Assembly: GCA_022826185.1 (NCBI GenBank)
Contig: JAJDVH010000145.1
Location: forward strand, 2,951 to 66,950
Direction of reading: 5' to 3'
Length of the DNA stretch: 64,000 nucleotides
From: Alphaproteobacteria bacterium
GTDB taxonomy: Bacteria; Pseudomonadota; Alphaproteobacteria; Bin95
In this document: piece after piece, positions 1-64,000 of the stretch
Position numbering within the stretch: position 1 is the first letter of the stretch
Layout of the letters: every line of letters starts with the position of its first letter
Notes under the pieces: generated by a model
The model's input: the letters and a program-made list of their open reading frames with translations, nothing else
Databases searched by the model: none
Told to the model about the DNA's origin: nothing
Translations under genes and position numbers: made by a program

Positions 1-5
1 TGGTC

Positions 6-3317
<3,312 letters not shown>

Positions 3318-3423
3318 AGGTTTCAGGCGAATTCGTCGTAGAATTTAACAATTGGTGCAAATTTGGATTGAAATAGTATAGAATATACAGATATAGGCTG
3401 AATCGGAACGAAACAGGCGGAAT
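3318..3423 (+). promoter_or_regulatory. AT-rich (about 30% GC) intergenic tract upstream of the Fic gene, promoter-like
   Basis: Sharp GC drop in a ~68% GC background. Contains TTGnnn / TATAGAAT-like hexamers. Confidence 0.3.
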
Positions 3424-4941
3424 ATGAACGATTTTCGCGGTCGTCTCCTACCGGAAGCAGCCGAGTCGGCAGGCTATGCCTGGCTGATCGACCGCTATGG
3501 CTTGGACCTGCCCCTGCCGCCGCGGCTGGCGGCCATCGCCCGGCGCCACCATCCCCGTTCGACGCCGGATTGGCTGTTGCTGCCGCCTCCCCATCGTCCG
3601 CGCCCAACGCTGGCCGGCCATCTGGCGTTCGCCTTCCGGCGGGAGGGGATCGACCTTGCCGTGCTGGATGCCCTGTTCGCAATCCTGCCCGCCGGGGATG
3701 TGGCGGAAGCGGCGCGCGCGCAGCCGACCGGCGCGTTCTCCCGGCGGCTCTGGTTCTTCCGTGAGTGGCTGACCGGAGAGCGGCTCGACCTGCCCGATGC
3801 CGGAGCGGTGCGCTATGTCCCGGCCGTGGATACGCGCCTGCAGTTTGCCCTGGCGGGCGGCGAGCGGTCGCGCCGCCACAAGGTGCTCGACAACCTGCCT
3901 GGCACGCCTGCCTTCTGCCCGATGGTGCGGCGCACGCCGGCGCTCGATGCGGCTCGCGCCCTGCAACTCGACGCGCGCGCCCGCGACACCGCAGGCCGCG
4001 TGCATCCGGACCTGATGGCGCGGGCGGCCTCTTTCCTCCTGCTCAACGACACGAAGTCGTCCTTCGCCATCGAGGGCGAGCGGCCTTCGAATGTCCGCGC
4101 CGCCAGATGGGGCCGGGCCATCGCCGAGGCCGGGCAGCGAGCGCCCGACCGCGCGGAGTTGGAGCGCCTTCAGCGTATCGTTATTGAGGATGCGCGCTTC
4201 GTGCAACTCGGCCTGCGCAGCGAGGGCGGCTTCGTAGGGCATCACGACCGGATCGACCGCTCGCCGTTGCCGGACCATGTCAGCGCCCGGCCGCAGGACT
4301 TGCCGGGGTTGGTGGAAGGCGTCGCCGCTTACTGCGCCCGCTCAGTCGCGGACGGGCTGGACCCTGTCGTTGCGGCCGCGGTTGCCGCCTTCGGGTTCGT
4401 CTATGTCCATCCGTTCGAGGACGGCAACGGCCGCATCCACCGCTGGCTGATCCACCATGTGCTGGCGGCGGCGGATTACACGCCACCGGGCGTCGTGTTC
4501 CCGGTCAGCGCCGCCATCCTGAGCCGCATCGAGGACTACCGCCGGGTGTTGGAATCCCGCTCATCCGCAATGCTGCCCTTCATCGACTGGCGGGCGACGG
4601 AGGGCGGCAATGTCGAGGTGCTGAACGACACGGCCGCCTTCTACCGCTATTTCGACGCGACGGCCCACGCCGAGTTCCTTTACGGGTGCATCGAGCGGAC
4701 GGTGGAAGAAGACCTGCCGCGCGAAATCGGTTTCCTCACCGCCTTCGACCGCTTCGCCGCCGGCGTGAAGGACATGGCGGACATGCCGGACCGCCGGGTG
4801 GAGCTGCTGCGCGGCTTCCTGGAGCAGAACGGCGGCAGGCTTTCCGCCCGCGCCCGCAGCCGGGAGTTCGCGGCGCTGACCGACGAAGAGGCGGCCCGCG
4901 TCGAGCGGCTTTACGCGGAGAGCTTCGGGGAGGAGCCGTAA
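3424..4941 (+). CDS. Fic/DOC family protein (Fic_N plus Fic domain)
   Basis: Canonical Fic motif HPFEDGNGRIHR. Upstream SSFAIEGE (Fic_N-like). 505 aa. Confidence 0.8.
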   Translation: MNDFRGRLLPEAAESAGYAWLIDRYGLDLPLPPRLAAIARRHHPRSTPDWLLLPPPHRPRPTLAGHLAFAFRREGIDLAVLDALFAILPAGDVAEAARAQPTGAFSRRLWFFREWLTGERLDLPDAGAVRYVPAVDTRLQFALAGGERSRRHKVLDNLPGTPAFCPMVRRTPALDAARALQLDARARDTAGRVHPDLMARAASFLLLNDTKSSFAIEGERPSNVRAARWGRAIAEAGQRAPDRAELERLQRIVIEDARFVQLGLRSEGGFVGHHDRIDRSPLPDHVSARPQDLPGLVEGVAAYCARSVADGLDPVVAAAVAAFGFVYVHPFEDGNGRIHRWLIHHVLAAADYTPPGVVFPVSAAILSRIEDYRRVLESRSSAMLPFIDWRATEGGNVEVLNDTAAFYRYFDATAHAEFLYGCIERTVEEDLPREIGFLTAFDRFAAGVKDMADMPDRRVELLRGFLEQNGGRLSARARSREFAALTDEEAARVERLYAESFGEEP

Positions 4942-4962
4942 TCCCCTCCCGGCGGCCTCGCG

Positions 4963-6084
4963 CTACAGCGCCGCGTAGCGCCGGAGGTGGTAGTCGTTGT
5001 CGCCGAAGCTGCGGTCGATCATGGTGAGGCGCTTGAAGTAGTGGCCGGCGGCGTATTCGTCGGTCATGCCGATGCCGCCGTGAAGCTGGATCGACTGCTG
5101 GCCGACGAAGCGGGCCGACTTGCCGATCTGCACCTTGGCGGCGGACATGGCCTTCTTGCGGGCGTCCGCATCCTCCTCGTCGATCCGCATGGCCGCCATC
5201 ATCGCCATCGACTTCGCTTCCTCATGCGCGATGAACATGTCCACCATGCGGTGCTGGAGGACCTGGAAGCGGCCGATGGGCTGGCCGAACTGCTCGCGGG
5301 TCTTGAGGTATTCGAGCGTCATGTCGTTGAGCGTGCCCATCAGGCCGACCGCCTCCGCCGACACCGCCGCAATCGCCCGGTCCACCACTTCCTCGATCGT
5401 CGGGAGCCCGCCGTCCACTTCGCCGAGCGCATCGCCCGGCGTGTTGTCCAGCGTCACTTCCCCGGCCCGGAGGCCGTCGGCGGTCGGGTAGCCGCGCACC
5501 GAGAGGCCGGCCGCCTCCTTGTCCACCAGGAAGAGGGTGATGCCGTCCGCATCGCGCAAACCGCCCGCCGTGCGCGCCGACACGACGAACCGGTCGGCGG
5601 TCGGCGCGCCGAAGACGACGCTCTTCATGCCGGAGAGCCTGTAGCCGCCATTCGCGGCGTCGGCGCGCATTTCGACATCCTGGAGGTTGTAGCGGGCCTG
5701 GCGCTCGGCGAAGGCGAAGGCGAGCTTGCACTTGCCTTCCGCGACGGCCGGCAGGATCTCCGCCTTCTGCTCTTCAGACCCGGCAGCCGCGACCGCGCCG
5801 CCGCCCATGACCACGGTGGACAGGTAAGGCTCCGCCACCAGCCCGCTGCCGATGGCCTCCATGACAACCATCGTCTCGACGCCGGACATGCCGAGGCCGC
5901 CATGCTCCTCCGGGAAGGGGATGCCGAGCCAGCCGAGCTCGGCGAATTGCCGCCAGTGCGCGTCCGAATAGCCCTGCTCGGTAGCCACCAATTGGCGCCG
6001 CGCCTCGAAGCTGTAGTTCTCGCGCACGAAGCGCTGCACGCTCTCCTGCAGGAGCTGCTGGTCCTCGGAATAGTCGAAGTCCAT
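4963..6084 (-). CDS. acyl-CoA dehydrogenase family protein
   Basis: 373 aa. ACAD N-terminal, middle and C-terminal signatures (MDFDYSEDQQ..., GGLGMSG...). Confidence 0.8.
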   Translation of the reverse strand: MDFDYSEDQQLLQESVQRFVRENYSFEARRQLVATEQGYSDAHWRQFAELGWLGIPFPEEHGGLGMSGVETMVVMEAIGSGLVAEPYLSTVVMGGGAVAAAGSEEQKAEILPAVAEGKCKLAFAFAERQARYNLQDVEMRADAANGGYRLSGMKSVVFGAPTADRFVVSARTAGGLRDADGITLFLVDKEAAGLSVRGYPTADGLRAGEVTLDNTPGDALGEVDGGLPTIEEVVDRAIAAVSAEAVGLMGTLNDMTLEYLKTREQFGQPIGRFQVLQHRMVDMFIAHEEAKSMAMMAAMRIDEEDADARKKAMSAAKVQIGKSARFVGQQSIQLHGGIGMTDEYAAGHYFKRLTMIDRSFGDNDYHLRRYAAL

Positions 6085-6132
6085 GGCCTGTCCCTGTTCC
6101 TTCCTGTCCTCGGGTGCCGTCTCCGGAAACGC

Positions 6133-7302
6133 CTAAAGGCCGAGCACGGCCTTGGCGATGATATTGCGCTGGATCTCGTTCGAGCCGCCATAGATGGAGG
6201 CCTTGCGCCAGTCGAAATAGAAGGCCGTGGCCCCTGCCGCCTCGCTCGGCCCGACGGGGGGCTCGTTCCAGCCCCGGGCGAGCGCGCGCTCGATGAAGGG
6301 ATGCGCGAAATAGCCTTGCGCCTCCATCAGCAGCTCCATCACGTCCTGCTGGATTTCGGTGCCGCGTATCTTGAGCAGCGAGGCTTCCGGCCCGATCTCG
6401 TCGTCGGCCTCCTTCGCCGCCACCATGCGCAGATAGGACCAGCGCAGGTCCTCCAGCGCGGCGCCCGTCTCGGCGATGCGGCGCGAGAACTCCGGGTCGC
6501 GCCCGTCGTCGATCTCCTCCAGCCGGTCCAGGCGCTGGCGGCAGAGCCCGACGCCGGCCGTGCCCGAGCGCTCGTGCCCGAGCAGGTATTTGGCGCAGGT
6601 CCACCCCTTGCCCTCGTCGTAAATGCGCTCGGAGACCGGCACGCGGACATCCTCGAAGATCACCTCGTTGAAGTCCGACATGCGGCTGAAGCGCTCGATC
6701 GGGCGCACCGTCACGCCGGGCAGGCTCATGTCGATCAGCAGGACCGAGATGCCGTCCTGCTTCTTGCCGGAACTATCGGTGCGCACCAGCGCGAAGCACC
6801 AGTCCGCCCAGTCGGCGTTGGTCGTCCAGATCTTGCGGCCGTTGACGATGTAGTGGTCGCCGTCGCGCACCGCCCGGCAGGCGAGCGAGGCCAGGTCCGA
6901 GCCGGAATTCGGCTCCGAATAGCCCTGGCACCATATGGTCCCGCTGGAGAGGATGCCCGGCAGGTGGCGCGCCTTCTGCTCCTCGGTGCCGAAGGCGAGC
7001 AGCACGGGGCCCACCATTTGCGGGCCGAAGGGCACCGGCCCCGGCGCGCAGGCGAGGCAGCTTTCCTCCTCGAAGATGAACCTCTGCGACGGCGTCCAGC
7101 CCGGCCCGCCGGCGGCTTCCGGCCAGTTGGGGCACATCCAGCCCCGTTCCGAGACGGCGCGCATCCAGTCCACGACATCGTCGCGCGTGAGCAGGCTGCC
7201 GTCCCTTACCTTGTCGCGCACATCCTGCGGGAGCCGGTCCCGGATGAAGGCGCGCACTTCCTCGCGGAAGGCGCGGTCCCGGTCGGTAATGTCGATCCGC
7301 AT
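6133..7302 (-). CDS. acyl-CoA dehydrogenase family protein
   Basis: ACAD-like (YSEPNSGSDLASL). Start placed at internal MRIDITD. Confidence 0.75.
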   Translation of the reverse strand: MRIDITDRDRAFREEVRAFIRDRLPQDVRDKVRDGSLLTRDDVVDWMRAVSERGWMCPNWPEAAGGPGWTPSQRFIFEEESCLACAPGPVPFGPQMVGPVLLAFGTEEQKARHLPGILSSGTIWCQGYSEPNSGSDLASLACRAVRDGDHYIVNGRKIWTTNADWADWCFALVRTDSSGKKQDGISVLLIDMSLPGVTVRPIERFSRMSDFNEVIFEDVRVPVSERIYDEGKGWTCAKYLLGHERSGTAGVGLCRQRLDRLEEIDDGRDPEFSRRIAETGAALEDLRWSYLRMVAAKEADDEIGPEASLLKIRGTEIQQDVMELLMEAQGYFAHPFIERALARGWNEPPVGPSEAAGATAFYFDWRKASIYGGSNEIQRNIIAKAVLGL

Positions 7303-7382
7303 GATCGTCCCTCCCTCACCCGAGTCGGAAGCTAGGGCCTTCATCTTCTCAAGACAAGCAGCGCCGGTGCGCCCTTTTTCGA

Positions 7383-7865
7383 TCAATCCAACGCAAGGCG
7401 CGATAGCAACTTGAGGCCGCTCTGGTTCAGTCTGCGCCGCTGAGGAGCGTTGCGGGGAATTCGGATCCTGTCCGTCGCGATCCAGATGTAGCGCGTGTCC
7501 GCGCCGCCGCGGTCGGTCATCCTGCGCAGATCGTCGGCTTCTTGAGCCAGCCAGTCGCGCAACTGTCGCAATTTGGCCAGGACAGGAGCAACTTCGCCCG
7601 TCTCGGCCTTGTGGACCTCGATCCAGATGGCTCGTTCGACGCTGATCGGTGGCCGGTAGCCGATGCCGTAGTCCCAGCGCGGCTCGTTGGCGTACCGCGG
7701 TACCTGTTGAAGCGCGGCGTCGAGATCGATGCTTCCGGTTATCCGGCTCCCGTCTGCGCCGGATACTTTGCGCCGGTGATGCCGCTCAAGGGCCTCCAAT
7801 CCGGGCCGCCACGCTCCATCGACGGGAGCCGAGGCCGCCTCTACCGCCCGCCTGAATGCAGTCAT
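7383..7865 (-). CDS. hypothetical 160-aa protein, partner of the upstream ATPase
   Basis: Start ATG overlaps the ATPase stop (ATGA), so the two genes are translationally coupled. No recognisable family. Possible D...ExxK-like motif (SIDLD ... IWIEVHK). Confidence 0.5.
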   Translation of the reverse strand: MTAFRRAVEAASAPVDGAWRPGLEALERHHRRKVSGADGSRITGSIDLDAALQQVPRYANEPRWDYGIGYRPPISVERAIWIEVHKAETGEVAPVLAKLRQLRDWLAQEADDLRRMTDRGGADTRYIWIATDRIRIPRNAPQRRRLNQSGLKLLSRLALD

Positions 7866-9025
7866 CCTTGTGCAGCGGCCCGGTTCGCGACTTCAGCCAC
7901 GATATCTCCTGCATGGCCCGAAAACTCCGTCAGGCCGCCCCAGCCGCTCTGCGCAACATCTTCCGAACCGGGATCAAGCTCCGAAATGTCCCGGACTCGT
8001 CCGTCGTGGGTGAAATAGTAAGTGTTGAGGGTTCCGTTCAGCGCAGCCTCGGCAATGCCTCGCGTCGCCGGGTTCAGGGGCAGGCTGAGAAGCCGGGTAA
8101 CATCCCTCGCAGTCCCGCCGTTCTCCTGGAGGAAACGGAGCGCCCAAACCATATCCAGCACATGCGGAGAATGGGTGGACAGGCAAACGCGGTATTCGCG
8201 ACGCAACAACTCCAGAACCATATTCAGAACCGCATTGATGGCGTTCGGATGCAGCCCGGTTTCCGGCTCCTCGATTACGACCCATTGGACATCGTTCCGA
8301 CGCGGAGTGCGGGCCGGCGGCAGCAGCCAGTACAGCCCCAGAAGAAGGGGCACGAATTCGCGCTGTCCTGCGGACCAGACAGAATAGGGGAGCGGGTGAC
8401 CTCTCCTTCGCTGCAGGATCAGACGGCTTTGGTGGCCGGCGGTGTCGGAGCGCAAGCCGAAGCGGCCGAAGATATTCGTTGCGAGCGGGTCCCGAAGCGC
8501 CGCATTCAGGCGCCCTTGTCGTGGAAAAACATTCTGGTTCAGACCGATTTCCGTTTGCACGATCCAGTGCAGCTTATCGCTGAAGTCTCTCAATACGAAA
8601 GGGTCTCCGGCCCTGTAATCGCTGAACGGCCGCGTCATCCCGTCCCGCAGGCTCATCACCCGCTGCGCCGGGATATAGAACATGCTTTCGCGGGCATTTC
8701 GGGACCCGCGGCTGCGGCCATAACTGTCCAGGCCTGTATCGTTTCTTGCATTGCCGAGCGTCAGGCGGCTGCTTTCAGCGTTCCATACAGCGGACATACC
8801 TTCGCCCAGATAGAGATTGAGAAATGCGGCGAACTCGTTGCGCCACGCCATTCCGAAACGCTGCATGGTTTCGTGGATTATGTGCTTGTCCTGAAGCAGT
8901 TTCAGGATCTGGAGGAAAATGCTCTTGCCGGTCGCCTGGGGTCCGACGAATACGGTCAGGTCTCCGAACCGTATATCCGCCTCGCGGACCGGCCCGATAT
9001 TGCGCGCCCTTATCCGCTCGACCAT
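7862..9025 (-). CDS. ABC-type/AAA_15-AAA_21-like ATPase (OLD/AbiEii-like P-loop NTPase)
   Basis: Walker A GPQATGKS, ABC-signature-like SAGQRE, Walker B VVIEEPETGLHP, H-loop STHSP. Local GC about 58%, below flanks. Confidence 0.7.
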   Translation of the reverse strand: MVERIRARNIGPVREADIRFGDLTVFVGPQATGKSIFLQILKLLQDKHIIHETMQRFGMAWRNEFAAFLNLYLGEGMSAVWNAESSRLTLGNARNDTGLDSYGRSRGSRNARESMFYIPAQRVMSLRDGMTRPFSDYRAGDPFVLRDFSDKLHWIVQTEIGLNQNVFPRQGRLNAALRDPLATNIFGRFGLRSDTAGHQSRLILQRRRGHPLPYSVWSAGQREFVPLLLGLYWLLPPARTPRRNDVQWVVIEEPETGLHPNAINAVLNMVLELLRREYRVCLSTHSPHVLDMVWALRFLQENGGTARDVTRLLSLPLNPATRGIAEAALNGTLNTYYFTHDGRVRDISELDPGSEDVAQSGWGGLTEFSGHAGDIVAEVANRAAAQG

Positions 9026-9099
9026 AGGTCCGAAGCCCCCGGAATACCTGCCGCCATCCTAGTGGCTGCCCGGTAGATCGCCAAGCGCCAGCATGCTTG

Positions 9100-9471
9100 T
9101 CAGAACATCCGCCCGCCGTCCGGTACCGGGCGTTCCGGCGCCAGCAGCACGACTTCTCCGTCCTTGTCGGGGAAGCCCAGCACCAGCACTTCCGACATGA
9201 ACTTGCCGATCTGCTTCGACGGGAAGTTGACCACGCCCGCGACCTGGCGCCCGACAAGCTCCTCCGGCGCGTAATGGGCGGTGAGCTGGGCGGAGGTCTT
9301 GCGCTCGCCGACCTCCGGGCCGAAATCGACCCAGAGCTTGAGCGCCGGCCGGCGCGCCTCAGGAAAGGGTTCCGCGCGCGTCACGGTGCCGACCCGGATA
9401 TCGACCTTCAGAAAATCCTCGAACGAAATCGCCACTCCCGCGTCCCCCGGCTGCGAAGCGGCGCGGACCAT
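9100..9471 (-). CDS. csaA: tRNA-binding protein CsaA/Trbp111 family
   Basis: ISFEDFLKVDIRVGTV ... VVNFP..QIG.FMSEVL motifs typical of CsaA. Confidence 0.7.
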   Translation of the reverse strand: MVRAASQPGDAGVAISFEDFLKVDIRVGTVTRAEPFPEARRPALKLWVDFGPEVGERKTSAQLTAHYAPEELVGRQVAGVVNFPSKQIGKFMSEVLVLGFPDKDGEVVLLAPERPVPDGGRMF

Positions 9472-9528
9472 GGCGCAGGCAAGGCCCCGCCGCAAGGCTC
9501 CCGGTTTCCGGCGCGCGCGGGGAGGCGT

Positions 9529-9705
9529 TCAGGCGCCGTCTGTCGGCTCATCCAGCCGTTTGCCGTCGAGTTCCCGTTCGCGGCGGCGGGCATTCGGGTC
9601 CGGCCGGGATGCGCCCCGCTGCGCGCGGCGTTCCTTCGCCTTCTCCCTCCGCGCCGTCCGGTCCGCGGCCTTGCGCGCCTTGTTCAGATTGACGATCTCC
9701 GCCAC
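9529..9705 (-). CDS. small Lys/Arg-rich protein, DUF4169-like
   Basis: GTG start. VAEIVNLNKARKAADRTARREKAKERRAQ... resembles DUF4169 small alphaproteobacterial proteins. Confidence 0.45.
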   Translation of the reverse strand: MAEIVNLNKARKAADRTARREKAKERRAQRGASRPDPNARRRERELDGKRLDEPTDGA

Positions 9706-9770
9706 CGGCCCCTCCGCATCGTGTAAGTTGCGGTTTTCGCTGACCCGGACCCTACCACCGCCGGAGCCCG

Positions 9771-12551
9771 ATGCGCAGACTTTCCCTCATCGCGATGGTC
9801 GTGGTGCTGGCGGCAGCGGGCCTGGCGGCAGTCGCATGGCAGGGTCCGCGCGCCCTGGACTGGTCGCATCTGGAGCCGCTTGTCCGCGATGCGCTGGGAC
9901 GCGAGGTTTCGCTGGACGGCCCGATCCGGTTCGACCTCCTGCCGAGGCCCGAGTTGACGATTGCCGGGGTCTCGGCCATCGACATCGAGGTGCGGGAGGT
10001 GAAGGCCGTGCTGGACGCCGGCGCGCTCCTGGCAGGCAACCTCAAGATTGAAAGGCTGGAGTTTTCCGGCGTCGACGTCACCTTCGACCGTTCGCTGTTG
10101 CGCCCGCTGCCGCCGCTGCCGGTCAGCCATATCCGCGTCAACGACAGCACCCTGGCCTTCGGGAACGCGATTGTCCCGGTCGAGACCGCAACATTGACCG
10201 TCAGGGGGCCGGAAGGCCCGTACCGCCTGGAAGCCCGGGCGGTGCTGGACGGCCGGGCGCATCGGATCGCGGCTTCGGTCGGCCGGTGGCGGGACCATAT
10301 GCCCGTGGCGGTCTCGTTCGGCGGCGGCGATTTCGAAGCGCTCGCAGTCGGCGCGGTTGCGAACGACCGGTCTTCCGGATTCGCGTTCTCCGGGCGGCTC
10401 GCGGCGAGCGGTGACTCCGCGAACGGATGGAGCGGCACTTTCGACGCCGAAGTCCGGCTCGACGCTGACGGGGTGGAGTTCTCCGATGTCGATGCGGTGT
10501 TGGCGGACCAGCGCTTTACCGGCGCGGTCCGGGCGGACTGGCGGGGACCCGCGGCGATCGATGCCCGCCTCTCCACGGGACTTCTTGTGCTCGACGGCTG
10601 GCGGGACCGGTGGACCCGGCTTGCCGGCTTCGCGCCCGGCGCCAGCCTGCGGCTCGCTCTCGATGCCGGCGCCGCGAAGCTCGGCGACCGGACGGCGCGG
10701 AGGGTCGAGGCCGCGTTTCTCCGCGATGCAGGCGGGTTTCGGATGGAGAGCCTTGCCGCCGTGCTGCCGGGCGGCACGCAACTCACGATGTCCGGACACG
10801 GCCATGACAGCGCCGGCTTCTCGCTCAGGACGAAGAACCTCCGCGCCCTGCTGTCCTGGCTGGGGGTCGATCCCGGCGCCGTGGAGGAAACGCTGCTGCG
10901 CGACTTCGTTGCAGAGGGCCGGCTGCGGCTTGACGGCAGGGGCATCTGGCCGGACGCGCTGCGGTTGCGCATCCAGCATGGCGACTTTGCGTTCGAGGGG
11001 GTCCGCGGCAGCCTCGACGGCGCCCGCATCGAGGGCCGGCTCGCGCGGCGCAGCGGACTGCTCGATGCCGGGCTGACGGCGGAGGACCTGCCGCTCGATC
11101 CCTACCGCTCCATACTCGAAGAACATGGCCCGGATCCGGGATCACTGTCTCTGAACCTTGCCCGGACCCGTCTTTTCGGCGTTCCCGCGAAGAGGCTGGA
11201 ACTGGATGCTGAAATGCGGGAAGGCGGGGAACTCGCCGTCTCCCGGCTGGCGGTGGAGGATGCGGGCGGCCTTTCCGGAGAAGCGAGCGGCAGGTTTGGA
11301 GACGGGGCCGCTTCGTTCCGGGTCTCGGCGCGGACGAGCGATCTCGACCGGAGCGCCGGCCTCTACGGTCTTGTGCTTCCGGCCGTCGCCCGCGGCCTCG
11401 GCGCCGTCTCGTTCGAAGGCCGCGGCGAAGGGCCTGCAAGGGCGCTTCCGGTGGAATTGCGGGCCGGCGCCGGCAGCCGGCAGTTGCGTCTGGAAGGCGA
11501 ACTCGTCGAACGGGAGCGCTTCCAGGGCAGGGCCGAGTTGCGAGGACCGTTGCCGGCGAGCCTCCGGACAGCGGACGGCGAGGCCTCTGCGGTGCTGACG
11601 GCGTCGGTGCGGGCAAGCCGGGACCGGGCCGATTTCGACGACATCGAATTCCGGCATGGAACGCTCCGTGCGCATGGGCAGGGCTCGATCTCGCTGGACG
11701 GCCCGCGGCCGGCGGCGAGAGTTGCGCTGGCGGCCGCGCGTATCGAGCTGCCTGCGCCTTCCCGGGATATTCCGGTCTGGCGGCGCAGGCCGCTGGAAAC
11801 CGCGCCGTTCGGAGACGCCGAGCTGGATTTCGAGCTCAGGGCCGGATCGCTCGGCATCGGCGGCGAGGAACTGGACGACCTGAGGCTCGACTTCTCCCTG
11901 ACGCCTGAGGCGTGGGTGCTGAAGACCGGCGGGGCGGGCTGGAGAGGCGGACGTCTCGCGTTCGACGGCTACCGGACGGGTGAGGGCCGCACGCTGCTGA
12001 AATTCAGACTGCGCGATGCCGTCTTGCCGGATGGCATGGATTTCGGCCCGGCCGGCGCCCGGATGGACGGGTTCCTTGCCGTCGAGTCGGAAGGCCGCAG
12101 CCCCCACGGCCTGGTTTCCACGCTTTCCGGCATGGCGAGCTTCGATTTCTCCGGCGGGCGTCTGGCCGGTGTCGATCCAGCCGCCGCACGCTCGGCCCTC
12201 GAGGACGCGCCGACTTCGGCCGAAGTGCTGCGCCGCCTGCGGGACGCGCTGATGTCGGGCGGGAGCCCGCTCATATCGGGACGCCTGGAGGCCCGCATCC
12301 GGGATGGCGTCGCCCGCCCGGTCGCCGGGAGCTTCGCGCTGGCGGGAGGGCAGGTTGCCGTTTCCGGGTCTGCCGACCTGCGGCGGCGCCTTTTGGACCT
12401 CAACGGCCGGCTTGCCTTCCCCGACCTGCCGGAAACGCCGCCGCTCGGTTTCTCGGTCGCCGGTCCGCTGGCCTCCCCGGATCGCCGGCCGGACGTGGGG
12501 GCTGTCGAGGCCGTGCTGCTGTCCGAGGGCGTCGCCGGACTCGTCAGATAG
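9771..12551 (+). CDS. AsmA family outer-membrane assembly protein
   Basis: 926 aa. N-terminal signal/TM region. AsmA-like N-terminal region and long beta-rich body. Confidence 0.7.
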   Translation: MRRLSLIAMVVVLAAAGLAAVAWQGPRALDWSHLEPLVRDALGREVSLDGPIRFDLLPRPELTIAGVSAIDIEVREVKAVLDAGALLAGNLKIERLEFSGVDVTFDRSLLRPLPPLPVSHIRVNDSTLAFGNAIVPVETATLTVRGPEGPYRLEARAVLDGRAHRIAASVGRWRDHMPVAVSFGGGDFEALAVGAVANDRSSGFAFSGRLAASGDSANGWSGTFDAEVRLDADGVEFSDVDAVLADQRFTGAVRADWRGPAAIDARLSTGLLVLDGWRDRWTRLAGFAPGASLRLALDAGAAKLGDRTARRVEAAFLRDAGGFRMESLAAVLPGGTQLTMSGHGHDSAGFSLRTKNLRALLSWLGVDPGAVEETLLRDFVAEGRLRLDGRGIWPDALRLRIQHGDFAFEGVRGSLDGARIEGRLARRSGLLDAGLTAEDLPLDPYRSILEEHGPDPGSLSLNLARTRLFGVPAKRLELDAEMREGGELAVSRLAVEDAGGLSGEASGRFGDGAASFRVSARTSDLDRSAGLYGLVLPAVARGLGAVSFEGRGEGPARALPVELRAGAGSRQLRLEGELVERERFQGRAELRGPLPASLRTADGEASAVLTASVRASRDRADFDDIEFRHGTLRAHGQGSISLDGPRPAARVALAAARIELPAPSRDIPVWRRRPLETAPFGDAELDFELRAGSLGIGGEELDDLRLDFSLTPEAWVLKTGGAGWRGGRLAFDGYRTGEGRTLLKFRLRDAVLPDGMDFGPAGARMDGFLAVESEGRSPHGLVSTLSGMASFDFSGGRLAGVDPAAARSALEDAPTSAEVLRRLRDALMSGGSPLISGRLEARIRDGVARPVAGSFALAGGQVAVSGSADLRRRLLDLNGRLAFPDLPETPPLGFSVAGPLASPDRRPDVGAVEAVLLSEGVAGLVR

Positions 12552-13761
12552 ACCGCGAACTGAGCCGGACGGCGCGCATGCCTGCCGCCTGCAGGGCCTC
12601 CAGCACCTGGCCGACATGGGCTTCGTCGCGGGTTTCGAGCGCGACCTCGATGTCGGTGAGCTTGATCGGCACGTCCTCGAACCAGCGCTGGTGCTGGACG
12701 TCGACGATATTGCCCCCCGCTTTGGCAATGGCGGCGGCGGCGCGGGCGAGGCCCCCGGGCTGGTCCTGAATCTCGATGCGCAGCCGCACCAGCCGCCCGC
12801 CGCGGACCAGTCCCCGCATCAGGACGGAAGCCAGCAGGCGGGCGTCGATATTGCCGCCCGAGACCACGAGGCCGACACGCCGGCCGCTGAAGCGTTCGGG
12901 ATGGGACAGCACGGCCGCCAGCGCCGCGGCTCCCGCGCCCTCCGCCACGGTCTTCTCGATTTCGGCGAGAAGCTGCACACCCTGCTCCATCGCCGCCTCA
13001 TCGACCAGCAGGATGTCTTCCACCAGTTCGCGCACTACGGGCAGGGTAAGCGCGCCCGGCCGCTTGACGGCGATGCCTTCGGCAATGGTCGGACCGCCGG
13101 GCGGCGCCGGAAGGCCGTTGAGAGCGTGGTGCATGGAAGGATAGCCGACTGCCTCGACGCCGATCACCCGCGTATCGGGGCTGAGCGCCTTCGCCGCGAG
13201 CGCAATGCCGGCGATGAGGCCGCCTCCGCCTACGGGCACGACCAGGAAGTCGAGGCCGGGCACGGCGCGCAGCATCTCCAGCCCGACCGTTCCCTGTCCT
13301 GCGACGATGCGCGGATCGTCATAGGGATGCACGAAAGCGAGGCCCTCGGCTTCCGCGCGCTCGTGAACGAACGTCTCGCCCTCGGCGATGGTCTCGCCTC
13401 TCAGGACCACCTCCGCGCCGAGGAACTCCGCCGCCCGGACCTTGTTGAAGGGGGTGGCCTCCGGCATCACGATGGTGGCCGGCACGCCCATCCGGGCGGC
13501 GTGATAGGCGACGCCCTGGGCATGATTGCCGGCCGAAAGCGCGATAATCCCGGCCCGGCGCTGGGCCTCGTCGAGCCCGGCGAGGTAGATATAGGCGCCC
13601 CGGTCCTTGAACGAGGCGGTGTATTGCCGGTTCTCGAATTTCAGGAAGAGGTCGGCCCCGGAAATCGCGCTCAGAGTCTGCGACCGGAAGAACGGCGTGC
13701 GGACGATGTGCCCTTCCAGCAGCCGGTCCGCCGCTTCGATGTCGGAGAAGGAAAGGCTCAT
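12544..13761 (-). CDS. ilvA: threonine ammonia-lyase (PLP-dependent, with C-terminal ACT-like region)
   Basis: FKDRGA, SAGNHAQG, GGGGL motifs. Start taken at MSLSFSD. Confidence 0.8.
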   Translation of the reverse strand: MSLSFSDIEAADRLLEGHIVRTPFFRSQTLSAISGADLFLKFENRQYTASFKDRGAYIYLAGLDEAQRRAGIIALSAGNHAQGVAYHAARMGVPATIVMPEATPFNKVRAAEFLGAEVVLRGETIAEGETFVHERAEAEGLAFVHPYDDPRIVAGQGTVGLEMLRAVPGLDFLVVPVGGGGLIAGIALAAKALSPDTRVIGVEAVGYPSMHHALNGLPAPPGGPTIAEGIAVKRPGALTLPVVRELVEDILLVDEAAMEQGVQLLAEIEKTVAEGAGAAALAAVLSHPERFSGRRVGLVVSGGNIDARLLASVLMRGLVRGGRLVRLRIEIQDQPGGLARAAAAIAKAGGNIVDVQHQRWFEDVPIKLTDIEVALETRDEAHVGQVLEALQAAGMRAVRLSSRSI

Positions 13762-15932
13762 TCGGGGCGCAGGAATAGACTGTGGGCCGGCGGCCTGGCC
13801 GGATCGAGCGAGATATAGTTTCCGTCGCGCCAAAGTTCCATAAGGTCGTCATAGTGCGGCGAGAACGGGTTGCCCGACTGTCCGACCGCCTGGATGAACC
13901 GCGACCTGTCGAGATCGGCAAGGCGGTAGATGGCCCGGTAGCCGGCGCCGTGGCGGTGACGGAAGGGGTGGTCCTCGTCCCGGAAACTCGCGCCTCCCCG
14001 GTTCACCGTGGTCGGCCCCCCGCCGGTCCCGATCTCGCGATTCAGAAGGGTCCGCAACAGGGGGATTCGTCCGGCGACCGGATGGACGAAATGCGCGCGA
14101 TGCGCCTCGCCCCAGGGCGGCGGCTCGCTGCCGTAGCGCTCCTGCAGGAAGGCGACCGCGCGGCGGTGCGCCAGTATGAGCCGGTCCTTGCAGCTTTCCT
14201 TCGCGCGGGTGCGGGTGTCGTCGCACCAGGCGGGCCGGTCGAGCAGCGCCCGGCGGAGCACCAGCGGCCGGTAGGCCCACCACTCCTGGAACAGGGGCCC
14301 CAACTCGTCGGCGAACACGGCGCGCATGGCCTCGCGCACCCACGCCATGTAGATCAGCGGTTCCGGCCGCTCCCGGTCCATGGCGCCGTCCCAGGCCTGG
14401 AGGCGCACATCCGGGACCGCGGACAGCAGGTAGGGCAGCAATTCGCGCGCCGACAGCGACACATTGTCGTTCTGGATCGCCGCGTGGGTGGCTCCGGCGT
14501 TGAGCAGTTCGTGGATCCTGATCGCGCGGTAGGGCGCTTCCCACTCGCGTCCGAGATAGTAGGGATAGGTCTCGTCCACGAGGCGGTTGTTCGCGTTGAC
14601 GATGCGCCCGGACGCGGGATCGACGCGGCGGGGCAGCCGTTCGAACGGAATGAGGCCGGACCAGGTCGTTCCGGCAGACACGTCGAAGCCGCCGGGCCTG
14701 TTCGGCACGCGGCCCGGCGAGACCATGCCGATACGGCCGGTCCCGTCGGCATAGGCGATATTCTGCTGCGGGGAGTGGAAGCCGCGCAGCGCCGCCGCGA
14801 AACCCGGCCAGTTTCGCGCCGCGTTCACCTGCCAGAGCGCCTCGGCCGTCCGGTCGTCGTCGCGAAATGCCGGGCTCTCGACCGCCCAGCCCTCGGGCAA
14901 CGCATCGGAGAAGTCCGAGACGACGACGCCGTTGCGGGTTTGGCGCAGTTCCAGGTCCACGCTGTCGCCCCAGCGCACCGCCAGCGTTTCGCGCCGGACC
15001 GAGACGGTTTCCGGGTTCGTCACGACATCGGCGGTGTCGGTATGCGGGGTGGTCAACCCCCAGGCAATCTCGCCGTTGTGGCCGAGCACCATAAGCGGTG
15101 CGCCCGGCGCGGTGGCGCCCGCCAACGCGCCTTCCGGCGTCTCTATTCGCGCCAGATACCAGATGTTCGGGATCGTGAAGCCGAGATGCGGGTCGTTGGC
15201 GAGCACGGTCGGCTCGCTCACGACCCACACATTCGAGGCGCCGCTGCTTCCCAGGCCCGGGAAGGTCACGGGATCGTCCACCGCCGCCTGCGGCCAGAGG
15301 TCCTCGACCTGCTCCGGGGTCAGCCGTTCCGCCATGCGCGCGCGCAGCGCCTCGGCCCGCCAGTTGCCGATCAGCCTGAAGGCCATCATCCGCCCCCAGA
15401 GCATGGAATCGGCCACGCGCCAGGGTTCGGGCTCGTAGAACAGCAAGGCCAGTTCCCAGGGCAGCGCGCCGGCGCGCGTTGCGAGCCAGGCATTGACGCC
15501 GGCCGCATACGCCTCGGCGACGCGGCGTAGGTCGGGCGGAAGCGCCGCCGCCTGGCTTTCCGCCTGGCGCCCGAGGCCGAGGCCGCGCGCATAGCGGTCG
15601 AAGGTGAGCGCCATGCTTCCGACGAGTTCGCTCATGCGTCCGGACCCGCCGCGGCGCATCAGCTCCATCTGCGCAAACCGGTCCTGGGCATGGGCGTAGC
15701 CGAGGCCGAACGCGGCGTCGGCCCGGTTGTCGGCGCGGATGGTCGGCACGCCGTAGCGGTCGCGCAGGACCTGCACCGGCCCTTCAAGGCCCGGAAGCCG
15801 CAGTTCGCCGTCAAGCTGGGGAAGCGAAGTGCGCAGCCAGAGGAGCGCAGCGGCGGCCAGCAGAATCAGCGCGGCCAGCAGGGCGACGGCCAGGCGCAGC
15901 GTCCAGCGCCAGAGCCGTCGCCGGACGATCAC
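13758..15932 (-). CDS. penicillin acylase / Ntn-hydrolase family protein (possible AHL acylase)
   Basis: 724 aa. Signal peptide. Penicillin amidase family signatures. Confidence 0.8.
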   Translation of the reverse strand: MIVRRRLWRWTLRLAVALLAALILLAAAALLWLRTSLPQLDGELRLPGLEGPVQVLRDRYGVPTIRADNRADAAFGLGYAHAQDRFAQMELMRRGGSGRMSELVGSMALTFDRYARGLGLGRQAESQAAALPPDLRRVAEAYAAGVNAWLATRAGALPWELALLFYEPEPWRVADSMLWGRMMAFRLIGNWRAEALRARMAERLTPEQVEDLWPQAAVDDPVTFPGLGSSGASNVWVVSEPTVLANDPHLGFTIPNIWYLARIETPEGALAGATAPGAPLMVLGHNGEIAWGLTTPHTDTADVVTNPETVSVRRETLAVRWGDSVDLELRQTRNGVVVSDFSDALPEGWAVESPAFRDDDRTAEALWQVNAARNWPGFAAALRGFHSPQQNIAYADGTGRIGMVSPGRVPNRPGGFDVSAGTTWSGLIPFERLPRRVDPASGRIVNANNRLVDETYPYYLGREWEAPYRAIRIHELLNAGATHAAIQNDNVSLSARELLPYLLSAVPDVRLQAWDGAMDRERPEPLIYMAWVREAMRAVFADELGPLFQEWWAYRPLVLRRALLDRPAWCDDTRTRAKESCKDRLILAHRRAVAFLQERYGSEPPPWGEAHRAHFVHPVAGRIPLLRTLLNREIGTGGGPTTVNRGGASFRDEDHPFRHRHGAGYRAIYRLADLDRSRFIQAVGQSGNPFSPHYDDLMELWRDGNYISLDPARPPAHSLFLRPE

Positions 15933-15948
15933 GGCGACGCGCTCACGG

Positions 15949-17130
15949 CTAGGCGGAGACGGCGCGGGCGGCCAGTTCCCCGAGGATCCGCTCGCGGTCC
16001 TGGTCCACGTCCGGGGCCGTGGCGCGGGCCGGGGGATCTTCGTAGCCGGAGAGCTTGATCGGGTTGCCCGCGACCTTGAGCCGGCCGGCAGTCGGGTCGT
16101 CCACCTCGACCACCATGTTGCGCGGCTCCACCTGGGGATGCGCCATCACGGTTCCGATATTGTTGATGCCGCTTGCAGGGATGCCCGCCGGGTCCAGCAG
16201 CCCGAGCCAGTCGGCGGTGCTGCGCGCGGCGAGGATGGTCTCGATCTCGGCTTCGAGGCTCGCCTGGTTTTCATTCCGCAGATTGTTGGAGGCGTAGCGC
16301 GGGTCGTCCTTCAGGTCAGGCCGGTCGAGAATGTCGCAGAACCGCTGGAACATGATGTCGTTGCCCGCCGCGACGACCATCCAGCCGTCCAGGGTGCGGA
16401 AGGTCTGGAAGGGCGTGATCGAGGGATGCCGCCCGCCCAGCGGCCCCGGCGCCTTGCCCGTCGCGCCAAAGCGGGCGACCGCGTTTTCGCAGAGCGCGAT
16501 CTGGCAGTCGAGCATGGAGACGTCGAGCTTGCGGCCCCGGCCGGTGCGGGCGCGGTCGTAAAGGGCCGTCACGATGCCGATGGTGGTGAACAGCCCGGCG
16601 CCGATATCGCCGATGGACATGCCGACGCGGGTGGGCTCCTGGCCCGGCTGGCCGGTGATCGACATGATGCCGCCCATCGCCTGCACCACCATGTCATAGG
16701 CCGGGCGCTTCGAGTGGGGGCCGGTGTGGCCGAAGCCCGAGCAGGCCGCGTAGATCAGCGCCGGGTAACGGTCCTTCAGCTCGTCCCAGCCATAGCCGAG
16801 CTTTTCCATCGTGCCGGGGCGGAAATTCTCGGCCACCACGTCGGCGCCGGCGAGCAGCGCCTCGAAGGTGGCGCGGTCGCCATCGCTCTTGAGGTCGAGC
16901 GCGATGCTCTCCTTGCCGCGGTTGACGGAGATGAAATAGGCCGACTTGCCGTTGACGAACGGGCCGTATTCGCGCGCGTCGTCGCCGCGGCCGGGCGTCT
17001 CCACCTTGATGACGCGGGCGCCGAGCTCGGCCAGGATCATGGTGGAATACGGCCCCGCCAGCACGCGGGTGAGGTCGATGACGGTGACGCCGCTGAGCGG
17101 CCCCGTGGTCTGCTGGGTCGTCATGGGCAA
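15949..17130 (-). CDS. CoA-transferase family III (CaiB/BaiF)
   Basis: VIDLTRVLAGPY... family III CoA-transferase N-terminus. Confidence 0.8.
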   Translation of the reverse strand: MPMTTQQTTGPLSGVTVIDLTRVLAGPYSTMILAELGARVIKVETPGRGDDAREYGPFVNGKSAYFISVNRGKESIALDLKSDGDRATFEALLAGADVVAENFRPGTMEKLGYGWDELKDRYPALIYAACSGFGHTGPHSKRPAYDMVVQAMGGIMSITGQPGQEPTRVGMSIGDIGAGLFTTIGIVTALYDRARTGRGRKLDVSMLDCQIALCENAVARFGATGKAPGPLGGRHPSITPFQTFRTLDGWMVVAAGNDIMFQRFCDILDRPDLKDDPRYASNNLRNENQASLEAEIETILAARSTADWLGLLDPAGIPASGINNIGTVMAHPQVEPRNMVVEVDDPTAGRLKVAGNPIKLSGYEDPPARATAPDVDQDRERILGELAARAVSA

Positions 17131-17232
17131 AGCGGTCCCCGGTTGCGGATGCTGGCGCCCAGCATAAACCCGTCGGCAATGCCGTCACAGGGGCGGCAAC
17201 ACGGCGTCCGGGCCGACCCCGTCTTCAAGTTT

Positions 17233-18471
17233 CTAGCCCGGATATATGCCGTCCTTCGGGAAGAATGGGCGGACGAGGCCTTTCCCAACCAATTCCGCGA
17301 ACCGGCGGTAATTTCCCAGTTCGTGTCGAACCCTCCCGGCCACGATGGAGGGATGGACCTCCGCTTCCCGCGCGAGAGCGACGATTCGCAAGGCGGTGGC
17401 TTGCCCTGTATCGAAGGTCTGCCACAGTTTCGGCGGAAGCAAGGCGTCTCCGGCCATGGCGTCGGCCTCCCGCTCGCGCTGCGCCTCGCCATTGCCGTCT
17501 CCCGGTTGGCCCAGGGACATGTCGTCCACGTAAATGGGAGACCCTTCGCCCGCCGCATCGTCGAGATGCAGAAACACATGGGCCAATTCGTGCAGCAGGC
17601 AGAACCAGAAATTGTCGAGGCGGTCATAACGCAGGGAAAGGGCGACCAGGGGCGCGCCGTCCAGACTGCACATCGCGGCCCCGTCCAGATAGGTCCTGTC
17701 AAGATGGCGGAGCACCAGAAACCGGATACCGGCCTTGCGCATCCGGGCGACCGCCTTTCGCGGTCCGTCCGGCTCGGCGCTCAGTCTGGCGACCTCGCGC
17801 AGGAACGCGGAACCGTCAATCCTTCGGGCGTCGAAGGTCGCATCGAGCGGCCGATCCCCGCTCGCCATTCTCATGGCCTGTGCGCACCAGGCCGTAAGCG
17901 CATGGGGATCCGCCATGGCGTTCTCGCGCGCGCCACGGCGGAACGACGCAGTACCGCGATCCGAACCGAATGCATCGGTCAGAAAAGAACGAACCAGCTC
18001 CTCCTTCTTGTCCAAAACATGTTTCACCGCAGGCAGCCAGCCGCGCCGGATCATTTCCCGAACCGGGAAGCGATTCCAATCCTGGGCGGAGGCTTCCGGC
18101 AGGGACGCGCCCGGCCGTCCGAGAAGTATATCGGCCGGGATGCCCAGATGAGCGTGGAGGGCGCGGACCATACCCAGGGTCAGGTCGCGGCGGCCGTTCA
18201 GCACCTCATAGACGCGGTTGCGCCCGCCGAAGCAGGGCGCCACGTCGGCAGCTGTCAGCTTGGCCTGGTCCATGCGGAAGCGGATCGCGTCGATCGGGTC
18301 AGGGGCCCCGATCGGGGTTGCGCGGCGTTCGTAAGCCTCGATCGCCATGGCCAGCATCTCCAGTTCGTCCTGCTGGTCGGGGCTGCGGTCTTGCAGGCCC
18401 AAGAGGGCGTCGAGCCTCTCCAGAGCCGGCTCGTAGTCGGCTTCCGTCCTGACGGGACGGACGATGCTCAT
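17233..18471 (-). CDS. higA: HigA-like antitoxin: XRE-type HTH fused to ImmA/IrrE metallopeptidase domain
   Basis: Start at MSIVRPV. HTH region TAADVAPCFGGRNRVYEVLNGRRDLTLGMV. C-terminal HEXXH (LLHELAHVFLH). Confidence 0.7.
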   Translation of the reverse strand: MSIVRPVRTEADYEPALERLDALLGLQDRSPDQQDELEMLAMAIEAYERRATPIGAPDPIDAIRFRMDQAKLTAADVAPCFGGRNRVYEVLNGRRDLTLGMVRALHAHLGIPADILLGRPGASLPEASAQDWNRFPVREMIRRGWLPAVKHVLDKKEELVRSFLTDAFGSDRGTASFRRGARENAMADPHALTAWCAQAMRMASGDRPLDATFDARRIDGSAFLREVARLSAEPDGPRKAVARMRKAGIRFLVLRHLDRTYLDGAAMCSLDGAPLVALSLRYDRLDNFWFCLLHELAHVFLHLDDAAGEGSPIYVDDMSLGQPGDGNGEAQREREADAMAGDALLPPKLWQTFDTGQATALRIVALAREAEVHPSIVAGRVRHELGNYRRFAELVGKGLVRPFFPKDGIYPG

Positions 18472-18491
18472 GGGTTCGTTCTCCTCTGTTC

Positions 18492-18803
18492 TCAAACGGT
18501 GTTGGCATCGATGCTGCCATATTCGGCGTGGGTGCCGATCCATCGGACCCGGACGATCCCTCCGGCAAACTCGACGATCGCGATTAATCGATAATGATTT
18601 CCCTTGATTCGGAAAACGACCCGTTGGCCTCCGCGCAAGATGGATGCTCTCGGATAACGCGATGTAATGTCGAGCGGTGTTTTCCACCCTGCACCTTCGA
18701 TCTCTGCTGTCCAAGCTCGCAGCGGCCCGGCCAAATCGGGATGTTTTCGGATTGCCGTATCGATATGGGGTCTGCCTACAAGCCTCATGCGCAAATCCTC
18801 CAT
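18492..18803 (-). CDS. higB: type II toxin HigB family
   Basis: Strong match to HigB_toxin pattern (KHPDL, RVVFRIKGNHYRLI, RWIGTHAEYGSIDA). True start may be MRLVGRP, 5 codons in. Confidence 0.8.
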   Translation of the reverse strand: MEDLRMRLVGRPHIDTAIRKHPDLAGPLRAWTAEIEGAGWKTPLDITSRYPRASILRGGQRVVFRIKGNHYRLIAIVEFAGGIVRVRWIGTHAEYGSIDANTV

Positions 18804-18864
18804 GATTTGTACGGTACATGACCATGTCCTCCTTTGTTGGGATGGACAATATATATCCTGAATT

Positions 18865-18883
18865 GATAAATCAATGATTTATC
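18865..18883. promoter_or_regulatory. palindrome GATAAAT-N5-ATTTATC upstream of higB, candidate HigA operator
   Basis: Perfect 7-bp inverted repeat about 60 bp upstream of the higB start, in a low-GC stretch. Confidence 0.35.
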
Positions 18884-18994
18884 CCATTTTGGGTGTAACA
18901 GTGATCTGAGTCGCGCCATGGTCCCGGCCCTCCTTGAAGCCCGCCTGCGGACGGGGTATCGGTGCGCTTGGATTTTCCGGGGGGAGCGGCGCCG

Positions 18995-19282
18995 ATGGCG
19001 TTGGACCGCGCGACCGTCGAGCGCATCGCCGCGCTCGCCCGTATCGACATTGCCGGGGAGGAGCGGGACGCCCTCGCCGGGGAGTTGAGCGCGATCCTTG
19101 GCTGGGTCGAAACGCTGAACGAGGTCGATACCGAAGATGTGGCTCCGATGACTTCGGTCGGGGGCCACAAGCTGCCCTGGCGCGATGACGTGGCGGGCGA
19201 CGGCGGCTATCCGGATCGGGTGCTTGCCAATGCGCCCGATGCCGTAGGCGCGTTCTTCGCCGTGCCCAAGGTTGTGGAGTGA
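18995..19282 (+). CDS. gatC: Asp-tRNA(Asn)/Glu-tRNA(Gln) amidotransferase subunit C
   Basis: GatC-like sequence. Overlaps the gatA start. Confidence 0.8.
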
Positions 19283-20748
19283 TGCGCGACCTGGGTCTTG
19301 CGGACATCCGCGCGGGCCTCGCCGAAGGCGCGTTCTCGGCGGTGGAGCTGGTCGAGGACCGGCTGGCGGCGCTGGAGGCCGCCGGAGAGTTGAACGCCGT
19401 GGTCACGCCCATGCCGGACCGGGCGCTGGAGGCAGCGCGGGCTGCCGACGCCCGGCGCGCCGCGAGAGAACCGGCGCTGCCGCTCGACGGCGTGCCGGTT
19501 GCGGTGAAGGACCTGTTCTGCACGGAGGGCGTTCGGACCACGGCCTCCTCGGCCATGCTGGGGGGCTTCGTCCCGCCATACGAGTCTACGGTGACGGCCA
19601 ACCTCATCGGTGCCGGCGCCGTGCTTGCCGCCAAGACCAATCTCGACGAGTTCGCCATGGGCTCCTCCACCGCGACCTCGCATTTCGGCCCGGCGGTCAA
19701 TCCCTGGAAGGCGAAGGACGATCCGCGCCCGCGCGCGCCCGGCGGCTCCTCGGGCGGCTCGGCCGCGCTGGTCGCGGCGTCCGTCGTGCCCGCGGCGCTC
19801 GGCACCGACACAGGCGGCTCGATCCGACAGCCGGCGGCCTTCTGCGGCATTGTCGGCCTCAAGCCCACCTATGGGCGCTGCTCGCGCTGGGGCATCGTCG
19901 CCTTCGCCTCCTCGCTCGACCAGGCCGGCCCCATGACCCGCAGCGTGCGCGACGCGGCCATCATGCTCGCCGCCATGGCGGGCCACGACCCGAAGGACTC
20001 GACCAGCGCGCGCGAGCCCGTGCCGGACTTCGAGGCCGCGCTCGGCGGCGGCGTCAAGGGGCTGCGCATTGGCGTGCCGCGCGAATACCGGGTGGACGGG
20101 ATGCCGGAGGAGCTGGACGCGCTCTGGCGCGAGGGCGCGGCATGGCTGGAGGAGGCCGGCGCGGAGATCGTCGATATCTCGCTGCCGCACACGCATTACG
20201 CGCTGCCGGCCTACTACATCGTCGCGCCCGCCGAAGCGTCGTCCAACCTCGCCCGTTACGACGGGGTGCGCTACGGCCTCCGGTCTCCGGCCGAAGTCGT
20301 CGAGGAGCAATATGCGCGCACCCGCCGCGCCGGTTTCGGGGCCGAGGTGCGCCGCCGGGTGCTGATCGGCACCTATGTGCTCTCGGCCGGATACTACGAC
20401 GCCTACTATACCAAGGCGCAGCGTGTGCGCCGGCTGATCGCGCGGGACTTCGAGCAGGCGTTCGGGAAGGTCGATGCGGTGCTGACGCCGACCGCGCCGA
20501 CCGCCGCCTTCCCGCTCGGGGAGAAGATGGACGACCCGATTGCGATGTATCTGAATGACGTGTTCACCGTGCCGGCGAGTCTTGCGGGGCTGCCGGCGGT
20601 TTCGCTGCCGGCGGGGCTGGACGGCGAGGGCCTGCCGCTCGGCCTGCAGTTGATCGGGCGGCCGTTCGACGAGGAGACAGTGTTTCGCACGGCCGCGGCG
20701 CTGGAAGCCGCCGCCGGGTTCGACGCCGAGCCGGAGTTCGTGCGGTGA
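19279..20748 (+). CDS. gatA: Asp/Glu-tRNA amidotransferase subunit A (amidase)
   Basis: Amidase signature GGSSGGSAA. 489 aa. Confidence 0.9.
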
Positions 20749-22184
20749 GCGTCCTCATCGAAGGCCGGGACGGCGTGTGGGAATACGCCATCGGACTCGA
20801 GGTCCATGCGCAGGTGGCCTCCTCCGCCAAGCTGTTTTCCGGGGCGCCGACGGCCTTCGGGGCGGAGCCCAATACCCAGGTCAGCCTCGTCGATGCCGCC
20901 ATGCCGGGCATGCTGCCTGTCATCAACCGGGTCTGCATCGAGCAGGCGGTGCGAACCGGCCTCGGTTTCGGCGGCGCCATCGCCCGCCACTCGGTGTTCG
21001 ACCGCAAGAATTATTTCTATCCGGACCTGCCGCAGGGCTACCAGATTTCGCAATACACGCAGCCCATCGTGTCCGGCGGGTCGGTGGAGATTCCCGGTCG
21101 AACGGTGCGGATCACCCGCCTGCACCTGGAGCAGGACGCCGGCAAGAGCGTTCACGACCGGGACCCGGACCGCACGCTGATCGACCTGAACCGCGCCGGC
21201 GTGGCGCTGATGGAGATCGTGTCCGAACCGGACCTGCGGAGTCCCGAGGAGGCCGCCGAGTTCCTCACGCGCCTTCGCGCGCTCCTGCGCTGGCTCGGCA
21301 CCTGCGACGGCAACATGCAGGAGGGCTCGCTGCGCTGCGACGCCAATGTATCGGTGCGCCGTCCCGGCGCGGAACTCGGCACGCGGACGGAGATCAAGAA
21401 CCTCAACTCGATCCGCTTCCTGCGCGAGGCCATCGAATATGAAGGGCAGCGCCAGGTCGAGGTCATCGACGGCGGCGGGGAGATCGAGCAGGAGACGCGC
21501 CTCTTCGACCCGGACCGGGGCGAGACCCGCGCCATGCGCACCAAGGAAGACGCGCATGACTACCGCTATTTCCCGGACCCCGACCTGCTGCCGCTGGAAC
21601 TCGACGAGGACTTCATCGAGGCAATCCGCGCCGCCATGCCGGAACTGCCGGAGGCGCGGCGCGACCGCTTCGTCGAAGAGCTCGGCCTCTCCGACTACGA
21701 TGCCGACCTGCTGACGGCCGAACGCGCCCGCGCGGATTATTTCGAGGCCGCCGCCTCGGGCCGGGACGCCAAGCAGGCCGCCAACTGGGTCGCCGGCGAT
21801 CTGCTCGGACGGCTGAACAGGGAAGGGCTGGAGATCGAGGCTGCGCCCATTCCCGCAGCCGGACTAGGCGAGCTTGTCGATCTAATCGCCGATGGCACGC
21901 TCTCCGGCCGCATGGGCCGGGAAGTGTTCGACGCCATGTGGGAAACCGGCAAGTCAGCCGCCGCCATCGTCGAGGAGCGGGGGCTGAAGCAGATTTCGGA
22001 CACGGGCGCGCTTGAGGCGCTGGTGGACGAATTGCTGGCCCGCGAGGCGGACAAGGCGGCGGAATACCGCGGTGGCAGGACCAAATTGCTCGGCTTCTTC
22101 GTCGGACAGGTGATGAAGGCGACCGGCGGCAAGGCCAATCCGAAACTCGTGAACGAGCTTCTGCGCGCAAAACTGGAGGAATAA
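20745..22184 (+). CDS. gatB: Asp/Glu-tRNA amidotransferase subunit B
   Basis: GatB N-terminal and C-terminal YqeY-like region. 479 aa. Confidence 0.9.
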
Positions 22185-22189
22185 GGGAA

Positions 22190-22960
22190 ATGCCGAAGGA
22201 CAAGGCGGTTCTGATTACCGGGGCCGGCAGCGGCATCGGCGAGGCTTGCGCGCATGCGTTCGCCGCCGCCGGCGCGCGGCTTGCGCTTGCCGATATCGAC
22301 AAGGCGGCGGCCGGGCGGGTGGCGGAGGCCTGCGGCGGTGTCGGGGCCGTGATCGAGGCCGATTGCGGCGATGTCGCGTCCATCGAGGCGATGGTGGAAG
22401 CGGCGGCAAGCGCGCTGGGCGGCCTCGACGCCTCGGTCAACAATGCCGGTGTCACCCGCCACGCGGACATCATGGAACTCACCGAGCAGGACTGGGACCG
22501 CATCCACCGGGTCAACTCCAAGGGCGTGTTCTTCTGCCTGCAGAGCGTGGCGCGGCAGATGATCGCCCAGGGCCGGGGCGGGCGCATCGTCAACATCGCC
22601 TCCATTGCCGGGCGCGGCTTCAAGGGCACCTCCAACGCCGCCTACGCCGCCAGCAAGGGCGCGGTCATCTCGCTCACCAAGACCGCCGCCCAGCAATTGG
22701 GGCCGTACGACATCAATGTGAACGCCGTTTGTCCGGGCGTCACATTCACCGCGCTGGTGGAGCAACTGGTTCGCGACCGCTCCGCTGCGCGCGGCATTGC
22801 CGAAGAAGAGATGCGCCGCAGCATGGAAGCCCCGATCCCGATAGGGCGGGGCAACGAACCGGCCGACATCGCCGCGCTCTGCGTGTTCCTTACCGGCCCG
22901 GGGTCCCGCAACGTCACCGGGCAGTCCTGGAACGTGGACGGAGGCCTGGTGCCGAGCTGA
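22190..22960 (+). CDS. SDR family oxidoreductase
   Basis: TGAGSGIG Rossmann motif and YAASK catalytic motif. Confidence 0.8.
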   Translation: MPKDKAVLITGAGSGIGEACAHAFAAAGARLALADIDKAAAGRVAEACGGVGAVIEADCGDVASIEAMVEAAASALGGLDASVNNAGVTRHADIMELTEQDWDRIHRVNSKGVFFCLQSVARQMIAQGRGGRIVNIASIAGRGFKGTSNAAYAASKGAVISLTKTAAQQLGPYDINVNAVCPGVTFTALVEQLVRDRSAARGIAEEEMRRSMEAPIPIGRGNEPADIAALCVFLTGPGSRNVTGQSWNVDGGLVPS

Positions 22961-22975
22961 TCCGCCCTGCGGGCT

Positions 22976-23827
22976 TCAACTCAGCGTTTCGAGAATCCGC
23001 AGCGGCGTGCCGTCCGCTTCCAGTTCGGCGCCGTCTCCGACGCGGTCGAGACGCAGCAGCGCGAGGCCCAGACCGTTCAGGCTGGAACGCATTTCCCCGA
23101 CGGGCCGGCCGGCGGCCGCGATTCGCGTTCCCGGTGCTACGGGGCCGTCCAGTGCGACCGGCGTAAGCTGCCGGCGCACGGCGCCCCGGTAATGCGTGCG
23201 CGCCGTCACCTCCTGGCCGACATAGCAGCCCTTCTCCCAGTCCACGCCGTTCAGCTGCTCGAAATTGCTTTCCAGCAGGAAGGCCTGGCCGACCGGCATG
23301 TCGCGCGAACCGTCGGGCGCGGCGAGCCGGTAGCGCAGGGCCTCGTAGTCGGCGAAATCGCCTTCGGGGAGGCCGTTCGGCTCGTCAGCCGGACGCATCA
23401 GCCGGACCCCGAAGCCGCCGTCGCGCGGATCGATATAGGCAATGCCGCCGCCGCAGCGCGCGGTTTGGCCGGGCCCGGCTTCGGACAGGCCGAAATGCCC
23501 GGCCCCGTGCGGAACCGCCTCGACCGTCCAGGCTTCGCTCGCGTCCTCGATGGCGATTTTCGCCCGCAGCCGGTAGCGCTTCAGCCGCTTTGCGAGATCG
23601 TCCAGCCGGTCGGCCTCGCAGTCCAGATAGACCGTTCCCTCCCGTTCGAGCGCGAACACGTCGTGCAGGAATTTGCCCTGCGGCGTCAGCAGCGCGGCAT
23701 AGACGGCCCTGCCGGCGCGCACTGCCTCGATGTCGTTCGAGAGCAATCCCTGCAGAAAGCCGTGGACGTCTTCACCCGAAAGCGCCAGAACGCCCCGGTG
23801 GGACAAGGGAATGCAGGCAGGGGTCAT
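22976..23827 (-). CDS. ygfZ: YgfZ/GcvT-like folate-binding protein
   Basis: Start at MTPACIPL. GcvT-like fold with KGCYVGQE motif. The upstream part of the long ORF is antisense noise. Confidence 0.7.
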   Translation of the reverse strand: MTPACIPLSHRGVLALSGEDVHGFLQGLLSNDIEAVRAGRAVYAALLTPQGKFLHDVFALEREGTVYLDCEADRLDDLAKRLKRYRLRAKIAIEDASEAWTVEAVPHGAGHFGLSEAGPGQTARCGGGIAYIDPRDGGFGVRLMRPADEPNGLPEGDFADYEALRYRLAAPDGSRDMPVGQAFLLESNFEQLNGVDWEKGCYVGQEVTARTHYRGAVRRQLTPVALDGPVAPGTRIAAAGRPVGEMRSSLNGLGLALLRLDRVGDGAELEADGTPLRILETLS

Positions 23828-23875
23828 GGCGCCTTTGTCGCCTTTCCCGTCCCGGCGCGCAAGGGATGAGAGGTC

Positions 23876-24901
23876 ATGGACCGATTGGAGATACGCCGCC
23901 CGGACGACTGGCATGTCCATTTCCGCGAGGGTGCGGTGGCGCGCGCCGTCGTGCCCTTCACGGCGCGGCAGTTCGCACGCGCCATCGTGATGCCGAACCT
24001 TGTGCCGCCGGTGACGGACGGCCCCCGCGCCCGCGCCTACCGCGACGAAATCCTGGCCGCGCTGCCTCCCGATTCGGGCTTCGAGCCGCTGATGACCTGC
24101 TACCTGACGGACGGCCTCGACCCGGCGGTCATGGAGGACGAGATTTTCACCGCCGCCAAGCTCTACCCGGCCCATGCGACCACCAATTCGGCCCACGGCG
24201 TGACCGACATTGCGGCGCTCAGCCCGGTGCTGGAGCGGATGCAGCGGATCGGCAAGCCGCTGCTCATCCACGGCGAGGTGACGCATCCCGAAGTCGATGT
24301 CTTCGACCGCGAGGCGGTGTTCGTGGAGACGGTGCTGGCCGGGCTCCGGCACGACTTCCCGGCGCTGAAGATCGTGCTGGAGCACGTCACCACGGCTGAC
24401 GGCGTCGCTTTCGTCGAGGAAGCGGACGGGCCGACGGCCGCCACGATCACCCCGCACCATCTCGTCATAGACCGTAACGACCTGCTGGTGGGCGGCATCC
24501 GGCCCCATCTCTATTGCCTGCCGGTCGCCAAGCGCCGCCGCCACCGGGACGCGCTGCGCCGGGCGGCAGTCTCCGGCAGCCCGCGCTTCTTCCTCGGCAC
24601 CGATACCGCGCCCCATGCCGTCGGCGACAAGGAGACCGCCTGCGGCTGCGCCGGCATCTTCTGCGCGCCAACGGCTCTGGAGGTCTATGCCGAGGTGTTC
24701 GACGAGGAAGGCGCTCTCGACCGGCTGGAGTCTTTCGCCAGCCTGAACGGCCCCGCCTTCTACGGCCTCCCGCCCAACGAGGAGCGTATCGCGCTGGAAC
24801 GCCGCTCCTCCGAGGGGCCCGGCCTCCTCGCCGCCGGCGGCGACACGATCCTCCCCTTCCGCGCCGGCGAACGCCTGGAGTGGCGGATTGCGGACTCCTG
24901 A
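23876..24901 (+). CDS. pyrC: dihydroorotase, homodimeric type
   Basis: DWHVHFREG metal-binding motif. 341 aa. Confidence 0.85.
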
Positions 24902-24976
24902 TTCTTTACCGATTGATTGCGGTTGGAGCACGGGATACTGCTCGTTGGAACCAGCCGAGTCGGGAAGGACGAACAG

Positions 24977-25207
24977 ATGCCAAGAATGGACGCTGGGCGG
25001 CGGATCACATTGCCCGCGGACCAATGCTCCGAAGTCGGACTCGGACCGGGGGACGAGTACCGCAGCTTCGTCGCGGACGGTTGCATTACCATCGTTCCGA
25101 TGGTCGCCGGCGCGGCCAGGGGAATGCTCCGGCACATTGTCGGCGATCCCTCTGTCACCGACGAGGAGTCCTTGGAGGACGCGCTGGACGAATCGCGCGC
25201 TTGCTGA
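24977..25207 (+). CDS. AbrB/MazE/SpoVT-family small DNA-binding protein (orphan antitoxin-like)
   Basis: GRRITLPADQCSEVGLGPGDEY ... ITIVP looped-hinge-helix pattern. No cognate toxin adjacent. Confidence 0.45.
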   Translation: MPRMDAGRRITLPADQCSEVGLGPGDEYRSFVADGCITIVPMVAGAARGMLRHIVGDPSVTDEESLEDALDESRAC

Positions 25208-25228
25208 CCGGGGAAGCTGCCTGTCGCC

Positions 25229-25828
25229 CTAATCGCGGGCGAGGGCGCACAGGGGGCGGGCGAGGAGGCGCTGGACGTAGCGGCCGAGCGCCGGGAACTC
25301 TTCCAGGTGTCCCAGGCGCCGGGCCCAGTTGAGGCACCAGCCGACGACGATGTCGGTGACGGTGAACCGGTCTTCGACCAGATAGTCGTGTTGCGCCAGA
25401 TGGGCTTCCGCTACCGCTGCGCTGCGTTTGAACATATGCACGTTCTGCTCGAAGGTGGCGGTGATGCGCCTTTCCTCGGGCAGCACATACTGGTTGACGG
25501 CGTTGTTCCAGAGCCATGCTTCCATCTCGGCGAGGCAGAAGGCGACCCACTGGTCGTGCTCGGCGCGGGCGAACGTGCCGGACGCGGCAATCAGCTTCGC
25601 GTCGGGCACGCGGTCGGCGATGTAAGTACAGATGGCCGCGGACTCGAGCAGCGGCCGCCCGTCGATGACCGCCGCCGGTATCTTCGCCAGGGGATGATAC
25701 CGGCGCATTTCCTCCAGACTCGTCATGTCGCGCCGGTCGATCGCGGCATATTCGATCCCCGCTTCCTGCAAAGTCCACTGGCAACGCGCGCTGCGGTTGG
25801 TACCGGTGCCGAACAGGGTCACTTCCAT
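25229..25828 (-). CDS. glutathione S-transferase
   Basis: Start MEVTLFG. GST N-terminal and C-terminal domain pattern. Confidence 0.8.
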   Translation of the reverse strand: MEVTLFGTGTNRSARCQWTLQEAGIEYAAIDRRDMTSLEEMRRYHPLAKIPAAVIDGRPLLESAAICTYIADRVPDAKLIAASGTFARAEHDQWVAFCLAEMEAWLWNNAVNQYVLPEERRITATFEQNVHMFKRSAAVAEAHLAQHDYLVEDRFTVTDIVVGWCLNWARRLGHLEEFPALGRYVQRLLARPLCALARD

Positions 25829-25848
25829 GTCGAGAGACTCCTCTGCGC

Positions 25849-26607
25849 CTATAGCCGGGCGGCGAAATCGAATATCGCGTCGGCCACCCGCTCCGGCGCC
25901 TCGATGGGGGCGCCGTGGGCGAGGCCGTCGAGCACCAGGGCCCTTGCATTCGGTATGACCCGCGCGAGTTCGAGGCTCATGGCGGGGGTGGAGTTGATGT
26001 CGTGCTCGGCGGTCAGGGCGAGGGTGGGGCAGGCAATGCGCCCGGCTTCCCGCGCGAGTTCGCCGTCGGCGGTCGCGAACACCCGGTAGGCGGCGAGATA
26101 GGCTGCCGGGTCGTTGGCCAGCAGGCGGCGGCGGACCGGCTCGATAACTTCCGGCGAGCGGGCCCGGAACGCTGCGGTGAACCAGCGCTCGACCGCCGAC
26201 TCGACCATCCCTGCGGGGCCGTCGCGTTCCACCGCGGCCAGGCGCTGCATGATGGCGTGGCGCTGATGCTCGTCCCGGTCGAAGACGGCATTCATCAGCA
26301 CCAGCCCCCGGAGCGCGTCCGGCCTGTCCAGCGCGAAGCGCTGCGCGACCATCGCGCCCATGGAAAAGCCGACAATGACCGGCGCGTCGTCCAGTCTCTC
26401 CACGATGCCGGCAAGCGCTTCCGAAAAGGTCTGGAGCGTCACCTCGCCCGCCGGCATCCCGGCCTCGCCGTGGCAGGGCATGTCGAAGGCGGTGCAGTCG
26501 AGCCTGCTGGAGAGGCAGCGCGTGACCCCGCCCCACATCGTCCGGTCGAGGCCGACCCCGTGTATCAGAACGAGCGGCGGGGCCTTGCCGGCTGCGGACG
26601 CCGTCAT
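25849..26607 (-). CDS. alpha/beta hydrolase
   Basis: GFSMG nucleophile elbow. 252 aa. Confidence 0.8.
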   Translation of the reverse strand: MTASAAGKAPPLVLIHGVGLDRTMWGGVTRCLSSRLDCTAFDMPCHGEAGMPAGEVTLQTFSEALAGIVERLDDAPVIVGFSMGAMVAQRFALDRPDALRGLVLMNAVFDRDEHQRHAIMQRLAAVERDGPAGMVESAVERWFTAAFRARSPEVIEPVRRRLLANDPAAYLAAYRVFATADGELAREAGRIACPTLALTAEHDINSTPAMSLELARVIPNARALVLDGLAHGAPIEAPERVADAIFDFAARL

Positions 26608-27641
26608 GCGAAGGCCGGCATCACTTCATCGATGAACAGGCGAAGCGACTTCTGCTTCTCGGCAAACGGCATGCCGTTGTCGATCCAGAGGCTGTACTGG
26701 TCGAAGCCCATCGCCTCATATGTCTTGAGCCGCGCGGTCACCTCCTCCGGCGTGCCGACCGCATTGTTGGCGCGCATCGCCTCGGGCGAGAATATGTCGA
26801 GCTTCGCCATCTCCTCTTCCGTCAGCGGCTCCATCATGCCCTGGCTGATCGGCCGCTCGTTTCGGAACCAGGCGCCGAAATGGCAATAGAACCGGCTGAG
26901 CGCCTGCGCGCCCTCGACCACGGCTTCTTCGTCCGCGCCGACATGGGTGTGGCGCAGCAGCATGATTCTCGGCCGCGGGACTTCCGGGTTCGCGGCGCAG
27001 GCGTCCTCGAAGCGCTGCATCAGCCGCTCCACCTCGTCGTCGCCCTGCCATAGCGGCGTCACCTGCACGTTGCACCGCTCGGAGACGGCGAATTTGTGGC
27101 TGTCGGGGTCGCGGGCTGCGATCCAGAGAGGCGGGTGGGGCTGCTGGAGGGGCTTGGGGGAGGAGGTGGTCTTCGGGAACTGCCACCGTTCCCCGTCATG
27201 CTCATAGTCGCCCTGCCAGAGTTTCTTGACGGCCGGCACCGTCTCTCGCAGCGCCGCTCCCGCCGAGGCGGCGTCCAGGCCCGGCGACAGCCGCTCATAC
27301 TCGAAGCTGTAGGCGCCGCGCGCGATCCCGAGCTCCAGCCGCCCGCCCGTCACGATATCGGCCAGCGCCGCCTCGCCCGCCAGCTTGATCGGGTGCCAGA
27401 AGGGCGCGACGATGGCCCCGGTGCCGAGGCGGACGTTCTTCGTCCTGTTGGCGATGTCGGCGAGCGTGATGAACGGGTTGGGCGTGATGGTGAAATCCAT
27501 CCCGTGATGCTCGCCCGTCCAGATGGCCTCGAACCCGCCTTCGTCTGCCATGCGGCAGAGTTCAAGCGATTCCCGGTAGAGTTCGGCATGGTCCCGGTCC
27601 GGCGTCAGCCGCTCCATGTGGACGAACAGGGAAAAATCCAT
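26604..27641 (-). CDS. LLM-class flavin-dependent oxidoreductase
   Basis: Luciferase-like monooxygenase family pattern. 345 aa. Confidence 0.8.
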   Translation of the reverse strand: MDFSLFVHMERLTPDRDHAELYRESLELCRMADEGGFEAIWTGEHHGMDFTITPNPFITLADIANRTKNVRLGTGAIVAPFWHPIKLAGEAALADIVTGGRLELGIARGAYSFEYERLSPGLDAASAGAALRETVPAVKKLWQGDYEHDGERWQFPKTTSSPKPLQQPHPPLWIAARDPDSHKFAVSERCNVQVTPLWQGDDEVERLMQRFEDACAANPEVPRPRIMLLRHTHVGADEEAVVEGAQALSRFYCHFGAWFRNERPISQGMMEPLTEEEMAKLDIFSPEAMRANNAVGTPEEVTARLKTYEAMGFDQYSLWIDNGMPFAEKQKSLRLFIDEVMPAFA

Positions 27642-27674
27642 CTGTTGGCCTCCCGAAGCCGGCGCGCGTCCCGG

Positions 27675-28412
27675 CTATACGTGCTGGCCGCCGTTTACAT
27701 GAATTTCGGCGCCGTTGATGTAGCGCGAGGCGTCCGTGCAGAGAAAATAGATCGTATCCGCGACTTCTCCCGGCTCGCCCATGCGGCCGACCGGAATGGC
27801 CCGGACGATCTCGTCGCTGCCGGGGGAGAGCATCGGCGTGTCGATCTCGCCGGGCGCGATGGCGTTGACGCGGATGCCGTCGGGTCCGAATTCCGCCGCC
27901 ATCTCGCGCGTGAGCGCCGCCAGCGCGGCCTTCGAGGTGGCGTAGGCCGGGCCGGCGAAGCGGTGCACCCGCCCCCCGGCGATGGAGGTGACATTGACCA
28001 CCGAGCCGTTGCCCGCCGCCAGCTCGCTCGCCAGCCCGCGCGCGAGCATCAGCGGGGCGTAGAAGTTGACCTGCATGACATGGTGCCAGGCGCTCAGCCT
28101 TGTGTCGCGCACGCCGAGCCTGCCGCCGTCATCGCCCTTGGGCGAGACGGCCGCGTTGTTCACCAGCGCATGCACGCGCCCGTCCGTCAGCCGCTTGCGC
28201 ATTTCCTCTATCGTGACGGCCAGCCCTTCGGGGTCGGACAGGTCCACCTCGATATGGTCCTCCGGCCCGGCGCCCCACGGGCAGATGCCACCCGGAAAGG
28301 ACTGCCGCGAGCAGGTGATGACGCGCCAGCCGGCATCCATGAACTTGATGGCCGTGGCATGGCCGATGCCGCGGCTGGCGCCGGTGAGGATGAGGGTTCG
28401 CGTTTCCGACAT
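27675..28412 (-). CDS. SDR family oxidoreductase
   Basis: TGASRGIG and YATSK motifs. Confidence 0.8.
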   Translation of the reverse strand: MSETRTLILTGASRGIGHATAIKFMDAGWRVITCSRQSFPGGICPWGAGPEDHIEVDLSDPEGLAVTIEEMRKRLTDGRVHALVNNAAVSPKGDDGGRLGVRDTRLSAWHHVMQVNFYAPLMLARGLASELAAGNGSVVNVTSIAGGRVHRFAGPAYATSKAALAALTREMAAEFGPDGIRVNAIAPGEIDTPMLSPGSDEIVRAIPVGRMGEPGEVADTIYFLCTDASRYINGAEIHVNGGQHV

Positions 28413-28450
28413 GGGCTTCGGCGCAGCATAAGGGCAAGAATTACCGGGCG

Positions 28451-30064
28451 CTACCAGACTCCGATGATGAAGCCGCGCTTGCGGCTGCCGTCGGTGCGCC
28501 GCGCCACTTCGGCGTCGGAGAGCGTGGTGCGGGTGCGCCGCGCCCGGAGCCAGGCGAACAGGCGCTCGTGGAGTTCGGCGCGCGTTGCGGCATGGGCCGG
28601 GTCGCCGCCGAGGTCGGTGCGCTCCAGCGGGTCTTCGGCGAGGTCGAACAGTTGCGGGCGGAACCCCTCCCAGAACAGGTATTTCCAGCGTTCGGTGCGG
28701 ACCATGTAGCCGCGGGACTCGTCGACGCCGCGCCCGAGCGTAAGCCGGGCGGCGCGGTGGGAGTAATCGGTTTCGGCGAACACCGCGTCGCGCCGTTCCG
28801 CCTTTCCGTCCCGCAGCAGCGGCAGCAGGGAGCGCCCTTCCATGCGGTGGGGCTGGGCCTCGCCGCCCGCCGCCTCGACAAAGGTCGGCACCAGGTCGAT
28901 GGACTCCACCAGGTCGTCGATCACCGCGCCAGGCTTTCCTTCCGGGTCGTAGAGGATCAGCGGGATGCGCACGCTTTCCTCGTGGAACAGCTCCTTCTCG
29001 CCGAGCCAGTGGTCGCCCAGATAGTCGCCATGGTCGCTGGTGAAGACGATCATCGTGTCTTCCATCCGGCCCTGCTCCTCCAGGAAGGCGAACAGGCGGC
29101 CCATATGGTCGTCGATCTCCCTGACCAGCCCCATATAGGCGGGGATGACGGCGCGCCGGACCTCGTCGCGGGAGAAGCTCCGGCTGTCCTCATGGGCCAT
29201 GAAGGCGGCATGGACCGGATGCGGGTCCCGGCGCTCATCCTCGTGCCGGTTGGCGGCGATGACGGAATTGGCCCCGTAGAGGCCGTGATAGGGCGCGGGC
29301 GCGATATAGGGCCAATGCGGCTTGATGTAGGAGAGGTGGAGGCACCAGGGCTCCTCGCCCTGCTCGCGGATGAACTCCATCGCGCGGCCCGTCATGTAGG
29401 CGGTCTCGGAATGCTCCGCCTTCACGCGAGCGGGCAGGGGCGAATAGCGCAGATACCAGCCGGAGAGCTGCTCGCCGTCCGGCCCCTCGGCGGAGTTGGC
29501 GAAGTCGTGCCAGGGGTTGGGGCTGTCATAGCCGCGCTCCCGGAGCCAGCGGTTGTAGGCGAGGTCCGGATCGACGCCGATGTCGGGATGCAGCCCGTCG
29601 TCGCGCTCGAAGGGCTCGAAGCCGCATTCCGAAAGCAGCACGCCGGTACTGCTGGCCGGGTCGATGCCGAGGCGGGCCATGCCTTCCCGGTCGGCGGCCA
29701 TATGCGTCTTGCCGACCAGCGCGGTGCGCAGCCCGAGCGGGCGCAGCCAGTCGCCGAGCGTGAGTTCGTCCACCGCCAGCGGGACATTGTTCCAGGTGGC
29801 GCCGTGGCTGAACATGTAGCGCCCGGTGTAGAAGGACATGCGCGACGCCCCGCAGATCGGCGACTGGCAATAGGCGCGGGTGAAGCGCGCTCCCTTCGCC
29901 GCCAGAGCGTCAAGATGGGGCGTTTCCAGCGCCGGGTGCCCGTAGCAGGAGAGATAGTCCCAGCGAAGCTGGTCCGTCATGATGAACAGGATGTTGCGAA
30001 CGCGCGCCACAATCGGGCTCCCCTCCGGCGACCGTCCGCACCATGAACCCCGCGCCGCCGTCAC
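28451..30064 (-). CDS. sulfatase (arylsulfatase-like)
   Basis: Sulfatase signature CQSPICGASRMSFYTGR (Cys to be modified). Precise start uncertain. Confidence 0.75.
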   Translation of the reverse strand: MTAARGSWCGRSPEGSPIVARVRNILFIMTDQLRWDYLSCYGHPALETPHLDALAAKGARFTRAYCQSPICGASRMSFYTGRYMFSHGATWNNVPLAVDELTLGDWLRPLGLRTALVGKTHMAADREGMARLGIDPASSTGVLLSECGFEPFERDDGLHPDIGVDPDLAYNRWLRERGYDSPNPWHDFANSAEGPDGEQLSGWYLRYSPLPARVKAEHSETAYMTGRAMEFIREQGEEPWCLHLSYIKPHWPYIAPAPYHGLYGANSVIAANRHEDERRDPHPVHAAFMAHEDSRSFSRDEVRRAVIPAYMGLVREIDDHMGRLFAFLEEQGRMEDTMIVFTSDHGDYLGDHWLGEKELFHEESVRIPLILYDPEGKPGAVIDDLVESIDLVPTFVEAAGGEAQPHRMEGRSLLPLLRDGKAERRDAVFAETDYSHRAARLTLGRGVDESRGYMVRTERWKYLFWEGFRPQLFDLAEDPLERTDLGGDPAHAATRAELHERLFAWLRARRTRTTLSDAEVARRTDGSRKRGFIIGVW

Positions 30065-30189
30065 TGCAAGCGTGGCGCTTTGCCCCTTGGGCCGCCGGTG
30101 CTAGCTTGCCCACGAGAGGGTGACCGAGCCAAGCGGCGGGCCGGACCTGTGGCAGAGCAGGTCGCTTTGAAGCGGTTTCATGGTTTCAA

Positions 30190-30675
30190 ATGGCGGCAGA
30201 TTTGAGCGCCGTGAATGAGTGTATGACAGACATCGAGAGAATTATATGGGGCGGTCTCGCCGGAGTGACGATAGTCGTAGTCGGTCAGTTAATTTCCAAA
30301 TTTGTCCTTGAACCGGTGCAGGAGTTGAGAAAATCTATCGGGGAAGTAAGGTTTAATCTCGCATTTCATGCACCGACAATACATACGCCTATCGGACGGA
30401 AGGAAGAAGACATGAGTGCCGCCCGGCAGGCTCTGTTATCTAGTTCCAGCAATCTTCTAGCTAAATTGCACGCTGTTCCATTTTGTTCGATGATTAGATT
30501 CTTGTCTTTGAATTCTCTACCGAGTAGGAAGGATATCGAAAACGCATCCGCTCTTCTGCGTGGCCTTTCCACCTATGTCCTTGAGGAAGGCGATAAAGCA
30601 GCGGAACTTGTAGATGCAGTGAACCAGCGTGTATCCAAGGTCGAGGAATTACTTCGATTGAAACCTTTGAATTAA
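30190..30675 (+). CDS. hypothetical protein with one N-terminal TM helix, low-GC
   Basis: 161 aa. GC about 45%, clearly below the genome average. No family recognised. Confidence 0.5.
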   Translation: MAADLSAVNECMTDIERIIWGGLAGVTIVVVGQLISKFVLEPVQELRKSIGEVRFNLAFHAPTIHTPIGRKEEDMSAARQALLSSSSNLLAKLHAVPFCSMIRFLSLNSLPSRKDIENASALLRGLSTYVLEEGDKAAELVDAVNQRVSKVEELLRLKPLN

Positions 30676-30904
30676 ATGTGGGGTGTCAATTCATGGCGTT
30701 ATTCGTCCCGTTTCAATTTGTGGTGCGCCAGCCCGAAAGCCGCAGGATGGCGGCTACGTCGGCCGTATGGAGCTTCGTTTGCCCTCGGCGCAAGGGAATT
30801 GCTTCGGCCGTTCCAATAGGGTCAAGTCGGGCGCGCCTACACCCGTCCGTTACCTCGCCCGGACAGGTTCTGCCTGTTGCCGCAATGTCGGAGGGAAAGT
30901 CGCG

Positions 30905-32578
30905 ATGACGGCCCACCTGACGCTTCGGCGCTTCGCGATCGTGACATTGCTGCTTGCGGCGGTGGTCGCGCCTCAGGCTTGGGGACAGACGGTCGAGGAC
31001 GCGAAGACGGCGTACGAGCGAGGCGACTACGCCGGTGCCTTGGCTATTGTCCGGGATCTGGCCCGCAAGGGAGACCCCGATGCCCAAGTTGCCCTTGGGG
31101 ACGCCCATAGGGATGGCTTCAAGACCCTGGTCTCGCAAAACCACACTGAAGCTGTGCGGTGGTATCTCCTCGCAGCCGGACAAGGCAACGCCGAGGCTCA
31201 GTCCGCCTTGGGAGACATGTATCATTCTGGCAGAGGAGTTCCAAGAAACTACGATGAGGCAGCAACGTGGTATCGTCGCGCCGCGGAGCAAGGTGTTGCC
31301 ACCGCACAAAATAATCTCGCGGTCATGTACGATAAGGGCGATGGTGTTCCGCAAGACTACGCTAAGGCGTTAAAATGGTACCGACGCGCGGCGGAGCAAG
31401 GCAGTGCTGCCGCTCAATTTCGTCTTGGAGGCATGTATAACTTAGGACATGGCGTTGCGCAGAACCACACTGAGGCCGCTAAATGGTATCGCCGAGTTGC
31501 AGAACAGGGAGGTATCCGCGCACAATTTAACCTCGGTGGCATGTATTACGAGGGTGAGGGTGTTCCGCAGGATTTCGCCGAAGCGGCAAGGTGGTATAGA
31601 TACGCAGCGAATCAAGGTCCCCCCGGAGCGCAAAACAATCTCGGAGTAATGTACGAAGAGGGCCACGGCGTCTCCCGAAATCTCGAACGCGCGCATATGT
31701 GGTTCAATCTTGCTGCATCGCAGACCCCGGCTGCTGAAAGGGAGGATCGGGAAAGGTCGGTGCGAAACCGGGACCGGGTTGCGGCGCTTCTGACTCCATT
31801 GCAGCTTGCGCGCGCGCAGCGCATGGCGAGAGAGCAGCAGTCGATAATCGACAACCCGCGCTTGGGTGAAGTGCTCGACTATGACCCGTTCCCGGAGGAG
31901 CCTGCCGCCGCAACCGCGCCTGTTCCCGCTCCTGCCTCGAAACCCCCGGCGCTCGAAACGATCTCCACCGGCTCCGGTTTCCGCGTGAGTTCCGAGGGGC
32001 ATATCCTGACCAATGCGCATGTCGTGAAGGGCTGTGTGGAAGTACGGGTTCCATCGGTGGGTCCAGTCGCCGTCGCTGCGCAGGACGATGCGGCGGACCT
32101 TGCCCTGTTGACGGGGCCGCCCGGCAAGCCGTTTGCGGCGTTCCGGCAGGGGCGGGGCGTGCGGCCCGGCGCGGGCGTGGTCGCGGTCGGCTATCCGTTG
32201 CGCGGCATGCTCGCCTCCGGGGCGAATGTGACGACCGGCAATGTCGCCGCGCTCGCCGGTCCCGGCGACGACCGCCGCCTGATCCAGATCACCGCGCCGG
32301 TGCAGCCCGGAAGCAGCGGCGGCCCCGTGCTGGACATGGCGGGCAATGCGGTCGGCGTCGTGGTCTCGAAGCTCGACGCCGTGAAGATGGCGCGCGCGAC
32401 CGGGGACATCCCGCAGAATGTCAATTTCGCCGTCAGCGCCGGCGCGGCGCGGGCCTTCCTCGATTCCGAGAGCGTCGCCTACGCTACAGCGCCGTCGAAA
32501 GACATGCGCGCGCCCGAGGAGGTGGCGGCCGCGGCGAAAGCGTTCACCGTGCTTATCGAGTGCCGGGGCGAGGGGTAG
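30905..32578 (+). CDS. secreted Sel1-repeat protein fused to C-terminal trypsin-like (S1) serine peptidase
   Basis: Signal peptide MTAHLTLRRFAIVTLLLAAVVAPQAWG. Seven or more Sel1 repeats (A..WYR.AAEQG.A.AQ..LG.MY). Peptidase motifs TNAHVV, DLALL, GSSGGPV. GC about 56%. Confidence 0.7.
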   Translation: MTAHLTLRRFAIVTLLLAAVVAPQAWGQTVEDAKTAYERGDYAGALAIVRDLARKGDPDAQVALGDAHRDGFKTLVSQNHTEAVRWYLLAAGQGNAEAQSALGDMYHSGRGVPRNYDEAATWYRRAAEQGVATAQNNLAVMYDKGDGVPQDYAKALKWYRRAAEQGSAAAQFRLGGMYNLGHGVAQNHTEAAKWYRRVAEQGGIRAQFNLGGMYYEGEGVPQDFAEAARWYRYAANQGPPGAQNNLGVMYEEGHGVSRNLERAHMWFNLAASQTPAAEREDRERSVRNRDRVAALLTPLQLARAQRMAREQQSIIDNPRLGEVLDYDPFPEEPAAATAPVPAPASKPPALETISTGSGFRVSSEGHILTNAHVVKGCVEVRVPSVGPVAVAAQDDAADLALLTGPPGKPFAAFRQGRGVRPGAGVVAVGYPLRGMLASGANVTTGNVAALAGPGDDRRLIQITAPVQPGSSGGPVLDMAGNAVGVVVSKLDAVKMARATGDIPQNVNFAVSAGAARAFLDSESVAYATAPSKDMRAPEEVAAAAKAFTVLIECRGEG

Positions 32579-32634
32579 CCGCCCGGCGAAGCGCCCCGTT
32601 TGCCCGGCCGGCCCGGAATGGTAGCTTGGCTGCC

Positions 32635-34023
32635 ATGAAGGCAGGCGGAGCGGAGCGCGGACCGGACCTCGAAGGATTGCGGGCCTTCGTGCGGGAGGGA
32701 GACCGCAACCGCGCGCGCTTCTTCGTCGGGCGAGAGGCGCAGATTCGCGACATCGAGCAGGCCTGCGCCGATGCGATGGCGGAATACCGGGCCGGCGGCA
32801 AGCTCGCCGGTGCGACCCGGCTGATTCAGGGGGCGCCGGGAGCCGGCAAAACGGCGCTGCTGAGCCATATCGCCGGCGTGGCCGAAAGAGTGGAAAAGCA
32901 ACGATCCGGCGCGTGGCGGTGGTTCTTGCGCCAGGCGGACGAAAAGGAATCGCAGCCGAGCGTATTGCTTGTCGATGTCAGTGACCTGAGCCATCCGGCG
33001 CGTCTGGTCCTGCGCATTGCCGAAAGGCTGGACCCGAAAAAAGCGCGAAAACTGCGGCAGACCCGCAGCCACAGCATCGGTGTGCAGGCTGGAACGGACG
33101 GCTTTGGGGCCAGCGGCGGCGAAACTGTTGCAACCGCGCCGCCATATGCCGGTTTCGCGGAACTCGGCGCGCTATTCCCGCCGAAGGACTGGCCGGGGCC
33201 GCTCTGTCTCATGGTGGACGAAGTCCAGACGCTGCAGGCGGAACAGGCGCCTGTCTTGCAGTCCCTGCATCTCGCGACCGCCGGCCTGCCGGTCGTGCCC
33301 GTTCTTGCCGGGCTGGCGAACGCGCGCGACGTATTGGCCCGGTGCGGTATATCCCGCCTTAACGAAGACGGCGTGCATACGCTCGGGCGCCTGGAGGCCG
33401 GGGAACCGGCGGAGGCGGTGCGCCGGATGCTGGACGCCTACCGGGTGGACATTGCGGGAGCCGATGCCGGGCGCTGGGCGGAGCGGCTCGAAGAGCACTC
33501 GGACCGCTGGCCCCAGCACCTGCAGAACGCGATGCGGTCTCTGGCCGAGGAACTGGTCGAGGCGGAAGGTGTGCTGGCGGCGGTCGATGAGGCGGCAGTG
33601 TCGGCGGGGTCGCTGGAGCACCGGATGAGGGCATACCGGGCGCGGCGAAGCCCCCGGATGCAGGAGGCTGTGTTCCTGCTTGCCCGTGTGATGGCAGGGG
33701 TACCGGAGTCGGGCCTGCGCCGGAATGAGGCGGTCGCTGTCATTGGAAACCGCGCAAGGCAGGGCGGCGATTGCGGCTGGGATCTGCCGCAGGGGATGTC
33801 GGCCGGAGATTTCCTGGACCATTTAGTCCATCGGGGCGCATTGCAGAGCGGGGAGGACGACAGGCTGATCTGCCCGATTCCGAGCTTCCGCCGATTCCTC
33901 ATGGAGGAAGGCGCGCGCGCACTTGCCGACATCGGTTCCGACGGTCCTGATACCGGCGCCTTTATCGACGAAGTGATGCCGGAATTGGACCTGCTCGATT
34001 CCGGTCCACACTCGCCGCAATGA
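32635..34023 (+). CDS. P-loop NTPase, AAA_16/STAND-like
   Basis: FVGREAQIRDIEQ (AAA_16 N-terminal hallmark), Walker A GAPGAGKT, Walker B CLMVDEVQ. 462 aa, no C-terminal repeat domain. Confidence 0.65.
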   Translation: MKAGGAERGPDLEGLRAFVREGDRNRARFFVGREAQIRDIEQACADAMAEYRAGGKLAGATRLIQGAPGAGKTALLSHIAGVAERVEKQRSGAWRWFLRQADEKESQPSVLLVDVSDLSHPARLVLRIAERLDPKKARKLRQTRSHSIGVQAGTDGFGASGGETVATAPPYAGFAELGALFPPKDWPGPLCLMVDEVQTLQAEQAPVLQSLHLATAGLPVVPVLAGLANARDVLARCGISRLNEDGVHTLGRLEAGEPAEAVRRMLDAYRVDIAGADAGRWAERLEEHSDRWPQHLQNAMRSLAEELVEAEGVLAAVDEAAVSAGSLEHRMRAYRARRSPRMQEAVFLLARVMAGVPESGLRRNEAVAVIGNRARQGGDCGWDLPQGMSAGDFLDHLVHRGALQSGEDDRLICPIPSFRRFLMEEGARALADIGSDGPDTGAFIDEVMPELDLLDSGPHSPQ

Positions 34024-34030
34024 CGAAGCC

Positions 34031-35617
34031 GTGCAGGCCGCCCTGAAGCCGAGCCGGGTGAATCCGGTCTATCCGTTCCGGAAGCCCGCCGATCTGGACG
34101 GGCGCGAGAGGCATTACCCGGTCTGCGTCGTCGGGGCCGGGCCGGTGGGGCTGGCCGCCGCCATCGACCTGAAGCTTCGCGGCGTCGATGTAGTGCTGGT
34201 GGACGAGGACGACACGGTCAGCGCCGGGTCCCGCCTCATCTGCCTCGCCAAGCGGACGCTGGAGATCCTCGCGCGCCTCGGCGTCGGCCCCGAACTCGCC
34301 GCGAAGGGCGTTGTCTGGAACCGGGGCAAGGTCTTTCACGGCGACGAGCTTGTCTATGCCTTCGACCTGCTGCCGGAGGAGGGGCACCGCTGGCCGGCTT
34401 TCATCAACATCCAGCAATATTATGTCGAGGAGTATCTGGTGGACCGCGCCCGGTCGCTCGGCATCGACCTGCGCTGGAAGACCCGGCTCACAGGGACCGA
34501 GGACCTTGGCGACGGCGTCCGCGCGCGGGTCTCGACGCCGGCCGGCGGCTATTCCTTCACCTGCGAGTGGCTGCTCGCCTGCGACGGGGTGCGCTCCGCC
34601 GTGCGCGACGGTCTGGACCTGCCGTTTCGCGGCCGGTCCTTTCCCGACCGCTTCCTGATCGCGGATGTCCGGATGAAGGCGGCGTTCCCGGCGGAGCGCC
34701 GCTTCTGGTTCGACCCGCCGTTCCACGCGGGCCGCTCGGCGCTGCTCCACAAGCAGCCGGACGACATCTGGCGCATCGACCTCCAGCTCGGACCCGACGC
34801 CGACCCGGACGAAGAAGCGAAGCCCGAAAGAGTGCTCCCGCGCATCCGGGCGATGATCGGCCCCGATACGCCCTTCGATCTGGAATGGGTCTCCGTCTAT
34901 ACCTTCCGCTGCCGCCGGCTCGAACGGTTCCGCCACGGCCGGATCTTCTTTCTCGGCGACGCCGCGCACCAGGTCTCCCCCTTCGGCGCGCGGGGCGGCA
35001 ACGGCGGCATCCAGGACGCCGACAATCTCGCCTGGAAGCTCGCGGAGACGATCGGAGGCCGGGCGGGGCCGGCGCTGCTCGACAGCTACGAGGCCGAGCG
35101 CATTCCGGCCGCCGACGAGAACATCCTGAACTCCTCGCGCTCGACCGACTTCATGACGCCGGTCGGCGGCGCGGCCGAGGCGTTCCGCGACGCCGCGCTC
35201 TCGCTGTCGCGCCGCCATGCCTTCGCGCGCAGCTTCGTCAATAGCGGGCGGCTCTCGACGCCGGCGCTGCTGGCCGGCTCGCCGCTCTCGACGCCCGACT
35301 GCGCGGACTTCGAGGGCCCGATGCAGCCGGGCGCGGCGGCGGTGGACGCGCCCTTCGACGACGGCTGGTGGCTGGACCGGCTCGATGGCGGCTTCGCGCT
35401 GCTCCATTTTTCCGAACGGGACGAGAATACGCCGAAGCATCCGGAGGGGATTGCGATGCACTGCGCGAGGTCCGACGGCCTGCTGGCGGCGCGCTACGAC
35501 GGGCGGCCCGGCACCACCTGGCTCTTTCGGCCCGACCAGCATGTCGCGGCGCGCTGGCGCAGCTTCGATCCCGCCCTTGTCGGCGCGGCGGTGGACCGCG
35601 CAAGGGGCCGGTCGTGA
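34031..35617 (+). CDS. FAD-dependent monooxygenase (PheA/TfdB/MhpA family)
   Basis: GAGPVGL, GDAAH and RIFFLGDAAH motifs. 528 aa. Confidence 0.8.
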   Translation: MQAALKPSRVNPVYPFRKPADLDGRERHYPVCVVGAGPVGLAAAIDLKLRGVDVVLVDEDDTVSAGSRLICLAKRTLEILARLGVGPELAAKGVVWNRGKVFHGDELVYAFDLLPEEGHRWPAFINIQQYYVEEYLVDRARSLGIDLRWKTRLTGTEDLGDGVRARVSTPAGGYSFTCEWLLACDGVRSAVRDGLDLPFRGRSFPDRFLIADVRMKAAFPAERRFWFDPPFHAGRSALLHKQPDDIWRIDLQLGPDADPDEEAKPERVLPRIRAMIGPDTPFDLEWVSVYTFRCRRLERFRHGRIFFLGDAAHQVSPFGARGGNGGIQDADNLAWKLAETIGGRAGPALLDSYEAERIPAADENILNSSRSTDFMTPVGGAAEAFRDAALSLSRRHAFARSFVNSGRLSTPALLAGSPLSTPDCADFEGPMQPGAAAVDAPFDDGWWLDRLDGGFALLHFSERDENTPKHPEGIAMHCARSDGLLAARYDGRPGTTWLFRPDQHVAARWRSFDPALVGAAVDRARGRS

Positions 35618-35829
35618 ACCGGGCCGACGACGTCTTCGCCGCCCTGGTGGAGGCGCACCGGGAGCTGGACGAGGCCGAAAGCCGGCGGCTCGACGCCCGG
35701 CTCATCCTGCTGCTCGCCAACGAGGTCGGCGACGGCGAACGGGTGCTCGCGCTCATCCGGGACGCACGCGCCGACGGGGCCGGATCTGTACAATCGACCG
35801 GCGCGGCCGGGAAAGGAGAAGGTGGATGA
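35614..35829 (+). CDS. small DUF2783-like protein
   Basis: GTG start overlapping the monooxygenase stop. ADDVFAALVEAHRELDEAE... resembles small partners of MhpA-like monooxygenases. Weak. Confidence 0.3.
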   Translation: MNRADDVFAALVEAHRELDEAESRRLDARLILLLANEVGDGERVLALIRDARADGAGSVQSTGAAGKGEGG

Positions 35830-36539
35830 AGCTGCTCGTTTTCCAGCATGTGGAGTCCGAACATCCCGGATCGTTGCGGCAGTTTCTCGCCCGGGACGGG
35901 GTGCAATGGGACGCCGTCGAACTCGATGAAGGCGATCCGATCCCGGCTCTGGACGGGTACGACGCCCTCTGGGTCATGGGCGGGCCGATGGATGTCTGGG
36001 ATATCGAGGACAATCCCTGGCTCGTGGCCGAGAAAGCGGCGATCCGCCGCTGGGTGCGCGAGTTGGGAAGGCCCTTTCTCGGTATCTGCCTCGGCCACCA
36101 GTTGCTGGCGGATGCGCTCGGCGGCACTTGCGGGCCCCAGAGGCCGCCGGAAATCGGGGTGATGGACATCGAACTGACCGAAGACGGGCGGAACGACCGG
36201 CTGATGCGGGGATTGCCGGTCAGGCAGAAATGTCTCCAGTGGCATAGCGTCCGGGTCGCCCAGGCGCCGGAGGACGCCACCGTCCTCGCAAGGTCGCCCC
36301 TGTCCCCGATTCAGGCGATGCGGGTGAACGAGAACGCCTGGTCGATGCAGTATCATGTCGAAGTCGAGCCGGACACCGTGGAAAACTGGGCCGAAATTCC
36401 CGATTACCTGGAGGACCTGATCGCGGAGATGGGCGACGACGGAGTCGCCGAATTGCGCGCCATGGCCGAGCGGGAAATGCCCGGATTCCTGCGGGCATCG
36501 GAGACGCTCTACCGGAACTTCATGGAAGCCGCGCGATAG
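35826..36539 (+). CDS. class I glutamine amidotransferase-like protein
   Basis: LGICLGHQ (catalytic Cys) and HxE-like C-terminus. Confidence 0.75.
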   Translation: MKLLVFQHVESEHPGSLRQFLARDGVQWDAVELDEGDPIPALDGYDALWVMGGPMDVWDIEDNPWLVAEKAAIRRWVRELGRPFLGICLGHQLLADALGGTCGPQRPPEIGVMDIELTEDGRNDRLMRGLPVRQKCLQWHSVRVAQAPEDATVLARSPLSPIQAMRVNENAWSMQYHVEVEPDTVENWAEIPDYLEDLIAEMGDDGVAELRAMAEREMPGFLRASETLYRNFMEAAR

Positions 36540-36735
36540 GTTCTTCGACGGAAAGCGGGCATGACGGCTGAATTCACGGGAGGCCGTGGCTTTGAAGAGA
36601 AATTCGGAGTAGCATGGCTGGCGGAAACCCGGTTCGGCGCATCTGCGTCCCGGCACGACAGGGTTGCCCGAACAGGGGCCGGAAGCGGCCGCCTCATCTG
36701 CGGCGCGGCTGCCAAACTTGAGGGGAGGGCAAACC

Positions 36736-37734
36736 ATGAAGAGAAAACTGCATGCAGTCGCCGCCATAGCCGCATCGGCGATGGTCGCCATGGCCGCGAG
36801 TTCCCAGGCGGCCGACGTCACGGTCGGCTTCCAGCTCGTCTACGGGCCGTGGAAGGCCAAGATGGAGGAGCTCAAGGCCAACGGTCTCGGCGGCAAGAGC
36901 ATCGAGTTCGTGAAGTTCACCTCCGGCACCGAGGTCATCAACGCCATGGCGTCGGGCTCGGTGGACATCTCGCTCAACGGCTCGTCGCCGACAGCGGCGG
37001 GCTACAGCCGCGGCGTCGACCTCCAGGTCATCTACGTCTACGACAACATCAACAATGCCGAGGCGCTGGTCGTCGACGACTCGGTAACCGCTCCGCAGGA
37101 TCTGAAGGGGAAGACGATCGCGGTTCCCTTCGGCTCCACGACCCATTTCCACATGATGTTCGCGCTTGAGCAGTTCAACATCCCGACGGGCGACCTCGAA
37201 GTGCTCGACATGTCGCCGCCGGACATGGTGGCGGCCTGGGAGCGCGGGGACATCAATGGCGGGTTCGTGTGGGACCCCGCCCTTGGCCGCATGAAGGAAA
37301 AGGGCAGGGTGCTGCTGACCTCGGGCGACCTCAGCAATTGGGGCAAGGCCACCTTCGACGCCATGGTGGCGCGCAAGGGCTTCACCGACGAGAACCCGGA
37401 ATTCGCCTGCCAGTGGGTCAAGATGGTGTCCTCGGCCGATGCCGACTATCGCATGAACCCTGGCGCCTACGGGCCGGGCACGGACAATGCGATGGGCATC
37501 GCCGACGCGGTTTCCGGCAATGCGGACCAGGTGGGCGGCGTGCTCGCGCTCTACGACTACCCGACGCTTGAGGAGCAGGTGTCGGCAACCTGGCTCGGCG
37601 GCGGCGTGCAGAACGCGCTGATGGCGGCCTCGGAGTTCCTGGTGTCGCAGGGCAAGCTGGACAACGTGCTCGACGACTATTCCGACAGCGCTACGCCCAA
37701 GTTCGCCCAGATGGTGCTGGACGGCGGCTGCTGA
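36736..37734 (+). CDS. ABC transporter substrate-binding protein (NMT1/TauA-like, aliphatic sulfonate/nitrate family)
   Basis: Signal peptide. TauA/SsuA-like pattern. Confidence 0.8.
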   Translation: MKRKLHAVAAIAASAMVAMAASSQAADVTVGFQLVYGPWKAKMEELKANGLGGKSIEFVKFTSGTEVINAMASGSVDISLNGSSPTAAGYSRGVDLQVIYVYDNINNAEALVVDDSVTAPQDLKGKTIAVPFGSTTHFHMMFALEQFNIPTGDLEVLDMSPPDMVAAWERGDINGGFVWDPALGRMKEKGRVLLTSGDLSNWGKATFDAMVARKGFTDENPEFACQWVKMVSSADADYRMNPGAYGPGTDNAMGIADAVSGNADQVGGVLALYDYPTLEEQVSATWLGGGVQNALMAASEFLVSQGKLDNVLDDYSDSATPKFAQMVLDGGC

Positions 37735-37800
37735 GCGGTTGGATGGATGGCCCCGGCTCTCCGGCCGGGGCTGTCCGCTTCAGGCGCAGTCCGTTTGCCA

Positions 37801-38601
37801 ATGACCGCGGTCGTTAGTCTCAATCGCGTGACCGTCGAGTTTCCGGCGGTCGACGGCGAGGGCGTGGTCAGGGCGCTGGACGATGTGAGCCTCGATTTCC
37901 GCGACAACGAGTTCGTCGTGGCGCTCGGTGCGTCGGGCTGCGGCAAGACGACATTGCTCAATGTCATCGCCGGCTTCCTGCAGCCGACCTCGGGAGAGGT
38001 CCTCCACAGGGACGAGCCGATCCGCGGCCCCGGCTCGGACCGGGGCGTGGTGTTCCAGAAGCACGCCCTCCTGCCCTGGCTCAATGTGCTCGAGAACACC
38101 GAGTTCGGGCTGAAGCTCCAGGGAGTTGCGAAGGACGAGCGGCTTTCCAGGGCCCGCGACTATCTGGCCCTGGTGGGGCTGTCGGATTTCGAGCGCTATC
38201 CGGTCTACCAGCTGTCGGGAGGCATGCAGCAGCGTGTCGGCCTTGCCCGCGCGCTGACCTGCGACCCCGACATGCTGCTCATGGACGAGCCTCTGGGCGC
38301 GCTCGATGCCTTCACGCGCGAAAACATGCAGGAGCTTGTCCTGGATGCGTGGAGTAAGACCCGGAAGGTCGTCTTCTTCATCACGCACAGCGTCGAGGAA
38401 GCCCTGTTCATGGCGACGCGCCTGATCGTGATGTCGCCGCGGCCGGGCCGGATAACGCACACTTACGACATCGGCTTCTGCCGCCGCTTCCTCGAGACCG
38501 GCAATGCGAGGGCGGTCAAGTCTTCGCCGGAGTTCATCGCGCTTCGCGAGGAAATCCTCTCGATCATCTACGGCGAAGAAACGGGCGACGTGCTGCCATG
38601 A
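37801..38601 (+). CDS. ABC transporter ATP-binding protein (TauB/SsuB-like)
   Basis: Walker A GASGCGKTT, LSGGMQQR signature and Walker B LLMDEP. Confidence 0.85.
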   Translation: MTAVVSLNRVTVEFPAVDGEGVVRALDDVSLDFRDNEFVVALGASGCGKTTLLNVIAGFLQPTSGEVLHRDEPIRGPGSDRGVVFQKHALLPWLNVLENTEFGLKLQGVAKDERLSRARDYLALVGLSDFERYPVYQLSGGMQQRVGLARALTCDPDMLLMDEPLGALDAFTRENMQELVLDAWSKTRKVVFFITHSVEEALFMATRLIVMSPRPGRITHTYDIGFCRRFLETGNARAVKSSPEFIALREEILSIIYGEETGDVLP

Positions 38602-39491
38602 GGCTCGGGCTCTTCGGGCGGCGCGGGCCGCAGGCGGTCGAACAATATGGCGCGCCGGGGCGGGGCTCCGGCACGGCAATCAGCGCGGTCACGATCATCG
38701 TGATTCTCGGGGGCTGGTGGGTTGTCACCCAGCTCGGGCTGATCCGGCCCCTGTTCCTGCCGGCGCCGGAGATGGTGATCTCGAAGTTCGCCAGGATCGC
38801 CTGCACGGAGCATTACTTCGAGCAGTTGCTGGTCGTGGCCGGCGGTCTGGCCGAGGTCCAGGCGAAATGCCACGGATTCAGCGACCATGCGCTCCATGAG
38901 CACATCCTCTGGAGCCTCTACCGCGTCTTCGGCGCCTTTGCGCTTGCGACCGTGACCGCGGTGCCGATCGGCATTTCGATGGGCATGAGCCGCCATGCGC
39001 GCGGCGTCTTCGACCCGCCCATCGAGTTCTACCGCCCGATCCCGCCGCTCGCCTATCTGCCGTTGACGATCATCTGGTTCGGGATCGGCGAGTCCGGCAA
39101 GCTGTTCCTGATCTACCTTGCCTGTTTCGCGCCCATCGCCATCAATGCCCGCGCAGGCGTGCGCTCCGTGTCCATCGAGCAGATACACGCCGCCTATTCG
39201 ATGGGGGCGAGCCACCGCCAGGTCCTGCGCCAGGTCGTGCTGAAGGCCGCGCTTCCGGAGATCCTGACCGGCATGCGCGTGGCCATCGCCTTCGGCTGGA
39301 CGACCCTGGTGGCGGCCGAGATGGTGGCCGCCAAGGCGGGCATCGGCGTGATGGTGCTGAACGCCGCCCGGTTCCTCGCCACCGACATCGTCTTTCTCGG
39401 CATCATCGTCATCGGCGCGGTCGCGTTCGTCTTCGACCTCATCATGCGCCGGGTCGAACGCGCCCTCGTTCCCTGGAAGGGCAGGATGTGA
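38598..39491 (+). CDS. ABC transporter permease (TauC/SsuC-like)
   Basis: Multi-TM protein. EAA-like loop region. Overlaps the ATPase stop. Confidence 0.8.
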   Translation: MRLGLFGRRGPQAVEQYGAPGRGSGTAISAVTIIVILGGWWVVTQLGLIRPLFLPAPEMVISKFARIACTEHYFEQLLVVAGGLAEVQAKCHGFSDHALHEHILWSLYRVFGAFALATVTAVPIGISMGMSRHARGVFDPPIEFYRPIPPLAYLPLTIIWFGIGESGKLFLIYLACFAPIAINARAGVRSVSIEQIHAAYSMGASHRQVLRQVVLKAALPEILTGMRVAIAFGWTTLVAAEMVAAKAGIGVMVLNAARFLATDIVFLGIIVIGAVAFVFDLIMRRVERALVPWKGRM

Positions 39492-39506
39492 CGGCGCGGT
39501 CGCGCG

Positions 39507-40319
39507 TCACACCGGGCGGTCGCCCTCCAGGATGATGCGCCAGAGCGTCCGGGGGTGCCGGCGGTCGTAGTCGCCGTGGGCGCGGTGCATCGCGGCCCGG
39601 TTGTCGCAGACCACCATGTCGCCATGCCGCCAGCTGTGGCGATAGACGACGTCGTCCCGGATCGTGCGGTCCAGCAGGTCCTGCATGAGCGCCTGCGAGT
39701 CCTCGGGTGTCATGCCCTCGATGTAGTGCGCCTTGGAGATGTGGAAATAGAGGGCCTTCGAACCGTGCTCGGGATGGGTGCGCATCATGGGGTGGACGAC
39801 GGGGATGTCGTATTTCTCCAGGTCCTCATCCAGCGTCTGGGCCGCAAGGTGCCGGTCGATTCTGTTGACCGTCCGGAGTTTCGACAGGCGCTGCTGTTCT
39901 TCGCCGTCGAGACCGTTCCAGGCTGCGCGCATGTTCGCGAAGCTGGTGTCGCCGCCTTGCGGAGGGATTTCCACGCCGTAGAGGATCGTCGCCTTGGGCG
40001 GGCGCTCGCGGTTGGTGTGGTCCGTGTGCCAGAGTTCGGCCGGACGCTGGCCGTTGCGGTGCCAGATGCGCCCGATCATCGGCTGGTCCGGCATGTTGTG
40101 CTGGCTGAAATGCTGCGCCATCGGCTCGCCGAGCTGAGAGCAGGCCGCCAGGTATTCCGCAGGCGTGAAGCTCTGGTTGCGGAATACAAGCACGATGTGC
40201 TCGGCAAGGGCTGCGGCCACGGCCTGCCGGTCCGCGGCGGACAGAGTCCGGCGCAGGTCGAGGCCTTCGATCTCCGCGCCGAGCGACGGATGCAGCGGCT
40301 TCGGTGACGGGATGGTCAT
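39507..40319 (-). CDS. TauD/TfdA-family Fe(II)/2-oxoglutarate dioxygenase
   Basis: HTDHT... and ...HRA pattern of taurine dioxygenase family. Start at MTIPSPK. Confidence 0.8.
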   Translation of the reverse strand: MTIPSPKPLHPSLGAEIEGLDLRRTLSAADRQAVAAALAEHIVLVFRNQSFTPAEYLAACSQLGEPMAQHFSQHNMPDQPMIGRIWHRNGQRPAELWHTDHTNRERPPKATILYGVEIPPQGGDTSFANMRAAWNGLDGEEQQRLSKLRTVNRIDRHLAAQTLDEDLEKYDIPVVHPMMRTHPEHGSKALYFHISKAHYIEGMTPEDSQALMQDLLDRTIRDDVVYRHSWRHGDMVVCDNRAAMHRAHGDYDRRHPRTLWRIILEGDRPV

Positions 40320-40329
40320 GTCGCACTCC

Positions 40330-41820
40330 TCATTCCGGGTCGCGGCTGCGGCGCGCCGCCATCCGCGCGGCGATGGCGGGCCAGGTGAGGCCCAGGACCG
40401 CCATCGCAAAGAAGCCGCAGACGATCGGGCTTTCCAGCAGCCGCAGCCAGTCGTTGTCATACATGATCATAGACTGGCTGAGGGTCTCCTCCAGCATCCT
40501 GCCGAGAATGAGTCCCATGACGAGCGGGGCCGCGCCGAAACCGTGCCGGCGCATGATGAAGCCGACCGCCCCGGCGACCAGCATGACCCACACATCGAAG
40601 AACGAGCCGCTCAGGCTGTAGGCGCCGATCACGGAAAAGCCGAACACCATCGGCCACAGGAAGGTGCGCGGGATGAGGGTGATGCGCGCGAACAGCTTTG
40701 CGCCCACGAGGCCGATGACGAGGAAGGCGACATTGCCGACGGCCATGGCGCCGAAGATCGCATAGATGAACTCGGGCGTTTCCTGGATGAGATAAGGCCC
40801 GGGGCGGAAGCCGTGGGCGATGAGCGCGGCAAGGATAAGCGCCGTCGTGCCGCTGCCGGGAATGCCGAGCGCGAGCGTCGGGACCATCGCCCCGCCGGTC
40901 GCGGCATTGTTGGCGGCCTCGGGCCCGGCAATGCCTTCCGGCACGCCGGTGCCGAACTCGTGCTTGCGCCGCGACCAGCGCTTCGCCTCGTTGTAACCGA
41001 TAATGGCCGCGACCGTGCTGCCCTCCGCCGGCAGGATGCCGATGAAGGTGCCGATGCCGCTGGAGCGCAGCACCGTGCCGGCGACCCGGCGGATGTCTTC
41101 CCTGCTCGGCAGCTTCACCACCACGGACTTGATGCGTTCCAGCGCCATATCCGCCGTCTGGCTCTGGACCAGCATCTCCGAAACCGCGAACAGGCCGATC
41201 AGCACGGGCACGAACTCCACCCCCTCGGTCAGCTCGTGGAAGCCGAATGTGAAGCGCTCGATGCCGGTCCCGAGATGCGTGCCGACCGTGCTGATGAGCA
41301 CGCCGACCGCGCCTGCGATGAGGTTGCGGAGCGACGACCGGCCGCTGATCGAGGCGAGCATGCTGAGCGCAAAGACGGTCAGCGCGAAATATTCCGGAGG
41401 CCGGAACGACACCGCCACCTTGGCGAGCAGCGGCGTGGCGACGATGAAGACGACCAGCGACAGGAGGCCGCCGGTGACGCTGGAAACGGCCGCGAGGCCG
41501 AGCGCGCGCCCCGCCTCGCCCCGCCGGGCCATGGGGTAGCCGTCGAATGCGGTCGCCACCGCCGGCGGCGCGCCGGGCGCGTTGATGAGGATTGCGGTAA
41601 TCGAGCCGCCGAACGTGCCGGCGCAATAGAGCGCCGCCATCATGCAGATCGCCGATACCGGCTCCAGCATGATGGTGAAGGGCAGCAGCAGGGCGATGGC
41701 GAGCGGCGAGGACAGGCCGGGCAGCGCGCCGAACAGCACCCCGATCAGCACGCCCGCAATCACCAGCGCCATGTTGTAGAGGCTGAAGGCGAGCCCGAGG
41801 CCTTCGAGGATCGGTTCCAT
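40330..41820 (-). CDS. tctA: tripartite tricarboxylate transporter permease TctA
   Basis: 496-aa polytopic membrane protein with TctA signature. Confidence 0.85.
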   Translation of the reverse strand: MEPILEGLGLAFSLYNMALVIAGVLIGVLFGALPGLSSPLAIALLLPFTIMLEPVSAICMMAALYCAGTFGGSITAILINAPGAPPAVATAFDGYPMARRGEAGRALGLAAVSSVTGGLLSLVVFIVATPLLAKVAVSFRPPEYFALTVFALSMLASISGRSSLRNLIAGAVGVLISTVGTHLGTGIERFTFGFHELTEGVEFVPVLIGLFAVSEMLVQSQTADMALERIKSVVVKLPSREDIRRVAGTVLRSSGIGTFIGILPAEGSTVAAIIGYNEAKRWSRRKHEFGTGVPEGIAGPEAANNAATGGAMVPTLALGIPGSGTTALILAALIAHGFRPGPYLIQETPEFIYAIFGAMAVGNVAFLVIGLVGAKLFARITLIPRTFLWPMVFGFSVIGAYSLSGSFFDVWVMLVAGAVGFIMRRHGFGAAPLVMGLILGRMLEETLSQSMIMYDNDWLRLLESPIVCGFFAMAVLGLTWPAIAARMAARRSRDPE

Positions 41821-41829
41821 CCCCTGCGC

Positions 41830-42333
41830 TCAGTTCAGGCTCAGGCCGAAGACGCCCGGCTGGAAGTAGATCTGGAAGGCCTGGGTGAACAGCACCATTA
41901 CGGCGGTCGGGAAGCCCAGGGCGAAGGCGGTAAGCGGAACCCGGCGCCTTTCGCCCCAGAGCAGCGGCAGGGCGAAGCAGATCGCCACCAGCGTCAGGTA
42001 GGTGCCGAGCCACTCCGCCGCCGCGACCAGCACCAGCGCGGCGGCGAAAGTGACATAGGCGATCGGCTGGACCGCGACCCTGCGGTCCTCGTCGAGGCCG
42101 CTGTCGCCCCTCTTGCTGCGGAACGCATGTTCGAACGGCAGGAGCAGGGCGAGGATGCCGATCGTCCACAGCAGCAGCCGCGGGAAGAACTCCGGCTGTA
42201 TGGTGTCGGCGAAGAGCGGCGACACCTCCTCGAAGGTCGTGCTCAGGTAGAAGCCTGCGCCGACCAGCGCGAGGATCGTCAGGCTGAGCGCCAGGTCGGT
42301 GCGATGCACCCGGCCCAGCGCCGACCGCCACAT
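41830..42333 (-). CDS. tctB: tripartite tricarboxylate transporter TctB
   Basis: 167 aa, 4 TM helices, position between tctC and tctA. Confidence 0.7.
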   Translation of the reverse strand: MWRSALGRVHRTDLALSLTILALVGAGFYLSTTFEEVSPLFADTIQPEFFPRLLLWTIGILALLLPFEHAFRSKRGDSGLDEDRRVAVQPIAYVTFAAALVLVAAAEWLGTYLTLVAICFALPLLWGERRRVPLTAFALGFPTAVMVLFTQAFQIYFQPGVFGLSLN

Positions 42334-42344
42334 GAGGATATCCT

Positions 42345-43295
42345 CTAGAGTCCGAGTTCTTCCATGGCGGCCTTGGCCAGGGCGTAGTTCTCCTTGAGCT
42401 GCTTGTCCCAGACCTTCCAGCCGGCGACGCTTTCTTCGGGGTCGAGGCCGGAGGCCTTGAGATACCCGCCGAAGGTCTTGTGCTTCATGGCCTTGCTCAG
42501 GGCATCGGAGAGCTTCTGGATGATCGGTTCGGGCGTACCGGCCTTCACGGCATAGCCGCGGGTCGTGGACGTCTTGACCGGATAGCCGAGTTCGAAGGTC
42601 GTCGGCACATCCGGGTAGCCGCCAAGGCGCTTGTCGTTCATCACCGCAAGCGGCCGGAAGGTCCCGTCCTGCACCTGCGTCAGCGCCTCGGAGACATTCG
42701 GCAGGGTGGCGTCGATGGCCCCCGACATCAGCGCCTGCACCATCTGCGCGCCGCTGCCGAACGGCACCGCCTTCTGCTTGATGCCGGCCACCTTCGCGAA
42801 TTGCAGCAGGCCGATATGCTCGGTCGAGCCGATCTCGCCGACGCCCCAGTTGAGCGCCTTCTCCTTCGACGCGGCGATCAGCTCCTCCAGCGTCTGGTAG
42901 GGGCTGTCCTTGTGGACGGTGATGAAGGTCGGGTCGTCCATGGCGCGGGCGACGCCCACCATGTCGTCGATCTCCATGCCGCCCTTGCCGCGCGCGATGG
43001 TGTAGAGGTGGGTCTGCGTCAGCGCCATCAGCGTGTAGCCGTCCGCGGGCTTGCCGTTCACATAGGCCTGCGCCGCCGCGCCGCCGCCGCCGCGCTTGGC
43101 GACGACAACCATGTCGGTGTCGAGATTGCGGCGCGAGCGGATCATCATCATCCGGGCGGTCGTGTCGGTGCCGCCTCCATACTTGGCGTGGATGACCACT
43201 TCGATGGTCTTGCCCCCGGGAAAGTCGTCAGCGGCGCCTGCGGGCAGCGCCAGCATGCCCGCAAGGGCCACTCCGGTCAGGACGGACTTCAACAT
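42345..43295 (-). CDS. tctC: tripartite tricarboxylate transporter substrate-binding protein TctC (Bug family)
   Basis: Signal peptide. Bug/TctC pattern. Confidence 0.8.
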   Translation of the reverse strand: MLKSVLTGVALAGMLALPAGAADDFPGGKTIEVVIHAKYGGGTDTTARMMMIRSRRNLDTDMVVVAKRGGGGAAAQAYVNGKPADGYTLMALTQTHLYTIARGKGGMEIDDMVGVARAMDDPTFITVHKDSPYQTLEELIAASKEKALNWGVGEIGSTEHIGLLQFAKVAGIKQKAVPFGSGAQMVQALMSGAIDATLPNVSEALTQVQDGTFRPLAVMNDKRLGGYPDVPTTFELGYPVKTSTTRGYAVKAGTPEPIIQKLSDALSKAMKHKTFGGYLKASGLDPEESVAGWKVWDKQLKENYALAKAAMEELGL

Positions 43296-43376
43296 CGGGG
43301 CTTCTCCTCTCGTCGGGAAAATTGCCGGCCCCGCCCTGCGGGGCCGACCGTAACGGGACGCCGGCGGGGTGTGCGG

Positions 43377-44615
43377 CTACTCCGCGGCCTGGGCGGCGCG
43401 GGGCGGCCAGTCGACCTGGCGGCGCATCTCGAGCCGCGCGATCTGCTGGCGATGCACCTCGTCCGGGCCGTCGGCGAAGCGCAGCGCCCGCATTCTCGAC
43501 CACATGAAGGAGAGCTTGAACGCCTGGCTCATCGCGCCGCCGCCATGGGCCTGCATGGCGTCGTCGATGACCTGCAGCGCCATGTTCGGCGCCGCCACCT
43601 TTATCATGGCGATTTCCTGCCGCGCGGCCTTGTTGCCCACCGTGTCCATCATGTAGGCGGCCTTGAGCGTCAAGAGGCGGCACATCTCGATATTGATGCG
43701 CGCGTCGGCCACCCGCTCGCGGAAATTGTCGCGGTCGCCGACCGGCGTGCCCCAGGTCACGCGCTCGGTGCCGCGCCGGCACATCATTTCCAGCGCGCGC
43801 TCGGCCACGCCGATGATCCGCATGCAGTGGTGGATGCGGCCGGGGCCGAGGCGGCCCTGCGCGATCTCGAAGCCGCGGCCCTCGCCGAGCAGCATGTTCG
43901 AGGCCGGCACGCGCACATCCTTGAAATCGACCTCGCCATGTCCGTGCGGCGCATCGTCGAAGCCCATCACGTTGAGCATCCGCACGATCTCGATGCCCGG
44001 CGCGTCGGTCGGCACCAGGATCATGGACTGCTGGTTGTAGCGCGGGCCCGTCGGGTCGTTCTTGCCCATGAAGATCAGGATCTTGCAGCGCGGGTCGCCG
44101 ATGCCGGAGGTCCACCATTTGCGCCCGTTGATGACATACTCGTCGCCGTCGCGCTCGATCCGGCTCTCGATATTGGTGGCGTCGGAAGAGGCGACGCGCG
44201 GCTCCGTCATGGCGAAGGCGGAGCGGATTTCACCGGCCAGCAGCGGGTCCAGCCACTGCTTCTTCTGCTCCGGCGTGCCGTAGCGCTCCAGCACCTCCAT
44301 ATTGCCGGTGTCCGGCGCCGAGCAGTTGAACACTTCCGGGGCCCAGTTGATCCGCCCCATCACCTCGCAGACCGGCGCGTATTCGAGGTTGGTGAGCCCG
44401 CCGCCGAGCTCGCTTTCGGGCAGGAAGAGGTTCCAGAGCCCCTCCTCGCGCGCCTTTTCCTTCAGCTCCTCCAGGACCGGGATGACCTTCCAGCGGTTGT
44501 CGCCCTCGTCCAGCTGCTCGTAATAGACCTCCTCGTTCGGATAGACGTAGCGGTCCATGAAGTCCTGGACGCGGCCGACCAGCTCCTTCGTCCGGTCGTT
44601 GTATTCGAAGTCCAT
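43377..44615 (-). CDS. acyl-CoA dehydrogenase family protein
   Basis: ACAD pattern. 412 aa. Confidence 0.8.
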
Positions 44616-44687
44616 CGGGTTCCCTCTCCGGAGTATGCAATCCGCTCGTTCGACCCTAGCGCAAGACGAGGGCTGCCGGAAGCCGCG

Positions 44688-45698
44688 CTACGCCCTGCCG
44701 GCGAGTTCGCGGACGGCGGCGTAAAGCGCGTCCTCGACCGTGATGCCCTCTTCGGCCGTGCGGGCGCGGTTCGCAAGCCGCCGGTCGCCCGGCAGGCGCG
44801 CATCGCCGTCGGCGAGCAACCGTTCGAACAGCGCCTCGACATGCGCCGCGAACCCGGGGCCTGCGAGCCGGGCCGGATCGATGGCGATGAAGGACTGGCA
44901 GGTGTTGGCGGGCCCGCCGTCATTATTGTAGGCGGCCCTGCTCTCATAGCCGAAGAAGCCGCCGGAGAGGCCTCCGGTCATCAGCTCCACCATGAGCGCG
45001 ATCGCCGAGCCCTTGTAGCCGCCGAACGGCAGCTGCACGCCCTTCAGGATTTCCGCCGGGTCGGTCGTCGGCTGCCCGTCGGGGCCGAGGCCGGCGCCGG
45101 GCGGCGCCTCATGGCCGTCCCGCGCCGCAATCTGGAGCTCCCCGCGCGCGGTCGCCGAGGACGCCTGGTCGAAGGCCATCGGGGGCCGGCCATCGGCGCG
45201 CGGGCAGGCGAACGCCATCGGATTGGTGCCGAACAGGGCCCTGGTGCCGCCCGCAGGCGCCACGAAGCTCTGCGAATTGATGAAGGTGAACGCAATGAAC
45301 CCCTCCTCGGCCAGGGGCTCGATGTCCGGCCACAAGGCGGAGAAATTGAGCGAGTTCCGAAGCGTCATGCAGGCAATGCCCTGGGAGCGGGTCTTCTCCG
45401 CCAGCAGCATGCGCCCGCGCGCGACCGACAGCGGCGCGAGACAGCGCCGCCCGTCTATGGCGACGAGACCCGGAGCGGCATCGACGATGTCAGGTTCCGC
45501 CTGCGGGTCCGTGCTGCCGCTGCGCACCGAGGCGATGAAGCCCGGCAGGCGGAACAGGCCGTGGCTCTTGCAGCCGTCGGCCTCCGCGCGGGTGATGTGG
45601 TCGGCGGTCGCCTCCGCCTGGGCGCGGGAGACGCCCGCACCGGAAAAGGCGTCGAAGGCGAGCGCGCGGCATTCCTTCAGCGAAATCGTAACGGCCAT
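44688..45698 (-). CDS. Ldh2-family (malate/L-lactate/ureidoglycolate dehydrogenase type 2) oxidoreductase
   Basis: Ldh_2 family pattern (HGLFRL..., GGYKGS). Confidence 0.75.
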   Translation of the reverse strand: MAVTISLKECRALAFDAFSGAGVSRAQAEATADHITRAEADGCKSHGLFRLPGFIASVRSGSTDPQAEPDIVDAAPGLVAIDGRRCLAPLSVARGRMLLAEKTRSQGIACMTLRNSLNFSALWPDIEPLAEEGFIAFTFINSQSFVAPAGGTRALFGTNPMAFACPRADGRPPMAFDQASSATARGELQIAARDGHEAPPGAGLGPDGQPTTDPAEILKGVQLPFGGYKGSAIALMVELMTGGLSGGFFGYESRAAYNNDGGPANTCQSFIAIDPARLAGPGFAAHVEALFERLLADGDARLPGDRRLANRARTAEEGITVEDALYAAVRELAGRA

Positions 45699-45775
45699 AC
45701 CCGATCTTCCCCCATGCGATTGCGGAGCCGGCTCCTCAGCATAGACTTGCCGTTTCGCGATGAGGAAGCCGTGAG

Positions 45776-46528
45776 ATGCGTATCCATTCCGAGGACCTTG
45801 GCGGGCATGTGACCCTCGTGCGGATCGAGAACGAGGCGCGCCGCAACGCCATGACCCGGGCGATGATGGTCCGCCTCGCCGATCTCTGGGACGAACTGGA
45901 GGCGGGGCCCGCGCGCGCCATCGTGCTCACCGGCGCGGGCGGCAAGGGGTTCTGCAGCGGGGCGGATGTGTCGGGAGACCTCTCGGCGTCTCCGGAAACG
46001 TCTGCGGCGGTGGCGCGCGCGCTGCTCAAGACGAGGCGCTACCGCAAGCCCATCGTGGCGGCGGTCAATGGCGACTGCGTTGCCGGCGGGGTCGAACTGC
46101 TGATCTCCACCGACCTGCGCGGCGCCGCGCCTCACGCCCGTTTCGGGCTGCCGGAGGTCAAATGGGGCATCTATCCCTTCGGCGGCGCGGCGACCAAGCT
46201 GGTGCGCCAGATCGGCTATGTGCATCTCATGGACATGATCCTGACCGGCCGCCTGCTGGATGCCGAGGAAGCCCGCGCCGTCGGCCTCGTGAACGCGGTG
46301 GTGCCGGCCGGAGAGCTTCTGGACTGGGCGGTGGAGAAGGCGCGGCTGATTGCCGCCAACAGCCCGGCGGCCGTGCAGGCGGTCAAGGAGCAGATCACCG
46401 CCGGGCTGGAGGAATGGACGCTCTCCCAGGAGCCGCGCGAACAGGCTCTGGGCGACCGGGTGCGCGCCGCTCCCGACTTCCGGGAGGGCGTGGCCGCATT
46501 CCTGGAGAAGCGCCGGCCCGAATATTAG
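45776..46528 (+). CDS. enoyl-CoA hydratase/isomerase (crotonase)
   Basis: Crotonase-fold oxyanion motifs (GAGGKGFCSGADV; VNGDCVAGG). Confidence 0.8.
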   Translation: MRIHSEDLGGHVTLVRIENEARRNAMTRAMMVRLADLWDELEAGPARAIVLTGAGGKGFCSGADVSGDLSASPETSAAVARALLKTRRYRKPIVAAVNGDCVAGGVELLISTDLRGAAPHARFGLPEVKWGIYPFGGAATKLVRQIGYVHLMDMILTGRLLDAEEARAVGLVNAVVPAGELLDWAVEKARLIAANSPAAVQAVKEQITAGLEEWTLSQEPREQALGDRVRAAPDFREGVAAFLEKRRPEY

Positions 46529-46607
46529 CCGGCGGCCCATGGACCTGCCCGCCCGCCTGCGCCATATGTTTGCCCCATCCGGCAGTCCGCCGCTAAGGTC
46601 GCCCAGT

Positions 46608-49028
46608 ATGGAACTTCTGCAATATATCGACCGACGCCCGGAGCCCAGAGAGGCGCTGGCGCTTGCCGATTGCGGCGACCTTGAGGGCCTGATGGATGCG
46701 GCGGCCCGGCTGCGCGACCGGCTGCACGGACCCCGGATCAGCTATTCGCGCAAGGTGTTCATCCCCCTGACGCATCTCTGCCGCGACGTCTGCCATTACT
46801 GCACCTTCGCCAAGCCGCCGCGCCGGGGCGAGGCCGCCTACATGACGCCGGAACAGGTGCTCGACATCGCGCGGGCGGGCGCAGCGGCCGGCTGCAAGGA
46901 GGCGCTGTTCACGCTCGGCGACAAGCCGGAGCGGCGCTACCGCGCGGCGCGGGAGGCGCTGGCCGAACTCGGCTACGAAACGACGCTCGACTATCTGAAG
47001 GCGATGGCGAAGCTGGTCTTCGAGGAGACCGGCCTGCTGCCGCACCTCAATCCCGGCCTGATGACGGCGGAAGAACTGGCGGGGCTGCGCGGCGTCTCGG
47101 CCTCGATGGGCATCATGCTGGAGAGCGCCTCGGACCGGCTCTGCGAAAAGGGCATGCCCCACTACGGCTCGCCGGACAAGCTGCCCGCGCGCCGCCTTGA
47201 GACCATCCGGCTCGCGGGCGAGGCGAAGGCGCCGTTCACTTCCGGCATCCTGATCGGCATCGGCGAGACGCGGCAGGAGCGCATCGAGGCGCTGCTGGCG
47301 CTGCGGGACATCGACGACGCCACCGGCGCGGTGCAGGAGATCATCGTCCAGAACTTCCGCGCCAAGCCGGACACGAAGATGGCCGCCGCGCCGGAGCCCG
47401 GCCCGGAAGAACTGCTGTGGACCATCGCCGTTGCGCGGCTGGTCTTCGGCCCGGCCGCCTCGATCCAGGCGCCGCCGAACCTGTCGCCGGGGGCGCTCGG
47501 GCCCATCGTGGCGGCGGGCATCGACGACTGGGGCGGCGTCTCGCCGGTGACGCCGGATTTCGTCAACCCTGAGGCGCCCTGGCCGCATCTGGAGACGCTC
47601 GCGCGCGAGACGGCGAAGGCCGGCAAGCAGCTGGTCGAACGGCTGACGGCCTATCCGCGCTATCTGGACGGTGAGTGGCTGGCGCCGGCCATGCTGACGC
47701 GGGCCCTGCAGCTCTCCGATTCCGATGGACTGGCGCGGCCGGACGACTGGTCGCCGGGCGAGCTGACGGCGCCCGAACCGATCCTGAGGCGGGGCGCGGC
47801 GAGCGCCGATGTCGCGGCGGTCCTTGCGGACGCCGAAGCGGGCGCGCCGCTCGACGAGGCCGGGATCGTGCGGCTGTTCCAGGCCCGCGACGACGATTTC
47901 CACGCCGTTGCCGAGGCGGCCGACCGGGCCCGCGCGCGGCTTGCGGGCGACACCGTCACCTATGTGGTGAACCGCAACATCAACTACACCAATGTCTGCT
48001 ACTTCAAATGCCAGTTCTGCGCCTTCTCGAAGGGCAAGCTCTCCGAGAACCTGCGCGGGCGCCCCTACGACCTCGACCTCGACGAAATCCGACGCCGCGT
48101 GGCCGAGGCCTGGGACCGGGGGGCGACCGAGGTCTGCATGCAGGGCGGCATCCATCCCGACTATACGGGCCGCACCTATCTCGACATCCTGGACGCGGTG
48201 AAGGAGGCCGCGCCCGACATTCATGTCCACGCCTTCACGCCGCTCGAAGTGTTCCAGGGCGCGCACACGCTCGGGGTTTCGGTCGAGTCCTTCCTGCGCG
48301 ACCTGAAGGCGGCCGGCCTCGGCACGCTGCCGGGCACGGCGGCGGAAGTGCTGGACGACGAGGTGCGCCGGATCATATGCCCGGACAAGATCGACACGCA
48401 GCAATGGCTGGATGTCATGGAGACGGCGCACGGGCTCGGCATCCGGTCCACGGCGACGATCATGTACGGCCATGTCGAGCGGCCGGTCCACTGGGCCCGC
48501 CACCTGCTGCGCCTGCGCGCCCTCCAGGCGCGCACGGGCGGCTTCACCGAGTTCGTGCCGCTGCCTTTCGTCCACATGGAGGCGCCGATCTACCTGAAGG
48601 GCCGGGCGCGCAAGGGGCCGACCTTCCGGGAGGCGGTGCTGATGCACGCCGTCGCGCGCCTCGCGCTCGCGCCGCACTTCGTCAACATCCAGACCTCCTG
48701 GGTCAAGATGGGGCCGGAGGGCGTTTCGGCGGCGCTGGCGGCCGGCGCGAACGACCTCGGCGGCACCTTGATGAACGAGAGCATCACCCGCGCCGCCGGC
48801 ACGGTCCACGGGCAGGAAATGGCCCCGCACCGCATGGAGGAGACCATCCGCACGGCCGGGCGCCGGCCGGAGCAGCGCACCACGGATTACGGCCGTCCGC
48901 CGGAATTGCAGGTCCTGCGCTCCCGCCAGGCCGCGCCGCTCGCCGAGGTGGTGGAAACGCCGGCCCGCAAATACGAGCGCGCCGGCCCCCGCACCCTCTA
49001 CCGCCCGGGTTTGACTGCGGCGGAGTAG
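46608..49028 (+). CDS. fbiC: FO synthase (7,8-didemethyl-8-hydroxy-5-deazariboflavin synthase), fused CofG/CofH radical-SAM domains
   Basis: Two radical-SAM CxxxCxxC motifs (CRDVCHYCTF; CYFKCQFCAF). About 800 aa. Confidence 0.85.
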   Translation: MELLQYIDRRPEPREALALADCGDLEGLMDAAARLRDRLHGPRISYSRKVFIPLTHLCRDVCHYCTFAKPPRRGEAAYMTPEQVLDIARAGAAAGCKEALFTLGDKPERRYRAAREALAELGYETTLDYLKAMAKLVFEETGLLPHLNPGLMTAEELAGLRGVSASMGIMLESASDRLCEKGMPHYGSPDKLPARRLETIRLAGEAKAPFTSGILIGIGETRQERIEALLALRDIDDATGAVQEIIVQNFRAKPDTKMAAAPEPGPEELLWTIAVARLVFGPAASIQAPPNLSPGALGPIVAAGIDDWGGVSPVTPDFVNPEAPWPHLETLARETAKAGKQLVERLTAYPRYLDGEWLAPAMLTRALQLSDSDGLARPDDWSPGELTAPEPILRRGAASADVAAVLADAEAGAPLDEAGIVRLFQARDDDFHAVAEAADRARARLAGDTVTYVVNRNINYTNVCYFKCQFCAFSKGKLSENLRGRPYDLDLDEIRRRVAEAWDRGATEVCMQGGIHPDYTGRTYLDILDAVKEAAPDIHVHAFTPLEVFQGAHTLGVSVESFLRDLKAAGLGTLPGTAAEVLDDEVRRIICPDKIDTQQWLDVMETAHGLGIRSTATIMYGHVERPVHWARHLLRLRALQARTGGFTEFVPLPFVHMEAPIYLKGRARKGPTFREAVLMHAVARLALAPHFVNIQTSWVKMGPEGVSAALAAGANDLGGTLMNESITRAAGTVHGQEMAPHRMEETIRTAGRRPEQRTTDYGRPPELQVLRSRQAAPLAEVVETPARKYERAGPRTLYRPGLTAAE

Positions 49029-49189
49029 GGTCTGCGGCGCGCGGCGCTGCGCGGGCCGGGCAAAGCAACGGCAGCGAGTATGAACCGACAAGCCGTTCCC
49101 GCCGTCCGGGACGGCGGCGGAGACCCCCTGCGAGGATGTCATGTTTTGTCATGTTCCGTCATGCGGCCCTCCCGAAATGTCATGTTTTG

Positions 49190-49297
49190 TCATGCGGGAC
49201 CGTCTCCACCGGGCTGTGCGGCCAGGGCTCCCGCGGCGGGCGCGAGCCTTGCGGCCAGCATCGCCGCCAGTTGGGGGCGAGGGTCGGTTTCGGTCAT
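49190..49297 (-). CDS. repeat-encoded small ORF (35 aa) with strong SD AAGGAGG
   Basis: MTETDPRPQLAAMLAARLAPAAG.... The N-terminal 20 aa are conserved in copy 2, partly in copy 3. C-termini diverge. Confidence 0.3.
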   Translation of the reverse strand: MTETDPRPQLAAMLAARLAPAAGALAAQPGGDGPA

Positions 49298-49531
49298 GCA
49301 TGCCTCCTTTCGGGCAAAGGGCGGGACAGGGGTGTCCCTGTTTTGCGCGCGTTTCGCGTGCGGGCGCGGGCGGGTGTCGGCGCCGGCGCGGTTCGCGCGC
49401 CTGATTGCGCGCGCGAGACGCAGGACGCACCTCTCGCGCTTGCTCACGCCGGGGGCTTTTTCGGCCCCCAGCCGGTCGCTTTCTGCAGAAACGCCGAAAG
49501 GCGGCCCCGGAAGCCGCCTCTCTCTACTTTC

Positions 49532-49558
49532 ATCATACACCAGACCGCCAAATGTCAA
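49532..49558 (-). promoter_or_regulatory. sigma70-like promoter in repeat copy 1 (TTGACA-N15-TATGAT)
   Basis: Conserved position in all three repeat copies. Spacer 15 nt, slightly short. Confidence 0.35.
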
Positions 49559-49813
49559 GCCCGGCCAGGAACAAAAAATGAAATATCCGGACATTTTTCA
49601 TGGGTCGCCGGTTGAAACGAAGCCCGGACCCGATCCGGAACCCTGACCCGCGCCACCGCCGCAGCCAGTGGACAGCGGGCTCAAACGCCGAAGCGCCCGT
49701 TGGTATTATCCATCTATCCGGTCTGTACCGCCGAACGCCCTCAACATGAGTCTTGGATCGCGACCGCTGATATTACGCAACTCTACCGCCGAGCGGCGCG
49801 GCTTCCCGCCGAA

Positions 49814-51406
49814 TCACGCCCCCGCCAGGATCATCTCCGCGGCCTTCTCGCCGATCATGATGGAGGGGGCGTTGGTGTTGCCGGAGGTGAGGGTGGGCAT
49901 GATCGAGGCGTCGGCGACGCGCAGCCCCTCCATGCCGTGGACGCGGAGCCGGTCGTCCACCACCGCCATCGGGTCGGAGCCCATCTTGCAGGTGCCGACC
50001 GGGTGGTAGGTGGTCTCGGCATTCTCCATCACCCAGGCGATCAGCTCGTCGTCGCCTTCCAGCTTCTCTCCGGGCGCCATTTCCTCGCCGACGATGCCCT
50101 CCAGCGCCGGCGCGCCCATCAACTGGCGGGTCATGCGCATGCCGCCCAGCGTGATCTCCCGGTCGATCTCGGCGGAGAGGAAGTTGAAGCGGATTTCCGG
50201 CGGCGCGGCCGGGTCTGCCGAGGCCGCATGGATGCTGCCCGTGCTTTCCGAGCGCAGCGGATGGGTGATGACCGTGATCCCCGATTCCTTCGCCAGCTTG
50301 AAATTCGGGGTGGCGAGGAAGGGAATGAACGACATCATGGCGTCGGGACTGGCAAGGCCCGGCCGGGTGCGGATATAGGCGCGGACCGGCGAGGCCGGCA
50401 GGCTCAGCAGGCCCGACTGGGCGCCCGCGAATTTCAGCGCCTGCCAGACGAGGCCGAGGCCGCGCGCCCTGTCATTGTAGGTCAGGCCCTTTGCGGGCAC
50501 GCGCCATTTCATGCGCGGCGCGTAATGGTCCCGCAGGTTCTCGCCGACGCCCGCGAGCTCGTGGACGACGGGGATGCCGAGCGCGTTGAGCCGGTCCGGC
50601 TGGCCGATGCCGGAGACCTCCAGCAATTGCGGCGAGGCGACGGCGCCCGCGCTTACCACGACCTCGGCGTCGGCATGGGCCTCATGCACCTCGCCGCCGC
50701 GCCGGTAGCGCACGCCGGTGCAGCGCCGGCCCTCGAACAGCAGCGCCTCCGTCGCGGCATTGGCGCGGATGTCGAGGTTGTGCCGCGAGCGCACCGGGTC
50801 GAGGTAGCAATGCGCCGTGCTCATGCGCCGCCCGCCGGAGATCGACGCCTGCGTCATGCCGATGCCGTCCTGCGAGGCGCCGTTATAGTCGGCATTCCAG
50901 GCGAGGCCGATTTCCCGCCCTGCGCCGATGATCGCGTCGTAGAGGGGGCCGCTCTCGGTTAGGTCGGAGACCTTCAGCGGGCCGTTGCGGCCGCGATATT
51001 CGTCCTCGCCGCCGGCATAGCTCTCCATCTTGCGGAACAGCGGCAGCACGTCGCGGTAGGACCAGCCGCGATTGCCGAGCTGCGCCCAGCCGTCGAAATC
51101 CTCCGCCTGGCCGCGCACGAACACCATGCCGTTGATGGCCGACGAGCCGCCGAGCAGCCGCCCGCGCGGCACGGGAATGCGCCGCCCGCCGGTGCTCTCC
51201 TCGGGTTCGGAGGAGTAGAGCCAGTTGGCGGCGGGGTTGTCGATCAGCCGCGCGAAGCCCACGGGGATGCGCGACCAGGGATGGCTCGACCGGCCCGCCT
51301 CCAGCAGCAGCACGCGCTTCGCCGGGTCCGCCGACAGCCGGTTCGCCAGCGCCGACCCCGCAGACCCCGCCCCCACGACGATATAGTCGAACCGCTCTTC
51401 CGCCAT
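49814..51406 (-). CDS. GMC family oxidoreductase (choline dehydrogenase-like)
   Basis: FAD-binding GAGSAGS N-terminus. GMC signatures. Start at MAEERFD. Confidence 0.85.
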   Translation of the reverse strand: MAEERFDYIVVGAGSAGSALANRLSADPAKRVLLLEAGRSSHPWSRIPVGFARLIDNPAANWLYSSEPEESTGGRRIPVPRGRLLGGSSAINGMVFVRGQAEDFDGWAQLGNRGWSYRDVLPLFRKMESYAGGEDEYRGRNGPLKVSDLTESGPLYDAIIGAGREIGLAWNADYNGASQDGIGMTQASISGGRRMSTAHCYLDPVRSRHNLDIRANAATEALLFEGRRCTGVRYRRGGEVHEAHADAEVVVSAGAVASPQLLEVSGIGQPDRLNALGIPVVHELAGVGENLRDHYAPRMKWRVPAKGLTYNDRARGLGLVWQALKFAGAQSGLLSLPASPVRAYIRTRPGLASPDAMMSFIPFLATPNFKLAKESGITVITHPLRSESTGSIHAASADPAAPPEIRFNFLSAEIDREITLGGMRMTRQLMGAPALEGIVGEEMAPGEKLEGDDELIAWVMENAETTYHPVGTCKMGSDPMAVVDDRLRVHGMEGLRVADASIMPTLTSGNTNAPSIMIGEKAAEMILAGA

Positions 51407-51819
51407 GTCGATTTCCTCCCCCGGTGCCCGTCGGCTCCGCCCGCTGGACCGAAAGTCCTCCAGATTGGACCGTATTTCGGCCCTGTCCACAATTCTCAAG
51501 CAAGCCCGCAAGGACGGGACTGCAAGCTAACTGTACACACGCCAGGCAATTGCGACGACAAGGGCGAGTAGGATCCCGATCATCCAGAGCAACTGGCGGA
51601 GCGAGCGCTTGAGCGCAGCGAAAGCCGGGTCGAAGCTATTCTCGGCTGCCGCGTTTCTGGCCGGTTTCACGCCTTTCCCATCCGCCACGTTGCCCCCTTC
51701 CTCCAAATCCCGGCTCAATATCGATTCAGTTATACCCGCGGTCGTCGACCGGAACCCATGACAGATTCGACGCCTGCCGCCCGATCGCCCCCTTCCGTCA
51801 TGCCCGAACGCCCCTCTCC

Positions 51820-51905
51820 GTCATGCCCGGACTTGTTCCGGGCATCCATGCGGCCGTGCGGCGGAAGCGGTGGAGGGGGATGCCCGGAACAAGTCCGGGC
51901 ATGAC
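51820..51905. repeat. pair of near-identical 10-bp-stem palindromes (CATGCCCGGA-N5-TCCGGGCATG) in opposite orientation, about 30 bp apart
   Basis: GTCATGCCCGGACTTGTTCCGGGCATCC at 51820-51847 and its reverse complement at 51878-51905. Lies between repeat copy 2 and the GMC oxidoreductase gene. Confidence 0.5.
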
Positions 51906-51989
51906 GTGAAGGGGCATGACAGGAGAAGGCGCGGCGTGAAGAGGGCCGGGGCGGCGGTTGGGGGCGTGCGCGGCAAGGACCCCTGCGAG

Positions 51990-52570
51990 GATGTCATGAA
52001 TTGTCATGTTTTGCCCGGCGCGCTCCGGTCCGGGCATGCGTTCAGCGCTCCAGTCGAGCAGGGCGAGGAGCTGTCTCGGATGGGCGAGGGCGGCGCGTCC
52101 GGCGCGGCGGCGGTCGGCGTCCGCGCGGCGGTCCGCCGGCGGCGGCGCTGCGCCCATGTCCTCCGCACAGGCTTCGGCGAGGGCTTCGGCGGCGGGCGCG
52201 AGCCTTGCGGCCGGCATCGCCGCCAGTTGGGGGCGAGGGTCGGTTGCGGTCATGCGTGCCTCCTTCGGGGCAAAGGGCGGGACAGGGCGTCCCTGTTTTG
52301 CGCGCGTTTCGCGTGCGGGCGCGGGCGGGTGTCGGCGCCGGCGCGGTTCGCGCGCCTGATTGCGCGCGCGAGACGGCGGACGCACCTCACCCGTCCGTTC
52401 CCGCCGGGGCTTTTTTTCGGCCCCCAGCCGGTCGCTTTCTGCAGAAACGCCGAAAGGCGGCCCCGGAAGCCGCCTCTCTCTACTTTCATTCTACACCATG
52501 CCGCCAAATGTCAAGCCCATCGGGAACAAAAAATGAATATTCCGGCCAATTTTCTCGCATTCCGTTGAAT
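51990..52570. repeat. copy 2 of the intergenic repeat element (with about 150-bp internal expansion)
   Basis: Shares the core ...gccagttgggggcgagggtcggtt.cggtcatgc ... gcggttcgcgcgcctgattgcgcgcgcgag ... ccaaatgtcaagcc with copy 1. Confidence 0.6.
52489..52514 (-). promoter_or_regulatory. sigma70-like promoter in repeat copy 2 (TTGACA-N15-TAGAAT)
   Basis: Same position as in copy 1. Confidence 0.35.
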
Positions 52571-52597
52571 CGGCGGGATAGCCGAGCGCCCCGGCCC

Positions 52598-53050
52598 TCA
52601 GAACTCGCGGTGGAAGAGCAGCTCCAGGCGGGTCTTGCGGTAGTCGTGAAGCTGCGCATTGGTCTCCCGGAACTCCCGGACGAGCGCAAGCCGGGGGCTG
52701 AAGCCGAACAGGGTCCAGCCGCGATTGCCTCCCGTCAGCCGCCAGGCGCGGGTGAGGTCGCGGCGCGGGGCGCCGTCCGGGGTGTGGGGCCACCAGTCGC
52801 CTTCCCAGCGCGTGCGGCGCAGCTCCAGGCTCGCGCCCGCCGCGAAGCCGCGCGGCAGCAGGACCGACGCGCCGAGGCGGCCCCAGCGCGTCCGGTTGCG
52901 CAGCCATTCCGCCTCCGCGCGCTCGCGGTCGTAGCCGAGCGCCCCTTCCAGCCGCGCCCAGGGCGCCGGCAGCCACGCCGCATACCCGCCGAGCTGGACG
53001 GCCGGGCCGTCATGGCCGTCATAGCCGGACGCGAACTCCGGGCGTAGCAT
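52598..53050 (-). pseudogene. 3' fragment of an outer-membrane beta-barrel protein gene, truncated at junction with low-GC insertion
   Basis: 150-aa ORF ending in aromatic ...LLFHREF with no signal peptide. Reading frame dissolves exactly where GC content drops at 53050. Confidence 0.5.
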
Positions 53051-53900
53051 CCGCAGCGCGAATTTTGATGGTCGGTGTTGTCCAGTTGCTCTACAAGGAA
53101 GCCAGAGAGGAGATTTTCATCTACCACCTTTTTGTAGATGCTAATGCTTTAAGAGCAGTGACACCGTGAGAGCACGCAAACGGGTGATTTAGAAAGGAGC
53201 GTGTTAGGATTATAAGTGTTCTTTTGCCCAGAGGAGGGCTGTAAGCGCGGCATTCTTGGCTTCATCCTCAGACATATATCGGTGATGGCCGGTCTGCTTC
53301 TTACCGGTTTGTCTGTTCGTGACCTGTAGTCCCCAGAAATTTCTGCGGCGATCTGACGTTTTGAATACTGTAAGGTTAAAGCCTTCGGTGTTTAGGTATA
53401 GATTTCCTTTCGTAGATATCCGCCATTTCCTATTCGCCCATGCCTGACGCCGCCGAACTTGGGAACGGACTTTGTTCTCGCGTATCCGTGGATTAACGTA
53501 GTCACCCTCCATATGTTCTGCACAAATACAACCGACACCGAGAATGTCCGGGTAGTCGGGGTGCTTCATAAAGTGAACATATCGGATTTCCACACTCTCG
53601 CACATTTCACAAAATTGAGAAGGTTCCCCCAAGTCGTCTATATCAACGCATGACCAGCCGCGATGGGGGACGCCAGATTCAGACCATTTCCCGCGATTTG
53701 TGTGTTTGTCAGTCGTCATGGCGAGTCCGTCAAGTCTTAGCCTCTAAGAGGGAGGAGGCCAGCAGAGCATTGTGAATTTTCTTTCTTATCGTCGTTATGG
53801 CACTTCGAAGGAGTCTGCCCTCAGTACCACTGAGTCCCAGCTGTGGCGAAAGGGCCAGACAATACCATAATGAGAGAAAGAGGGATGCTCAGCAATAGTG
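53051..53900. mobile_element. ~850-bp low-GC (about 45%) foreign insertion carrying one small gene
   Basis: Abrupt compositional change. Disrupts the adjacent outer-membrane-protein gene. No integrase, tRNA or flanking repeats seen. Confidence 0.45.
53210..53719 (-). CDS. Cys/His-rich hypothetical protein, possibly HNH-like zinc-finger nuclease
   Basis: CEMC-x8-HFMKHP-x9-GCICAEH arrangement (CxxC...H...H...CxCxxH). 169 aa. Low GC. Confidence 0.45.
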   Translation of the reverse strand: MTTDKHTNRGKWSESGVPHRGWSCVDIDDLGEPSQFCEMCESVEIRYVHFMKHPDYPDILGVGCICAEHMEGDYVNPRIRENKVRSQVRRRQAWANRKWRISTKGNLYLNTEGFNLTVFKTSDRRRNFWGLQVTNRQTGKKQTGHHRYMSEDEAKNAALTALLWAKEHL

Positions 53901-54023
53901 CGGTCATATCTTCAACCTTACGAGCGCGAGTCAGGGGTAAGCTCCAGCCCGGGGCGCTGGTCTTGCGCCCGGCAGGCGCCGGGGACACAGGGGCGGCGCG
54001 ATAGTGTATGTTTCCGCGCAGCC

Positions 54024-54737
54024 ATGGCCGGAACGCCGACACGCTTCTCGCCCGAGGGCGATATCGACGCCTTCCTCGAAAAGGCCGCCCGAACGGCGCG
54101 CCCCGGCGGCGGCGGGCGGCTGATCTTCGCGCTCGACGCCACCGCCAGCCGCGAGCCGACCTGGGACCGGGCGAGCCATCTGCAGGCGGAGATGTTCCAG
54201 ACCGCGGCGGCGCTGGGCGGGCTCGAAGTCCAGCTCGTGTTCTATCGCGGCTTCCGTGAATGCAAGGCGAGCGGCTGGGTGCGCAACGCGAACGACCTGC
54301 TGAAGCGCATGCTGCAGATCCGCTGCTATGGCGGGCTGACGCAGATCGGCCGCGTGCTGGCGCATGCCGCCAAGGAGACGAACAAGCGCAAGGTGAACGC
54401 GCTGGTGTTTGTCGGCGATGCGTTCGAGGAGGACATCGACCGGGTCTCGCACGAGGCCGGGAAGCTCGGCATGCTGGGCACGCCGGCCTTCCTGTTCCAG
54501 GAGGGCGGCGATCCGCTGGCGACGCGCGGCTTCAACGAGATCGCCCGGCTGACCGGCGGCGCCTGCTGCCGGTTCGACACCGGAAGCGCCGAGCAGCTGC
54601 GCGCCCTGCTGCGCGCCGTGGCGGCGTTCGCGGCCGGCGGCCGGGCCGCGTTGACGTCGCTTCCCGGAAACGCGGCGAAACAATTGGCCGGGCAGATGAA
54701 GGCCCTGCCGGGCGGCGGGAGGGGCAAACGGCGGTGA
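54024..54737 (+). CDS. von Willebrand factor type A (VWA) domain protein
   Basis: MIDAS-like DATAS motif. VWA fold pattern. Confidence 0.7.
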   Translation: MAGTPTRFSPEGDIDAFLEKAARTARPGGGGRLIFALDATASREPTWDRASHLQAEMFQTAAALGGLEVQLVFYRGFRECKASGWVRNANDLLKRMLQIRCYGGLTQIGRVLAHAAKETNKRKVNALVFVGDAFEEDIDRVSHEAGKLGMLGTPAFLFQEGGDPLATRGFNEIARLTGGACCRFDTGSAEQLRALLRAVAAFAAGGRAALTSLPGNAAKQLAGQMKALPGGGRGKRR

Positions 54738-55432
54738 TCGGCGTCGTCGTCCTGGTCCTGGCGCTGCTGGTCTGTCTGCCGCTGCTGGCGCGCTGGGCCG
54801 CCAACGCCGACCCGAGAGTGCTGCTGCGCGTGCTCCGGCTGGCGGCGGTGCTCGTCATGGGCGCCGCCGCCCTCCTGCTGGTGGTGTTCGGCCGGGGCCT
54901 GATGCTGGCCCTGCTGGCGCCGCTGCTGTTCGGCCTGTTCATGCAGTGGCGGCGCGCGCGCAACATGGCGAAGACCGCGAGGGGCCCGACCCCCGGCAAG
55001 GGTTCGGAGGTGCAGACCCGCTTCCTCGCCATGCGCCTCGACCACGACAGCGGCGCCATGCACGGGCGGGTCATAGACGGCCCGCACGCCGGCGCGCGCC
55101 TCGACCGGCTGGGCGACGGCGACCTCATGGACCTGCTGCGCTTCTATACCGGCAACGATCCCCGCTCGGCGCAGCTCCTGGAAAGCTGGCTGGACCGCGA
55201 AGGGCCGGAGAACTGGCGGGACATGGCGTCGAGCGAGGCGCCGGCCGCCGGCGGCGCGGGCATGAGCCGCAGCGAGGCCTACAAGGTGCTGGGCCTGAAC
55301 CCCGGGGCGGCCGCCGCGGAAATCCGCGCCGCGCACCGCCGGCTGATGCGCGAATACCACCCCGACCGGGGCGGCTCGACATTCTTCGCCGCGCAAATAA
55401 ACCAGGCCAAGGATATATTGCTCGGGTCCTGA
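54734..55432 (+). CDS. DjlA-like membrane protein with C-terminal J domain
   Basis: GTG start overlapping the VWA stop. Two N-terminal TM helices. J domain with HPD (YKVLGLNPGAAAAEIRAAHRRLMREYHPDRGG). Confidence 0.7.
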   Translation: MIGVVVLVLALLVCLPLLARWAANADPRVLLRVLRLAAVLVMGAAALLLVVFGRGLMLALLAPLLFGLFMQWRRARNMAKTARGPTPGKGSEVQTRFLAMRLDHDSGAMHGRVIDGPHAGARLDRLGDGDLMDLLRFYTGNDPRSAQLLESWLDREGPENWRDMASSEAPAAGGAGMSRSEAYKVLGLNPGAAAAEIRAAHRRLMREYHPDRGGSTFFAAQINQAKDILLGS

Positions 55433-55474
55433 GGCGCAGGACTCCCGGTTCCGGGGAAGAAGGGGCGTTCATCC

Positions 55475-56344
55475 ATGACGCAACCGGTCAAGACGGCGGT
55501 CATTCCGGCGGGCGGGCTCGGCACGCGCTTCCTGCCGGCCACCAAGGCGGTGCCGAAGGAAATGCTGCCGGTCGTGGACAAGCCGCTGATCCAGTATGCG
55601 GTCGAGGAGGCCCAGGCCGCCGGCATCGAGCGCTTCGTGTTCGTGACCTCGCGCGGCAAGGCGGCGATGGAGGACCATTTCGACCTCGCGGCGGACCTCG
55701 ACTCCGCGCTGGCGGCGGGCGGCAAGGAGGATTTGCGCAGGGCGGCCTCCGCGATGGTGCCGGCGGCCGGCGCGGTCCTGCATGTGCGCCAGCAGGCGCC
55801 GCTCGGCCTCGGCCATGCCGTCTGGTGCGCGCGCCATGTCGTCGGAGACGCGCCCTTCGCCGTGCTGCTGCCGGACGACCTCGTGCTTTCCGGGCAGCCC
55901 TGCCTCGGCCAGCTCCTCGATGTCCACCGCGAGCATGGCGGCAATGTCGTCGCGGTCATGGACGTGCCGCGCGCGGAGACCGGCCGCTACGGCGTGCTGG
56001 ACGTGGCGGCGGACGACGGACGGCTCGCCTCGGTCCGGGGCCTGGTCGAGAAGCCGGCCCCGGCGGACGCCCCCTCGACGCTCGCCATCGTCGGGCGCTA
56101 TGTGCTGGACTCCTCGGTGATGACGGCGCTCGACACGCAGGAGACGGGCGCCGGCGGCGAAATCCAGTTGACCGACGCCATGGCGCGCACGATCGGCGCC
56201 GCGCCCTTCCACGGCCTTCGTTTCGAGGGAAGGCGGTTCGACTGCGGCGACCGGATGGGCTTCCTCGAAGCGAATATCGCCTGCGCGCTTGCACGGCCCG
56301 AGCTCGCGCCGGCGGCAAGGGAAATCCTGGCCCGCTTCGCCTGA
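55475..56344 (+). CDS. galU: UTP--glucose-1-phosphate uridylyltransferase
   Basis: AVIPAGGLGTRFLPATKAVPKEMLPV N-terminus. Confidence 0.85.
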   Translation: MTQPVKTAVIPAGGLGTRFLPATKAVPKEMLPVVDKPLIQYAVEEAQAAGIERFVFVTSRGKAAMEDHFDLAADLDSALAAGGKEDLRRAASAMVPAAGAVLHVRQQAPLGLGHAVWCARHVVGDAPFAVLLPDDLVLSGQPCLGQLLDVHREHGGNVVAVMDVPRAETGRYGVLDVAADDGRLASVRGLVEKPAPADAPSTLAIVGRYVLDSSVMTALDTQETGAGGEIQLTDAMARTIGAAPFHGLRFEGRRFDCGDRMGFLEANIACALARPELAPAAREILARFA

Positions 56345-56383
56345 GGCGGCGGCGGGCGCGGCACGGGCGGCGGGGGACGGGAC

Positions 56384-57697
56384 ATGCGCATTGCGATGGT
56401 GGGCGCGGGCTATGTCGGCCTGGTGACCGGCGCCTGTTTCTCCGAGTTCGGCACCGACGTCGTCTGCGTGGACAAGGACGCGGACCGCATCGGCATGCTC
56501 CGGCAGGGCGGCATGCCGATCTACGAGCCGGGCCTCGCCGGCCTTGTGGCGCGCAATGTCGAGGCCGGGCGGCTGGCCTTCTCCACCGACCTTGCGGCGG
56601 CGGTCGCCGGGGCGGACATCGTGTTCATCGCCGTCGGCACGCCGAGCCGGCGCGGCGACGGCCATGCCGATCTCAGCTTCGTCTTCGAGGCGGCGCGCGA
56701 GGTCGCGGCGGCGGTCCGGGGCTATACCGTGCTGGTGACGAAATCGACGGTGCCGGTGGGCACGGGCGCCCGCGTGGCGGAGATCGCCGCCGAACTGCGC
56801 CCGGACGCCGGGATCGATGTCGTGTCGAACCCGGAATTCCTGCGCGAGGGCGCGGCGATCGAGGACTTCATGCACCCGGACCGGGTGGTGATCGGCGCGG
56901 AGACCGACCGCGCCCGCGCCGCGATGCAGGAGCTTTACCGCCCGCTCTTCCTGCGCGAGACGCCGATCCTGTTCACCGACCGCGAGACGGCCGAGCTCAC
57001 CAAATACGCCGCCAACGCCTTCCTCGCGGTCAAGATCACCTTCATCAACGAGATCGCCGACCTCTGCGAGCGCGTGGGCGCGGATGTGCAGGACGTGGCG
57101 CGCGGCATGGGGCTCGACCGGCGGATCGGCGACAAGTTCCTGCATCCCGGCCCCGGCTATGGCGGCTCCTGCTTCCCCAAGGACACGCTGGCGCTGACCC
57201 GGACGGCCGGCGATGCCGGGTCTCCGGTGCGCCTGGTGGAAACGGCCGCCGCCGTCAACGACGCCCGCAAGCGCGCCATGGCCGGGCGCGTGCTGGAGGC
57301 CCTCGGCGGCGATGCGGCAGGCAAGACGGTCGCCGTGCTGGGCCTCGCCTTCAAGCCCAATACGGACGACATGCGCGAGGCGCCGAGCCTGGAGCTGGTG
57401 CCGGCGCTGCAGGCGGCCGGGGCGAAGGTGCGCGCCTACGACCCGCAGGCAATGGAGACCGCCCGTCCGCTGCTGTCGGATGTCGCCTGGTGCCGCGATG
57501 TCTATGACGCCGCCCGAGGCGCCGACTGCGCCGTGCTGATGACGGAATGGAACGAGTTCCGCGCGGTGGACATGGAGCGCCTCGGCAGAGCCATGGCCGC
57601 GCCCGTGCTTCTGGACCTGCGCAATGTGTACAAGCCCGCCGAAATGGCGGCGGCCGGCTTTTCCTATCGCGGCGTCGGCAAGGGGCGGGCATCGTGA
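56384..57697 (+). CDS. ugd: UDP-glucose 6-dehydrogenase
   Basis: MRIAMVGAGYVGLV NAD-binding motif. GGSCFPKD catalytic Cys. Confidence 0.85.
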   Translation: MRIAMVGAGYVGLVTGACFSEFGTDVVCVDKDADRIGMLRQGGMPIYEPGLAGLVARNVEAGRLAFSTDLAAAVAGADIVFIAVGTPSRRGDGHADLSFVFEAAREVAAAVRGYTVLVTKSTVPVGTGARVAEIAAELRPDAGIDVVSNPEFLREGAAIEDFMHPDRVVIGAETDRARAAMQELYRPLFLRETPILFTDRETAELTKYAANAFLAVKITFINEIADLCERVGADVQDVARGMGLDRRIGDKFLHPGPGYGGSCFPKDTLALTRTAGDAGSPVRLVETAAAVNDARKRAMAGRVLEALGGDAAGKTVAVLGLAFKPNTDDMREAPSLELVPALQAAGAKVRAYDPQAMETARPLLSDVAWCRDVYDAARGADCAVLMTEWNEFRAVDMERLGRAMAAPVLLDLRNVYKPAEMAAAGFSYRGVGKGRAS

Positions 57698-59082
57698 CCG
57701 GGCATGTTTTCCACCCGAGTTTCCTCCGGGAATACGACGCGCGCGGCATTGTCGGCGAGACCCTGTCGGAGGCGGATGCGCTGGCGCTCGGCCGCGCCTT
57801 CGGCACCGTGCTGGCGCGGGGCGACAGGCAGAGCGCGGCCGTGGGTTATGACGGCCGGCTGAGTTCCCCCGGCCTGGAAGCGGCGCTGGTGGAAGGGCTT
57901 GCCGCCGCCGGCATCGACGCGACCCGCATCGGGCTCGGACCGACGCCGATGCTCTATTTCGCCATGTACCATCTGGGCCTCGACGCGGGCGTCATGGTCA
58001 CCGGCTCGCACAACCCGCCCGACTACAACGGCTTCAAGATGGTGGTGGCGGGCGAGGCGTTCTTCGGCGAGCGCATCCGGGCGCTCGGGCCGCTCGCCGC
58101 CGCAGGCGGGTTCGCCGAGGGGCGGGGCGCGGTTTCCGGGGTCGCTGTCGAGGATGCCTATGTCGCGCGCCTCGCCGAGGAGGCGGGCGACGGGCCGGGG
58201 CTGCGTGTCGGCTGGGACGCCGGGAACGGTTCGGCCGGGCGCGTCATGGCCCGGCTCACGGCGCTGTTGCCGGGCGAACATTTCCTGCTGAACGAAGAGA
58301 TCGACGGGACCTTTCCCGCGCACCATCCGGACCCGACCGTGCCGGAAAACCTGGTCCAGCTCGTCGATCTGGTGCGCCGCGAGGGCCTGGACCTCGGCAT
58401 TGCGCTCGACGGCGACGGCGACCGGCTGGGCGCTGTGGACGGCGAAGGGGAAGTGCTCTGGGCGGACCAGCTGCTCATCCTGCTCGCCCGCGACCTGCTC
58501 GCCGAGCAGCCGGGCGCGGGCGTGATCGCCGATGTGAAGGCGAGCCAGGCGCTGTTCGACGCCGTGACCGAGGCCGGCGGGCGGCCCGAGATGTGGAAGA
58601 CGGGCCACACCCTCATCAAGAGCCGCATGGCCGAGACCGGGACGCCGCTCGCAGGCGAGATGAGCGGCCATATCTTCTTCGCCGACCGCTGGTACGGCTT
58701 CGACGACGGCCTCTACGCCGCGCTCCGGCTCCTGAAGGCCCTGGAGCACTCGGGCCTCACGCTCGCGGAGTTCCGCCGGTCGCTGCCCGTGTGGATCAAC
58801 ACGCCGGAGCTGCGCTTTCCCTGTCCGGAGACGCGCAAATTCGCGGTTCCGGGAGAGGTCGCCCGGCGGCTGGCCGCGGCCGGGGCGGACGTGAATGCAA
58901 CCGACGGCGTGCGCGTCGCCACCGAAGACGGCTGGTGGCTCTTGCGCGCCTCCAACACGCAGGATGCGCTGGTCGCGCGCTGCGAGGCGCATGCGGGGGC
59001 GGGAGAGGCCGGGCTCGACCGGCTCAAGGCCGCGCTCGCATCCGAACTGCGCGCCTCGGGCGTCGAACCGCCGGAGATCTGA
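57694..59082 (+). CDS. phosphomannomutase/phosphoglucomutase
   Basis: GTG start. TGSHNPPDYNG active-site Ser loop. GDGDR metal loop. Confidence 0.8.
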   Translation: MTGHVFHPSFLREYDARGIVGETLSEADALALGRAFGTVLARGDRQSAAVGYDGRLSSPGLEAALVEGLAAAGIDATRIGLGPTPMLYFAMYHLGLDAGVMVTGSHNPPDYNGFKMVVAGEAFFGERIRALGPLAAAGGFAEGRGAVSGVAVEDAYVARLAEEAGDGPGLRVGWDAGNGSAGRVMARLTALLPGEHFLLNEEIDGTFPAHHPDPTVPENLVQLVDLVRREGLDLGIALDGDGDRLGAVDGEGEVLWADQLLILLARDLLAEQPGAGVIADVKASQALFDAVTEAGGRPEMWKTGHTLIKSRMAETGTPLAGEMSGHIFFADRWYGFDDGLYAALRLLKALEHSGLTLAEFRRSLPVWINTPELRFPCPETRKFAVPGEVARRLAAAGADVNATDGVRVATEDGWWLLRASNTQDALVARCEAHAGAGEAGLDRLKAALASELRASGVEPPEI

Positions 59083-59090
59083 GACAGCCC

Positions 59091-59438
59091 ATGCCCGAAG
59101 TCCGTCCCAACCCGCTCAAGCTCAACCGCCTGCAGTGCAAGACGCTCGCGCTGCTGCAGGCGCTCGCCGAACTGCCGCGCTATGCGACGCCGGGACCCGA
59201 GGAGGGCGAGACCGTGATCGCCTCCATGCCGCCCGCCCACGGCAACCACTTCCACCTCGGGCCCTGGATCGTGTTCGCTAGCGACGCGACCGGGCTCGCC
59301 AACCGCTCCGTATTCGTTGCGCTTACCCGGCGGGGACTGGTGCGCGACGCTGGCGGGCGCACCGTGCTGACGGTTGCCGGCAGGGACTACGAAACCGGCA
59401 TCGCCGGCTCTATCCTGCACCGCAGCGACCACGATTGA
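59091..59438 (+). CDS. hypothetical protein (115 aa)
   Basis: ORF with appropriate codon usage between pgm and the next gene. No family recognised. Confidence 0.4.
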   Translation: MPEVRPNPLKLNRLQCKTLALLQALAELPRYATPGPEEGETVIASMPPAHGNHFHLGPWIVFASDATGLANRSVFVALTRRGLVRDAGGRTVLTVAGRDYETGIAGSILHRSDHD

Positions 59439-59480
59439 GACAGGGCGGCCGGCGCCGGCCGCCCGACGGGAGGGGGAAAA

Positions 59481-60401
59481 GTGCATATCGGATTTATCGG
59501 CCTCGGCACCATGGGCGGGCCCATGGCGCTCAATATCCGCAGGGCGGGTTTCGAGATGACCGTCCACGACCTGAACCGCCAGGCGGCGAGCGCGCTGGAG
59601 GCGGCGGGCGCGACATGGGCGGCGAGCGCGCGCGCCGTGGCGGAGGCCTCGGACGTTGTGCTGACCTCGCTGCCGGGCCCGCCCGAGGTGGAGGCCGTCG
59701 CGCCGGAGCTGCTGGCGGGCTTCGCGCGCGGCAAGGTCTGGTTCGACCTCACCACCAACTCCCCGGTGCTCATCCGCCGCCTGCATCCGGCGTTTGCGGA
59801 AATCGGCGCGGAGCTGTTCGATGCGCCGGTGAGCGGGGGCCCGCGCGGGGCGCAGTCGGGCAAGCTCGCCGTGCTGGTCGGCGGCGACAAGGCGGTGTTC
59901 GAGGCGAACCGCGCCCCGCTCGACGCCATGGGCGACCAGGTGCGCCATGTCGGGCCGCTCGGCGCGGGCGCGGTCACCAAGCTCGTCCACAACGCCTCCG
60001 CCTATGCGATGCAGGCCGCGGTCGTCGAGATGTTCACCGCCGGCGTCAAGGCCGGGGTGGAGCCGCTCGCGCTCTGGGAGGCGATCCGCCAGGGCGTGCG
60101 CGGGCGCCAGCGCGGCTTCGACAGCCTCGCGGACCATTTCCTGCCCAACGATTACGACCCGCCGGACTTCGCGCTTCGGCTGGCCCACAAGGACGTCTCG
60201 CTCGCCGCCGAGCTCGGCCGCGACATGGGCGTGCCGATGCGGCTCATCGACATGACCCGCGCCGAGATGAGCGAGGCGCTGGGCCGCGGCTGGGGTGACC
60301 GCGACTCCCGCGCCTTCCTCCTCCTCCAGCAGGAGCGCGCCGGCGTGGAGATCGAGGTGGACAAGGCCGCCATCGACGCCGTGCTGAAGGCGGACGGGTA
60401 G
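59481..60401 (+). CDS. NAD(P)-dependent oxidoreductase, 3-hydroxyisobutyrate dehydrogenase family
   Basis: IGFIGLGTMG NAD-binding motif. 6PGD-like C-terminal domain. Confidence 0.8.
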   Translation: MHIGFIGLGTMGGPMALNIRRAGFEMTVHDLNRQAASALEAAGATWAASARAVAEASDVVLTSLPGPPEVEAVAPELLAGFARGKVWFDLTTNSPVLIRRLHPAFAEIGAELFDAPVSGGPRGAQSGKLAVLVGGDKAVFEANRAPLDAMGDQVRHVGPLGAGAVTKLVHNASAYAMQAAVVEMFTAGVKAGVEPLALWEAIRQGVRGRQRGFDSLADHFLPNDYDPPDFALRLAHKDVSLAAELGRDMGVPMRLIDMTRAEMSEALGRGWGDRDSRAFLLLQQERAGVEIEVDKAAIDAVLKADG

Positions 60402-60409
60402 GCAAGACG

Positions 60410-61093
60410 GTGACGGCACCCGCGATTCCGTCCGCGCTGTTCGATTTCCTGCGCGAGCTCAAGGAGAACAACGACCGGGCGTGGTTCGAGGCGAACCGGG
60501 AGCGCTATATCGGGCAGGTGCGCGACCCGATGCTGGACTTCATCGCCGCCTTCGGCGAGCCGCTGGCGGAGATCAGCCCGCATTTCCGCGCCGATCCGAG
60601 GGCGAATGGCGGCTCGCTGTTCCGCATCTACCGCGACACGCGCTTCTCGCGCGACAAGACGCCCTACAAGACCAATGTCGGCGCGCATTTCCGCCATGCG
60701 GCCGGCAGGGACGCGCATGCGCCCGGCTTCTACCTGCATCTGGAGCCGGGCCGCTGCTTCGCGGGCTGCGGCATCTGGCGCCCCGGCGGCGAGGCGGTGG
60801 GGCATATCAGGGACGCCATAGTCGCCCGGCCCCGGGTGTGGAAGCGGATCACCGGCGCTTCGTTCTGCGAGACCTTCACGATGATGGGCGAGTCGCTCAA
60901 ACGTCCGCCGCGCGGCTACGACGCCGACCACCCGCTGATCGGGGACCTGAAGCGCAAGGACTTCATCGCGCGGGCCGAGGTTTCGGAGGCCGACGCCGTA
61001 GCGCCCGGTTTCCTCGACCGCTTCGCCGGCATCGCGCGCTCCGGCGGCCCCTTCGTCCGCTTCCTCTCCGACGCCCTCGGCGTTCCGTTCTGA
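60410..61093 (+). CDS. DUF2461 (TIGR02453) family protein
   Basis: FLRELKENNDRAWFEANRERY ... FRIYRDTRFS pattern. Confidence 0.7.
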   Translation: MTAPAIPSALFDFLRELKENNDRAWFEANRERYIGQVRDPMLDFIAAFGEPLAEISPHFRADPRANGGSLFRIYRDTRFSRDKTPYKTNVGAHFRHAAGRDAHAPGFYLHLEPGRCFAGCGIWRPGGEAVGHIRDAIVARPRVWKRITGASFCETFTMMGESLKRPPRGYDADHPLIGDLKRKDFIARAEVSEADAVAPGFLDRFAGIARSGGPFVRFLSDALGVPF

Positions 61094-61099
61094 GAAGCG

Positions 61100-61840
61100 C
61101 TACCCCGCCTCCATGTCATGCACGGCCCAGCAGACCCATGTGGTCCACCAGCCGTTGACCTCGAGGCCGGCGGCGGCCTGGAGGGCGCGGAGCGCGGCGT
61201 CGGAGCGCGGGCCCCAGACGCCGTCCACGGGGCCCGGAGCGAAGCCGAGCCGGGCGAGCGCGCGCTGGCGGCCCTCCGGCATCCAGACATCCGACCACAC
61301 GTCCGGAATCTCCGGGTCGTCGTAGATCGCGCGCAGCACCCGGGCGAAGGGGAAGCCCAGCACGTCCTGCTTCCAGGTCGGGCAGAGGTCGTGGTGGCCG
61401 TGATGGTCGCGCGGCCCGATCCCCGGCCAGCGGGCGGCGATCTCCCGGCCGACCGCCGCCATCATGGCGATCTGCTCCTCCGTCCAGGGCTCCACCCTGA
61501 AGATGCGCCGGCCGTCGGGCGTCGCGGCCTCGATCCAGTCCGGACCCGCCGGCACGCCCTCGCGCGCATAGCCGATATTCACCGTCTCGATGCCGATGCA
61601 GGCGCGCGCGCCCTTGGTGCGGGCCGTCGAGGGCCGGCCGTCCCAGCGCAGCGTCTGCTCGACGCCGGCATGCCAGGAGCGGTTGGCGAGCGAGACATAG
61701 CGCGACACGCCCTCGGCGAAGCTGCGTCCGACGGCGTAATGGGCCGAGGCCTGTCCCTTGCGCTCCGGCTCGGCGCCGCCGAGCAGGCGGTCGCAGGCGG
61801 CGAGGTCGTATGTCGCCGTCCAGTGCCATGTGACGCCCAT
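61100..61840 (-). CDS. N-acetylmuramoyl-L-alanine amidase (Amidase_2/AmpD-like) with C-terminal peptidoglycan-binding domain
   Basis: Amidase_2 pattern. C-terminal PG_binding_1 (ALARLGF..VDGVWGPRSDAALRALQ). Start placed at MGVTWHW because the upstream M codons lie in the repeat element. Confidence 0.7.
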   Translation of the reverse strand: MGVTWHWTATYDLAACDRLLGGAEPERKGQASAHYAVGRSFAEGVSRYVSLANRSWHAGVEQTLRWDGRPSTARTKGARACIGIETVNIGYAREGVPAGPDWIEAATPDGRRIFRVEPWTEEQIAMMAAVGREIAARWPGIGPRDHHGHHDLCPTWKQDVLGFPFARVLRAIYDDPEIPDVWSDVWMPEGRQRALARLGFAPGPVDGVWGPRSDAALRALQAAAGLEVNGWWTTWVCWAVHDMEAG

Positions 61841-61964
61841 CGGCCGCCCGCCCGTCGCCTTCGTCCAGCCCCGCGAGACCGCATGGCCCCTGCCGAGCGG
61901 GATGCGGGAGCGTGCGTCTGTGCGGAAACCCTCCGGCAGCGGCGCCGGCCGCGTATCGGGGGAC

Positions 61965-62345
61965 TCCGGCGATGTGTCATGAAATGTCATGTTTTGTCAT
62001 GCGGGGCTGTCTTAGCGGGGCTGCGCGGCCGGCGCCGCCGCCGGTGCGGGGCGGGGTCGGTTGCGGTCATCTGGTCTCCTTTCCGGTCGGGGAGGGCGGT
62101 CCCTTTGCCGCGCGTATCGCGCGGGGGCGCGGGCGCGCCTTTGCGCCGGCGCGGTTCGCGCGCCTGATTGCGCGCGCGAGGCGGAGGGCGCACCTCTCCC
62201 GTCGGTTCTGCGGGTGTTTTTCCGGATCCGGGGGAAGCGGCTCCGGATGCCCCTTCCCTCTATTGACACCATACTACAGGATCGGTCAGAGTCAAGCCCC
62301 GTTCCGAACAAAAAGTAAATATCAAGGACATTTTTCATGGGACGC
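61965..62345. repeat. copy 3 of the intergenic repeat element
   Basis: Shares the core with copies 1 and 2. Minus-strand promoter TTGACT-N16-TATGGT at 62268-62295 and SD+ATG at 62070. Confidence 0.6.
62268..62295 (-). promoter_or_regulatory. sigma70-like promoter in repeat copy 3
   Basis: TTGACT-N16-TATGGT in the same relative position as in copies 1 and 2. Confidence 0.35.
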
Positions 62346-62444
62346 CGAGGGTGACGACAAGGGGGGCGCGGTGACTCAACAGACAGGCGGGGAAGGAGTT
62401 TTCCGGCTGCAACCGGCGGCGACACCGATCGGCAGGCGCGGGAC

Positions 62445-64000
62445 TCACACGGCGGTCCGGGCGAGCGCGCTCCGGATCATCGCCTCGGTCTCGGCCAGCC
62501 CGTAAAGCGCGGCGAAGGAGCCGAAGCGCGGCCCCTGCTTGCGCCCCAGCAGGACTTCGTAGAGCGCGGCGAACCATGTCCTGAGCGGCTCGAAGCCATG
62601 CGCCTTGCCGACGGCGTAAACATCCGCCTGCACGGTCTCGCCGTCCGCATCGCGCGGCAGCGCCGCCAACCGGTCGGCCAGCTCCGCCAGCGCCGCGGCT
62701 TCCTTCGCGTCCGGGTCGCGCCAGACCTTCTGCGGGGCGACGAAATCGCGGCAGTAGGCAACCGCGAAATCCGCCAGCCGGTCCAGTTGCGGCCGCGTTT
62801 CCGGCGACGTCCCCGGGTCGTAGCGCGAGATGAAGCCCCAGAGCGTGTCCTTGTCCCGCGCGTCGCTGGCCGCCGCCAGGTTGAGCAGCAGCGAGAAGGA
62901 AATGCCCTCCTCCGGCTCGGGCGGCGCGCCGCCGTGGATGTGCCAGGCGGGATTTTCCAGCCGCTTCTCCTCCTCTTCGCCGACGGCGCGGGCGAGGAAG
63001 GCGCGATAGTCGTCCACGGCGCGCGGGATGACGTCGAAATAGAGCCGCTTCGCCGCCTTCGGCTTCTGGAACATGAACAGCGCCAGGCTCTCCTCCGGGG
63101 CATAGGTCAGCCATTCCTCGATGGACAGGCCGTTGCCCTTGGACTTGGAGATCTTCTCGCCGCGCTCGTCGAGGAAGAGTTCGTAGATGAAGCCCTCCGG
63201 CGGCCGGCCGCCGAGCGCCCGGCAGATGCGCCCGGAGAGCCGGACCGAGTCGATCAGGTCCTTGCCGGCCATCTCGTAGTCCACGTCGAGCGCCCGCCAG
63301 CGCATCGCCCAGTCGGCCTTCCATTGCAGCTTGCACGCGCCGCCGGTGACCGGCTGTTCGACCCGCCGGCCGCCCTCGTCCTCATAGACGACGGTGCCGG
63401 CGTCCGGGTCGCGGTGCAGGATCGGCGCCTGCAGAACGACGCCCGTCTTCGGGCAGACCGGCAGGAAGGGGCTGTAGGTCTCCCGGCGCTCGGGCCCGAG
63501 CGTCGGCAGCACGATTTCCATGACCGCATCGTAGGCCCGCAGCACGCCGAGCAGCGTCTCGTCGAACCGGCCGGAGCGGTAGCACTCGGTCGCGCTCACG
63601 AATTCGTAGTCGAAGCCGAACCGGTCCAGGAACGCGCGGAGCCGGGCATTGTTGTGCGCGCCGAAGCTCTCATGCGTGCCGAAGGGGTCGGGCACGGAGG
63701 TGAGCGGCTTGCCGAGATGGGCCTCCAGCGCCTCGCGGTTCGGCACATTGTCGGGCGCGCGGCGCAAGCCGTCCATGTCGTCGGAAAAGGCGAACAGCCG
63801 GGTGGGCGCGTCGGAGAGCTCGGCGAAGGCGCGGCGCACCATGGCCGTGCGCGCCACCTCGCCGAAGGTGCCGATATGCGGCAGGCCGGAGGGGCCGTAG
63901 CCCGTCTCGAACAGCGCATAGCCCTTGTCCGGAACGCCCCCGCCAAGGCGCGCCAGCAGCTTGCGCGCTTCCTCGAACGGCCAGGCGCGGGCGGAGCTTG
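62445..64000 (-). CDS. lysK: lysine--tRNA ligase, class I, 5'-partial (continues past the window end)
   Basis: KISKSKGN (KMSKS). Upstream translation ...[20 protein letters not shown] gives the HIGH-type motif. N-terminus beyond 64000. Confidence 0.85.

Follow-up and report, generated by a model that had tools for sequence, protein, structure and literature searches.

Three alphaproteobacterial repeats are decayed copies of an undescribed, apparently mobile unit

Three copies in the window and a dispersed family

The window considered here is the whole stretch of DNA analyzed, 64 kb in length. Near or between its genes for fbiC, a GMC oxidoreductase, an amidase and class I lysK lie copies of a repeated element, and a search with a profile HMM of the family finds exactly three of them, all on the minus strand (Table 1). 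Repeat finding and a three-way alignment give identities of 85–93% across three blocks for copies 1 and 2, and the alignment places copy 3 at 62–82% identity to the others, with indels. A 26-nt core (GCGCGCAATCAGGCGCGCGAACCGCG) is matched exactly in copies 1, 2, and 3 and has 0 occurrences in shuffled sequence. An earlier inspection of the letters (hereafter the sequence-only reading) had described three minus-strand copies of common architecture, which alignment and profile search both bear out. It also placed them correctly, with copy 1 convergent with fbiC, copy 2 upstream of the GMC gene and copy 3 upstream of the amidase gene.

Table 1. Coordinates of the element copies, their parts and the neighboring genes in the window.
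Feature	Position	Strand	Remarks
fbiC	end at 49028	+	gene context
Copy 1, whole unit	49116..49625	-	convergent gap between GMC gene and fbiC
Copy 1, CATGAC array, then tail ATCCTCGCAGGGGGTCTCC	49116..49194	-	units start at 49194, 49184, 49163, 49153, 49143; spacings 10, 21, 10, 10
Copy 1, SD AAGGAGG and mini-ORF	49190..49309	-	SD 49309-49303; ATG 49297, stop 49190; 35 aa
Copy 1, central conserved leader domain	49335..49440	-	includes 26-nt core at 49387-49412
Copy 1, hairpin H1 at leader 5' end, GAGAGGCGGC-UUCCGG-GGCCGCCUUUC	49494..49525	-	pairing and compensatory changes
Copy 1, promoter-like site TTGACA / 15-nt spacer / TATGAT	49532..49558	-	-35 49558-49553; -10 49537-49532
Copy 1, left-end motif CATGAAAAAT	49593..49602	-	family-level homology begins here
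GMC oxidoreductase gene	49814-51406	-	gene context
Copy 2, whole unit	51975..52575	-	core 52342-52367; ATG 52253
Copy 2, CATGAC units	52008 and 51998	-	
Copy 2, promoter-like site TTGACA / 15-nt spacer / TAGAAT	~52514-52488	-	
SlipAM-like fragment	52598-53050		gene context
Amidase gene with peptidoglycan-binding domain	61100-61990	-	gene context
Copy 3, 496-bp segment	61940..62435	-	absent at orthologous lysK-amidase junction of L030; CTGCCG direct repeat flanks
Copy 3, CATGAC array and tail	61940..62001	-	units start at 62001, 61991, 61981
Copy 3, mini-ORF, 27 codons, frame-shifted remnant	61987..62070	-	TGA 61989-61987 inside CATGAC unit 2
Copy 3, promoter-like site TTGACT / 16-nt spacer / TATGGT	62268..62295	-	consensus scan
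Class I lysK	end at 62445	-	gene context

When one genome per species was scanned, the exact core was found at at least 109 dispersed loci, hosted by at least a dozen uncultured, partly sponge-derived Alphaproteobacteria MAGs; one of these sources, APA_bin, is part of a MAG set from the sponge Aplysina aerophoba (PMC11706023). There are many copies per genome, spread across megabases of the long-read chromosomes, with at least 7–16 copies per long-read MAG among the matches listed. Many others sit at the ends of short-read contigs, and repeats of this kind would account for the breaks at such positions in the short-read MAGs of these organisms. Copies 1 and 2, so similar and just 2.9 kb apart, might have been taken for a simple local duplication, or the likeness for chance at this locus. 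The dispersed loci, together with the orthologous occurrence of copy 3 in four other genomes, refute this and reduce its probability to practically nil; copies restricted to the locus, which the sequence-only reading had named as an outcome that would count against its proposal, are thus not what is seen.

The family appears to have escaped description. Literature searches returned no account of it, an exact-core scan of viral contigs gave 0 matches, and neither the phage nor the plasmid collection gave a blastn match to copy 1. Rfam covariance models gave 0 matches at the gathering threshold over the whole window; in E-value mode over 48800-52800 the sole match was a chance mir-145, on a different palindrome. 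The suspicion of an unannotated family is upheld by these missing Rfam, phage and plasmid matches.

Anatomy of the unit and its cargo genes

The anatomy of the unit was drawn from 113 copies. On the left, homology begins with a CATGAAAAAT-nTCC motif ~200–220 nt 5' of the core and continues through an AT-rich stretch, which in copy 1 is ~45 nt long, starts with the motif and lies upstream of the -35 hexamer. On the right it closes with an array of CATGAC units and a tail, and the ends of the unit are sharp. As judged from the aligned copies, the order of the intact unit is left end, promoter, leader, RBS and ATG, cargo gene, and CATGAC array with tail. Besides complete units, the family includes arrays on their own, units in tandem, and mini-units consisting of promoter, H1 and array.

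The sigma70-like promoter sequence proposed for all three window copies is present; its spacer measures 16 nt in copy 3 and 15 nt in the other two. Only that of copy 3 was reported by a consensus scan (1 found vs 0.0 expected); those of copies 1 and 2 were missed because the scan demands a spacer of 16–18 nt. Across the family the -35 hexamers are TTGACA and TTGCAT and the -10 hexamers TATGAT, TAGAAT, and TACAAT, often preceded by TG. These hexamers and the upstream TG are kept family-wide while the spacer sequence diverges.

The leader is ~230 nt long and has two main parts, a stem-loop at its 5' end and a GC-rich domain of high conservation. The stem-loop, H1 (GAGGCGGC/GCCGCCUU), starts a few nucleotides 3' of the -10 hexamer, occurs family-wide and is backed by compensatory changes. 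MAFFT misaligns its 3' arm between subfamilies, and H1 was therefore tested on an in-register subset and by arm swapping. In the in-register alignment of 48 copies, 89% of cells are paired (slid-register controls reach at most 60%) and 4 of the 9 pairs have changed on both sides. Covariation stands at 0.227 against a shuffled mean of 0.136, a value reached by 0/500 shuffles. The arms of a given copy also fold more stably with each other than in chimeras, swapping the 3' arm between copies costing a mean of 3 kcal/mol.

Downstream of H1, comparison of the 113 copies reveals a variable second hairpin, an A-rich linker and then the GC-rich domain. The latter is ~110 nt long and near-invariant, the apparent invariance of the core partly reflecting the collection of loci by exact core match, and includes a long-range helix that shows some covariation. 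When all 371 columns of the leader alignment were given to RNAalifold, an invariant hairpin and one weakly covarying long-range helix were the only structures recovered. The hairpin CGCGCGC-AAUCAG-GCGCGCG never varies and is therefore silent for or against pairing. Of the conserved hairpins originally claimed, H1 is family-wide and covaries, whereas GGGGGCC-GAAAAA-GCCCCC is limited to the subfamily that includes copies 1 and 2.

A free-standing small regulatory RNA, one of the identities first entertained for the element, is unlikely: a scan found no terminator-like site on the minus strand 3' of the conserved RNA, which leads straight to an SD and ATG. More specifically, the conserved promoter, structured RNA and multi-copy habit resemble those of trans-acting “cuckoo”-type sRNA genes, to which the ORF and repeats would be incidental. 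Such genes are a very improbable explanation for a predicted transcript in which no intrinsic terminator follows the conserved domain, which enters a strong RBS and, in intact copies, a conserved protein gene, and for which Rfam offers no match.

Directly 3' of the GC-rich domain lie a purine-rich RBS and then an ATG. The perfect SD ascribed to every copy holds for copy 1, where AAGGAGG stands 5 nt before the ATG at 49297, but copy 3 has GAAAGGAGAC. Similarly, MT(A/E)TDP does open all three mini-ORFs, but the shared reading frame is lost in copy 3, where a 1-nt deletion breaks it after codon 6. The C-termini are unrelated among the window copies. Of the 90 short ORFs analyzed, 64 end at an array TGA (endings such as ...HDKT, HDIS, and HDIP), and many finish in similar HD(K/I)(T/S)-type residues because the stop codon TGA lies in the array.

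Full-length members of the family encode either a ~200-aa orphan protein or a 326-aa protein resembling the small terminase subunit TerS. The ~200-aa protein starts MTATDPRPxLAA and comprises at least 155 clusters; it has no Pfam domain and no fold match, and weakly matches a PHROG phage family of unknown function. All three window ORFs begin with its N-terminus. Copy 1 preserves the N-terminal 22 aa followed by out-of-context residues, copy 2 retains ~75 codons, and copy 3 is frame-shifted. The mini-ORF is thus the 5' remnant of a conserved gene, intact in other copies, and not a conserved peptide or the leader peptide that was among the first suggestions. By this comparison, internal deletion has removed most of the 200-aa gene from the window copies, whose two ends have been kept.

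The TerS-like protein falls into at least 363 clusters at 90% identity, which are 64–93% identical over their full length, and several paralogs occur per genome. It contains a Terminase_2 domain (residues 11–80, 1.2e-12), its PDB profile matches are confined to the DNA-binding domains of small terminases (TerS), that of phage SF6 among them, and it also matches PHROG TerS families. Phage TerS proteins align only to residues 7–121, and AlphaFold gives a confident HTH and one long helix only, with no catalytic domain. PADLOC found no match for this protein. Every member ends ...HD(K/R/I)(T/S), the last codons being encoded by the array. Both cargo genes are solitary, among metabolic genes.

The array itself is made up of CATGAC(A)NNN units, 2–5 of which end each complete unit, runs of three being commonest. 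The GTCATG direct repeats noticed by the sequence-only reading are real (ACATGACA occurs 5 times vs 0.49 expected) and on the element strand correspond to CATGAC at 10-bp spacing. Successive units are 10 bp apart in 252 cases, 21–22 bp in 18 and 32–33 bp in 17, and 20 or 30 bp apart almost never, a spacing that puts all CATGAC units on the same side of the double helix. Such phasing suggests a binding site for an oligomeric DNA-bound protein rather than an RNA motif. Since 10 is congruent to 1 modulo 3, three units also provide each reading frame with an ATG and a TGA that overlaps it. A conserved tail of ~20 nt, A(C/T)nTCGCnGGGGTC(T/C)CC, follows the array. The idea that the arrays are Pho-box-like sites driving an antisense promoter was rejected, as the period is 10 and not 11 and no plus-strand -10 hexamer follows.

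In phages, pac is often located at or in the TerS gene. The present family is similar in that a sister subfamily has a cargo protein with the N-terminal DNA-binding domain of TerS and a specific site lies at or in the cargo gene. This raises the possibility that the arrays are dispersed pac-like sites, bound by the TerS-like protein, at which the terminase of a phage, satellite or gene-transfer agent packages chromosomal DNA at many places. As a corollary, promoter and leader would serve only to express the cargo genes, and in the window copies the gene would be dead but the site still functional. The TerS-like gene always ends in an array, its product has a TerS DNA-binding domain followed by a long helix, a phasing of one helical turn suits an oligomeric DNA-wrapping protein, and the 200-aa protein matches a phage family. 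There is also the precedent of SPP1, whose TerS (G1P, with a homolog in SF6) recognizes a specific pac region (PMC5615212). However, no large terminase (TerL) or other phage gene adjoins any copy examined, the core lacks a viral-contig match and copy 1 a DNA match in the phage collection, and genomes carry dozens of sites, those in the window having no gene. Only the N-terminal 70–110 residues of the TerS-like protein resemble real TerS; it is twice the usual size and has a conserved, non-TerS C-terminal half. As packaging would also leave unexplained both the conserved promoter and RBS of gene-less copies and the insertion polymorphisms described below, this reading is considered rather unlikely.

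Neighboring genes and orthologous sites

According to a GC3-based gene caller, the gene downstream of the element points the same way as the element in 47 copies and is convergent with it in the other 37 (37/84, 44%), with joint neighbor classes of 20 (+,+), 18 (+,-), 17 (-,+), and 9 (-,-). The downstream genes are functionally unrelated to one another. These figures agree with the earlier judgment that the element is not simply the leader of a downstream gene, and with 44% of copies facing a convergent gene, gene activation cannot be its general role. Among the 47 co-directional copies, only 4 independent loci show exact ATGA coupling to a long downstream gene (the amidase locus, seen in five genomes, and three others). 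This is not above chance, and translational coupling found no support as a general rule. No integrase was seen among the genes beside the copies; tandem tyrosine integrases in L104 and L112 are part of another inserted element.

How, then, does the site of copy 3 compare with that of a relative? The long-read MAG L030 is ~89% identical to the window and has the same gene order to the left and right of copy 3, but lacks 61940-62435. In L030 the lysK stop codon overlaps a GTG start of the amidase gene (GCC GCG TGA / GTG AAC CCG GCA CTG CCG GCG GAC). In the window, lysK and amidase are parted by the 496-bp segment with CTGCCG on both sides, and the amidase ORF (61990-61100) opens at the ATG of CATGAC unit 2, reading MTFHDTSPESPDTRPAP and then LPEGFRTD.... 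This ATG overlaps the TGA of the mini-ORF as ATGA (61990-61987). The site is also occupied, orthologously, in the four other genomes mentioned above. In all five genomes, counting that of the window, the amidase shares its frame with an ATG of the array; two of the others carry a 24-nt indel, which leaves the frame intact.

Two further sites behave similarly. Upstream of lysK, L030 carries a copy whose place is taken in L007 by just 57 nt, including one lone CATGAC unit, and where L060 has a copy, L099 has 24 nt instead. Presence/absence differences are thus found at three orthologous sites (window vs L030, L030 vs L007, L060 vs L099), and on the strength of these comparisons the unit comes and goes between related genomes. 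Of the three polymorphic sites, only that of copy 3 shows a clean flanking direct repeat; replaced or remnant sequence is found at the others, so that no target-site duplication of consistent length emerged. The L030 state may have arisen by precise deletion rather than by insertion in the lineage of the window. No terminal inverted repeats (TIRs) were found at the unit ends or the copy 3 junctions; the units encode no transposase or recombinase, and no parent transposase was found. Among the identities offered by the sequence-only reading, that of a miniature mobile element with its own promoter fits best with the dispersed copies, the sharp ends and the three presence/absence differences.

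The same observations bear on the view that the repeat is a conserved, non-mobile cis-regulatory leader defining a regulon through riboswitch-like, antitermination or translational control. The strong conservation of ~110 nt of leader, the supported hairpin at its 5' end and the SD and ATG directly after it would be in keeping with this, as would the GGA-rich tracts that precede the SD in some subfamilies. Presence/absence at orthologous sites is not, nor are downstream genes that are unrelated and in 37 of 84 cases convergent, and the repeat extends to promoter DNA and the AT-rich region upstream. The difficulty is increased by the large number of near-identical copies in each genome, by the tandem copies and mini-copies, and by the lack of an Rfam family match, and a regulon leader is distinctly improbable.

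A proposed mobile expression cassette and its relation to known elements

The three repeats are decayed copies of an undescribed and apparently mobile unit that is common in sponge-associated Alphaproteobacteria. The explanation favored here, to which a probability of roughly 0.6 is given, is that of a non-autonomous mobile cassette with an outward promoter and leader, in which mini-ORF and array would hand ribosomes and a start codon to a downstream gene. The unit would move as DNA, either through a recombinase acting in trans or by illegitimate recombination. Its promoter is predicted to fire outward; ribosomes on the mini-ORF would stop at the TGA inside a CATGAC unit and restart at an overlapping or neighboring ATG, and the element would thereby supply the next gene with promoter, translation initiation and start codon. 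A point against this explanation is that copies 1 and 2 have a spacer of 15 nt, less than ideal for sigma70.

The window copies would differ in what they can do. Copy 3 has the full sequence logic toward the amidase, namely promoter, SD, mini-ORF, ATGA and amidase gene. For copy 2 only transcription into the GMC gene is plausible, 580 nt away and across another palindromic repeat, and copy 1 could yield only RNA antisense to the 3' end of fbiC. The array may primarily be a protein-binding site, for which the TerS-like cargo would be the leading candidate binder. An extension of the cassette reading, advanced tentatively and with the odds against it, is that the family constitutes a new class of mobile element: a self-contained expression cassette made up of promoter, stabilizing 5' hairpin, conserved leader RNA, RBS, mini-ORF and a repeat with ATGA stop/starts in every frame, its direct, phased CATGAC ends being recognized by a domesticated TerS-like protein and not by a transposase.

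Several known systems invite comparison. The Correia elements of Neisseria are short, multi-copy intergenic MITEs with outward promoters that alter adjacent genes and show presence/absence polymorphism. The unit is likewise a short, decayed, multi-copy repeat with a promoter and is polymorphic for presence, but its ends are direct and not TIRs (CATGAAAAAT on the left, the CATGAC array on the right), it is larger (0.4–0.6 kb) with a long structured leader, RBS and start codons, and its intact relatives encode the TerS-like or orphan protein and not a transposase. In insertion sequences of the ISAba1 type, which encode a transposase and have inverted repeats, an outward promoter drives the adjacent gene. 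Here too mobile DNA would land upstream of a gene and drive it; unlike IS elements, the unit supplies an RBS-linked mini-ORF and start codons.

Class 1 integrons possess a Pc promoter and a short attI ORF (ORF-11) that couples translation to the first cassette. As with Pc and ORF-11, the unit would combine one fixed promoter with a well-initiated short ORF whose termination helps to translate the downstream gene. In contrast to integrons, the unit has no integrase, attI or attC, is dispersed and not arrayed at one platform, offers ATG and TGA in three frames through its repeat, and appears itself to move in place of the gene. Taken together, the unit is without TIRs, transposase, integrase and att sites, the features that define the MITE, IS and integron groups, and with phage TerS-pac modules it has no more than a DNA-binding domain in common.

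If the cassette reading is correct, the family would shape gene expression and gene order in an uncultured clade of sponge symbionts while being missed entirely by current annotation, and would be a natural example of a mobile unit that gives promoter, translation initiation and start codon. At copy 3 it would have split a lysK-amidase operon and re-headed the amidase. Were the family a new class, an element would be spreading through sponge-symbiont genomes and rewiring genes with new promoters and N-termini. Two conserved orphan protein families are linked to a defined DNA site, one of them with a terminase-like DNA-binding domain. Annotation of these genomes runs a risk of wrong start-codon calls and of spurious ORFs such as MTKHDIS.

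Two minor observations concern the sites of copies 1 and 2. A composite unit, in which the GMC gene moves with either copy, was considered but found no support, homology to its orthologs stopping at the RBS and the stop codon; in L110 the element 3' of GMC is only 82% identical vs 92.5% for the GMC gene. Finally, a metagenome contig with an 88% identical fbiC region carries an element downstream of fbiC in the orientation opposite to that of copy 1, and homology to this contig ends 12 nt after the stop codon.

Gene fragments and a second repeat family around copy 2

Upstream of copy 2 lie two reading frames of different character. The 169-aa ORF has no Pfam match and is probably foreign DNA. 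The fragment of a surface lipoprotein assembly modifier (SlipAM) barrel, which ends ~25 nt upstream of the left end of copy 2, is likely a truncated pseudogene.

On the other side of copy 2 is a near-perfect hairpin with a folding energy of -91 kcal/mol. This hairpin belongs to a repeat family distinct from the CATGAC element; among the fetched loci, 16 contain repeats of its type, frequently within or next to the element. The hairpin also gave rise to a spurious Rfam match to mir-145.

The 68% GC DNA of the window commonly contains long wrong-strand ORFs that are spurious and a hazard for annotation. Some begin at ATGs of the CATGAC array (MTSSQGVS...).

Features of the window and of fetched loci
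Feature	Location	Strand	Description
169-aa ORF	window 53210-53719	-	48.8% GC vs 68.3% GC for the window
SlipAM barrel fragment	window 52598-53050	-	C-terminal 126 positions only
Near-perfect hairpin	window 51786-51920		between copy 2 and GMC gene; ~130 nt, arms GTCATGCCCGGAC...GTCCGGGCATGAC
GMC oxidoreductase gene region	window 49814-51432	-	orthologs with 84-95% aa identity
Spurious long ORF	window 46593-49142	-	example; others similar
Spurious long ORF	window 49080-49646	+	example; others similar
Multi-module element locus	L019 5865-6880	-	single promoter and H1, then central-domain modules
Element after fbiC	L117 4352-4551	+	downstream of fbiC
Putative IS66-family transposon	L077, ~1560-1900 nt downstream of core		by-eye reading

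The GMC gene and the element in other contexts

Orthologs of the GMC oxidoreductase occur in at least three contexts other than that of the window. Three fetched loci (L110, L113 and L114) share the order dxs-tlyA-luciferase-aldh-GMC, and two more (L111 and L112) place the gene elsewhere. Nucleotide homology is limited to the stretch from ~26 nt 5' of the ATG to the stop codon, as if one gene alone had been relocated.

The element itself is also found in other arrangements. In a JGI metagenome contig (L117) with 88% identity to the fbiC region of the window, it follows fbiC as copy 1 does, but in reversed orientation and at a different distance. In the multi-module locus, L019, the promoter and H1 are followed by one complete central-domain module and three partial ones, with CATGAC arrays ~302 bp apart. 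Its contig is labeled Bryobacterales (Acidobacteriota), a label that could reflect mis-binning or transfer.

Putative mobile DNA at the element and after the GMC gene

Judged by eye, the putative transposon of locus L077 appears to be inserted within a CATGAC array, its inverted-repeat ends (GTAACTGCCCAGGATG) directly adjoining CATGAC units on both sides. Integrative elements were seen at two further loci, breaking the leader after the core in L104 and lying directly after GMC in L112. They look like the same element, which carries a tandem pair of tyrosine integrases and has an end similar to GCACCTTYGGTGCTAA.

Follow-up and report, generated by a model that had tools for sequence, protein, structure and literature searches.

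A low-GC islet at a rearrangement junction carries a member of a large, unannotated Cys/His-rich protein family often found beside defence genes

The low-GC islet and its surroundings

The window analysed here is a stretch of 64,000 nucleotides with a mean GC content of 68.3% (standard deviation 3.7% for 860-nt windows). Its GC minimum is an islet of ∼0.9 kb at positions 53061-53920, where the GC content is 48.4%, ∼5 standard deviations below the mean of equal-sized windows. Scanned in windows of 200 nt, the GC fraction is 0.475-0.50 from ∼53050/53100 to 53900 and 0.68-0.79 in the flanks, and it recovers after the islet. By composition, the islet DNA is foreign. A preliminary description of this DNA had reported a GC drop over ∼850 bp at 53050-53900; the drop is real, but the 45% given for it was slightly too low.

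The only substantial open reading frame (ORF) of the islet, here called gene X, lies on the minus strand at 53210-53719 and encodes 169 amino acids. Its GC content at third codon positions is 0.51, versus 0.85-0.93 in resident genes. From the ORF, its homologues and a structural model, the protein appears to combine a Cys/His-rich, predicted zinc domain with a basic helix and a domain made of a small sheet plus a helix. The richness in cysteine and histidine noticed earlier is confirmed by the motif C37-x2-C40-x8-H49-x3-H53-P-x8-G-C64-x-C66-x2-H69; the ORF is otherwise as first described, except that two spacers of the motif had been off by one residue. The ORF is intact, retains every residue that is invariant in its family, and does not differ in sequence between two independent metagenome assemblies of this organism.

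Little else was recognised in the islet. The low-GC DNA 5′ of X (53720-53920, minus strand) is without a consensus promoter and is unconserved at other loci, and the 3′ flank (53061-53209) contains a weak hairpin at 53113-53145 and has no homology to other loci. Across the islet, searches for consensus promoters and terminators returned nothing above chance, and Rfam models gave nothing relevant at either permissive or gathering thresholds. A hydrophobic mini-ORF of 28 codons (53821-53907, minus strand) is present at the position reported earlier, but a search of the other X loci found no hydrophobic counterpart upstream of X, and the mini-ORF is probably fortuitous.

Beside the islet, on the minus strand at 52598-53050, is the stump of a Slam (SlipAM/DUF560) outer-membrane barrel gene, a truncated pseudogene corresponding to the C-terminal third. 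It encodes 150 amino acids ending in LLFHREF and matches the Pfam SlipAM model (PF04575) over profile positions 163-288 of 288 only (E = 9e-7; 29 bits against a cut-off of 22). In-frame stop codons lie just upstream of it, inside the low-GC DNA, and a GC-rich junction of ∼30 nt (53030-53060) separates the Slam homology from that DNA. A short contig of a related organism (L113), 86% identical at the nucleotide level over 52598-53029, carries the Slam reading frame on upstream in DNA of 78% GC, and a more distant related locus displays the full Slam architecture, with a TPR_Slam part and a barrel, together with a 465-aa Slam paralogue. Because the frame is extended in the first of these and complete in the second, we conclude that the Slam gene is truncated here, with a breakpoint at ∼53030. 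The stump shares with the Slam translocon the C-terminal barrel strands and the aromatic last residue, but differs in having no TPR domain, no signal peptide and no first half of the barrel; a complete Slam combines an N-terminal TPR part with a 14-strand barrel and covers PF04575 in full. That a beta-barrel gene persists only as its C-terminal 150 codons, as the preliminary description had it, is thus borne out by the partial profile match, the upstream stops and the continuing frame.

The stump and the islet belong to a segment (51720-53975) that also contains a palindrome-like stretch and one copy of a dispersed repeat. To its right, a VWA-domain gene (54024-54737, plus strand) is the first of a conserved block (VWA-DnaJ-GalU-Ugd and further genes). 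In the closest relative retrieved through the VWA protein (L105; 97% amino acid identity), collinearity with the window is confined to the DNA from 53976 rightwards; instead of Slam, the genes upstream of VWA there are an acetyltransferase, RNase T and CoaE, and the GC-rich stretch of ∼55 nt between islet and synteny (53921-53975) is unmatched in it. To the left, relatives retrieved through the GMC oxidoreductase (94% amino acid identity) are collinear only to ∼51706, within a small membrane-protein gene (51527-51718, minus strand) that closes the left-hand syntenic block, and continue with a hydrolase and an aldehyde dehydrogenase. Since synteny begins at 53976 on the right and stops at ∼51706 on the left, the segment 51720-53975 is framed by two conserved blocks which the relatives do not have side by side. 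The two flanks are adjacent in no relative retrieved, and no 'empty site' could therefore be defined.

The dispersed repeat is GC-rich and 380-580 bp long. The copy in the segment occupies 51977-52554 and the others lie at 49125-49599 and, near position 62000, at 61961-62208; the part at 52175-52554 is 91% identical to 49219-49599. Two metagenome contigs from the same organism, 99.9% identical, both terminate inside this repeat.

Features expected of an insertion sequence, a transposon or an integrative element were sought at the islet. There is no tRNA within the window, no direct or inverted repeats border the islet (terminal repeats and target duplications gave nothing above chance), and no integrase, transposase or recombinase domain occurs among the Pfam-scanned genes near it, in agreement with the earlier remark that no mobilisation machinery is recognisable. 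A blastx search of the islet flanks and of 51700-52620 revealed no remnants of former partner genes. The preliminary description had seen an insertion that truncates the barrel gene. The truncation stands, but since the flanks are non-adjacent in relatives and neither tRNA, flanking repeats nor, in the scanned neighbours, a recombinase is present, a simple insertion is too simple a picture: the Slam stump and the islet are debris of a rearrangement junction. For this genome, the locus is small, ordinary horizontal-transfer debris.

The X family and its predicted structure

Close homologues of X number 166, share 55-72% identity with it and are all annotated as 'hypothetical'. A profile search of 1.84 billion representative sequences extended the family to 2,357 clusters at 50% identity; of these, 433 reach E ≤ 1e-30, and the members are mostly 150-220 amino acids long. 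The hosts are mostly Alphaproteobacteria (Rhizobium, Agrobacterium, Rhodobacterales, Acetobacter and sphingomonads), with further members in Gammaproteobacteria, Marinimicrobia, Planctomycetota, Acidobacteriota and Synergistaceae. The family is also found on 47 plasmids, 34 of which are conjugative, in 21 IMG/VR contigs, and in four phages. These include the temperate Agrobacterium phage Rivra, in which X adjoins the integrase gene; the gene divergent from X in Rivra has no Pfam match and hence is no recognisable repressor.

Databases of protein families have no entry for X among those searched. Pfam gave no match for X or for any of 45 aligned members, PHROG and NCBIfam gave none for X, and no family of PADLOC-DB v2 matches X at E ≤ 1. 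The family profile finds no sequence relative in the PDB, only ribosomal proteins at E > 0.3, and accession and keyword searches of the literature returned no description. The X family is accordingly large, widespread and so far unannotated.

Fused members are rare. X is joined to a UvrD helicase three times and to RNase H once, and a Toprim domain precedes X once. UvrD, RNase H and Toprim all act on nucleic acids, and the fusions therefore support X as a nucleic-acid-directed module.

An AlphaFold2 model of X, built from the alignment of 45 sequences, has a pLDDT of 92 and a pTM of 0.64, the latter indicating that the mutual placement of the domains is uncertain. The model starts with a short N-terminal segment, a strand (residues 23-29) holding C24, and a knuckle, C37xxC40. 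A hairpin of strands 47-53, which carries H49 and H53, and 56-62 follows, and then a helix (64-71) that opens with C64xC66 and continues with E68 and H69. The remainder comprises a long helix (76-95), a four-strand sheet (107-143) and a C-terminal helix (151-168). C24, C37, C40, H53, C64, C66 and E68 are invariant in the family, as are four tryptophans; H49 and H69 are near-invariant, the latter being replaced by R or N in some members. The N-terminal domain is the most conserved part (75% conservation; pI 4.8) and the C-terminal domain the least conserved (47%; pI 10), and the helix spanning residues 76-100 has a pI of 12.

As modelled, the acidic zinc domain has the topology of a treble clef. 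One zinc ion, we infer, is coordinated by the predicted Cys4 set of C37, C40, C64 and C66, and a second site may be formed by C24, H49 and H53, with H6 as a possible further ligand. Treble-clef and cross-brace zinc fingers (C1 domain, TFIIH p44, PARP-1 fingers) are among the closest systems to X that we could name. The AP2/ERF DNA-binding domain was another, but the Pfam AP2 model (PF00847) is unmatched in all 45 members at E ≤ 1. A Foldseek search of the PDB with the X model returned insignificant matches only.

Genomic neighbourhoods of X

Across ∼66 non-redundant X loci, the neighbours include Gabija, restriction-modification (RM), AAA_13, TIR, Abi, T5orf172 and CBASS genes, STAND NTPases and primase-helicases. 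X has no fixed partner; its neighbourhoods are mostly defence or mobile-element DNA. Searched against PADLOC, 126 non-redundant neighbours located within two genes of X gave matches to mad3 (9), AriA (8), LmuB (6) and GajA (4-5), the best with an E-value of 1e-232. The gene upstream of X is co-directional with it in 41 of 62 non-redundant loci and lies at most 40 nt away in 16 of the 62. About a third of the loci have ordinary genes beside X, or neighbours encoded on the opposite strand.

Several arrangements illustrate this diversity. X follows a type IIG RM gene and AAA_13 and precedes a STAND-like protein of 1,296 amino acids and a Lit peptidase; it follows a PstI-type RM system and GajA-GajB; and it stands between TIR proteins and a group comprising IS21, SLFN and a retron-like reverse transcriptase. 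In eight Rhodobacterales and in Acetobacter it lies between T5orf172 and Abi_C, and in Rhizobium between an HTH-M78 gene and a gene for a 329-aa protein. Elsewhere it is enclosed by nSTAND3 and a protein of 1,532 amino acids, or by a methyltransferase and a ResIII helicase, where stop and start codons overlap, and in several elements it follows a primase-helicase gene. At other loci the gene after X encodes HsdR, AbiJ, PIN or McrB (McrB-type AAA_5); Abi_C/AbiJ and MazE genes also occur in its context, and AbiEi is divergent from X at some loci. The large proteins encoded downstream of X do not form one partner family.

A CBASS cassette of the form CapV/CD-NTase/Cap2/X is present on Agrobacterium pTi_CFBP2516 and on Brucella anthropi plasmid 1. 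X here follows Cap2, the usual slot of Cap3, and neither of these two plasmid cassettes contains an annotated JAB gene. Loci L035-L037 show the same arrangement.

Recurrent placement near diverse defence genes in unrelated genomes, which is what characterises genes of defence islands, was thus found for X, in raw counts taken without a background control. An orphan defence or anti-defence gene had been among the options offered in the preliminary description, and it fits these contexts. A free-standing homing-type endonuclease gene, another of its options, is unlikely because the flanking genes differ from locus to locus and nucleotide similarity between X loci does not extend beyond the coding sequence. 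Across the loci, X was found with neither a conserved operator nor a conserved non-coding element beside it.

Possible roles of X

The reading that we tentatively prefer, at somewhat short of even chances, is that X is an accessory sensor or regulator module of defence islands that binds nucleic acid, orphaned in this genome, and that the islet is a surviving scrap of accessory DNA. We infer for X that it binds zinc, binds nucleic acid and takes part in defence. The islet would be what remains, at a recombination junction of two conserved chromosome blocks, of accessory DNA gained by horizontal transfer, most likely a defence island that has decayed. The family would travel with anti-phage cassettes on chromosomal islands, conjugative plasmids and prophages. 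Within the protein, the basic helix and the C-terminal domain may bind DNA or RNA, and the conserved acidic zinc domain may sense or contact a conserved ligand or partner, so that many different defence operons could have recruited X for sensing or regulation in an accessory capacity, and not as an HNH nuclease. The copy in the window would then be orphaned, standing without partner genes.

A wider form of this proposal is possible, if doubtful. X would be an unrecognised, widespread zinc-finger module (>2,000 clusters at 50% identity) that serves as a common sensor or regulator of Gabija, RM/AAA_13, T5orf172-Abi_C, STAND NTPases and, in the Cap3 slot, a clade of CBASS, and its fusions would reflect recognition of a nucleic-acid feature of infection. 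The regulators BrxR/CapW (WYL) and CapH-CapP (HTH and M78) offer a parallel: like X, they are small proteins attached to many unrelated defence systems, combine a conserved domain that does not bind DNA with a more variable basic domain, and occur in mobile defence cassettes. X differs from them in that it has no HTH, WYL or M78 domain and no detected operator, and in that it usually lies at the 3′ end or in the middle of operons and not divergently at the 5′ end; some X cassettes, moreover, already encode CapH/CapP-like pairs beside X.

The wider value of the locus lies in the X family, which is large, well conserved, confidently modelled and covered by no domain, phage or defence database tested. 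Of most interest is its recurrent association, at the operon level, with Gabija, RM/AAA_13, Abi and CBASS cassettes. If X were a shared sensor, regulator or effector, it would be a new component of several defence systems that are already studied, and it would also serve as a new marker in the search for alphaproteobacterial defence islands.

Whatever the role of the family, the copy in the window could be a functionless passenger: a recent arrival, partnerless, unexpressed and as yet undecayed. We regard this as unlikely. It lies between a pseudogene stump and a housekeeping operon, neither partner genes nor their remnants accompany it, no consensus promoter was found for it, and its GC content is far from that of the host, which implies recent arrival. 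Against this, the ORF is undamaged with all the family-invariant residues in place, the same sequence was recovered in both metagenome assemblies, and X stands without obvious defence partners at other loci too.

Rather unlikely is the view that X serves mobile elements instead of host defence, as a fitness or anti-defence factor that counters or modulates host immunity or aids replication of the element. The high share of conjugative plasmids among the plasmid records (34 of 47), the 21 IMG/VR contigs, phage Rivra with its adjoining integrase, and the position of X directly behind a primase-helicase gene in several elements are all in keeping with such a role, and the strong conservation of the N-terminal domain across phyla suggests a conserved cellular or viral target. 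However, X is often co-directional with, and tightly behind or overlapping, the defence genes GajB, AAA_13, methyltransferase and Cap2; even in the 'viral' contigs its neighbours are AbiJ, PIN or HsdR; and the plasmid regions inspected have no annotated leading-region context (ssb, psiB, ardA).

We consider it quite improbable that X is a compact His-Me/HNH-like zinc nuclease, acting as a stand-alone defence effector or as a free-standing homing-type endonuclease. The nuclease reading was that of the preliminary description, and the resemblance behind it is of a general kind. As in HNH/His-Me enzymes of the T4 endonuclease VII type, which have a Cys4 zinc site, X has a CxxC knuckle followed by a beta-hairpin, its second cysteine pair sits in a helix, and a conserved histidine (H53, invariant in X) ends the first strand; E68 and H69 lie in the helix. 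In 2001 Grishin reportedly described this knuckle-hairpin-helix motif as common to treble-clef fingers and His-Me nucleases, so that the topology of X is that of a generic treble clef which such nucleases also use. A catalytic site could just as well be made up of the invariant H53 and E68, the near-invariant H49 and H69 and a number of conserved acidic residues, and the fusions to helicases, RNase H and Toprim and the presence in phages and plasmids are compatible with an enzyme acting on nucleic acid. X nevertheless shows no similarity to nucleases by profile, hhalign or fold search. None of the 45 members matches an HNH or other nuclease model of Pfam, even at E ≤ 1, and hhalign against the HNH protein of phage Rivra gave a probability of 0.05%. 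With this value, no PDB relative and only insignificant Foldseek matches, the HNH reading is unsupported. X further differs from HNH/His-Me domains in its shorter spacing, the missing Asn loop, a second cysteine pair that is CxC rather than CxxC, and the acidity of the domain. A non-nuclease fold had been named at the outset as what would speak against the nuclease, and as far as predicted structures show, the nuclease reading probably fails.

Very improbable, finally, is a functional replacement of Cap3 in CBASS, in which X, dependent on zinc or on its Cys/His residues, would reverse or regulate the Cap2-mediated conjugation of CD-NTase as an enzyme and play analogous enzyme roles elsewhere. 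The Cap3 protein is as a rule a JAB deubiquitinase (PMC10097602); the conserved cassette of CapH/CapP and CapV-CD-NTase-Cap2-X, which is without an annotated JAB gene on pTi_CFBP2516 and B. anthropi plasmid 1 and recurs at L035-L037, and a size class and operon position shared with the Cap3 of type II CBASS point that way, but X lacks a JAB/MPN motif or fold and has no JAB match in Pfam, and most X loci are without CBASS genes and without an E1/E2 gene. In the CBASS cassettes, X begins after a gap of ∼110 nt from Cap2, so the two are perhaps independent units.

CBASS cassettes carrying the putative zinc-domain gene

The gene for the 169-aa Cys/His-rich, putative zinc-domain protein (53210-53719, minus strand), here called X, has counterparts in a conserved CBASS cassette, with the gene order CapH/CapP, patatin CapV, CD-NTase, Cap2 (ThiF/E2) and X. 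This cassette is found on pTi_CFBP2516 (locus L197, 2805-7483), on Brucella anthropi plasmid 1 (L198, 2821-7483), and in three further retrieved loci (L035-L037). No JAB Cap3 gene is annotated in the CapV, CD-NTase, Cap2 and X cassettes of these loci, and the Cap3 position is taken by X.

Dispersed repeat and palindrome

A GC-rich dispersed repeat of ∼380-580 bp is present in three copies in the window (51977-52554, 49125-49599, and 61961-62208), with 91% and 79% identity of the other copies to the first. It contains GAACAAAAAATGAAT, whose GAAC-N7-GAAY pattern resembles an alphaproteobacterial LexA box, as well as TGTCATGTTTTGTCATG, and metagenome contigs from the same organism are broken within it. 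Separately, a palindrome-like stretch (51810-51915) falls in the non-syntenic junction region and, over 108 nt, shares 77% identity with its reverse complement; a sub-threshold Rfam match to mir-145 at this stretch was dismissed as chance.

Accessory DNA in relatives

Between the NAD_binding_2 and DUF2461 genes, relatives of the window organism have an insertion that is absent from the window (L106, 14368-16546; L107, 14371-16052). It is made up of DUF4365, a gene for a 380-aa protein and one with an SNase domain. In a distant relative (L114, 1-1832 and 4369-7761), Slam outer-membrane barrel genes are located on an island, where a split TPR_Slam plus barrel is accompanied by a paralogue of 465 aa. 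Two tyrosine integrases are encoded on this island as well, together with PIN/Phd toxin-antitoxin pairs, which suggests that in this group the Slam loci, too, are mobile accessory DNA.

Other patches of reduced GC

The patch at 30190-30675 (plus strand), second-lowest in GC within the window, holds a 161-aa ORF of 47% GC, which has no Pfam match and is directly followed by a Sel1-repeat/trypsin-like protein gene (30683-32578). At 7383-9025, minus strand, two genes form a module of reduced GC (0.60-0.65). One encodes an AAA_21/AAA_15 ATPase of 387 aa, the other a 160-aa protein lacking a Pfam match, and together they resemble a small pair of the defence or toxin-antitoxin type.
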